Assembly: GCA_964035545.1 (NCBI GenBank)
Contig: OZ037773.1
Location: 5,423,751 to 5,487,750 of the forward strand
Origin: Bugula neritina
Taxonomy: Eukaryota; Animalia; Bryozoa
Reading direction: 5' to 3'
Length of the DNA stretch: 64,000 nt
Part shown: in pieces, positions 1 through 64,000 of the stretch
Position numbering within the stretch: position 1 is the stretch's first letter
How the letters are laid out: each line of letters opens with the position of its first letter
Notes under the pieces: model-generated
Told to the model about the DNA's origin: nothing
The model's database searches: none
The model's input: the letters and a program-made list of their open reading frames with translations, nothing else
Translations under genes and position numbers: made by a program

Positions 1-160
1 AAGAACTTGTTGATACATTACTCTCAACATATTGCTGAATGACAAAGTGATTGCAAATGGCAAAGTGTTGTTTATTTACTTGTTGTGCCCGTCTCTCTCA
101 TGGAGTTGCTAGAAGTAAGTCTCGCATTGCAGTCACCTTTTACTTGTTGTTATTTTGTAG

Positions 161-2378
161 AACTTGGAGTCGGCCTGGGATAATGGCATGTACGTGTGGA
201 AAATAGACAAATACAGGCAAAAGAAACTGCAAGCCGTTCGCTATGAGGGGCGGTTTGAGATGAGCCCCTCCTTCTTCTCTAAGAAATATGGCTACAAGAT
301 GTGCTGTAAAGTTAGTTAACCAGTTGTTTGGGAATTATTTATTTAACAGCTTTATGAATGTTTTGAGAGTTATGACTACGAGTGAAATTATACTAGTACT
401 GAAGCAAGTCTTTCTTAGTCAGTTCTAAATCCCAAATCAGTATACAGAATGTTGATGTATATCTATTTTATAACATTTTATAAAGATAATAGTCTATTTA
501 CTGACTTGGGATTTTCAATCAGAACTCGTTTTGCTATAAAATTTGGTGCTTGAAATTTTTTGACTTGAGTTGCTTAAATCATTCACTGAAGCAGTGACTT
601 GACTTAATTGACGTGCTGCAAAATTTTTGAGGCTTTTGCAAATCAAAGTAACAAGTTATCTAATTTAATTTTGAGCACCTACAGCAAGAATTTTTGTCTG
701 GTACATCACTTAGCCTAAAACTTATATAGCTACTGACTTGACTTGACTTTTACTCATGTCGGCTTTCAAGTTGAAGTATTGAGTTTTAACAATTAAAATC
801 AGATTTAAAAAGTAACAACTTTCACCCCAACACTTTAGAGTGTAGAAGGGTTTAAAACTTCTGAAACTTTTGAAACTAACCATGAAGTCACACACAAAAT
901 ATAGAGGCACGCTTAACTGTTTAAACAATTTCGTACCTACATTTTACACCCCAATAATAAGGCAAGATTTACACCTCACACTTAACAGCTACGATGACTT
1001 CTTATGTAAAACATTTTTGTTTTCTTTCAATAATCCGTAGAGAGGTGAGGTAGAGGAATGATTGTAACTTCAAGTTGTTTCATTTGATTAACAAATTTTA
1101 TTCAAATTGATTGAATTCTACTGCAAAATTCAAAGTTAATAGTTTGTGTCAAATACTAAGGATTAAGCACTTTATGTGATATAAAGGTCATAAGTTATTT
1201 ACGTTGTGCTCCTCTAATGCTGCTGGCATACAGCTTAGCCTCAGTGCCTACCATCACCCTTGTTATTTCTTCATCAAACAGGCTTATCTTAATGGACATG
1301 AAGGTGGCAGAGGCCAGTATCTCAGTCTTTACTTCGTCTTGATGAGAAGCGAATTTGATGACATTCTCGAGTTTCCATTCAATCAGAGGATCACTTTCAA
1401 GTTGTTGGCTCCACAAAGGTGGTGGTTAAACAAAGAAGAGACGATTTTGGTAAGTGATTTGCTCAGATGAGCATTGACTTTCATGTATTTCCCAGCATTT
1501 GCCTTGTGAATCTGTAGTAGGTGCAGTAATAGAGAAATTGAGTAAAGCCTGTGTTCTAGATTAGAAATGTAGCATAAGAAGTTATGTTCTCGCTATAAAT
1601 TCAGCCTGCGCCCCAAACAAACATTTGATAATAAAATTAGAGAACTTGGGGTATCTCAATTTCTCCACTACTGCTCCTAAATGGTAAGTCTGTATCTGCA
1701 AATAATGTATTGTTTAGTGGAATTTGGTATACAGTCACAGTCAATGGCTGCTTAATATAAGGACAATAATAAAGTGAGAAAAACAAAGGTAGTAGAAACA
1801 AACGATTCAAACCTATGTAATCAATATCAGTCAACTTCAGTCAACTTTTGTCCTTGTCTGCTCACTATTTACTTGTACTAGATGGTTGGATGTAACCTTT
1901 TGATGTAACTTGTAACAATTATATACTGTGTCAGCATGAAAGGAAAGGAATTTATTTTTAAAAAATTGCTTAAAGTTTTGCTGTAAAACAAAAATTATTT
2001 CACATTTCCTAGCATCATTTCAACAAAAATATTTACACCTTGTTTTAAAATAGCTAGTAGTATTATGCTGTTCATATTTACATTTGCTTTTTGTTTGTCA
2101 ATTCCAATTACATTACACGAGACTTTTCTGGTGAGTTTAGTAACTTCTCAGTTAGATCTCTACCAAGTATGTCATGAATCCTCACAGTTTTTATATTGTT
2201 ATATACAATGTACTTTCAGCCTGATCCAGACAGCTCATCCTTCAGACGGCCTCAGACTGAAATGAATATTGCGAGTGGTTGTCCCCAGTTTGCTCTTCAT
2301 GCTGATGTTGAGTCAAGTAATTTTCTTATCAATGACTGTATTTATGTTCGAGTCAGTGTAGAACCTTCTAGAGCCTAG
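161..2378 (+). CDS. TNF receptor-associated factor (TRAF2/3-like), C-terminal MATH domain exons; 5' part lies upstream of the window
   Basis: GT-AG exons 161-310 (NLESAWDNGMYVWKIDKY...SPSFFSKKYGYKMCCK), 1282-1449 (AYLNGHEGGRGQYLSLYFVLMRSEFDDILEFPFNQRITFKLL...) and 2220-2378 (PDPDSSSFRRPQTEMNIASGCPQF...stop) join in frame and carry the TRAF-C/MATH motifs. Confidence 0.93.
1518..1679. mobile_element. Short non-autonomous DNA transposon (MITE), family A copy 1
   Basis: Imperfect terminal inverted repeats TAGGTGCAGTAATAGAGAAATTGAG / CTCAATTTCTCCACTACTGCTCCTA. The internal sequence (TGTGTTCTAGATTAGAAATGTAGCA...) matches the copy at 32175-32326. Confidence 0.7.
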
Positions 2379-2443
2379 TTGTGCACACTGATCAGTCTTA
2401 GCATGATTTGGCAGATGCACACGGCACATCAGTTATTCACTTT

Positions 2444-2610
2444 ATCACTATCACTTGGAATTACTAATCACTATGATTTGGAGTCACTATCACTTAGAAT
2501 CATTAATCACTATGACCTGGAGTCACTATCACTTGGAATTACTAATCACTATGACTTTGAGTCACTATCACTTAGAATCACTAATCACTGTCACTCCAAG
2601 TCACTAATTC
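2444..2610 (+). repeat. 39-bp minisatellite (~4 copies) in the TRAF 3' UTR
   Basis: Unit ~TCACTATCACTTGGAATTACTAATCACTATGATTTGGAG repeated in tandem. Confidence 0.85.
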
Positions 2611-4864
2611 AACCATATTCACCTTATTCACTTAATCAATCACTGTGACTCACTCATTCACTCGGTTTCGTTCAACTTTTACTGCTAGTTTAGGTCCTTC
2701 GACTTTCACAACTTCTGTTACTCTTATACAATCAACCTAAATTGGTATATTTATCTTTGTGATTCACCTATTTATTTCATCTTATATGCCTCCTGATTAT
2801 TGGGAGTTACCTAAAGTGTGTGTTTGTGTGAGTTTGATATTAAGTTCTCCTGGACCAACAGCTAACCAATGACAGGTAAGGTAACTGATGAGGTTCACAT
2901 TAGTGCAAATGTCTACAGTTTATTTTTACCTGTATATTTACAGTTGGAATTACGTGACAGTTTCTTGATTTCCAAGAGCAGGTAACTTCATAAATGTTTA
3001 TATTATGTTGATGTACATTAACTAACTGGGAAATGCTAACCTGTACAACTTGCATGCAAAGCCATCGTTATTTTATGTTACTCACCACTGCTCTGGGTGT
3101 CGGAGTGGGGCAGGTGGTTCACGGTTCCAGCTGTATAATTTCTGGTAAAATACTTTACCAAGCTACGCATTTCATTCTATAAGATTTCCTTGAACCAAGA
3201 CTTAGAATACAGCCTGCTGTGTAGTGCATTGCATTAGCAAGGCAAACCGGAAGAATGATTATTTTTCAAGGTTGCTGCCCAAAGCTATTGCTATTTGAAA
3301 ATGCTGCTGTGTTCCTCAGCTCACTTATCTGTGTGTAGTTGTGTTCTCCTGGTTCCCTGTTGCATATCCATCTAGTGGGGTGTTTAGGGGTACATAACTC
3401 CTGTAGTATTTTAGCCTGCCTCATGTGCTTCTGCCAAGTCATGGTTAGTTCTGACTGTGTGCATAATGCATGTTCTGTATGGTTTGTAATTGTCTCCCCT
3501 AAGTTTATGATTAGCTTGTGACCTTTGCCCAATTGCTTTAGCTAGTGGAGACCTGCCTACTCGACCCTTTACTCTGATATGATAGTTACGGTGTTTTAAT
3601 ATCTCCCCCTCTCCGGATATTTTATGTTTTGTTGCTGTTAATGTATCATATTCCTATCTTTCAGTTAGCTATATGATACTGTGAGTTTAGAAAAGTTGCA
3701 AGAAAATAATTGATGAGTAAATGGTGGCCACGGGAAGGCATCCCTTTTATAGCTAAAGCATTCAGTGGTGCCAAGGCTATGCATTTTAATACTATTTCTA
3801 GCTAGCAAATATCTCTATTTTTACTTCTTTCTATTTTTCTTTAGACATATTTTTATAATTACTATTGACTGTTCTATTTTCTGTGTGAGCAAAGATCAAA
3901 CTAATAAACTATTGATTTTAAATATTGATATTTTTTATTGATTTTCATCTAATACAGTTAATAATGAACTGTAGCAACGCAATACTTCCTTGCAGCAAAT
4001 TAGCCTTCAAATGTACTCACATATATCTCCACATAATATTGATATATTAATAGACAAAGTTAGTTGCTGCATTCATAAATGGCCTGCATTCCTAAATGCA
4101 CCTAAAATTCCCACCAATAAAATGAAACCAATCTTGTATATGAAAGGTTTGTAAACATTTAACACTACAATTTATATACACAAATGTAAACTATGGATAA
4201 CAGTATAAACAGTTACAATACACATTATTATTGCAAATTTAATATACACTACGTGCAGTTAAAGTATTTTGCTAGTTTTATAGCATTGTTTTAATTACTA
4301 TATTTAAAGCCTTGGGTTTGGTCATGTAGTGGAATGGAAGTTGTGTGTTAAAAGTAATCTACTTACTCTTTCAAACATTCACTACATGTTAGCAATTATG
4401 TGTTCCATGCAATTGTGGAATTCTTCTGGGACAACTGATTAATATTTTTATAGGAGTTATAGAGTATATATAACTCACACATCGAGTGTTATATGTTTTA
4501 TATTTTGTCTTGGAAAGTGATGCTTTTTAATTGAATAAAATAAATACAGTTATAATGAATGCGTGTTGGTCAATTTTTATAGAAAATTTAGCAAAATAGA
4601 ATATATAGTATTAAAAATGATAATATATAGTATGTAATAATAAGATATGTATAACGATATATAGTAGTACCATGAATAATAATAATAATATATTAATTAT
4701 ATAAAACAATAATAGATATATAATAATATATGGCTATATAGTAATAAAGCATTTGTTATGGTATACCAAAAACACAACACGGTGATATAAAGTAACACAT
4801 AGTAATATTATATGGAAGTAATATATAACAACATAGCAATATATGATTATGGCAGGATAACTCT

Positions 4865-8909
<4,045 letters not shown>

Positions 8910-10607
8910 TTTAGATGAGTAAAAATCAGCCTAAAGTTTTCAAATAGTAATCTAGTTTTCCATCACTTTCATAGTATGTGTCAACATAGTTTAAAGTCAA
9001 GTACATTAATTATCAATCTACTTTTAAATTGTAAGGCACATGAGAGTCTTTATAAATAGTCATCTAGATAACAACAAATATAAGTATATAACATATTTTT
9101 CTTGTCAACTGTTACATGCCATCATAGTTTTATAATTGAAAATAAATCTCATTATGAAACATGTACAGTTTATTTTAATTCAAAACTGCATAGTAGGTAC
9201 TACTAACATATTAAACATATTATTATCAATGTATTATCTGTTGACTTGCACAAAATATTTAAATATAAAAACTTATTTTGCTTTCAATACCAACAACTTG
9301 AAAAATTCTAACTAATTCATATATTTTTAAGTTGCTAGTTGAATTAAACAAACATCTTATGTTTATTAGGGTTACATAAAGAACCTTACCTACTTTCTTG
9401 TTTGTATACTCTTTTCCTATCTTTTGTTGTTTTGCTTTTCCTAATTTTCTAATCTTCACCTGCAGGTATAGTGCTTACACTTGAACAATGGCGGACTTGG
9501 TGACTACCTCTGTTTCTTCTGAGCATTAGAAACTTGAAACATTTTAATTATATTCATGGAGGAGATCCAATTAACTTTCTCCAATGGTGATTGGTAAAAA
9601 ATTGCATGACGGTTGTATTATAAGGGTGTGACCTTTAGCTTGAGTACCTAACAGAATGTAGTACAGACAACTTGAGGGGTGGCTCATGTAGCCACTATCT
9701 AGAGAAGTCATGGGCCATGGTTATGTTTTAGCATAATAAAACAGTTGATGTGCGTAAAGGAGAAATTTTTAGATTTAAAGAAGTTCATTAGTATCAATGC
9801 AGTTAATAAGATCATAGTAGCAATCTAAAATTAGAATTTTTGCCCTCTTTTACATAAATTAAAATGACACCAAGAACAATTAACTTAATTATAATATATT
9901 ATGAAGGTACAGCGCAGTCTAGCTTCTACACTTCTACACTTTCGAGCAATAATGCTTTTAAAGCTGTAACAGCACAGCAGTTGGATTTCCCCAACAGAAA
10001 AGCATCATGCTATGGAGCTATAAAGGAACTTTCGACACTACAGTGTTAGCTTCTGATGAGTCATATAAGCCAACAACCACTTCCATGTAGGCAATTGTGA
10101 TTTCAAATTCATTAATTGTAACCAATTTTGTGTCAACGTGTAACCAATGACCATAGAAGTACAATATCCCACATGATTTCTTATATCACAGTCCTTTTCC
10201 AATCAATCCAGAACTCATACTGGCTACTGCTGGAAACACATTATTAGACTATACATATTTTTAGTGCTTTACAAGCCACACTACTGAGCATGTAACACTT
10301 GTAGCCAGGATATGCAGCCCAGTCTTTAGCAAGTCTCTGTAAACCACAACACTTGGCATAGCATGAACAATGTGTTCAAATAACTCTATTTTGTGTATAA
10401 AATAGACTTCAGTATGTTATAGGAGAAATATATATATTTATCACATAAACAAATGGATTATGTACAAAAAAGTGCAGTTAACAGTTGACCAAATGAAGGT
10501 TTATAAATAAATCATGAATGACAAATAATTTTATCAGCTTAATTTATTTAAAAATATAATTTCTTAAGCTATGTACATATAGAGATTATCATGATTGCCG
10601 GGTTTAA

Positions 10608-13600
10608 TTATGCTTCGGGTTCCCCAAATCGTCTCTGAAAGTCTTTCATGAAGTCAGCTAATTTTAGAGCGTGTTCTACTGGCACTGCATTGTACAGAGA
10701 GGCTCTGATCCCACCAACCGATCTGTAATATTAAAGCATAATCGTGAACTTAGGATTATTTGCACAACAAATTATTTTCAAACAGTTATGTCAACATATA
10801 CTTCTGATACCACCAAATTTACACAGAAGAAAAATATGAAATTCAATACATAATCTGAAGACAGATTATAGAGAAAATGCTTTTCGTAACCATGGCGATA
10901 AATAATCAAGTTTGAGTAACAAACACTGAAGGTTGGAAGGTCTTTCTTTTGAAGCTTTAAACGGATTACATCAATATTAAAACAGTGACCTGTTGCCATG
11001 GGACATAAAAAGATTGCTGGCTCTTATCTTCACTAAAACTTGGTTAGTTTACTGGTTGCCATGACAATACCATTGAATATTAAACTAGACTATTTGAAAT
11101 GTTACTCAAATTCAACAATTACTTTTCAGCTGTCACAGTTTTAGGTGAGAAAATAAATTCCACTTCAAAAAAGTTCTCTTCACTACATATCCTAGCAACT
11201 ATCACCATTGATGCAATAATACTGACCTATGACCCTTCAACTATCACTATATATACAACAACACTAACCTATGACCCTTCAACCATCACCATATATACAA
11301 TAACACTGACCTATGACCCTTCAACTGAATCATGTGAAGGTTCTGAGCTTCTTCTAGAAATTTCTTCTCAAGATTCTCATTTCCATTTGATCCTCCAATC
11401 CTGAATGTCACATTCATTCTGCTTCTGTGTTCTTTATCCACAGCACAGCTGTTGGTTAACAAAACAAACAATTTTAGAAAATGATTAACCAATTCCCTAA
11501 AGCTACCCTCTTCAAATTTTATCATACTTTATTTTAATGTTTTTCAATGAACTTCAACTGGGCACTGCATTGCAATTAGTTGGCAGGATGATTTGTACAA
11601 TATAATAGTTGTTTGCTCGTGGAGAATCTACTTCTAAGAGAAGATAACTCCAAAAAATTACTAGCTTTGGTCATTAGCTGCATTTTTACTATTAGAACAT
11701 ACATCTAGTCTATATGATGACAAACACAATCTAGATTTTACTCATAGGATGTACTGCATAGGTTATGCTATTAGAGTATACATTATCAACTCACTGATAA
11801 AATTCGTTGGAGTTATCGATAATATCGTACAGCGCCGAGGATTTCAAGTTTGATTTTTCTGCCATTGTTTCTATTCCACCGTGCGTCTTCAACCACTCAA
11901 ACACCAACCCACACATGTATATGCTACAAGTATCGCGAATCTCATCACATAACTGTTTGATAAAAGAAGATAATATAATAAAGGCCTACAAATGCACTGA
12001 ATTATTGCACATCTTTTAAATGATGGAAGTTTTGTTACTGCAAATTGCATTTTGAAGCAACCTTGTAGGGTTGCTTTAGTTTGATTTACAGAAAAAGTTT
12101 TACTAAATAAAAATGATTTCTAAATTTATGCTAATGCAACGAACAACTGTAAATATTCCAGGACACGCGATAATCTAGACATATGATAGGGAGATAACTC
12201 TACATACCCATAACAGGGTGGTGTGTTGTAGAGGGAGTTGTTGGCAGCCAGGATCTTATAGTCGAGTACAGCGGGGGTGCTGGGCATAGCCCGACCTAAG
12301 AGATCTTCTCTTATGATCACCACAGTCACTCCTGCAGGACCCACATTCTTTTGAGCACCAAAGTAGATAACTCCGTACTACAACATAATAATTTACACCA
12401 CCATGTACAAGAGAACATAAATTAAACAAAAATGTTACAAGAGAACACAACTTCAAACTACATTGTAATATATATATAACCTTTGAGCTCAAAACCTTCG
12501 GAAAATGACCTACTTTTGAAATGTCGAGCTCTTTAGACAGGATGTTGGAGGACATGTCGGCTACGACAGGTATGTCGGGGTTGTGACTTGGGGGTTCCTG
12601 GAACTCGACACCGTGCACGGTCTCGTTGGCACAGTAGTAGATGTAGGAGGCGTCATTGTCTAGGTTCCAGTGGTTAACGTGAGGGACTCCTGTAGAACAG
12701 AATACATTCAGTGAAATGAGGAGGAAAATTATAGAATTTACGTAATGGTAGCAAGAGAGCTCTTGCATAACACATTGTTATAATAAAATGCTTAACAAGT
12801 AGTTTTGGAATTATCTTCTCATACAAAAATGCAACATTTGATGGCATATAATCCTAAATCTGCCTGAGATGCAATAACATCTTACAAAGATCACACAACT
12901 CCAAAAATCAGTAAGAATATGGAGACGGGTACTGATAACTCCCGACATACCTTTGAACTGTTTTGTGTGGGGGAGAACGTAATTGACTTTGCCGTATTTT
13001 TCTGCCTCTTTGGCAGCCTTCTGAGACCAAGTGCCTGTGACAAAATAGTCAGCAGAGTGGTTGGGTTTCAGTCGCATCAGATTCATTGCGACAGCAGCAA
13101 ACTGACCAGTGCCGCCACCTTGCACGAACAGCACCTTGTAGTTGGACGGAATATCTCTAAAATAAACCAACAGATATAAAGGAAGCTGTAGTCTATGTAG
13201 TGTTGAGTTGACCCAGTGGTGTAATGGTTAACACACTTGCTTTCATGCCAAAGGTCTCAGGTTCGAATCCCAGTGGGGGCCGATGTCTTTTTCCATAGTT
13301 GATATGTACAGGAGCAAATAACTACTGCATACAATTGATAAGCATAGATAAATAATTTTAGATATATATTATATCAAAAACTTACAGAAGATCTTGTAGG
13401 TTATTTATAGCTTGGGTAAGTATTTGTGTGAAGTCTGCTGATCTGTGACTCATTTCTGCAAAATAAACACAAACCTAGAATCTAAACTCAGCAAAAGTTG
13501 TTATGGAAAGTTATTCTAGAGTCATTTCTAAACACTTACCCATCACACTGATTCCAGTACCATTGAAGTTCAGCATCTCAGACTGAGCTTTCTGCAGAAC

Positions 13601-14197
13601 CTAAAACATTCAAGAAGAATCACTTGAGTAAATATGTCTAGTATTCAATCGATCAAAAAATCAAGAAGTTATATAACTATAATTATAGCTATAAGCACTT
13701 AGTGAGAGTCTAAATAGTAAATTATAGTCATGTGGTCTTGGAAGTTTTCAAAATTGTTCTAAAATAAATTCGTATAGTGATGGTAGTTTTGATCAAATTA
13801 TTAGCTAGTAGTAGCCATTAGCTAACATCAACATGGTCGATACGCATAACAACTTGGACTTGGTAATCGATCGGGCCAAGACTAGCGATAGGTTACTGAT
13901 TACTATAGAAGGACTAGTGTGCAGTAACTATGAGCACGCAGTATTTTTGCAATACGTAGTCGTACGGCATCTATCACTATGATATTGGACATCAACATGG
14001 CCCAAGTTTAACTTAAATTGGGACAAATACAATAGTCAATACTATAATAATAATTATTAAATTAATAATATTAGTATCTCTACTACTAGTGATGACAATT
14101 AGTGAATTACTCGAAAAGAATGGAGTCTTACCTCGAGCGGTAGTGCACTTGGTCCTGCTGCAAAGTTGAGCTTTCGGCCATGAGGTAAATGAGCCAT
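10608..14197 (-). CDS. PSAT1: Phosphoserine aminotransferase
   Basis: Nine GT-AG exons: 14197-14132, 13600-13540, 13455-13386, ~13156-12951, ~12689-12514, ~12378-12208, ~11923-11796, ~11448-11311, 10722-10608. Motifs [46 protein letters not shown] (PLP lysine), [14 protein letters not shown] and [17 protein letters not shown]. Confidence 0.97.
11200..11325. repeat. 42-bp tandem triplication containing the PSAT1 exon-8 end and 5' splice site
   Basis: On the minus strand GTTGAAGGGTCATAG|GT(C/T)AGT recurs with donors at 11310, 11268 and 11226. Confidence 0.9.
13210..13292 (+). mobile_element. tRNA-derived sequence (SINE head or tRNA pseudogene) in a PSAT1 intron
   Basis: A box TGGTGTAATGG, B box GGTTCGAATCC, then a T5 run. 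Acceptor and anticodon stems pair poorly. Confidence 0.6.
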
Positions 14198-16099
14198 GTT
14201 GCTGTTTAGTTATTGTATGGTGGTTTCTGGTAGCTTCAAGGCGCTGTGCTGTGTAAGAATGCCCGTTATGGAGTGAGTCACTTACACTCACTCAACTGTA
14301 ATTAAATAAAAGAGACCATGTGCTTGAAGCGTGATTTGGCGCTATCATGACTGGCAATTCTGCTATTTTCAACCAATCAATACAAAGCTTCGATCGTTGC
14401 CAGGCAACAACATACAAGCAGAGTCGTTCGTTCCTTGATGCTCCTCCCACACATCACGCCCCAGGGTAAATAGAATTTTCCGCTACCATTTGCACTTCAA
14501 ACTGTTCATAAAAAGCATAATTTTACCCTTGTACCCTTACTAGTCAGTGTGATTGCAACACTTGAATGGCAATAACTATGCAATCCGAGTTGTGCAAATT
14601 TTACATGCAAGAAAAAGTGGTTGTCAAATTGTAAATGGTGTACCAATTGCAGAATTGTACATGACTAGGTTGTTGTGGCTTTTGCACTTGAGTGAAAACA
14701 AAATAAATTCAGAAAGGCCTTATGCCATATAATTAATATAAAACTCCATTCTTGCTTGTCCATGCTACAAACTGACATATTTGTCCCTAAGAACCAACAT
14801 ATACTGTAAAAGATGCCCCATTCAAACCTCTTGCACAAAGCTAGCCGAGCTGAGCATATAAGATAGGGGGGGGGGGGGGGTTGCTAATGCTGAGTGATGG
14901 TAGTGCCTGGTACAGCAACCAAGGCTATTAAGTAGACCTGGTTTAACTTCTGTACTACTTGCTCACAACTGACTAATCACTCAACTTTCTAGCAAAAGGA
15001 GAAAATTTAAAAATATGCAGACTTCAATTTTGTGCTCAGCTTAGGTTTTGTGGAGGGTTTGAGTTCCAAATGAATGCATATGTTGGAACATTTAGCAGAC
15101 CATTTATATATCTTGTGCTTACTTAACATTCAATCCAAGCTTCTGTTTAATAATATTTCAAGTCAACAAAACCATTGCATGCTTATTGATGATTCCAATA
15201 GCAATTAAAGAAATTTGAGTTCAAACTGAAAAGTTGTCTAGATGAAAAAAGAATTCCATGTGAAACCAGAAGTGTGTTTTTACAGATTTTATATTTTGCA
15301 TTTTGAAATGGTGTTTCTGTATCATTTAGATTGTACATGCAATAAAAAATATTGTATATGTATATAGTATATGGAAGTATATAATTATGTTATATTATAT
15401 TATTGTATTTGTATAACATTATGTTTATAATTATATATATATGATAGTACATTATTATTATTCGCATTGTACAACAAAGCAATTTAAAAAAACCATTCGA
15501 ATAAAGTATTTTAAGTTAATATGATGAACTCACACTCAAAATCAAGAGACAAGTCCAATATGCCAAAACTGCTGATACTACATACAAAAAATAGTGGGCT
15601 TTGAAGAATCTTATTACATTTTTAAAATAATCATTACTTCAAATATTTTAAATATTTAACAAAATAAAATGTGTCACTGTGTAAGGATGAACCTAGCATG
15701 GAGCTTGTAACGAATCCGTATTCTGCAAATATATATAAAAACTATTTAATTATAACTGTTAAATATTAGTTTAATAGCAATAAAAGAAAAACCCATCATA
15801 TATCCTACAATAATATGATATTCGTGTAAATATAATATAATATTTTTGTCAAATATTAGAGCTGAAATATTTCTTAAGAAGACTACCCAGAATGCTCTTC
15901 AACAGCCTCAAATCTTAACTCTATTTCTGCAACATTTGATTGGTTTGTTTGGGAAGACAGGCTAGATTCTGGTTGCCAAAATTTGCAACTGAAACAAAAT
16001 TTTAAAAAATTCACTTGCATTTCAAATTTACATCCATGGGAGAGCTCTTGATAGTAGCCGTATTTAAGACATCTTCTACCCTTCACCATGCTGACAACA

Positions 16100-16222
16100 T
16101 GGTCCGTGGACTTTTGGTGCAGCTAACGAGGACATGATGGGATGCTCTTGCTAATATTACCAATGGCAAGGATTTGAACATGTGACCTGGCACACCAGGC
16201 CACCATTTAACCTTAGCTGCTT
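16100..16222 (-). mobile_element. Degenerate copy of the tRNA-derived SINE family
   Basis: Minus strand ...TGTTCAAATCCTTGCCATTGGTAATATTAGCAAGAGCATCCCATCA resembles GGCCATTGGTGATGTTAGGAAGAGCATCCAGTCA of the 62.5-kb copy. Confidence 0.5.
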
Positions 16223-16460
16223 CCCAAAATAGTTTGCAGAAATATCAGAATTGTGGTCTAGCTGTTACTTTGAGAATTGCAAATGTTATCGCGCTTGTTA
16301 CACCTTCAAATTGTGTTGCTTTAGAAGTTCGTAAGAAAACATCGCTAGTATAATTATTATACTGTGTGAAGAGTGGAAGAGTGAACTTTTTCATCAGCTA
16401 CTAACAAGAATTCACCCAGAAAGGACATTGCATCAGCCACACATTCCTTTGTAACTAATT

Positions 16461-17054
16461 CCTAATATGGGAGACTGGAAACTCTCATTAACCATTAAAT
16501 CCTAATAAGCATATTGCCGACAATTGTTACACTTGTTGTAGGACTGGGGACAGGCACAAATACCGCCCAAGTAGCTCTGACATCCAGTTTCTTAGGCTAG
16601 CGTCAAGCATTATCCTCCACCCAATAGAAATGATTAATGGACAAAGAACCATGCATTAGCCTGTCAAACTGCGGTTTTAATCTTTTATAATCACTGCCAC
16701 GGCACAGTTCCTAATATGGCACCATGGAAAAATTCAGTTTAGTTAAAATTCCTAATATGGGAGAGGCTTCTCTTCTCTGATTGGTCAGCCTTAATGCACG
16801 TATATAGACTAGGATTCACTAATTTCTTTCTTCCTAGCTTTGCATTTGAATAATTCAATTAGTAAGTTTCCTATACCATTGATCGGAGGCTATGCAGTGT
16901 ATCACGCACGCGAAGCATGCTTTCCAATACTGTTCACTGTAGCTTGTCTTTCCCTAATATGGGAGCTAGTTATTCCTAATATGGGAGAGTAGAGAAATCG
17001 CGACAGTTCCATTTTCCTAATATGGCACACAATACCATACTCTCTTATATAAAG
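16461..17054 (+). promoter_or_regulatory. Cluster of six identical CArG boxes (CCTAATATGG, SRF/MADS sites) ending in a TATA box
   Basis: CCTAATATGG at 16461, 16710, 16751, 16953, 16975 and 17016; near-match CCTAATAAGC at 16501; inverted CCAAT (GATTGG) at ~16779; TATATAAAG at 17046-17054. A further CArG (CCTAATAAGG) lies at 18215. Confidence 0.75.
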
Positions 17055-17492
17055 CCACATCTTAAGCTTACTTCACACCAGTATGCATACACTACTACTG
17101 GAGTATCTAGTGAGACTTCACAGATACAAAACCAACCGGACTTACATTTTTTATCATGCTAGAAGAATTAATATAGACTTTCAAATATCATTTGGAATAT
17201 TAAGTCATGCCTTGAAAGCATGGCTTAAATTATTTACTCAGTTGTAAAATTTTGGTTGTAAATGTTTACAGGTATGCCAATAATTGTCATGCACTGATTT
17301 CATGCTTTTAGTTGAGGAATTTTTTATCATGTGAATCTTACATCCAGGGTTTAGACTGCTTTGTGTTGGGATTATATTATTATGAATGGGAGATACTCTG
17401 AAGTTTCAATACTGATGTGTGGATTGAGGGCAAGTGGAATGTTAGGATACATGAAAGTAATGCTTATATATAATATGTATGTAGGCCTATAC

Positions 17493-17494
<2 letters not shown>

Positions 17495-17578
<84 letters not shown>
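17495..17578. repeat. (TA)n microsatellite
   Basis: Seen directly. Confidence 0.95.
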
Positions 17579-17584
<6 letters not shown>

Positions 17585-20500
17585 TTAAATATATATAATA
17601 CATTTTGTATATAGTATATAGCATATGTATTATAAATGAAATATATAATTTATATTTAATAAATGTTATAAGTAGACAGCATTATAATAGAAAGTTAAAT
17701 AAATTGATGATACAGAATTTTATAGATCTTACTATTATTTTTAATAGCTTTTTATTTCAAGGTTATTTTCTCACCTATCTCCCCTTTGTCCTGTTCTGGT
17801 AGTGGGTTTTATTTCAATATTATATATTTTGTAAATTATGCAAAATATATTTTTTATTTTAAATTGTAAAACATGGTTTAGTTTTATTAACTATAAATAT
17901 ATAGATGAGATGTATTGGACACCTCTTAAACTCCTAAACATACCTATGTTAACTGTGTGGACAACAGGCCTGGTGGACAGACTGGTGTGAATTGCTAAGA
18001 GTAACTACTAGTACAGATTTAATTTAGTAAGATTTCTTTTGTAAGTATAATATAATATATGAGTTATAAGCTGCACAGTGACTATGCATTTTAGAATCCA
18101 TTATAATAACGTTATTATGGTCCCAAGCTGCTGGCATTGATTTATTACCTTCCTTGAGGCAGAACGTGGAAGCATGTCACGTGAAGCATATAACAGCTGC
18201 ATGATGGAAGATTTCCTAATAAGGGATATTGGAAGAATAGAACAATGCAGACGGTACTTGAATCCAAATAACCACGCGGCTAGTGCGTGATTGTAGTAAG
18301 GGCTGTAAGGCCGAGTACGCCTAGCATTGCAACAAGGTTACTATACTACTACAATGCTACTTTGATAATAGCGTTGTGTTCAAATCGTTTGAACCGCAAT
18401 GGGGTGAATATTGAGTGTAAATATTTTAGTAACGTGGCATTAAAGCTAGTTCTTGCACTGAAAGAAATAATTAACACAGGCAGATAGCAATGCCTGCATT
18501 ATATGGAAGAACTCTGCAATCCTCTCAGTATGTCTGTAAGGATGTTAACTGGAATAGCTAAGTTGTAACTCCAAGCAGGATATTTTAACATAATTTCAGC
18601 GTTTGAAGAAGAAAACACTGCACCACGGCAGTTGGAGAATTATTCAAGACCAAAGCATGTGAATTTATAATTTCAAAAAAACTTGGTAGTTTAATATCAT
18701 ATTAAGAAAAACAATTTAAGCTATATGTATAGACCTTTTGCAGCTAAAATATTATTTTAAAGTGGAAACTTTAGCAAAAACCTTAAAATAATAAACTAAT
18801 ATGATAAGATTATACTTTATCGAGACATTCACATATAAGAGATGTCTCACATCTTTGTATATAGAGCACAACTCTCTAGCTTAGAACTGCTAGCATTGCC
18901 TTTAGTAGGTACAGGGTTATTAGCTGTGTGTATTATAGAGTAGTGCCTTTAGGAGTTATCTACTTTATGTCACTTGCAGTTATATAAGTTATAGTTATAT
19001 AAGGATTTTTGAAAATAAATGGATGTGGCTTGAATCTATTAATGTAGCTGTATCACTCTAACCATCGCTCTACTTCACAAGATAATTTGCATAGCAGAGA
19101 TGTTTTGTGGGTATGTAATGCCATGCAGCATGCCATCTCTTTGGTTTAAAACACTACCCATGGCATATAAATAAATTTTTGACACTGCGTCATGCAAATT
19201 TAGACTGTAATACAACTATTTACACACTTATGATTCCTCCAATACACATTTTACAGAGTTAATCAGATGATTGTCTAGCTACATCTTGCAGAGTGTATTC
19301 TTTGAAATTTACTGGAAATAATTCCTTATCGTACAGACTGCCATCGGCGTACAAGTCACGTGACACTAAAATACCATAATATATGACACTCATGGACACC
19401 TGTCACCCATGTCATTGGTTTACCATGTCCTGGCAATGACCTGTAGCCTACTGTATATTTCACTGCTTCAACATAACAGAGTTTTCAAAAGTGTAGGACA
19501 ATGACAGCGCATTTCTACTACATTGTCTACATTTATTGGCAAACACCTAGTGGAATGTATGCGCTACATGTGTAAGAAGTTGCAAGAAGGGAAACCTTGA
19601 AGATAAAGACGCAGTATTTTGTTCAAAGTGAAAGACAATGCTGAACCAGTTATAGAGCTTGGAACAACTTAACTTGCAAATTTGATTTCATAATTTTCAA
19701 AGCAAATTAGACAGTAATTATGTAGCCCTCTGGCATTTAAGTAGTTATTAAATAATCAATAAACCATTATTTGTAATCACATATGTAATTGCTTAACTTT
19801 ATTTTCTACTCTTCTAGATAGTTCATGTTAATACTAAATTATCTAATCATTTAATTCAGCTGTACAACATTAATACATGAATGTAACTGACATAAGGTTT
19901 CGTCTGATAATTCAACATTCAGTACTAGCTAAATTATAATAATTTCCTATACGTCAATGATATGCTGTTATTAAACTTATTTCTCACAGTTTGACAAATT
20001 ATTGGTTTAGCATCACACTAATTTAGGAAGGATAACTCCACTTTATAGGTTTCGTATAATGATTATTGTCAATTTGAATATGTCTGCAACTAGTTACTAG
20101 AGAATATATTATTATTATATTACTACGCAGGCATCCGTTAGTGTTATTGAATAGTTATAACCCGACCTATAATGATTACCCAGTATCCCAATTCACTAAC
20201 TATTGTTAGACTTCATACATTGGAACAGCTGATGGTGGAAAGCTAAGGGCATATTTTTAGCTCATTAAATGATATTACATTATGCCCACCATAGAAATAA
20301 TATTTTAGATAAACACAAAGTACAAATTTGTTAGCTCTTAAAAATATATTTAAATAGTATAGACTATAGTATATTCGAACAATGTATTAGACTCTAGAGA
20401 GAGCGGGAAATTTACGTACTTTAATAAAGAGAGGACAACCCTGCATTTCATAACAAATTCTGAAATCAAATTTAATACAACGGAACTAAAGTAAGCGGCC

Positions 20501-21218
20501 TGTGTAATTAAAAAACTGTTGGTTGTAGTTTAATTGACAACTTTGATATATACGGACAGTATATATACTCATAGTATAATTTTATACTACTAGTATATAT
20601 TATTAGGAATCATAATTATTATATTAGGGACAGTTTTTACACTGCATACAAACTTTAGTATGAATGGCAATGCAGTTGGATGCATTCTACTTTGCAGCAG
20701 TTGCTTTCCTACATCGCCTGAGCTAACGCAGATGCACCAAGTGTATTTAATTGTACACCATGCCTCTAGCTAGTCGGCATTCAAACCAATGGTTGCATTG
20801 TGAAGAATGTAATTATATCAACAGGTGGGCCATTATTTTATCAACGTTAAGTAGAGGCTTCATGTTGATGGAACAATAATTTGTGTCAAAAATGGCCTCT
20901 GTTAGCCAAGCATACATTCTAACATGACTAACAGCTGAAAAACCTTTGCCCATGGCGCCCTGTATAACTAATACTAATAGCCAGACACTAAATTGTCAGT
21001 GTGAAATAAATATCTTGGGGTAAATTTGTTACCAAGTCAATGCGGACAGCATAAGGACAGAACAGAAGCTTTTGATTAGCTGTAATAACTAGTACCTCAA
21101 TTTTAGGTATTAAAAACTGGGACATATCAATATGAATCATAATGGAGTGCATTACTAGAAACCTAAGACAATTGTGATGAATATACTTGAACATTGAACT
21201 CTTGATACAGTATTTAGT

Positions 21219-21234
21219 GGCCCTGAAAAGGGCC
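21219..21234 (-). terminator. Histone H3 mRNA 3' stem-loop
   Basis: GGCCCTTTTCAGGGCC on the minus strand ~30 nt after the stop; purine-rich HDE CAAGAGTTCA at 21204-21195. Confidence 0.95.
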
Positions 21235-21263
21235 GTTGGGGTTTGGTTTACACTTATGGAAAT

Positions 21264-22253
<990 letters not shown>

Positions 22254-22279
22254 ACTCAAGACCCTTCAACAACCCCAAC

Positions 22280-22295
22280 GGCCCTTTTCAGGGCC
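22280..22295 (+). terminator. Histone H4 mRNA 3' stem-loop
   Basis: GGCCCTTTTCAGGGCC followed by ACCA; HDE CAAAGTGTTCA at 22308-22318. Confidence 0.95.
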
Positions 22296-23157
22296 ACCAA
22301 TTTTTACCAAAGTGTTCATATGTTCTTACCTTACGTAGCTTTCCTTGCTACATTGTTGAAATAAAATTAATATTCGAATAAACACCATGTATAATGCCAT
22401 ATTCTAGACTGGAGTCGAGAAGTTCTGGTGTGCCAGCATAATTATTAATGGCTTAGAGCTGATGATCCTTTAAATCACTGCAAATGTCTTTAAAAGCAAA
22501 CTCAAGTTCTATGTAGTCGTACCACTCCCATTCTGTAATACTAATAACTATTGAGAAATTATAATGTAATAATCTTAGAATGCATAACATCATTCTCGTG
22601 GCGATTTAGAGCAACAGCTACTGCATTGAATAATATAAAATTTTACATTTTCATGGTCACCAAGGAGCTCCAAACCAGTCACCAGCACTGATACGAGTGC
22701 AAACTGAACTAGTAATTACTAGTACTATGAACAGCGATTGCTGTTAGGTTAAGACTGATGTGAAGTGATGGTGAATGGATTGCGAGTCCAGTTACATGTT
22801 GTTATCACTAGCTGAATACTAAACCCTCAGAGATTAGTACTAGCAGTCAACAGCGACGGATAATTTTGAATTATTGGGTACCGGCAACCTCAACAACTTC
22901 GTTGTGTTGAGTGATAATCTCGTGCACAATTACTCTTACAAATCTGTAAATTATCATGTGTAGTTACTCATTGGGACATGTATCTTTATTTTCCTGCCAG
23001 CCAAGCACATAACCCTTGTAACTACTGTACAGTAGGCATTTATGATCACTAAAGAACTACAAAAATTACAAAGCTGTGTAAATTCCCAAAGTATGCATAT
23101 TTATTATGAATATGAAAAACAATATTTGTGAACACCGCCTCTTTTCAAAGAAATGGT

Positions 23158-23173
23158 GGCCCTGAAAAGGGCC
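23158..23173 (-). terminator. Histone H2A mRNA 3' stem-loop
   Basis: GGCCCTTTTCAGGGCC-ACCA on the minus strand; downstream AAAAGAGG. Confidence 0.95.
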
Positions 23174-23202
23174 GTTGGGTTTAATTAGGGTTTTGTACAC
23201 AT

Positions 23203-23580
23203 TTAGGCAGCAGCTTTCTTGGTCTTGCTGGGCAGCAGCACGGCTTGTATATTTGGCAACACACCACCTTGGGCAATAGTGACACCTCCTAAGAGTCGGT
23301 TCAACTCCTCATCATTTCTGATGGCTAGTTGCAGGTGACGGGGGATAATTCTGGTTTTCTTGTTATCTCTGGCAGCATTTCCTGCCAACTCCAAAACTTC
23401 AGCAGCCAAGTACTCCATCACAGCTGCAAGGTAGACTGGGGCACCGGCACCAACTCTCTCGGCATAGTTGCCTTTGCGAAGTAGACGGTGGATTCTTCCC
23501 ACTGGGAATTGCAGTCCAGCCCTGGAAGACCTGGTCTTGCTCTTACCCTTTGCCTTGCCTCCTTTTCCTCGTCCAGACAT
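23203..23580 (-). CDS. H2A: Histone H2A (canonical)
   Basis: 125-aa [11 protein letters not shown]...[12 protein letters not shown]...; no C-terminal SQ(E/D)Y, so not H2A.X. Confidence 0.99.
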
Positions 23581-23882
23581 TTTGAGTACTAAGAGTAGTT
23601 ATTAGTAAATACAGCTTGAGTAATGGCATACGAGGAATTGTTTAGTATTTATAGGTATAAGGGGTAGTTATAAACTATCCAATCATAAAAGAAGACTTAA
23701 ACGGACGTCTTAGTAGAGCTCATTCAAACACATTTAATATCGACTTACTAGAGCGTTCAAACCGGTAATTAACTATTGGCCAATGAAATGTGTGAAACTA
23801 TCTAATTTGCATATAATTTGATATATAAACTCACGCAACCGCGGTGGTCTGCATTCAGTTTTGACAACACAATAAACTCGAC
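23581..23882. promoter_or_regulatory. Bidirectional H2A/H2B promoter
   Basis: 302-bp head-to-head spacer with TATA boxes (23646-23653 minus, ~23822 plus), CCAAT boxes, octamer-like ATTTGCAT at ~23805, and the shared 16-mer at 23699-23714. Confidence 0.75.
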
Positions 23883-24251
23883 ATGCCTCCCAAAGTAAGC
23901 TCGAAAGGTGCTAAGAAAGCAGGCAAGGCAAAGGCAGCCCGTACCGGCGATAAGAAAAAGAAGAGGAAAAGGAAAGAAAGCTATGGAATCTACATCTATA
24001 AAGTATTGAAGCAGGTGCACCCCGACACTGGTGTCTCAAGCAAAGCTATGAGCATCATGAATAGCTTTGTCAATGATGTGTTCGAAAGAATTGCTGGTGA
24101 AGCATCAAGACTTGCTCACTACAATAAAAGATCCACCATTACCAGCCGGGAAGTGCAGACCGCAGTGAGGTTAATCCTTCCAGGAGAATTGGCCAAGCAC
24201 GCTGTATCTGAAGGTACAAAGGCAGTCACTAAATACACCAGCTCCAAGTAG
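23883..24251 (+). CDS. H2B: Histone H2B
   Basis: 122-aa ORF ...[21 protein letters not shown]...AVTKYTSSK. Confidence 0.99.
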
Positions 24252-24276
24252 ACGTCTTCCAGTTTCATACCCCAAC

Positions 24277-24292
24277 GGCCCTTTTCAGGGCC
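24277..24292 (+). terminator. Histone H2B mRNA 3' stem-loop
   Basis: GGCCCTTTTCAGGGCC-ACCA; HDE CAAAGAGTTCA at 24306-24316. Confidence 0.95.
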
Positions 24293-27200
24293 ACCAAACC
24301 CAATTCAAAGAGTTCATATGATCTCGATGCAGTCTAATCAAATTTGTTTATACGGCTTGCTTCATAGTTCATTGTCATATATATAAATTAAAATTCTTTA
24401 CTTGTAAAATGCGTTGATTTCTAGAGTATTCTTATATTGCGTATATATTTTCAAATACACCATTTGCTAAATCATAACAGTGATAAGGGTTTGAATTCAA
24501 AATATGAAACATCAACTCTGTAAATTTAGGTGGTTGGTTGCCTAGTTATTAAATTGAGCTGTGCAATGCAAACATTCACTTCAAGTACTACCCATTCAAA
24601 ACCTAAATTGGTTTGTTGGCTTCAACGTAAATACTCAACTTTAACGAGTTGATTGCATCTTTGTCTCAATAAAAATGTATCAATAGCAAGTGGCTACGCG
24701 ACTGCACAATTCCAAAATGTAAAGAATGTTGGTGCCACTGAACTGGAAAAAAACCACAATTATTATGCCATCTCGCTAAGGAAAATTCAACTACCCAGGT
24801 TCTTGAGAATGCTCGATAAATTATGGTTTGAGTCATAGAGGAAACATTGCTGCACCCATCTTTAAATCTAGTATGCAGGAATCGTTCTACAAGCAGCTCG
24901 AATCATTCTATAGACTATAAATAGCTGCAAGTCGGGGGTTACAGAGTGCAGTAGTTTGGGATTCTTAAGTTTACAGTTAGGGGTGTAAATTGAAACTCCA
25001 AATTCGAGAAAACAAAACTGAACTCAATTGCCTCCAACTTGGAGCTGCTTATTGAACAATTCGGACTGCAATGACGATTTGGTTGTTCCGCAGTAGTACC
25101 AATAGTAGTATTATTTCAGTTCGACAGTCCACGTGAGTAACAGCCACTAATTCTCAGTCTGAAAATCAAGTATTTCAATTTGCAGTAAGATCATGAGTTA
25201 GACAAAAACCCTTATATTTATAGTTTATATAAATATAATCAAATATGATATAATTCAGCTTTTAGTTTTAGTCCAAGTTCAGATTTATCTATCAGTATCA
25301 CAATCACCGAATCAGTGAATCACTCAATCAGGGAAAATGAATTAGAATGAATATTATTATGATTATTTATGAATATCAATACTATACAGTATACTGTTAT
25401 TGTAATTTTTAAACTTAAGTCTTGATGTTATTCAGTCATATAATGATGGAGTTGAATTAATGTTATTATAAAATTAAATATAATGTAAATGAATATAAAT
25501 TATAATAATAATGTATTATTAACATTAATATTAATACTTATAGTTGTACTATAACTATATTTCACTATTTGTCATTTTTATTTTAAACATACTTCATAGA
25601 GATAGTTCATAGTTATAGTATTACTATTAGTATTAGTATTAGTATTCATAGTTCATAGTATTAGTATTTCTATTAAGCCCATTATTATTATTATTTAATA
25701 AATTTAATATTTCAAATAATGATATTAAATTTAGTAAATATTAATAGCAATGCTTTGAAGTGTGATTAATATTGTTATTATAATTCTTATAATCATTGAT
25801 CATATTGATAATGCAAATAATGATGTTATAATTATTTGTATTATCAATATAATCAATGATTATAATGATTATGATTATCATAATGATTGAAGTGTATAGT
25901 AAAGAGTTATCTGTTCTTGAATTATAGATAAATAACAATAAAATAGAAAACGCACTATTCTATTCAATAGATCTTATAGTTTTGGCATACTGTTATTTTG
26001 TTGTATTTTAATTAGTCTTTAGCCCACTGCACTGGTAGAATTTTTTTGTTATGAATTAAAGTTATAGGGAATATTTTTATTTCTGCTCTCTTTGCAGTCT
26101 GAACTCAAAAATAGTCTTCACCAGTTCTCTGTAAGATGGGGATGGTTGCACCCACTGAACTGAAACTATAGTTATAATTATAGTTCAATGGTTGCACAAG
26201 CAAACATATTGCCATATAAGAGTTATGGTCCCATGTATTTTTGAGGTGACGACCTCAAACTCAGGCCTTCTAAACTACTTTTCCTTAGAGGTGTTTGATA
26301 GAAGGAAAGTAAATAACCCCCCCCCTTCCGAATTATATTCATGGTAATCCCGCTATGACAGAATAGCTGGCTAATTATGTCTCCATGTAACACCACCTCA
26401 TAAACTCTGTTTTAGGCACATTTATTTTCATGAAATGTTATACAATAGTTGGATATGTCAAGCTAGTAACTTCAATTAATTTGAAAATTAACTTTTACTT
26501 AGCATCTAACCACAAATTTTACATGTTAGCTTCAAAGTATATACTTTTTATTAAATGCCTAATTTTTTTATTAAAAGAACAGATTCATTGGCTATTATCA
26601 AATTTCATGTAACAACTGAAATGCCCTGCTTAGTTTGTTAGTCTGAAGATTTAATCATTTGTACAATCAGTGTGAATGTTTTGATTAATGCACATAACTT
26701 TGTCAATATTTCAAAATGATAAGCTGTTTTTAAGTTGAAAATATTACTGAATAAGTTGCCACTCTTTGGGAGTATCTAGATGCATGAAGTAGGGGAATGC
26801 TAATGTTTTGAAACTTGCTAAATAGTTGGTAATAGAGAATTGGAAAGCTTTTATGAGATGTAAGACTTTTGAAATATTGCCAACATACCAATGTTGTAGG
26901 TTCGGTCCCTGATGTGCCAACCTATCCCCTACCCGCCCCCCACCCTTCACCCCAAACCCCCCATGATAACAGATATGGTGTATAAGGAAACCTGACTGGA
27001 GTTGCTAAAGGTAACGTAAAACATTGAAAACTACACTTTTATTGTAGTTGTATATTTCTCAATAGATATTATAAAGCTGCCACTTTTTCTAAGGTCATTC
27101 CTTGATGGTTAAAATTTTTCATAGCTCAGCCATCTTAATCTCACAGTATTTTAAATAATTAAATAGATAATTAAATTAAATATTGTGAAATAATGATTAT

Positions 27201-27652
27201 ATTATTTAACCTGGCGTTTAGAATTATATGCAACAATAATTTAAACTTGTTAAAAATAAATTCCTTAGCGGGTGTTGACTTTTAAATTCATGCAACTATT
27301 AGTTTTACAATGAAATTAAATTATTCAAATTGAAAATTCTTGTAAAATTACTTTTTATATTTACTAACAGCATGATATTGATAGTAGCTATTGTAATGAA
27401 ATTTATTCTAAACTTTTTACTTGTGATGGGAAGCCATATTGCCAAAAATAGCACTGATGGTAATCTTTGTTAGTATTATGTTAGTAGTAATAAAATAACT
27501 CAAATTCTTGAGATGACTCGCACATTTTTTTCAATTCCAAAAAAATCATTACGCTAAAATTCATTTATATTCCATTGTAGGTGATAATTTAACTGGGTAG
27601 GTCAGCATGTTACTGTTATAGTGAGTGAATCGGCAGAAATCCTGACTCACAA

Positions 27653-30600
27653 ATGGCCGACAATACTCAGTTAGACGCAACAGGTCGTGACCCTCTGGTA
27701 TTTTATCTTTTTGATGTCGATGGAACTTTGACTGAAGTTAGAAAGGTTAGTTAAGCTAAAGTTGTTTTTTCAACCTATAGCTGATGTCATTAAGTATTTT
27801 ATAGTATAAATATCCTTTAATAGAGGCAAAATATAGAATTCTAATTCTATTCCTCTTAACTTTTGTTTTCATTTATTATTTACTGTAGAAATTTTAGAGT
27901 TTGAATTTCAATGTTTCAAAATTTGTTGCTTCTTAAAACCAGTTCTAGTGAAAATAGAGAACAAATAGTAACTTAGATAACCGTTCATCTATTCTAATAG
28001 AAGTTTGGTCTATGCACTGCACCATTTGCTATATTGACTAGCAAATAATTATGCCTTATTTGAACTAGTAAGCAGTTATAAGTTTATGGGAATCAAAGTT
28101 CTTTGCATGCCATATGCCGTTACATTTTCCTGTACGTTTTTAATACTTCTTTAAAATATATTTTTAGCATTTGTTAGATGCAGGATGTTTTGAAAACATT
28201 TTTATTTAATTTTCCAGCTTGGGACAAGCTGGAAATTAAATAAAAATATTTATATAAAAATATCTATATAAACATATATAAAAGTCAGCTTGCTTTGCTT
28301 TGCTCTATCAGGTTTTCAACTCCCAGTATTGTATACTCACAATCAGTAAGAGTACAGATTACTATGCTATCATAATGTCTGGGTGTCTGTTCTATTCGTA
28401 GACCATTTCGAGAGAAATGATGGAGTTCATGCAAGAAATCAGGAAGAAGGTTTATTGCGGAATAGTTTCTGGCTCCGACCTTGAGAATGTCAATCAACAA
28501 CTCAGGGGTCAAGGTAAAAGTTTCTTTGTTAGTTTCCGCAACCGTTGAACATTAGGTAGGCATAGCATTGTTCAGTTTTAGTGATTAGTTGTTGTATTTA
28601 CAATGTCATTAAGGGGGTTGCTTTGCCTTGGTAGTTGGTAAACTTTGAGTTCTTGTTTGAACCAGTGAAAAACCTGTATGAATCATATAAAGTCAAAGGT
28701 CAATGCATGCCTAGCAAGTGCAAATAACATGATAGTAAGTTAGCTTTTGCTACTGGGTTGAGTGTGTTTTGGTGCCGCTGTGCTGCGGAACACATGTTGT
28801 TTGATGTACCGTAATTCTATTGGGTAAGACCATGTAACATATTTGATAATGTTAAATCACCATTCTCATGAAGATGATCAATAGTCGGAAGAAAAAGTTG
28901 CTTTTGGTGTGCTATATATGTAGTGCTGCAACAATTAAATGGACATGTTTTACTGGTTAGTTGAAAATGGCCGCGGAAGTAGAAAATGGCTCAATTGCTT
29001 TACTTTCCCCTTTGAAAATTCAATCAAACTCTACGTCTAATATTTCCTCTTTTAGTCTCACTAATTTCGTTAAGATCTCCTGAGAAGCTTTTGTAGTCTC
29101 ATCTGCCATACTTGTATTATTATTTCGCTTGTAATCAAAAGTTTTGGAGTGCTGCAGTAAAACTACAATTTAAAACATACCAAGAGCTGTTTCTGTTTAG
29201 GTATTTTATAAATTTTCAAACTGAGATTGAGTAACATCTACATCTTTTGGACTATTTCGTTTTTCAGTGATAATTTTCAACTGTAACTCCTTCATGTTGA
29301 AACTTATACACATCCAGTCCCACATGGTGCTATTTCAACTACACAGCCATGTTGCAGTTAGTTTTGTCGACTGTCAGTGTATATGTTTTACCATTTGATA
29401 TGAATTTTATGTTGCAGCGGTTGAAAAGTTTGATTATGTCTTCACTGAGAACGGGCTAACTTACCACAGAAACGGCAAACTTACTCTTAAAACTGTAAGA
29501 TTTCATAACCTACAGATACTACAACTTATCAGGAATATAGTTTTTAAGAACCATTTTTCATTTTATTTGAAAGAATATTGAGAAAAAACGAGGTGTTTTT
29601 ATTGTTTATACGGTTAGTTGTCTCCCTCAATCAGGAAGTGAATCATTTTTTGACAACTATATTATTTTCTTGTCGTTAAATTCCAGAACATCTGCAATTA
29701 TCTCGGGGAAGAGAAGCTGCAGGAAGTACTGGATTTCTGTCTCAAGTATTTGTCGGAACTCAAACTGCCCATCAAAAGGTGAAGGGAGAAAACTCTAAAT
29801 CTAGTGCATTTTGTATATTTTAAAAAAATTGATTGTGAAACTAATAATTAGAGTAAAAAGTTCTGACCTTATTTCAAATGGTTTCAGCTCATTGTATTCA
29901 ATTATGAAAACAAATTTAAACTAGGCATAACTTAAGTTTACAAATGGTCGTATTGCACTTATAACAGTACATTGTGTTGCATTTGAAAATTAGATTAAAT
30001 TTTATGCTTTAGAGGTCAGTTTATTGAGTTGAGAAGTGGTCTGATAAACGTCTGTCCTATGGGAAGGAATTGCACAAATGATGAGCGAGAAATCTTCATA
30101 AACTACGACAAGGTATCATTTAAACTTACCCATTAGTCATGTTCCACAATACATAATACATTGTTTTTTATGCAATTTATTGCTACAAAATATTTTGTGT
30201 ACATTTTACTACCTACTCACTTAATTATTAATGATGTAATAATATGGAAAACACATGATGTAATATCATGGAGAATACTTTATGTAAAACTATGGGAATT
30301 ACGTAATTGTAAAAACATGGTAAACACGCGATGTAATAACACGGAAAACAATCTAAAATAAAAAAATTTCAGGAACATCATGTGAGAGAGAACTTCATAG
30401 CAGAGCTTAGCCAAAAATTCAATGACGCAGGTCTGGTGTACAGTCGGGGAGGCCAAATAAGTTTTGATATCTATCCCCGTGGCTGGAACAAGCGCTATTG
30501 TCTAGATCATATTGATGCTGATGGATTTGAAGACATCCACTTCTTTGGAGATCGCTGTGAGCCTGTAGGTGTCATTTAGCTATTCTGCCGTGTTCCATAA

Positions 30601-31170
30601 TTGAAAAAAAAATATGACATAATTGAGGCCTATTTATGGCATGTTGAAGTGAATTATTAGTTTTTAGTTCATCACTAATAAAAGCACTACAAGCATAAAT
30701 GCACATTGTCATTGTGTTTGGGGATTGTCATTATGATAGCTGGTAGTTCGTGTAAATATTAAATATCTGATAGTAGCGAGTCTAATTCAACACGTTCTTC
30801 CTAAGCTAATGCAAGGATCTACCTGTAGTTGATTCTTCTAACTTGATCTGTGCTGCACTGATATAAAACTAGTAGATGTAATTAGTAATGTTTTATTGTA
30901 AATATTATATTGATGTAATCAAAAAAATATAAATGGTTGTGAGACTATTGGCTAGTTCAAAATTGTATCTTTCAAGTATAATTTTCTATTCAAATTACTA
31001 TTTGATGCCAACAAGTTTCCTAGTCATAGTAATGATTAGTAAGCCTGTTCTTTTGTTAGGGAGGTACAGACTATGATATATACAAAGACCCACGAGTCAC
31101 CGGCCATAAAATAACTGGTCCAGATGACTTGAAGAAAAAGATTCAAGAGATAATCCTAAAGGAGACGTAG
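27653..31170 (+). CDS. PMM2: Eukaryotic phosphomannomutase (HAD superfamily, PMM1/2-like), divergent
   Basis: GT-AG exons 27653-27745, 28402-28513, 29418-29494, 29687-29778, 30013-30112, 30373-30564 and 31060-31170 join in frame. Motifs [44 protein letters not shown]. Confidence 0.93.
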
Positions 31171-31775
31171 TGTTGTGTGTCGTATGCTCATGTTGTAAAC
31201 TTTATTCTAGTGTGAAGTATTGCCCTGCTACTTTCATAGTGTTGTTTATTGTAAGTTATAACAGTAAAATAAAACTCAAACTGATTACACACGGTGTTCA
31301 GAAAAATAAGATTGTACATACTTGCTTTTCTTAAGGCTAGTTAGTCTTTGCTTCCTTCTATTCTACTGGGCGGTAACTCGAGCCCCCTTAACTAAAACAG
31401 AGAACACGTGCATATTTATGGGTTGGCACACTTTTACGCGGCACAAATAGTGATTGTGTGCCATTGTAACATCGCAGTATGTTTCTGAAAATCACCGCAT
31501 CCCCATAGCATTTAATGTATCTGTACGATATGTGTTTGGTTTAAATTAACTGATGGTTGTGTTCTCAAACATAAAATAAAAAATTTGTAATGTAGTAGTA
31601 GTTAAAAACACCTTTAAGCAGCCAACAGTTTTGATCACTTTTAACCAGATAATGACACCATTTCAACATTCAAACCAATTACATCAAAATACATGTTCAA
31701 AGGATGCAAGTTGACTCAGAAATATCTAATATCCATGCAATACATAAACTGCTAATTTTGACATTAGCTTGATTG

Positions 31776-33511
31776 TTACCAAGTTCCATGTGTGAGCATT
31801 TCAGAAACTGATTGGGGCGTAAACTGTAAACTGATACTATTTTCAACAGGCATTTAACATTGCGGAATTGATTTAATTGAAATTAAATAAATTGCGTGTC
31901 AAATGCATATGTTACCAAGCTCAGGCGTTGTACTATACCAACAATCAGTGAAACACTATACAACTAATTTATATAACTAATTATTGACAAATGAAATGAA
32001 AAATAGACATCATGCTTGTAGCAAGTGTTAAATGACACATGTACGTAATTTATTTTATTAAGATGTTTAATTTAAATTTAACTGCTTTTCTTAATCAATA
32101 AAACAAGAGTAAAATCTTTAAGAATTCCAGTGAAATAAGATGTGAATCAGGAACGCCAGTACAAAATATAGAGGTAAGTGCAGTAATGGAGAAGCCTGCA
32201 TGTGTTCTAGATTAGAAATGTAGCAAAATTAGTTCTATTCTTGCAAGAATTTCAACCCGCACCCAAACCAAAATTTAATAAAACAATTGAAGAACTTGGA
32301 CTATCTCAGTTTCTCCACTGCTCCTAAATGTACATAGACATGATTACTTACCAATATAATACATCCGTCTACCAGCTAAGACAGCAATGCCAACCAAGAC
32401 AACTACCCCAGCCGCACCACCAACAGCATATCCTATTACGGACTTATTTGCTTCTCTACTTGTCTCTACAATATAATTGTGGTAGTGGTAACTATGGTAA
32501 CAGGAATAACTATTATAAATCCATATGTGGACAGGTTACTTTCTGTATTTCATAGAAAGTGCTACAGAGGCAAAATACTGTAAAGTCTGTAGCTTCCCTG
32601 CATGGGACACAGTCAACAAATCTTCTGTATTTAAGAGAAGTAGAAAGCTTAACGCAAAAGTTGAAATAACTTTTCTGAAATTTTACCCTTCATAGTGGAA
32701 GATTCATACTGTGTGGTTACACTTGGGGTTTCTGCGACCGTTGATCCAAGCAAGAAGAATGTTGGTGTAGGCATGAATGTTGATCTAGGCGTGAATGTTG
32801 ATCCAGTAGTATATGGTGGTTCAGTAGTGAATGTTGGTCTAGTAGTATATGGTGGTCTAGTAGTAGTATATGGTGGTCTAGTAGTATATGGTCGTCTAGT
32901 AGTAAATGGTCGTCTAGTAGTATATGGTGGTCTAGTAGTACATGTTGGTCTAGTAGTATATGTTGGTCTAGTAGTATATGGTGGTCTAGTAGTATATGTT
33001 GGTCTAGTAGTATATGGTGGTCTAGTAGTAAATGGTGGTCTAGTAGTATATGGTGGTCTAGTAGTAAATGGTCGTCTAGTAGTATATGGTGGTCTAGTAG
33101 TAAATGGTGGTCCAGTAGTATATGGTCGTCTAGTAGTATATGGTCGTCTAGTAGTAAATGGTCGTCTAGTAGTATATGGTGGTCTAGTAGTATATGGTGG
33201 TCTAGTAGTAACAGGTGGTCTAAAAGTAGTGACAGTTGTTGGTATCTCAGTAGTGGTGATGCCAGAAAGTGTGCTATTGGTTGCGCAATCACCTGCAGCA
33301 AAATGATTGGAAATTTAAACATTAAAAGAGCAAATATAGAACAAATTATGAGTGAAGATAATAGAAATCATATCAAAAGCAAAGGTAAGGTCTTTTTTGG
33401 CAATGTATGGCTTTGGTTTTGTTTCAGGTAATTGTTCATTTGTGTTCAAGTACAAACTATTATTAGCTAGGGCACAGATGGACAGACAGACATACATACA
33501 TACATACAGAA

Positions 33512-33580
<69 letters not shown>

Positions 33581-35856
33581 GGCAAACAGAGACAGACGTA
33601 CAAGTAGACAAAGGGACAGACAGACAGACAGAGACGCAAACATGCTGACTTACTAGTCAGAGTGTTACAGCTCGGGTACTTTTGACACAACGCTGCTGCC
33701 ATAACTGTGGAGCTGTTACAGGTGGTAGCGATTATGTTTTCATTTCCCATAATTCTCAAGTTACATTGAGACGGGCTAAACAAGCTAAGTGGTCTCGTGA
33801 TTGGTGATTGGTCAAACTGCCAAAGAAGCTCATCATATGTCGAATAATTTCTGTAGGCGCCAGTCCAGCCATAGCTTATTCCACTTTCTGTACATTCAAA
33901 TAAGATTTTTAATAATATATTGTAGTGTTGCTCTAAAAGCTATTTTAAATTGTCCTTGTATTTATTTTGCAAATTTGAATTTGATTTGCTTAAAAGTATC
34001 CAATTATTGATCTACAATTTATATTGCAAATAAAACTACATGTTTATTCTACTGAAGCCACAATAACTTTGTATTTTCTATATTCTTTAGCGTGTGGGAT
34101 ATTGAACCATAGTGCAATGTGTGACACTATAGCATAATATAATGCTTCAGTTTACTATACAACAAATTGTAATACATGCCACAAGATAGCCTAATGTGAT
34201 TTTACATGCCACAATATAACAGAATATCATTTAAGTATAGTAACAATATCACAGCATATGTGAAAACCTATTATATTTTGCAATATAAAATGTCCCGCAT
34301 ATAATATAATATAATATAACATGTCACGATATAATATATTTCACAATATGATATGTCATGATACAATATAATATAATGATATTATGCCCCAGTATAATTT
34401 AAGATGTTAAATAATAAAGTATGCCACAATATGATATAATCTCTCTCAGACTTACCACTCACAAGATGTGCGAGCCAGGCAATCTGTAAATCTGACTCAG
34501 CTGAGGCGAGCTTTGAGTCAAAATCAACACATGCCTGACTGGCAGCCTCAAAGGTGAAGTTTCCAGGAACCAGCCTGTACAAACATATAAGACACGGTAG
34601 TCTATTAGTGCCTATTAATAACCATGCAGGTTGTGAAACAAATTTAATAGAAAGTATTTTAGCTGATGGCTTTGTCATACTCAAATTAGGCCTAAAGTAA
34701 CTAAAACTTTTACTATTTTGTTTCAACTGGGTGAGGCTTATGATTTTGAAAATATGATTTTCAATGCATTCTTTGTTTCAAATTCAGACATATTCATGTT
34801 AAATTTCGACTGCATATAGTATATGACTGTATACATTTTTTATATAAAATCGACAGATTTATTGGCAAATAAACTGTCATAGTGAATGACTGGATGCTAT
34901 AGTTAATAAACTGCTATTGACCATAGTATAGCAAATATACTGTCATAGATAGTAACTGCTATATTATCAAAACTGCTATTAGCAATAGCATGGCAAATAA
35001 ATTGCTATAGTGATTGCTATTAGCAATTGTATAGTAAATAAGCTGCCATATGTAGTGATTGCTAAAGCTATACATGTACTAAACTGCTACTATAAATAGA
35101 ATAGCAAATACACTGCCATCATATGCAGTGATTGCTACAGATATACTAAACTGCTATCAGCAAAAGTATAGCAAATACACTGCCATATATAGTTATTGCT
35201 ATAGCTATACTAAACTAGCTATAACTATTAGCAATAGCATAGCAACTTGAGTCACCATAGTATTACATGAGTTACATGACACTCACATGAAACAGTGCAG
35301 CCCACCCAGGTGCCAATCCTTGTCACATGCCAACTCTCCTAAGGTAGGTGCAAGTGCTTGCATCAGCAACAGAAACCCTAAAATTTGTACTTTACATACA
35401 AAAGAGATGGCAAGCTATTCAGCATGCAAGATGCCTTGAAAAGAAAAAGTCACTATTAATTTTAAATCAACTATAACTGTATATTATTATGCGGTGTTGA
35501 ACTATGTTATCAAATGATATTATAAATATACCCGCAGGTTGTAACAACTAAAACACGCTCGATCTTTGCAGAGCTGCACAATAATCTCAGAAAATACCAA
35601 ATTTAGTTATAAACGTTGCTTTTTCATGCTTTTTACTAGCATTCTTCTTGAAAAGCTTTGCAGCCCAATTCTCCCATAGCTTAAGCTACTACATAATATT
35701 TTTGAGTTGCCCGAAAAGTCTATTTATTTCAACAACCAAATTCAGGCATAATTAAACAAGTGGTTCACATATCAGATTATAAATTATTTGTTAGTAAACT
35801 GTGACAAAAAATCAGTGATATTAACCTGCAAAAACCACCAAGTGCCGACTTTCCAT
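31776..35856 (-). CDS. Type I membrane protein: signal peptide, C-type lectin-like domain, Thr/Pro/Arg/Tyr repeat stalk, TM helix
   Basis: Exons 35856-35826 (MESRHLVVFA), ~35377-35287 (FLLLMQALAP..CDKDWHLGGLHCF), ~34574-34456 (FTFEAASQAC..SKLAS), ~33886-33654 (YGWTGAYR...ALCQK), 33292-~32687 (TTRPPY repeats), ~32625-32540, ~32465-32352 (VIGYAVGGAAGVVVLVGIAVLAGRR). The last small exons (~31932-31916, ~31823-31776) are uncertain. Confidence 0.75.
32175..32326. mobile_element. MITE family A copy 2
   Basis: Colinear similarity to 1518-1679, including both termini. Confidence 0.7.
32790..33222 (-). repeat. Coding 18-bp tandem repeat (~23 copies) encoding TTRPPY/TTRRPF
   Basis: Minus-strand unit ACTACTAGACCACCATAT, read in the frame set by the acceptor at 33292. 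Confidence 0.9.
33514..33577. repeat. (TA)n microsatellite with flanking (GACA)n/(CATA)n
   Basis: Seen directly. Confidence 0.95.
34860..35245. repeat. Degenerate ~60-bp intronic tandem repeat
   Basis: GCAAATA(A/C)ACTGCCATA...TGATTGCTA...TAAACTGCTA recurs ~6 times. Confidence 0.7.
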
Positions 35857-36977
35857 CTTCTAGTGTTTGTCCTTTAGAATTCACGAACCACTTGCTTATA
35901 AGAGTTGTGAAGCATCAGTTCTGTTGATAAGAGATACTTCAAACAAAGCAAGTTGCTTAGCAAATTTAATTATATAAGAAATTTAAAGAAAAATAAAAGA
36001 CTAATTAATTGCTTTGACTTAAATATCACAACTTGTTACCAATGACTACCTGAAAACAGAATACTATATAATAGAAACAACAGGTCTTGTGCACGGCTAC
36101 TGTTTTGCAATTAGTTTTAGTGTTCAGTTATTCATTCTAAGATTGTTATATGATAAAACTATTTTAAAGAATCCAAACTTCAAAGACAAGCTGTGATTTT
36201 ACAATTCCAAAGTTTGAAGTAAACTTTCAAACTTTTGAATTGAAAGTTTACTTCTACTACCGCTCAATCAACACCTACACAGAAGCATTGAAATATATTC
36301 AAACTTTACACAGTTTGATAAGTCAAATTTGTAAATATCTATTATTACAAAATCTTCCTTTTGTGTAAATTTGTAAATTATATTTTAGAAGACATACTGT
36401 AGAGAATAAAGATAAAATAATAATTAGATAAAAACACAATTTCATAATATTACTGCATTTCATTTCAGAATACAAATCATTATGACTTACATGTACTTTG
36501 TGTGTATAAAAGAACATTAATATAAAATACTAGTATAACATAATGCATTTACTATGCAAGCACTCTATGATATGCTACGTTACGTATAATTAAATATTAA
36601 ATTAAAAATCAATTTTACAAATTCATTTTACATCATCTACTAACATGCCATTGTCAACACACGTGAAAAAGTACAGAAATATAAAAATAAAAACAAAAAT
36701 GACTTCGTGTTGACAGAAATGACTCATTGGGGTGCTAAAAATATCATAAGCTTTGCCTGACAGAAGCTGGTAATAAAAGGTATAGAGATTACTAGTTACA
36801 GGCGGAGTATAGTAACATACGGCGATGTCATAGTACGGCGATGTCATAGTATGCAAATATAAAGCATGCAACCTAATTACAATACAGTAAATTGAAACAT
36901 AATAAATAATACTATTCATTGTTTTAGGTAGTGTTCACACCAAACTTATGGTATATGCTCTTTGGGCATGGTAAAAG

Positions 36978-37507
36978 TTAGAGAGCTTCAAAAACTGGTT
37001 TTTCTGGTGATGTAACAGGGCTACAATATAAAAATAAATTAATATCAAAATAACGACCAACATTTAACCGAATTAGTAAGCAATGCCAGGATCACAGTTT
37101 CAAAAGATATCAGTATTTAAAGTAATTATTACTGAAACCTGATGTATATTATATTAAGTTGTAACTATGCTGTAAAATTACTTGAATAATAGAAGTAAAG
37201 GGAGGAAAAACTATATAGCCTACAATACAATATACTACAATACACGATAATCCAATACAACACATACCGTACAATACAATATAATACATAAAATATAATA
37301 TACAATCATACATAATATAATACAATACAATATAATACACATTATACACATATCTACACATTGATGTCTACACATTTATATCTGTACATTGATATCTACA
37401 CATTGATGTCTTACCTCTCCATCTCTTGGGCCCAATCAAGTCGCTGCCTTCCTCCTTCAGGTGTCTTCATAACATCAAAGATTTCTTCACTACTGTGACT
37501 ATGTCTA

Positions 37508-37555
<48 letters not shown>

Positions 37556-40500
37556 CTATAACTTATATTCAGCATATATACATATTATAAAACTATATAC
37601 AGTGTATATACATATTATTATATAACTTATATACATTATATAACTCATCACACATGCATTATATATGCATGTTATATTATAATTTCTCATATACATTATA
37701 TATTATAGATACATATTATATTATTTATATACTTTATAGATGCATTATTATATATGTCTAACCCAATATTTATTTTTAGCTCTGGCTTGGCAGATGACAC
37801 TGGTGGTGTTGTGGTTGTGGGTGCTTTTGGAGTTGAGGATACTGGAGTTGTGGGTACTTGGGGAGACGTCTCCTCATCTGCAATTAAACGTCAACTTAAT
37901 ATTATCAGTTTAATTTTAGTGAAGCCTGCAGTTTGAACACACAATTAGCTTCAATCATAAATAAATAAATATAACCTGCATTCTGCAGGCTATATTTATT
38001 TCTGTATATATTCTCTACATTTAGTTTTTTATTATCATTTTTTTATTATTGATTTCTTTCCTTCTGCATGTTTATATTTATATTCTTCTGTTATAGACAA
38101 GTGTTAAATCGCAAAAACTTGTTGAATACTTTTACTTAATACAAAATATTATTCTGTCAGGTTTTTATAAAATAATCTGAGGAGTTGTCTTTCCACTATA
38201 GAAATATTAGGCCCCATGCTATAATATCTGTCCAATGAGCACATGGAAATATAACTAAACTGCATTCTAAAAGCGAGCCCTTTATAAGACTGTTACACTT
38301 GACTTCATTAAGACTATTTTACAGAAAACATGTGGAATTCAATTTCACATCTAGTAAACATTCAAAAAGTAAGTTGGGTAAGAATTGCCGACAGAAATTA
38401 ACACTACGCTGAGCAATGAAATAAAAGCATTGCCTCAAATCAGCTGCTAGCTTATAGAAATGATTTCCCAACAAATAGAGATTTGATGTGAATTATAACT
38501 CAGGGTACATAAGACCAGCTCAGCTACAGCATTTTATACACAGCAACAATAACCTAACTAATGATACACATTCAGCTGTATGATACAGCTACAACTATCA
38601 TACCAACAACTATAGGTATAAGACGTGGGTCGCTTACAGCAAATTTTACACATGAAAAAATTATAAGCTAAAATTTTTAGAAAAACAAAGCCACCAATTT
38701 AGCAGCTAAAATGGCTTGTGATTGCTCAACAGTTAATTTTACTTGAACATAGACTTAGAACCTGGCCGTACCTGTGGAGACTGGGTCATCACAGTCCACC
38801 CAACCTTCTTCATCATCTAACTCCACTTCATTCCTTACGTCCAGCTGTTTCTTTTTCTGGTAATAGAATCATAAAAATGTAACAGTGTATTATTGGGTGA
38901 ATGGAATTACGAACATATGAAGAACAGAGCAGTAATAAAAATGCCACAGCTTATGGATAGTAATATAGATAATGAAGTTCAACAAAAAACAGACAATCGA
39001 ATCAAATATATAAATCTAGTTCTTTTACAATAGATTATATAAACATTTGGTGGCTATGATGTCCATTACTAATACTTCAAGATTAGACCCATTGTCCAGT
39101 CTAGCAAATTCATGACTTAGCCATCTAATTACTGGGTGACAGTGCGAGACAGTAGCATTTCAATTAACACATTATGCTAATTTTTAGGCTGAAATCTTAA
39201 TTAGACAAAATAGTTATCTATATGCATGTTCCTGGTTATTTAAAAAACGTCGTTTTGAACGTTTGAAGCATTCCACAGTATCTGGATATATCTAACTGTC
39301 TGAGTATTCTAAAAGTCTACTTCCCACTCATATCCTCTTATAACATCAATTAAAATGGTTGAAGCTAACAGAATGTGTAGAAAACTCCAAAAACACAATT
39401 TTTCCTTTTGGCAAAATTAGATTAACTATCTATTATAGGTGGAAACTATGCTTTACCTTATCTGCAGCAGTAGTATCAGCTGTAGCAGCTCCTTTCCCAT
39501 CTGCTGGATAAGAATAATATGATTCAACGACACGAGTACAAACTGAGCCTTTTACATAATATAATATGAGTATAAACTAGCCGAGAGTTATATCATATAA
39601 ATACTGCTCCAGGGGGAAAAGCAAAGCCGTACCAAGAATGTTCAGGAAATATTATCAGCTTTTTCAGACACAAATTGATACTGTTTTTTTGTTAATTTGT
39701 ATTTATTATATACTCCCACATACAAACTGTAACTTATTCATTCTAAATAAAGAGCTAAGAGTCAACTATACACAATGATCACCAAGAGTTGATACATAGA
39801 CTGAGGGTCACATACACTAACTGTATATAGAAGGATAGAAGCAAAGACCAACCAGATTTAGCAGCACCAGAAGCCTGAGTTCTATTAGCTGAGTTAGTTG
39901 GATAGGCTGTGTTACCCCCTCCACCACTCCTACCACCTTGACGTCTTCGCTGACCTCTGTCCTTAGCCCTAGCACCTGATGGAGGTAGGGCTCGGGGGTC
40001 GTAGTCCTTCGTCCTGACACCCTCAGCTGAGGGTTGGACCTGATCAGCTGACAGCTTCTCACTTGGCTGCTGGTTCGCTGGTGAGTGCTGATTGGCTGAT
40101 GGGACAGACTTCTTATTGGACGAAGGACGAATTTTAGACCCTAAGCAACGGGCAGAGCAGTTATTCAAGAAGAGCCGGGTTACCATGGTGACAGATAGAT
40201 ATAAAGACAAGCAGAGAGACGACAACTAGATATTAGTATTGCACTACCCAATCCATACATATTTCATGACCTAATGTCTGTACACAGTTTATTATAAAAA
40301 ATTCATGTCACTCTAATGTGTATCATGTGAGGTATTATAATAGTTGACCATCACCACAGCTGTTAGAAATGTTGAGCAAAGAGCCAGTATATTTGATCAG
40401 CCGACAGGAAGCAAGGAATTACCTGCGGAAACTGAGGAATTTTGGGTAAAACTTGGCGACTTGAGTTGATCTGTTGACGAGGTTGTAACGGGAGACGAGA

Positions 40501-43500
40501 TGGTGACTTTGAGTTGTGATTCAGATTGCTCCACCTAGAAAAAAGAAATACTACATCACTGAAATCACTGCATGGAAAGAAATAGTATATGTTAGTGTAG
40601 AAACACTGTATGGAAACACATGGGAGAGATTGGTGCTGAGTTTAATACAGTAACAAACACGCAATGCATTCTATTTTCAGTAGCAAAATTGAAATAATTA
40701 CAGTCTGTCGACAGAAAGAGAAGACTGAAAGGCTTGAGCATGAAAGACTTGAGTATGTGATAGATTTGAGTCAGAGAGACTTGAGCATCTGAAAGCTGTT
40801 GGTACAGAGAAACAAACATTCAACAGTTGACCATAAACAGCATACATCACCTTCCGCGGTGCGTCTGTGTTGCCCTGTGACAGTTTCCGTTGACGATTAG
40901 AGCCCCTACCACGCCCTCTAGGAGCTCGGCCCCGGGAGGATGAAACACCCCTCATACCCGGAGTGTCTTTGGGACCTGTGAATACAAATCATGACTAACA
41001 GACTTGCCTGGCTGCATTATTAGCACACTTGAAATTCACAGCATTAGACCTATTCAATGAATTTACAATTATGATCAATAATTTTTTGATAAATATGAAT
41101 ATAATATACCTGTACAGTGTACACCAAGTCACTATGAGGATCAAGGGCAGACAATTTCAAATAATACATTAATTCCTCTATTTAGCTTTAGCAAATAATT
41201 CACAATACAATTCATTTTAAGAAGTTCATTTCAATATTTATTCCAAAACACCATAAATATCATCAAATAAAAAACAACCATTTCAAGATAAAACCAAGTT
41301 TTCTTCTACTCAAAGAAATAAATTTTTCGTAACCCAACTAGATTCATTCAAACTTTAGATTATTAGAAATTAGTCATTAGGTACAGTAGTATAGTTATAG
41401 TGCTTATAATATGATTTGAAAACAAGAGAAACTGTGTAAGCATAAAGAGCTCAATGCTTCCACAAAAACAAAACAAATTTAAATGAGAACGTAACACTCA
41501 AAACAAATGAACAAGGAACATGTAGTACTGGAACAGCTTAAAGTAGAAAGTATTAGGACAGCCTAAATGGACGGGGTATTCACACCGACTGTCCTTCATT
41601 TCAATTTACCTCAAGTCAAGTGATATTTGGTAAAACCTTATAATGATATCAAAGTACACTCTGAGCAGAAATATTACAACTCAGACAACTCCCGATATGA
41701 TGAAAAGCTAATTTGAGCTAGTAACTTGTAGTTAAATATAAATTGATAATGTGAATAAGGTAAAACTGAGAAAGTGAGTAGAAATAGTAGAGTTATCCAG
41801 CATTAACTAGAGCATAATCACATGTAATAAATAGTCAGGTAGTGAAATAACTTGGTGAATAAAAATTGATCAAACTAAACAGACAGGGGAGACGACTCAA
41901 ACCATCCATGTATATTAGACAGCGCACTGGGAGATAAGACCTACAATAATACTAACTGTATGTACGTATAATACTAACTGTATGTACGTATAATACCTAC
42001 TGTACATGCAATGCTTAATGCACTGTATATATGTATAATACTTACATTATGTATGTATATTTCTTACTGTATATAATTACAATGCTTACTATATATATGT
42101 ACAATGTTTACTGTACATATAATTTGATAATATCAACAAATACACGTGCTCAATAATCTCGCATGCCAGTCACACTAAATCATATACTTTACAATCAAAA
42201 CACAAGCGAAACAAATTCAACTGTCAAGATCCAAGTTGGAAAGGGGGGAGGTCAGAGACCACCTGCAGTTTATGAGCTTCAATCATAGAACTTTGGCTGC
42301 AGATCAAGAATAGATTTGTATCCAGGAATAGATGATCATGGTTAAGAAAATACCGAGAGTTCTCAGGAGCTGGTGGTTTCCACTGTGAAGAAATATCTCA
42401 AAAAGATATTTGGATCAATAAGAAAACCGCAACTAATACCAGATCTGAAGTAGAATCCCCAGAGTGGGAGAGAAATCCCAAAATAATAACACTCGAGAAA
42501 ATGAGCAGGCAGCCAATGTGTAGCACGTCAACATAACACACTGGGGCCTGTAACTCAGCTTGTTATTTATTCATTGGATATAAGGGAGGAGTATAGCAGT
42601 TAGAGTGCTGGCCTAGTAAACACGAGATCAGTGGTGCGAGTCCAAACACCGGCAGTAATGTTAAAAAGAGCCTTCAGTCATAATTTCTCCTGCGCCACAT
42701 ACCAATAAGTCCTTGGCGCAATTTAAAATTCTTTTCTCACAGGAAGAGTGACTATGAGTTTATATGAGGTTTTATAAAGGAGTGGGGGAGCGTGGTGAAC
42801 ACTAGATGGCACACACGTGATGTCACACAGACGCGGGAGTGGTCACGCAGACAGGAAGTGGCAACACGACCAGACAGACACCTGCAAACTGGTGTCAACA
42901 TGCCAACACAACCAATACCTGGTCGCGGAGGTCGAGAGCTGATCAGAGGCACGACGTTGGCAGCGCTGACTACGAATCGTCCGCTGCCAATTCTCTTAGC
43001 TTGCATACAATATCAACACACCACTGAATCTCACTGCCAAACTAGCAGGTTTTACAATAAAAACTCTGAGCAAAACCCAGATAAAATTGGCAAAAATATT
43101 TTCACTTGAAAATCTTGATATTCTGATTTACCACATATTTTAAGTGTATGATGGTATTATTCATACCACAACTCACAGTGCTAGCATATTTAGTAACTTG
43201 GTAATGTAGTTACAATAAAAACTTTGAAAAAAAATGCAGACAATTGGTAAAAATATTTTTATTTGAAGATTTTACTAGTCAAGTTAACAGATGTTCCAAT
43301 TGTATTATCTGTACCACAATTCATAGTGATAGCATATTTAATAACCACAGAGGGAGGCTACCTGATAATATAATTACATCATCATATGGCACACCTTCAG
43401 TCACAGACAAGCACCTGCATCTGTCAGTCAGCTTTCATTCAATGTGCATGTGGACACCGAATGACAATGAGTAAGTTTGACACTTGTTGGGAACACATTG

Positions 43501-46500
43501 TTTGATTATAAAATCAAAACTCACTGTTATTTAAGTTACTTGCAGCTCACTAAAACTCCTAACTGCTACTCTGAATATGTATTATAAATCATAAAGTACA
43601 CCAGGTAACCCTTTAACAAAGGCTTTGTCCCAGGAAGTTGTCCCCCTTGTCATTCAGTGTCCACTTAAATGTAGCCTTAGAGCCTAGCACAGGTACACCA
43701 TACACTCTCAGTCTACTTACTGTGTTTTTTATTGTCTATCTCTTTGTAGATGTTATACTCTTCAGGAGGTTCTTCACTAAAACATGACAAGAAATCTAAT
43801 TGGTCAAACAACCAAGGTTTAGGCAAACGAAAATTTTGTATTAAACTGACTATAAATAAAAAAAATAAATATAATTTATTAATTTGAGTAACAATACTCT
43901 TGTGAATAAAATTAGGCAACCAGGTTTATATTATTGAAATAAACAACAAGTATTTGACTCGAATCCTTGATTAATTATACACCGAAATTGACTGAAAGAT
44001 TTGAATCGAAAACATAGTGTTTATTTTAATGAAGTTTTAGTAATACTAATCATTTTATTCACAAAAAGTAATAAAAAATATGACAGCAGATTGAAATTAA
44101 TATTGTTTTGCAGCAGTAAACACGGCATATGGTGCAAGATTGACCGCAGGGATTCTCAAATATTTCCGGATACATTTTCCCATAAAGAAAGATACATGGT
44201 TATCTTATCAGCTAAGCTATTCAATAGAGCAAGTCTTTTCAATTCACACTAAATCTTCACAAGAACATGACTTCATTAGCTAGAAAGTTCTAGAATGTAA
44301 CGACTTACTTGTTAGATGTGGGTTTGCTACTGTCCCACTCTCTCTTCCACCCACCCTGTGAGTTCTTAGCTCTTTCCACACGCTGCTGATCCCACCTGTC
44401 TCTCTCACCTTTCCATTTGTTGTGTTCAACCCTTTCCTTTCCAGTCATATGCACGGCGGGGTTAAACTCTTTCTGATTGGCTAGCTGGTAACAGAATGTT
44501 GGCTTGTTAATTCGTCAGTTGTCTCAACAAATAATGTGTTGCTTGACACGTCTATCTGGTAGATTGTTTGATGCCCTCCAACCAAAACTAATGAATTCTC
44601 AAGAAGCCCAACAAAGAAAAACGCGTAAATAATTTCTCAAAAACTACATTTCACGGCTTTCCATGCTTACATTGCTCTACCCTATGCTTACATTGCTCTA
44701 CCCTATGCTTACATTGCTCTTCCCAATGCTTACATTACGCTGCCGATCTTGCCGAATCTTGTCTCTCAGATCGATGTTTTCACCCCCGCCATAGTTATTA
44801 TGATGCCTAAACCCTCCTCTACCACCTCTCCGGTTGTCCTGGTTTGTCCTACTCATGTCTCGTAGAAAGTTGCCACCATCATTAAAACCCTGCTGATTCT
44901 GAAATATATACACTGTACACTTGACGGCTTAGGAATACAGCATATGACAGAACTACTTGTACTGATTTAGTTAAAAAAGACCAGCCGCTGCTAAACGAAA
45001 ACAGAAGTTTTGCTAGTAAAGTTCAACTAAAATGTCTCTATCATATCTCATAGTGAAAAACAATAAGACTATCCAGTAATGGTAAAGTATCATCTAAATA
45101 TTAAAATCAAGCAAGAGAAGACAGCTGAGCCCAACAAACCTTCATATCCAGTTCGTAGGAGGCAGCATTCTGTTTACGGATTGCGTCATATGACTGGTCA
45201 TGTGACTTGGGAGGGATTCTCCCACTACCCGGAGATTTGAATCCCCCACGGTTACTGGGAGTAAGTAGGGCTATTGCTGCATCCCAATCCTCACTATTTT
45301 GTGGTGCGTTGGATGAACCATGACTAATTTGTGACTTGGGGCCTCCTGGGCTGCTGGAAGGAAGGAGGGGTGGTACAGACTCGTCCCAACCATTTACAGC
45401 TCCGTCCGCACTAATAGGACTAGCCACTGAAACAATCACTTCCAGTCATAAATAAAATACATATAAAAGCGTTTGAGCAACTATAGTCTAGTGCAGGGGT
45501 GTCCAACCTTTTCAAACCGAGGGCCACAGAAATGAAATATTTCATGGTGAGGGCCACATTGTAAGCTTCAGCTTGTGCTGGGGGCCACAGCATCAGTATT
45601 TTTCAAACTACTTTATTCCAAAACTTTATGAATCATTACACAATTAAGTCTCAATAGTTACTGCCAGCTGCATTTTTTGTGTTATTTGTATAAATAAGGC
45701 ATTTAAAAGGTGGCTTTTTGCTTTAATTCATGTAAACAGTGAAAAATTATTTTAGCTTTATGCCTTCAAGGGCCACATAAATGTAGGCTGGGGGCCACAT
45801 CCGGCCCTAGGGCCGCCTGTTGGACAGCCCTGGTCTAGTGGTTAGAGTGCTGGCCTAATAAATCCGAAGTCATGGGTTCGAACCCCAGTAAAGGCCGTCG
45901 GTGATGTTAGGAGGAGCATCCAGTCATAATTGCTCCTGAACTAGATATGAAGAAGTCCTTAGCCCGCTTCAAGAAAAACGTTTTCGTCAGGGCTTTTTAC
46001 AGGGATAGTGACTATAAACTTTCGTGAGTTTTTATAAAAACATTTCATAGGTACATGAAGAATGGTACAGCTACACTAGAGATCTCTCTGTCAGGCCAAA
46101 GTAATAACAGCTGAAACAGGAAATATACTGCTTTGCATTGTGTTGTGCTAGTCGCTACAAGTAGGCTTACGATTCTGATTCGGCCATTGAGTACAACAAC
46201 TTTCATCAAGTTCCTAAAACTTAAGTTTAGACGCAATATAATGGGTTAATAAAGTGTGTGAAAATAAGCAAAGTAAGTTTAAACTAGGAACAAATACTAG
46301 ATAACAATAAGATATGCAACCAATGTTTGAATATGAAACATTGTTCTTACTGCCGGGAGAAGAATGTGAAAGACCTCCACGCCTGCCCCTCCCCCTGCCA
46401 CCCCTAGGTGTGCTCCCTCTACCACGTCCAGACTTCAGGGGAGGCTTAGAGTGACGTGGTGTTTCAACATCCGGGTTATCACCGGGCCAGTTAGCTCCTT

Positions 46501-47336
46501 GTCTTGAGTCCATTTTCTACAAGTATATAGAGATATCATCCTAAAGTAGCAGTTAATAGAACATAAACTGATTTTCAAATCAATAGCATCTATGCCTTAT
46601 AATTTATTAAAGTCCATTAAAAATTTAATGGCTTTAAACAAAGAAAACCATGATCAGAGTTAAGTCGGTTAATTTATAAACTAATAAATTACCTTACAAC
46701 TAGCGCAGCTTACATAAGACATTAAAATGTTTAAATATTCAAGAACCAGCAGTAATCTGCTATGTTGTTTAGTATCCAATGAATCAGACACCATGTTCAG
46801 TTCTACTAGTAAGAACCGAGGCATACATAGTGGGAAATGCTCCCATATACACGTATAATAAATGTGACATGATAAAGTCTACATTACTAAATGTGATGTG
46901 ATAAAAGGACATTACAAGTCTACATCAACTCCAATCATGAGTCTTAACCTTTGAACTTGACTCTTCATGAGAAGTAGTATTTCTGTCTCCCCACTCCTCT
47001 TTATATTCTGGAATCTTCCAATCTTTAGAAACAGCTGGTGGGGGTGCCGCAGCATCCCCCAACGCTTTCTTCTCGGCTTCTATCTCCGCAAATCTTTGTC
47101 TAGGATGCAGAATAAACATATTTAGAGCTAAGGCTAAACTAAAGCAGTGAATTTCAACAACTTTAACTTGAAAATAAATTCAAATATTAAAAGTTTTTAG
47201 CAAGTTGAAGTTCCACAACGGTTGTGTAACAAGAGATATATGAATGAAGTTACTTTGCTTTTTCATTCCGGATTCTCATCTCTGCCATTCGTTCATCCAG
47301 CAGTTTATCTCTTTCTTCTTTTGTAATAATATCCAT
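36978..47336 (-). CDS. CCDC9: Coiled-coil domain-containing protein 9 (CCDC9/CCDC9B family), RGG-rich
   Basis: N-terminal KEERDKLLDERMAEMRIRNEKAKQRFAEIEAEKK (exons 47336-47254 and from ~47099) and MTGKERVEHNKWKGERDRWDQQRVERAKNSQGGWKREWD (exon 44484-44309) match the two conserved CCDC9 blocks. Further GT-AG exons near 46516, 45427, 44897, 43777, 40975, 40534, 40140, 39501, 38856, 37877, 37504 and 37020 (stop at 36978). Confidence 0.85.
42584..42760 (+). mobile_element. tRNA-derived SINE copy
   Basis: GTTAGAGTGCTGGCCTAGTAAACACGA...CAGTCATAATTTCTCCTGCGCCACAT...AATAAGTCCTTG...CAGGAAGAGTGACTAT matches the copies at 45.8 kb and 62.5 kb. Confidence 0.75.
44662..44736. repeat. 21-bp tandem repeat containing four copies of the CCDC9 5' splice site
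   Basis: Minus strand AAT|GTAAGCAT at 44733, 44712, 44691 and 44670. Confidence 0.9.
45481..46022 (+). mobile_element. tRNA-derived SINE interrupted in its A box by the hAT MITE
   Basis: A box TAGTCTAGTGG, B box GGTTCGAACCC, body GGTGATGTTAGGAGGAGCATCCAGTCATAATTGCTCCTG...CAGGGATAGTGACTATAAAC shared with 62475-62672. Confidence 0.8.
45494..45832. mobile_element. hAT (Charlie-like) MITE with 8-bp target-site duplication
   Basis: TIRs CAGGGGTGTCCAAC / GTTGGACAGCCCTG, internal GGGCCACA subterminal repeats, and TSD GTCTAGTG at 45486-45493 and 45833-45840. Confidence 0.9.
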
Positions 47337-50300
47337 GGTTGAAACTAGTCAGGGCAGCTAAAAATAGTCATTAAAAACTATTTACAGAATGCACAAGTAG
47401 ATCATTGAGGTCTCATGATGGTTATGAACTGACAAATTTTAAAAGACAATTTTGAAACAATTGACAACAATACTTGAAAATTTGTTTAATTTACTAAAAT
47501 TACATTATGAAATCAAGCACTGCAAACAGTTTACTTCAAGTGATAATATTTATAGTAAGATGGTGGAGGTAAATTTCAAACTTTCAAGAAATGTTTTAGA
47601 CAGTTCCAAATATATATATTTGCTTTTAAAATTCAAAATTGATGTATTACAATCAATTATTTCATCATAGCAACTATCACAAAATTGATGCAAAATTATT
47701 AGTAAGCTGGCAGAAATATTGCATATAAAAAAGAAAATTTAAAAATTTAAATCAATCATAATCCCGTAGAAGGCCTAAAATTTAAGCAAGTTGATCGTAA
47801 TATTTCATTTAAACTAGGCCTAACAGTTATCAAAAATATCTCTTATAATCTCTGATTTAATAATTGAAACACGTGAACTGATAAAGTAACAATTAAATGT
47901 ATAACTATTATTATTATTATTATTAGCCTACAAACAATAAGAATGGCTATAGCCCATAGGATACTTCCAGATTAAATTCAATTCACACAATAAAACCAAA
48001 ATAAATTAGTCAAGTTCAACATTATAATTATTAATCAACGTCACATGAACATGCCCATTTAAATTTTGATTCAGTATATCAAATTAATCTTAATCATAAT
48101 GATAATGACTGATCACCAATGAGTAACGACATTGATACTCACAATCACTATGGCTATCAGTGTCACTATGGTAATGATATTGATGATAATAATAATTATA
48201 ATAATCATGATGCCATTGCTATAAATATTAGCTATACCACAATTATACCGCCCATAGGTTAGTATAATAATACAAACTAAAAATATAATCATTCTCACTT
48301 TTTGATTCCTATGGCTATTAAGTAACTTAATCTGATATTTATTCCCCAACTCTTGAAGTTAATCTTACCAACAAAAATAACACCAACAGTAACTGTAAGA
48401 GTAACTCTTAGCAGTCCTCGATAATTCTCTATCACTATGACTGATACTATGATTAAACTATTACTATGAGTATCAGTATGATTATCAGACTGAGACTCAG
48501 TATCAGAACCACAACAAATACAATTTTAATAAATGTTATTTTTACATTTAAAATTAATGTAAAATAAAAGTAATTTAACGCAACGGCACTTGCAGTAACT
48601 TACTAATAGGAATATTTATACTACTACTAATACAGTAGTAACTCACTAATAGTATTACTATAACTATTACTATTAGTAATTCAAATTGTAAACTTGAGCT
48701 TCGACGATAGACTTAAAGTTAAACTTAAAGCCTAAAGCAAAGGTCAAACTTAAGGATTGCAGTTTAATAATAGAGCACATAATATTAGGCAATAAACAGT
48801 TTGTTTATTTTTAATTAAAATTCATAATTATGATAATTTAGATCAAGATGTACTCAGTCATAACGATTATGGTAAGTAATAGAAAAAATAGGTACAGGCA
48901 CAGCTTGAGTTTGTCTAACACCACAATCAAGGCAAAATGTCGAATACTGCTAGAAGCAGCACCAAAGTAGGGGCAACTGATAACATCGGTGCCCAAATCA
49001 CAAATCCAAACGTGAGACCCCCAAACGAATGCACTCAGCGATCATTAACTAGATGCGTCTTCAAGCGATTTTCTGAAATCTCACGTCGAGACTCCTAAGT
49101 CATACTATTACAAGTATTCAGTTTTGCTTTCGCCGAACTGGTACAATTATTTTAGAAGTTAGTGAAAATGAATTTGAGGAACAAAGACTATTATATTATG
49201 CTCAATCTGCTAAACGCGATCTAAAGTTAACGAGGAGACAACTTTTGCTTTGGTTTTTGAAGTTTTAATTTATGTTATCTATTATTGTTTTGATAGAGAA
49301 CAAAAATTATACTGTAGTCTGTAAGTTATAAACTATCCAATGAATTATATATTTAAGGAACTTTTGGAAAAGGGCATTTTGCTCTGCTGATACTCATAAC
49401 TTGTACAATAAAAGCAACACTGCACTATTTTATATAACATATATATTACTATATATAGCACATATATAGTCTATCATTATGCTCTCCATAATATATCATA
49501 CCTAATTTTTCACCTACTGTAGTCCATACTCTACTACATGTATACAAACATTCTATATACATATACACTGTATCTAAACTATATACTGTTTATATTATAT
49601 TATAGACTATAATAATATATAGGTATACAGTACTCCTTCCATTTCTCACAAAATTCCATAGGTGGCTGGAAGGAACATTTTGTGACTTATATGTTATGTG
49701 TACATAGAAGCAGAATGGCTGAAATTAATGGATATGTGAGTTAAATGTGGTATTCTACCATGTCACAAATTGGGGTTTCGGAACTCTCAGCTTAGTGAGA
49801 TACAGAGTGAGCATTGTACTATACGTAAACTTATATGCATGTACCATATTTTATAAACTATCTACGTACAAAATACAATATACTAAATATGCATTAACCA
49901 ATTAAGTAAGGCAAAACTGATACCCACACATACACATATGCAGACATATGCATACAGTTGTGCAAACACATACATATACAAACATATATATGTTACAATG
50001 TATACACATGTACAGGTGCCCACACACATACACATGCTCATATACATATAACACATAATATTTTATAAAGTGTTTGTCAATTCACACTTTATCCTATCAA
50101 TTAATGTACGAGCAGGTTTGTAAACCTTCTATTCCAGCTTTCAAGTAGATGCATATCAATTTCGCACCTAGCTGCATACATCTGTAGCACCTAATTATAT
50201 AACGCAGCTATTTATTACAAAGCAATTAATATGAGCATGTAGTTCAATATTATGATGTTTGTTGTATAAGGATATAACAGGAATGTAAATTAGTATGAAA

Positions 50301-51439
50301 AACTGCCATATAATTTGCTGGATTAATTGTATAATGACATCTTTTCATGCCTTTAGGTCATCAAATTTCATAGCTGATAATAGGTAGTATATCACTAAAT
50401 AATATGTATGAGAAGTTGTCCTCCTAATTCTATCCATTCAGTGCAAGTCAAGGCTAATTATTAACATATTGTTTTTGGCCTCATCATGTATTCCATCACT
50501 CTGAACATGATAGAATGGTAACTAATGCAAATGCACAGTGCCCACATAGTGAGACGTGAATGAACACCACCAAGAAACTATTGCAAAGACATCTTGCATG
50601 AAAGGGTTGAAGCATAACTTAAGCCATTAGTTGAAAATTATATTCTGGATTAACATTTAGTGGAGTTGTCAGCCTTCTTTGGTCCCGAGAGATGATGATT
50701 GTGATACGTACTGCAACAGAAGTGCAATGACTAATGCTCTCTCTAAGCACATTCAAATAGATGTCGTTGGTAAAAGTGACTTATGCTAAAATGAAGCTTG
50801 CCATCACCCTCGGGTAGTCATGAATTCAAAAGTAATCAACGCAGAATGTATACATAATCTAAATAAGAAATACTTTTTTATTTAAATTTTGAACTAATTG
50901 TGTAGACTGTAGAGGTTATATCACTGAAAAGTTGAGGGTGACCGAGTGTGGCAGTTTGGAGTTGGGGGTTCATAATACCAATTTAAACCCCCAAATCCAA
51001 ACCTGTGGACCCCAAAATACTGCGCTCAGTCACCCCAACTGGGAACTGCTTATAAAAAGAATCTCCAGGTCAGGGAGTTGAGTCGCATTATATAATAGGA
51101 ACATCAAACAAATTATTATATACAAATTTTATACTGTTTATTAAGTGCTGCTGTTTATGTTTAATTAATTTATAACATGACATATACAAGTAACTTTATA
51201 GAATAGCATTACCATTTTAGAACAATAACTGCGAAAGTAAAAAATAACAAATATAATGTTATAGTATTTCCAGAAGTTTCCTGAATTTGATTCTATACAT
51301 CTCATTATTCTAAAAAAATTGTAAGTGAAAATTCATTGTGATTAAAACTTATATACTAATAAGAAATACAAAAAATACCCATTTTTATGAAAAAATATAC
51401 AAAAGTAACTTTATTTGATTAAAGTGAAGTAATGAAGCG

Positions 51440-54400
51440 TCACTGAACGTGCAACTTTTCTTTCAGTAGTTTTACATGCCCGGTACCAATTACCATTTGC
51501 TCAGTTGATTGCTGTCTGGTTAGTTTCTTAGAATTACTGACTAGCTGTTTCTGTATTTCAGTCACTGATTGACAGTCTGTACCGGTGACAAAGGGTTTAC
51601 CAAATGTCCTGGAACCGTGCTCCTTAAGTATCTTAGCTCTTTGCGAAACTGATTGCTCTGTGATTAGTTCATCAACCTCTGGCAGAGCCTCTTTCTCAAA
51701 TATAAAGCTTTTCTGTAGTGATTGCAACCTGAAAATTGAAAAGGTAATTAAAGATTCTATATACTATTTTTGACCTTTTATGTCAAAGTTTAATACTCGC
51801 ATATAAGAAATTAAAGAAAATTGATTCAATGGTATTGAACCAATCTATAGTATCATAGCCTCAACAACAAATTATAAACGTTACAATATTATAGCGCCGT
51901 TATTAAATCGGATTATACGATCAGTAAAATTTAATTTTAAATCATCACCAAATTTAGACAGAGTAATAACAAATAAATTATGTAGTACCTGAGTACAAGG
52001 TTGGAAGAAATGGGTCGACTAATAATGTCTTCAACAGAACTGATGATGTCATCAGTTATGTTGTGGCTGGGAAGGGATTGAGACCTTGGTAACGATTGGC
52101 TCTTTCTCACCAATGCTATGTCTAAATAAAGAGAAACATGATTTAGCAATGATTCTCTTGCAAGATATGCAATACAGATCCATCAATCAACTTGGTCAGA
52201 TTGAAAAGTAATTCTTAAGCATGGAAACTTTACAAAAAAAAACTGAAATTATCAAATAAGTTGATATAAAGTTAAAAAATTTAATGCAAAAGTTGTGAAC
52301 AAACACTGGCACATCAATAAAAGTTACGACGAAGCGTATGAAAATTAGGGCACGTTTACTAGCTTACCCTTACGAGGTGTGAGCAATGAGCACCGTTTTA
52401 AATCATCCTCTAAGTTGAATAAGTCACGATCTGTCTGTCTGTCATTTTGACAGACATGGCCTTCGGTGCCGGCAAATGGCGGAGAGACAATACTGGATGA
52501 TGGAGCAACGCCGCACTCTTCACTTTCACTGTAGATTGCACTGTCACGCATTTCATCATCAGAGACAAACGACTCCAGTGCCGCCATTGACTGCTTTTCG
52601 TAGACATCATTGCAATCTGAGCCAGAGTCGATGTCGCAGTGTTGAGTGCCTGAGTCCACTTTGCAGTGATCTAAACACAACAAAATGGCGGTTAGCAGTG
52701 TGCACGACCTCTCCTTCCAGCGGAGAATAAACAATACTGAGGTTTTCACAAAATTCATACACAAGCTACACGTATCATTTGATGAAACTAAAAATGTAGC
52801 ACTTTTTAAACATAAAAAATGTTGCAGGTTAGTTTATGTGACAAATCGATGAGTTTGGAGAGAATAAAAAATGAACTTTTATACCTTAGTTGACACAACA
52901 ATTTTATTTTAAAAAATTTCAAACTTCTACAGCTGGTAAACAAAATTGATTCACAAAAAACAAAAAGATTTTGTTGAAAACTAAATCAGAAAAGCTGTTA
53001 GAATGTGCATACTGAGTGAGTATAGCTACTACTCTTACCATAACACTCATCGTCACTATCGAGAATCACTTGAAATCTTTTGATTCTGGAGCTGTTTGTC
53101 CGCCTCAGTCTGATGCTGCTGACCCTTCGAACCCGAGCTGACGAAGGATCCAACATGCCGTCTGAGGTGCATGTAGTAGAGTTCTCTTCCACCTCATCGA
53201 TCTGTAGCATAAGTACATTGTGTGGGTTTTACTGTTCTGAAGTTTTACTTTTCAATTAAATATAATGAAAATATTAAATAACGAATGAATGGCTACTCGT
53301 GTGAGAAATCAAAGAATAAATAAGCAAATTAGTTTTCGGTAATTAAAGATGCAGTTCCATTCTGCGTAACGCACAATGTTTTAATACAACAAACTGAAAT
53401 AAAAATGATTCATCATCAAAAAATCAACTAAAACATTAAAAATTGAATTTAAAATATTTGAAATATGTACTTAAGAAATATGTATCAACTTGCTAGATTT
53501 CCTCAATTATAAAGACACGCGTTCATTAGCTATAATCAAATTATTATAATAAATAAAATACTATTTGAGTGCAGAGGAAACAACTCCCAAATGCAGTTTA
53601 AGATTTAAAACATCTTGTAGTCTTGAACTAACCTGAGAAGTCTTGAATTTTTGTAGCCCAGAGCTTTTTTTACTTCTAACTTTAGAGTTGTATTTCCTGC
53701 TTGTGTTGCATGCTCTGCCGTCTGCTGACTCTAGCTTCAGATCCATGTCACGCTGCTTTCTAATAGCAAAATTACGTACAAAGGCTTGTTAAGTGCACAA
53801 CTTCAGTACAATAAAACTCCACCTGCTCAGTTTGATGTTATTTAAGTGCAGTAGCAGAGAAACTTCAATAGCCTAAATTCTTCAATTTGCTTTATGAATT
53901 TTCGTTTGGCATAAGAGTTAAAATTTTTACCAGAGGCATAATTTCAGTTTTTTATATGAGCTAATTCTAAAAAACTGTACAAAAAGTCTGACTATTGAAG
54001 GAAACTATTAAGTTTAAAATAGAAATGCTAAGCCAAGAATTGTAAATTAAAGTTGGGGAAAATTTGCATCTCTACATCAATTAGGAAAAGTAGAGCAAGC
54101 AATACTTTATAATCTATGGTTATTTCATCTACTAAATAATATAACTACAGCATTTTCTTCCTTCATTGATTACTCTTCCTCTATTGCAACAATACGTTAA
54201 ACTACTCTGTGCATATTTTCAAAGCACTTTCAACTAGCAAGTGCTTGCAAGTGCCAGCCACCATCAGGAAGTGTCACTTGCATGTCATTTAAACATTCTC
54301 TAGTCTAAACTTTGGCTGATAGATACAATCAGTTCAAATTGACACATTACAGCCAGTGTGTTGCCAGCTTGATCCATGTGTAAACAGCAGCCAGACTGCA

Positions 54401-57400
54401 AGTATTTACTAATTGATCTAATATTATTTTGTTTGTGAAGCAAGAAATATTACGAGACAGTAGTTGGATTATACAAATACAGATTAATGCAAGAAGGATA
54501 TTTTTAGCCAACGATTTAAGAAAGTAGTAATTTAATACGTATTACCAAAATTGCAAAATCGCTGATATTTCAAGCCTAGTTACAGCAGAAAAATATACAT
54601 TCTTGGCGACTTTGCAAAAACAACCCAGAATATGGAAAAGGTGATTCGACTTTAGCCCTTTTTTCTTTTCGATTAAAAAAACACACTCCAACAAAAGACG
54701 AAGTGATAGCAACAAGACAGCAATAATATACAATATTACCTGCAAGCATTTGTGCCTTCTCTTTGGGCTATCGAGCCAACTGAACCATCACTATGTCTTA
54801 GGGGCCGATGACTTTTCTTATTCTTGTAGCCGTCTACTGTTCCAGTGTCCATGTACTTTTGCAAGGCTATCCAGAACTCAGAAGTTGGTCTGTTCAGCTT
54901 CACGTTGCCTGGTAAACTGAGTCTGTTTACTGCAGCCGACTCTACTACTTCCTTTGACTGCATCATTTCAGAATCAGAGTTCCTTTTTTCAAGACGCTTC
55001 CTCAATAAAAATTCTGGAAGTGGGGGCAGTGCGGGTGGGGCCTCGTCATTTGCTACACTTTCGACTTGTTTAGTTTGGGTATTACAAGGTATAACTTCAT
55101 AAATACATTCTTTCTCATCATTTGTGCACTGCACAACGCTATGATCTCCGTAATCTACATTAACATAATCGTTCTCTTCGACATCAGCCAAATTGTCGGT
55201 TGAGTAGCCTTGTCTGCTTTCTGTACTTCTCTCCAAAGTACCAGGATTGGTGCTGGACAAGCTAACCGTAGAATCGTGGTATGAAGATCGGTTTGAAATA
55301 TGTAGTTTTGGTGGAAGTGGTGGAATTAAACTCTCCGTGGCAGATATTCCGTCCGCCATTTTAGTTTCTCTGACTTTCACTGGTGTGTTTAAAGAGTCTT
55401 GATCAGGTGTAAGAGTAAAGGATGAAGCGTTATCGTCGCTTTCCTGTTTCAGACAGGATAATTCGGCGGGAAGTAAATTGTCACAGTGAGAGAGTCGTCT
55501 ACCCACAATGCTTTGCGTATGATAAATGTCGTGAGTTGAGTTGGAATGACTGGTTGCTGGGTGCTCGGGAAAGTCTTTGAAGTATCTAACTGGGCTCTTC
55601 TTTAGAAGGTCGGTTAGCTTACTGCTAGTCTTTTCTTTGAGCTGTGAAAGTTTATTCAGCAACAGGGATGTCTCTGTCTTTGATTTTCTCTCCCAGTCTA
55701 AGCAAAATATTACCATACTTTATTAAAAGCACTCAATTGCAAAACGTGAAGCAACGATAAGTGAGAAAGTATGCCCCTGTACAAAAAAGTATATTTTTAT
55801 AAAGTTGTTATTGAAAAACAATTTGTTATTCTAAACTCTTAAAGAAATTTACCTGAAGAAGATAGTTGATCTCTGCTAGACATCTCATCAGATGAGAAAC
55901 TGGTAATGGAAGCGATACTTGATCTGTACGACAACGGAGAACTGGGCTTTAATGTCTGAGCCTCCATCTTGTTGGTGCTTACCAACTCTTCCATATCAGA
56001 GGTTGAGGCAGAAAGGACTGCTTGAGAGTAGCTATCTGTTCTTTTTATCAAAGGAACCCGGTATTTTCTAACCTGAAACAACGGCGCCGGCTCTAATCAG
56101 ACAGGATAGATGAGAATGCTGTAGAGTGTAGATTGACAGGTCACAATACAAAAAAACAAATGAAGCATAAAAGTGCTTCTAATACTTAGAATTAAGAGTT
56201 ATCTTCTCTTGTGACTACTAATCGTATGAAGCAAACACTGAAGAGCTGGATGAGGCCATAATAATAATAATATTATACAAGAAAACCATGAATGATCAAC
56301 AGTTTGAATATTAAGCCAACAAGAAATGTACATGGTTGTATCTTACAGCGGCAAATTTTTGAAAAGCTACTTCAACCATGTAGGCTAACAACTAAAAATC
56401 ATTCTCATAATTTTCAGCCTTCTCACCATCGACAGAACGTCAGGACTCCATGTTGGATTCTCTAGACCGTACTGCTCACCAAGGAGTTTGTGCAGATGTT
56501 TAGCTCTTACAGAATTTTCATCATGAGACCTCTCACCGCACACCAACGAGTCACGTGACCTTCCGTCACAGATTGGCGTGACACAACTGGATTTGAGATC
56601 TGAGAGACTTCGGCGTCTTTTTAATGATGGTGTTGGCGAAGAAGGAAAGGCATTTTCAAACAGAGCTCTGGGTAGCCCAGCAGTAGATATTGCCTGTGTA
56701 ATGTTACATAGCTATTTATCTTAGTTACAAGAGAGTATAAATCTTAATGTCTTGCATAAGCAATTATATTTCAAATCGCGGTGTGTATTCAACAGTATTT
56801 GGTTAGTTTTCAAAGAATTATGTCATAGAATAAACCTTGTGAAAGCAAATTTGAATTTTACAAACTGACATGCTTTTCTCAAATAATAATTAAATGCACT
56901 CAAAAACTAAAAGCAGCATTCTTTCATATATTAGCAAAAAGAAGCATGTATCATGCACAGCGTAAATTGAGGAGTTTAGTTTTGAGATATTTAGCACCAA
57001 ATGCTCCTATCACCATCACCACCATTTCAACCATGATTTTAAAATTTCAAAAGCAAAATGATTTTATAATACAATGTTTAAGATCTACAAGTATGTGGTA
57101 AGTGTAGAGTATGGTATATCGTAGACAACATACTAACCAGACTTGCGGGTTGGGACTCTTCAACTATATTAGAGTTTAAATCTCGATTTGAATCGCACAA
57201 ATCAATGATAACATTTTCCGGTGTTGTAATTTCTAATTTTGGTATTGAAAATTGAGACACTAACGGAGGGCGTTTGTTCTCTCGCTCATTTTCACAACAT
57301 GCAGTAGAGTTAGCAGGCTGGACACGCATGCAGTCAGCCATATTGTCAGCTAAGCAACCACTTCCAACGTTAGCATCATTGTCAGTTACACACAAAACAT

Positions 57401-60400
57401 GGTCGCTGCTTAGCGATGAGTCATGCAGGGAGTTAATGTTAGATAAACTGGTGGACTTCTCTTCCAAGTTGTTCAAGATGGGCAGTTCGTCTAGATTCAC
57501 AGGTGTACTCTGAGAAGCGGGCATGCGGGAAATGAGCGGTGTCAAGGACAAAGCAGGATTTAAGCGGGGATCAGCAGTTGTCTTACGTACTCTTTTCTTT
57601 GCTCTTGGTAAAGTGTCTATAAGATAACGACTTTGACTTTATGTCATGAAACTAAATGTAAACATGATTTTTTAACTTTGTGTAAAGCAGTTCTACATCT
57701 GTTAACTATGGAAAGTGTTTTACTTAAATTACAAGCCTACATGCTAATGTATAAAGCGAATATAGGATATAGAATCACCAGAAATGTTGCAATGCCATTG
57801 GAATCAAAATTTGGTCAAACAAGACTATATAATTAGCTTGCCATGGAAATTTATTTATTAACATTATCTATTTATTCATTTTTTACATTTCTAAACTGAT
57901 AATTCTGCAAGATAAAAATATACTGGCCTATTGCTACAGTCAACACTAACTCCATATTAGTAGTTAGTATAACAATACACCAGTAATATTGCTGTAACTG
58001 CAAGTGAACTAACACTACCAGTATACCAGTACCACCAGTGTACCAGTACTATAAGTACTACTAGTACACTAGTACTATAAGTACTACTAGTACACTAGTA
58101 CTATAAGTACTACTAGTACACTAGTACTATAAGTACTACTAGTATACTAGTACTTATAGTACTACTAGTACACTAGTACTATAAGTACTACTAGTACACT
58201 AGTACTATAAGTACTACTAGTACACTAGTACTATAAGTACTACTAGTACACTAGTACCATAAGTACTACTAGTACACTAGTACTATAAGTACTACCGATG
58301 TACTAATACTACTAGTGAACCAGAGAATTAGCCTCTAGCACTAGAAAGCTGACATACACCAATCTTACCCCCTGCAGACAATGAAGTAAAAGGCTGAGAT
58401 TTCCTTCTCTTTTTCTCCAAGTAGTCTGGAGTTTGGTGAGACTTGAGTGTGAAAGCTTTAAATTGCTTTGCAAACTTTTCATCACTTTCACTTTTCCCTG
58501 AAAACAGAAAAATTTAACATCCAATAAAAATGTTGATAGTACTTTGAAAATAAAAAAAGAAACTTAATTTACTTCTAATAGGAAACTAGTTCGAATCATA
58601 CCTTAACTAAACATGCAAACAATATATTATTTCACAACAGTTTATCATCTTCATTTGTAGATTGTTTTTGGTGCTTTTCAAATACTTATCGACTGTAAAA
58701 AAACCGTATTCAAAAAGCATTATTTCTGATGAACTTTAAAAAACATTTCGATGTTTGAAATTAATTTATTCACATAAAATATGAAAGTAGCTTTTAGTTT
58801 AAGCCTCACCTGTTAGTGTGAGTAATAGTTCTTTAGCTTTTTCAGGAATCTTGGAATCATAGCTTTCCAGAATATACTTTTTGATTTGTGAGCACCTGGA
58901 AGTAGAACATCAACACCAGTTAACTGACTGTGGTAACCTAATATTCACCATCAATTTCAAATTTGGTTATTTGAAAATTTATACCAATTATATTCCTAAC
59001 AGCTCGCATGTTCAGCCTACTTGCAATTTTGCAACTCAGCCAGGTCTGGTTATATAAATTACATGTAACTTAACAATGATTTTAAAAATCGATTATGTTT
59101 TTGCATTAAGAAAATCAAGTTGTGCAAACAGTATAAAGTGATCATCTATATCTTTATTTAAGGTCTGGTGAAAGAAAAAACAGCAGGTTGATTCACACAG
59201 CAGTTGTCTTCTCAGTTTATTATAATTGAAAGATTCCAGTTGTTAAAAATTAATTTGAGTACTTCTAGATTTCCCATATGTGTTTTCAAGTTGTGTAAAT
59301 TTGTGAGTTTATTTGGTAAATTATTTTTAATTAACAAGAATTTCTGAGAAACAAGTGAGATTTCATATTTTATATGACCAGCAGCGCCATCTAGCAGACT
59401 ATATACTGAGAGTTGAGCGTTAATAGTGGGACGCTAGCATGGAGTCTCTTACCATTGTCGTTTCTGGTCCAAAGTCTTGGCTTGGAGAGTATTCTGGTTC
59501 TTTGGGCAGTCTACAGGAAGCAGCTGGAAACTGAGTGGATCTCTTGGAATGCATTCAATCAGCATTAAATTATTGCACTGAAAAACAACAGAAATATACA
59601 TTATATATATCTCAATCTGTGGACAGCAGCTGTTTCGGGATTTGTCCCCTCATAAGCGCAGAACAGAGTAGCATGGCCCACACCTTATTATATGTACTGT
59701 ACATATTTCAGAGGTGGAGCCAAGCTTTTGGGAGTTATTTTCTCTCCACATACATTTAAAATAATTTAACTTAACTTATATACTTATACCTAACACAGTG
59801 ATTCATGCTATTCTAAATTAGTTGTCTCTGAATGAAGTCACTCTTTAACAAATTCTTGAAAAGCAGAAAAACGGTAGTGCAGTATTTATGGTCAGATATA
59901 GTCAACAATCACTAGGTGTTAAAGAGAAGTTCTCATATGTTGGAGATAACTTTCTCACCATGATGACAGTTTTACAAGACATTGCACCATCTTCCATTTT
60001 CTTACATATGATCAGCCCCTTCTCAAACAGATACACATGTCTGAAGCTCTTAGCACCGTGCATCTTCAAGTCTCCCTAAAACACCATACCTTATTAACTA
60101 ATACTCAAAAATAAAAATATAATAAAACATCAACTAAATATATAATATATAATATAATATGTGTGAGTTTTTTAAATATATAATACTTAAAATAAATATA
60201 TAATATAGGGTCTAAATATATAATAATTACAATAAATAAGTAGTATAATATTCTAAATATGTAATATAATACTCTAGGTATATAATACTTATAGTAAATA
60301 TACCATATAAAATTATAAATATATAACACAGTATAACAGTCCTGGATATAATTTTGAACATAACAATCAAATGCAATAACAGACCCTAAAAAAACCGAGA

Positions 60401-63400
60401 GCAACATAAAGATTTAACTCCAGAAAACCACAAGAAACTCATTTTAACCCAATTATAATGTATCTCTACACTATCAACTTGACATTACTGAGTGCAAACA
60501 GTTTGCCAATAAACAATGTACTAAAATGTTTCTAAAAATAGCTTACCTTTATTTACTAACACACTGAGTAAACAGAGAGCTACTTATTGTCTGAACTAGT
60601 TAAAGCTAAAATTAGACATACTATCTTCTGTTTACATAAATACAAGATCTCCAAAACATATTTTCATTTTGTCAATTAAACTCATTTTAGACACAGTGCA
60701 GGAAATACAAGTGACAGGAAATTGTCTTCCCTTACCTCAAGTATGAGTTTTCCAAAGTCTAGTAAATTATATCCTTCAAAATGATACAAAATACTTTGTA
60801 TTTCCTGTATCCTCATAGCGTGTTCGTGAGATCGTTTCAGCTCGTTGATGTTGTGAGCGCAGTTAGTCATACACTGCAGAGCAGACGTTATGGTCCCCCT
60901 ACCTGCACTGTCTTCTGGGAAGTGTTTCAATAGGCTCTACAAACAGCATAACTCAGAATAGACCAGGTAAAACTCAACTAATCCAGAGGGTTGTGCCACT
61001 CAAATTCTCACAAATACAGCTTATACAAAATTCTGCATAACCTGAGGTGACGGAACTTATGTCTCACAGGCTAAGAGGACAGAAATAGAACTTCAACAAT
61101 AAAACCAAAGCGGAGAAAAAGTTGTATATTATTGAAAATACCAATAAACTGGCTACTGGCTTCTTATTAATATTTGCATCAAAGATTTTAAACATGCAAT
61201 AATTTATCTCATTAATATACTATTCACATATTATATTTTAATTTTATTTCTACAAGTAATTCTGCCACATTTTCTTCTAAAGTGACTTTTCATCTATTGA
61301 AATCCAACAAACAACAAGTCTGTCTAATAGAAAAGTGGAAACAGTATTTACCTGCAGAAGGAGATGATACTTAAGTATTCTTTGCACAGGTTTATGTAAA
61401 TAGGATCCAACAGGTAGTCCGTGACCCAAGATAAGTTGTCTCTTTCGATATGCATCATTCACTACCGCCCGCCTTAGTATTCGGCTCAAACATGTTATAG
61501 AACTACAAATCAAAACACACCAAACACATAACGCAATGAGTTTTTAAAATTTAATGTACATAAAAAATAATATGTTAACTCAAACATTTCAGCTAATGGT
61601 TCAAGTAAAGTTAAATAAATAAAATGTTTAAAGCATGGCTAGGCATATTTGCGAAAGTTTATACTCTGTAGTATTGTCAGCCCACAGCAGCCATGTTAGA
61701 TGACGCATAGCGAAATCAACTCAATATTCTAAAATGAGTAAGTGAAATATTTTTTGCAGTTCTAAATTAAAGCTGTTAGTAAAACTCTGTGTGATTGAAA
61801 GATGGGTAGTGAAGCTTTGCAGATTTGAATTCCACAACAGATGCAGAGTTTTTCTTAACAGCAGAAGAAACTTTGTGTACTTTGAGGTACTGAAAATATC
61901 ATTTTTAGTAAATGCTGATAATTTGGGTAGTCACACAAAAACCTATACTGAGAGTAACTGACATGGTATTAATAGCAACTGTAGCAGAACCGAAACTAAC
62001 ACCAACAATTTCCAAAACAAAAACCAAAATACTGATGCTGAGGTCAAACTAAATACCATCCAGAGCTGTCACAGAGTTGCAATATTAGAATAATTATGTT
62101 TATATTATTCTTAGTTTACTGGCTCCAGTGTTTTTATTGGTCGTTACCTAAATGTCAAATCAATTATATTATATACAAAATCGCTACTGTATTAAGCAAC
62201 CAATATCTTATATTTAACCTTTGGCGCAAGTTCAATAAACATTATAATTATCATATATATAAAAATATTTACGAGTTATAATTTAATATTTGAATAATTT
62301 TAGTAATGAAAACTGTTGCCATGGTAACTATATACTAGTATTTATGCTGTTGCTGAACAACAACTTTTTGAAATCTCGAGAGCCATATGATTGCTGACTT
62401 TGTGCTTGCTGACCAAGATGTTAAATCTGACACTTTGCATCATCTTTAATCGATATGTGCAATGCTACTAACGCAGGTTTATAGTCACCATCCCTGTGAG
62501 AACCCCCGGATGGAAGGAGTTTTTTTAAAGTGGACTAAGGACTTATTCATATGTGGCACAGGAGCAATTATGACTGGATGCTCTTCCTAACATCACCAAT
62601 GGCCTTTACTGGGGCTCAAACCCATTGCTTCGTGTTTATTAAGCCAATACTATAACCTCTAGACCACGGCTGCAATACCACTGCAGTTCTCTTTGTGGGT
62701 AAATATTATGTCTCTTCAAAAAGCTCAAACTTAAATTCTAGTTGAACTTTTTTAGTAAAAGGTGCAAAAATACACTTTTCAGGAGCTGCTACTAATTCAC
62801 ATGGCTCCTGCACTCTACTATGGGAAGTTCCTACTTTGACATTTTAAGCATCTCCAAAACCTTTTCCTTGACAATCTAACAAGTTAGAGAAAGAGACGCA
62901 TTCACCACTGCACTAAGTGTTGGCACCAACCAAGCTGGCATAGGAAACACTACAAGTGGTCAGTAAAAACTTTTGTTGATTTGAATAACATTTCGTATCT
63001 TTGATGTTACAAAAAATGCTCTAGCCTATGAAAGTTTCAGATGACAGAAGAGCAACACAACTTTGATAGTCTGAGTAAAACTGCAATAGTCTGAGTAGAG
63101 CTGTGATAGTCTGAGTAGAGCTGTGATAGTCTGAGTAGAATAACAATGTGTAGGAAGCAGGGCTTACTTGGGATAGTTTGTGACATATTCAGCGTAGATC
63201 TGGAAGTCATCTCCCCTGTTGATAAAACACTTGGCTATCTCAACGGGTTCTTCTTCACACTCTTTCAGCTCATTCAGAAATGATCTAAAGTGGCAGCGTT
63301 GTATAAAAATGTGGCCATCAAATGGCAGCATCATTAAAGTAATGAGTTATTTCTCTCATAATCAATTATATTTCGGTATTATCTACCAACAATTTGTCAA

Positions 63401-63751
63401 AATAAAAAAATCAATAAATAAAATTAATTCTGAATTTTGGTTGTTGATTATTTCGTTAGTAGTAGAAGTGAAACCCTTAACAACATATTGCCTAAACTGT
63501 ATCCAAAACATGTGGTGCCAAAAATATAAGCAACGTTTTCAGGATAGCTTTAACCAATATCTCACTGCCACTGTAACCTGGTAAATGTTGGAAGTGTAAT
63601 GAAAGGGTCGTTATGACAACTTAATTCTTACTTCGTACTAGCTACATAAAACTTACTTGTGAAAGTTTAAGATATTCTCTATATTGCTGTATATCTCGGA
63701 TATTTCCTGCTCCGTAATGTGCGGACAACTTTTTGAGAACCCCAGATAACC
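51440..63751 (-). CDS. PLEKHG1: Dbl-family RhoGEF with DH-PH tandem and long disordered C-terminus (PLEKHG1/2/3-like); 5' part lies beyond the window
   Basis: Exons ~63751-63657 (YSNIENILNFH), ~63284-63168 (IAKCF..FQIYAEYVTNYP), ~61502-61352 (LGHGLPVGSYLHKPVQRILKYHLLLQ), ~60936-60736 (AHNINELKRSHEHAMRIQEIQS..LLDFGKLILE), ~60075-59960 and ~59577-59453 (PH domain), ~58896-58811 (ILESYDSKIPEKAKELL), then low-complexity exons to the stop at 51440. The paralog assignment is approximate. Confidence 0.88.
53843..53910. mobile_element. MITE family A partial copy, opposite orientation
   Basis: TAAGTGCAGTAGCAGAGAAACTTCAATAGCCTAAATTCTTC matches the reverse complement of the right end of 32175-32326. 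Confidence 0.5.
58020..58315. repeat. 26-bp internally palindromic minisatellite (~9 copies)
   Basis: Unit TACACTAGTACTATAAGTACTACTAG. Confidence 0.92.
62475..62672 (-). mobile_element. tRNA-derived SINE copy (most complete)
   Basis: Minus strand GCCGTGGTCTAGAGG (A box) ... GGGTTTGAGCCC (B box) ... GGAAGAGCATCCAGTCATAATTGCTCCTGTGCCAC ... CAGGGATGGTGACTATAAAC. Confidence 0.8.
63065..63140. repeat. 20-bp tandem repeat (4 copies)
   Basis: GATAGTCTGAGTAGAGCTGT unit. Confidence 0.85.
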
Positions 63752-63771
63752 CTGTAAACAAGTTTACAACT

Positions 63772-64000
63772 TGTAGTAATAGTAGTAGTAGTAGTAATAC
63801 GTAGGAGTAGTAATACGTAGGAGTAGTAATACGCAGGAGTAGTAATACGCAGGAGTAGTAATACGCTGTAGTAGTAATAGCAGTAGTAGTAATAGCAGTA
63901 GTAGTAATAGCAGTAGTAATAATAGTAGTATTAGTAATAGCAGTAGCAGTAATAGCAGCAGTTGTAATAGCAATATAGTAGCATTAACAGTAGTGGTGGT
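63772..64000. repeat. Low-complexity TAG/TAA/CAG trinucleotide-derived repeat with 18-bp higher-order units
   Basis: AGTAGTAATACG(T/C)AGG and AGTAGTAATAGCAGT units seen directly. Confidence 0.9.

Follow-up and report, generated by a model that had tools for sequence, protein, structure and literature searches.

A conserved cluster of six identical CArG boxes in Bugula neritina, most likely a selectively maintained SRF-type regulatory module

The core of the c-fos serum response element (SRE) is CCATATTAGG, a sequence that serves as an SRF-specific EMSA probe for the vertebrate factor, and synthetic 5x SRE and 5x SRF-RE reporters carry the same core upstream of a minimal TATA box. From fungi to animals, SRF has been conserved together with its DNA specificity, and its dimer also touches bases outside the 10-mer. 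In the systems studied, CArG sites act regardless of orientation and distance. The vertebrate beta-actin promoter has the order CCAAT-CArG-TATA; its exon 1 does not code for protein, and a CArG enhancer lies in an intron. The vertebrate alpha-actin genes have three or four CArG boxes. In yeast, the MCM1 P-box is TTTCCTAATTAGGAAA, which contains the half-site TTCCTAAT. To our knowledge, cis-regulation in Bryozoa is essentially unstudied.

The locus described here lies in a 64-kb stretch of Bugula DNA, which we call the window. It is of a kind that is already known, the multi-CArG SRF-type promoter or enhancer, and is a new example with an unusually clean architecture. It resembles c-fos SRE and EGR1-type promoters in having the identical 10-bp core (CCATATTAGG, on the - strand) and several boxes grouped a few hundred bp or less from a TATA box, but differs from them in having no obvious canonical Ets/TCF site beside the boxes and no immediate-early protein gene downstream. 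The preliminary description of this DNA had recognized the reverse complement of the box as the c-fos SRE core, and the match to that core, the one used as an SRF-specific probe, is exact. Like the actin promoters, the locus combines CCAAT and several CArG boxes with a TATA box and a likely non-coding first exon, and it has conserved CArG and E-box motifs ~1.1-1.2 kb downstream that resemble an intron-1 enhancer; unlike in those promoters, no coding sequence for actin or another structural gene follows the cluster. The handful of CCATATTAGG cores directly upstream of TATA also recalls the synthetic 5x SRE reporters, whereas the Bugula locus is natural, has other flanks and spacings, and occurs in two genomes that are ~10-16% diverged. 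With the MCM1 P-box the boxes share the extended half-site TTCCTAAT, a flank that SRF-type MADS-domain proteins can read, but they are asymmetric, TTCC flanking only one side and GGGAG or GGCAC the other, and the host is an animal.

The cluster is located ~2.3 kb upstream of PSAT1 and is divergent from it, PSAT1 being on the - strand (exon 1 near 14102-14209, exon 2 near 13385-13474). A histone quartet starts ~4.1 kb downstream of the cluster, in the order H3, H4, H2A and H2B; the H3 coding sequence is at 21264-21674 on the - strand and its 3' stem-loop at 21193-21239. The next gene on the + strand is phosphomannomutase-like (PMM2), near 29.4-30.6 kb.

We found six copies of CCTAATATGG, all on the + strand, at 16461, 16710, 16751, 16953, 16975 and 17016 (a span of 565 bp), and no further copy on either strand of the 64-kb window. 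The chance expectation is 0.20 copies per window of this size, and none of 100 dinucleotide shuffles yielded six. Five of the six copies have the longer form TTCCTAATATGG, with starts at 16459, 16708, 16749, 16973 and 17014; the remaining one, whose box is at 16953, has TCCCTAATATGG instead. The counts given in the preliminary description (six copies in 565 bp, five of them in the longer form and none elsewhere) thus hold for the whole window. Matches to the general consensus CCWWWWWWGG are also scarce in other Bugula DNA: there are only two elsewhere in the window and only one in ~80 kb from five other loci (L001 and L003-L006), and the background in the Bugula genome is about one site per 30-40 kb.

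The six boxes, which are of high-affinity type, all have the same core, the same orientation and a common 5' TTCC flank, and three copies are identical over 17 nt, well past the 10-bp CArG core. Two types can be distinguished by their flanks. Type A, (A/T)TTCCTAATATGGGAG(A), consists of the boxes at 16461, 16751 and 16975, and also the one at 16953, which has TCCC; type B, TTCCTAATATGGCAC, consists of those at 16710 and 17016. Read along the + strand, the array begins with box 1 (ATTCCTAATATGGGAGA, 16461-16470, type A), and 38 bp past it is a degenerate box (CCTAATAAGC, 16499-16508; longer form TCCTAATAAGC), which we call the eighth box and which is one position off the consensus, the last G having become C. 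Then follow box 2 (GTTCCTAATATGGCACC, 16710-16719, type B), box 3 (16751-16760, type A; 41 bp past box 2), box 4 (TCCCTAATATGGGAGC, 16953-16962), box 5 (16975-16984, type A; 22 bp past box 4) and box 6 (17016-17025, type B; 41 bp past box 5), which ends the cluster 20 nt before the TATA box. Two pairs of boxes, 16710/16751 and 16975/17016, are therefore separated by exactly 41 bp, and across the boxes as a whole the spacings have no consistent period that would indicate helical phasing. A seventh box, TTTCCTAATAAGGG, lies further downstream on the + strand at 18215-18224. It departs from the others inside the A/T core, yet it obeys the CC(A/T)6GG rule, as do all seven boxes (six of CCTAATATGG and one of CCTAATAAGG).

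The half-motif ATGGGAGA also occurs on its own, at 16036 and 17386, and five of its seven occurrences in the window are within the CArG locus. YY1 recognizes GCCATNTT, a sequence present on the - strand of the type B boxes, and GCCATATT, the reverse complement of box 2, also fits the YY1 consensus.

For comparison we fetched other loci by means of the exact H2B and H2A proteins of the window, drawing on GCA_010799875.2, a draft assembly of the genome of Bugula neritina, a bryozoan (PMC7576161), and on two JGI metagenomes. One of these loci, L002 (contig VXIV02002702.1 of GCA_010799875.2), has the same six boxes and is orthologous to the window. Local matches between the two have 85% identity over 17970-25444 (~7.5 kb) and 90% over 16106-17597, and the surrounding non-coding DNA differs by ~16%. 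Regional identities were taken from a global alignment of 15300-21700 with L002. Non-coding DNA on the two sides of the locus is 75% identical (15300-16454) and 84% identical (17607-21190), the cluster block (~16580-17060) is 95.7% identical, with 100% identity across 16900-16999, and the H3 coding sequence is 95.9% identical. Among 483 sliding 470-bp windows of non-coding DNA in the PSAT1-H3 interval, the cluster block (16580-17050) ranks first, on a par with the H3 coding sequence.

Within the cluster, the extended boxes have no mismatches in 90 nt, as against 7.6% in the DNA between boxes and 16% in background non-coding DNA. Thirty-nine mismatches were found in the cluster, and none of them falls in the six extended boxes (P ~8e-4 at the local rate; P = 0.012 for random placement of six 15-mers). 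The preliminary description had posed motif conservation in a relative beforehand as a check that might refute it, and all six boxes are unchanged in L002. Also retained there are the seventh box (at 4407 in L002), the 10-mer of the degenerate box, and several promoter elements described below. The pattern suggests purifying selection on the boxes relative to the inter-box and flanking DNA, an interpretation that is suggestive and not conclusive because it comes from a single pairwise comparison inside one species complex. Since a diverged sister lineage keeps all six boxes unchanged, the array looks like a real switch.

The arrangement downstream of the boxes is that of a core promoter. The TATA box, TATATAAAG, is at 17046-17054 on the + strand, and an initiator-like TCACACC that fits YYANWYY was read from the sequence at 17073-17079 on the same strand. 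Transcription would be predicted to start at A17075, 29 nt past the first T of the TATA box. The spacing from TATA to initiator is within the ~25-31 nt expected for an RNA polymerase II core promoter, and both elements are identical in L002. Three CCAAT elements accompany the boxes, all of them, like the boxes, no more than 600 bp upstream of the TATA box: one at 16621-16625 (+ strand), in a 110-nt block with only two changes relative to L002; an NF-Y-type Y-box or inverted CCAAT, CTGATTGGTCAG, at 16777-16788 (- strand), which is identical in L002; and one at 16924-16928 (+ strand), inside the fully conserved 16900-16999. The Y-box and the two CCAAT boxes are all retained in the orthologous locus.

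From the predicted start, a putative non-coding first exon (17075-17271, + strand) would end at one of two candidate donors, CTA/GTGAGA (17109/17110) or CAG/GTATGC (17271/17272). Both donors are present where the preliminary description had placed them, as is the TATA box 20 nt past the last CArG box at 17046. The second site, TTTACAG/G at 17271, could be an acceptor instead of a donor. Conservation drops past the TATA box: 17050-17199 and, with it, the first ~150 nt past the predicted start are only 80-88% identical to L002 and contain indels, and this downstream region evolves at a roughly neutral rate. Identity returns to ~96% in 17200-17400. Further on, the alignment with L002 contains a conserved block on the + strand at 18178-18224, made up of two E-boxes, CACGTG (~18178) and CAGCTG (~18195), together with the seventh CArG box. 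The block may act as an enhancer, either within an intron or downstream.

Searching by eye for Ets/TCF sites of the form (C/A)GGA(A/T) beside the boxes, we found only TAGGAA, whose GG is that of the box itself, and a TGGAAA separated from the box by 6-7 nt, neither of which is a good Ets consensus. For this reason the label 'immediate-early' used in the preliminary description is not established; that word, like 'strong', was carried over by analogy with vertebrates only. Muscle-type logic is equally possible by analogy, given the seventh box with its conserved E-boxes and the layout like that of beta-actin, but no structural gene follows.

We considered several ways in which such an array could have come about. 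The flanks of the boxes are unrelated beyond ~17 nt, and local alignments of the three box-bearing units do not outscore controls made by shuffling the DNA between boxes. The array is therefore not a tandem repeat, in agreement with the preliminary description, and not a recent segmental duplication either, and we set aside a segmental-duplication origin of the boxes because similarity between their flanks is not above that of controls. A multi-copy transposon with subterminal repeats was another origin on which that description had asked for a check. A BLAST search with 16100-17480 covered the remainder of the window and 16 loci, 202 kb of Bugula DNA in all, and found no second copy of the cluster. 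There are no terminal inverted repeats longer than 10 nt at the cluster, and the locus is orthologous in both lineages, so that within these 202 kb there is no sign of such a transposon. Histone quartets on four other draft contigs (L001 and L003-L005, which have long flanks) have different neighbors and no boxes, and because the cluster is missing from them, it does not belong to the histone repeat unit. The sequence also excludes contamination by a reporter vector, since the flanks are unlike a cassette and two diverged genomes, assembled independently of each other, both have the locus.

We then looked for a product of the region downstream. Stop-free, indel-free blocks of at least 25 codons between 16100 and 21200 have no coding signature on either strand, judged by an excess of synonymous changes relative to L002; the H3 gene, used as a control in this test, has 17 synonymous and 4 non-synonymous changes. 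The twenty longest stop-free segments downstream have no match in Pfam, and no database record matched the ORFs spanning the promoter. The draft-genome record of L002 has no gene call from H3 to the end of the locus, the authors of that genome having predicted genes with AUGUSTUS and transcriptome hints (PMC7576161). All three approaches (coding signature, Pfam and draft annotation) thus bear out the earlier statement that no recognizable protein gene lies downstream. The same searches speak against a muscle-type SRF/myocardin target such as an actin-like gene, as they find no structural protein gene in 17.05-21.19 kb. A search of sequencing runs with 16300-21150 listed one run, which is not recorded as RNA; with a query of 4.85 kb, an RNA shorter than ~250 nt could escape such a search.

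Two of the products that the preliminary description had put forward found no support. A micropeptide was one of them, and the candidate is a 54-aa ORF in the putative exon 1 (17083-17247), which is frameshifted in L002, has no exact record and has no relatives on record. A second suggestion was that the transcript hosts a miRNA. In Rfam searches only the H3 stem-loop and a TA-repeat artefact matched, so no RNA family was found in the 4.1 kb downstream. Our hairpin scan found nothing miRNA-like there, the best folds having -22 to -26 kcal/mol and average conservation. The miR-1-like seed TGGAATGT is present at 17435 and 19551, but this is its chance frequency and the folds around it are unremarkable. 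We also rejected a small pol III or spliced-leader RNA starting at 17075, an idea prompted by the TATA box and a T-run at 17147: there are six substitutions relative to L002 in its first 35 nt, the T-run is displaced by an indel in L002, Rfam has no match, and the z-score of the fold is only -2.1.

The locus is most likely, on the sequence comparisons above, a selectively maintained cis-regulatory module of SRF (MADS-box)-type sites. We estimate a probability of about 0.5 that this SRF-type module, together with the TATA/Inr promoter, drives a fast-evolving, non-coding transcript on the + strand from ~17075. SRF dimers would occupy the CArG boxes, with a cofactor reading the asymmetric flanks; the bound SRF would bring in RNA polymerase II at the TATA/Inr core promoter; transcription of the + strand would begin near 17075; and the resulting non-coding RNA, spliced or not, would be under little sequence constraint. 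A conserved promoter followed by an unconstrained exon is the usual lncRNA pattern. From the motifs and their arrangement we infer SRF as the binder, the start site, the direction, the type of product, and any specificity for a stimulus or tissue. The overall interpretation in the preliminary description therefore stands in part: the promoter-like layout (CArG boxes, three CCAAT boxes, TATA box and initiator) and its conservation favor it, and the miRNA-host and micropeptide products lack support. Some observations go against our main reading. Conservation of the putatively transcribed region does not exceed that of neutral DNA, a pattern that would suit an enhancer equally well, and the identical 15-17-nt extended sequence in the six boxes exceeds what SRF needs for specificity. 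Because the uniformity of the boxes goes beyond the requirements of SRF, their true reader could be another factor or a composite.

A bolder form of this reading, which we offer only tentatively, is that the locus is a natural 'SRF sensor': a single-copy, selectively maintained promoter with six CArG boxes and TATA/Inr, which would yield nothing but a non-coding RNA that evolves rapidly, an SRF-driven lncRNA of immediate-early or muscle-lineage type. Such an RNA might link growth signalling with the adjacent PSAT1 and histone genes. In any event the locus is a compact, conserved and easily testable candidate for an SRF-responsive promoter. If active, it would be an endogenous reporter for SRF/MRTF signalling during larval settlement, myogenesis or the response to wounding in Bugula; it would be a case of the high-affinity core of vertebrate c-fos type being used unchanged in a lophotrochozoan; and it would add to the lncRNA-type loci in which selection acts on the promoter but not on the sequence of the transcript. 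A silent locus, or one that serves only as an enhancer, would be an ordinary motif cluster.

We think it somewhat unlikely that the cluster is instead an SRF-type enhancer for a neighbor (PSAT1, the histone quartet or a more distant gene), with transcription from the TATA box as an enhancer-RNA-like by-product. The near-neutral evolution of the DNA past the TATA box (80-88% identity, with indels) would be expected in that case, as would the lack of any product in the 4.1 kb downstream in the coding, Pfam, Rfam and hairpin checks. CArG sites are established to be independent of orientation and distance elsewhere, and a further conserved block of CArG and E-box motifs lies ~1.2 kb downstream. 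Against this, a perfectly conserved and correctly spaced TATA box and initiator 20 nt past the last box is the anatomy of a proximal promoter, and every box has one orientation relative to them. Nor are PSAT1, the histone genes or PMM2 SRF targets as far as we know, and the other histone quartets that we fetched have no such cluster.

A factor other than SRF could read the 15-17-mer (A/T)TTCCTAATATGG(GAGA/CAC), in which case the match to CArG would be a coincidence; such a factor might be a homeodomain protein (TAAT core), a protein like YY1 (CCAT core) or a lineage-specific zinc-finger protein, among others. The identity that extends to 17 nt in three copies points this way, as do the common orientation of all copies, though a CArG box is nearly symmetric, and the recurrence of ATGGGAGA alone at 16036 and 17386, with five of seven occurrences in the locus. 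We nevertheless regard such a factor as unlikely: the six boxes and the seventh all have strict CC(A/T)6GG, the seventh despite its altered A/T core; the core is identical to the best-studied SRF site; and it is established that SRF contacts outer flanks and that the MCM1 P-box shares TTCCTAAT. Least probable of the readings, and in our view very improbable, is that the locus is a relic that no longer functions. It would be what is left of an old transposon or satellite of low copy number that had internal repeats, or else a promoter orphaned by insertion of a mobile histone quartet, with apparent conservation due to a short divergence time. A multi-copy SINE-like element does adjoin the block at 16100-16200, conservation was gauged from one pairwise comparison, and histone quartets occupy at least five unrelated places in the genome, from which we infer that they have moved. 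However, the boxes have none of the 39 cluster mismatches, and the block matches the conservation of histone coding sequence while the flanks are 16% diverged. The cluster also lacks terminal inverted repeats and is not repeated elsewhere in the 202 kb, and where the SINE-like element recurs, the loci are without CArG boxes. Because both lineages already carry the histone quartet, an orphaned promoter would have had time to decay.

Some smaller features of the region can be mentioned. The SINE-like, multi-copy piece beside the conserved block is ~100 nt long. The pair pattern CCTAATATGG N8-38 CCTAATATGG matched more than 120 unrelated metagenome contigs, with no Bugula label among the matches listed. 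A (TA)n tract occupies 17483-17606. ORFs and tandem repeats were analysed on the corresponding stretch of L002, which has a TA tract of its own. The extra 1.2 kb in L002 is not an exon; it is a 5'-truncated LINE reverse-transcriptase fragment inserted in the tract.

The H3-H4-H2A-H2B histone quartet is present at a minimum of five places in the published draft genome of Bugula neritina, GCA_010799875.2 (loci L001-L005 and L131-L133), with identical H2B and H2A proteins. Because its neighbors differ entirely from place to place (SH3, GPR137, DIL/myosin, AAA_33 and Arf), the histone genes are organized as dispersed quartets and not as a tandem array, and copies of the quartet seem to have spread through the genome. 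The first protein gene on the + strand beyond the quartet in the window is a phosphomannomutase (PMM2-like) gene, with exons at 29399-30576 (+).

Comparison of window positions 15300-26800 with L002, the orthologous locus in the draft genome, showed that non-coding DNA differs by 10-16%, and that there are lineage-specific insertions–for example, about 7.5 kb of extra sequence after the quartet in L002. This level of difference, together with the insertions, suggests that each assembly represents its own cryptic species within the B. neritina complex. In the draft-genome lineage, a 5'-truncated non-LTR retrotransposon (L002:2532-3347, - strand; its 271-aa ORF encodes the C-terminal region of a reverse transcriptase) sits within a (TA)n microsatellite, with TA tracts on either side at L002:2348-2482 and L002:3657-3888. 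Window positions 17600-17970 lack this retrotransposon. The long (TA)n tract at window 17483-17606 is a perfect palindrome, and it is the source of a spurious Rfam match to mir-297.

Further downstream, a 180-nt block (window 18311-18487, +) has no indels and >95% identity to L002, with indels directly at both of its borders. In each lineage one frame runs for 57-67 codons without a stop, but the two copies differ by 3 synonymous and 5 non-synonymous changes; the window copy has no Met, and no Pfam match to the frame was found.

The half-motif ATGGGAGA, the 3' portion of a type A box (one of two flank types among the six CArG boxes), occurs alone at window 16036 and 17386, flanking the cluster. 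The window holds seven copies of this half-motif, five of them within the CArG locus, and the solitary ones may be remnants of CArG boxes or sites for a separate cofactor.

A degraded copy of a SINE-like element (window 16100-16200) borders the conserved block of the CArG cluster on its left side. This element, roughly 100 nt long, is unrelated to the CArG boxes and is multi-copy, with other copies at about 62530-62650 in the window and in the draft genome at L001 (501-621, 5558-5678), L003 (1875-1995), L004 (3110-3230, 3435-3555, 13254-13374) and L132 (16793-16913). Its consensus, ...GGCACAGGAGCAATTATGACTGGATGCTCTTCCTAACATCACCAATGGCC...GGGGTTTGAACCC, looks like a tRNA-type box B.
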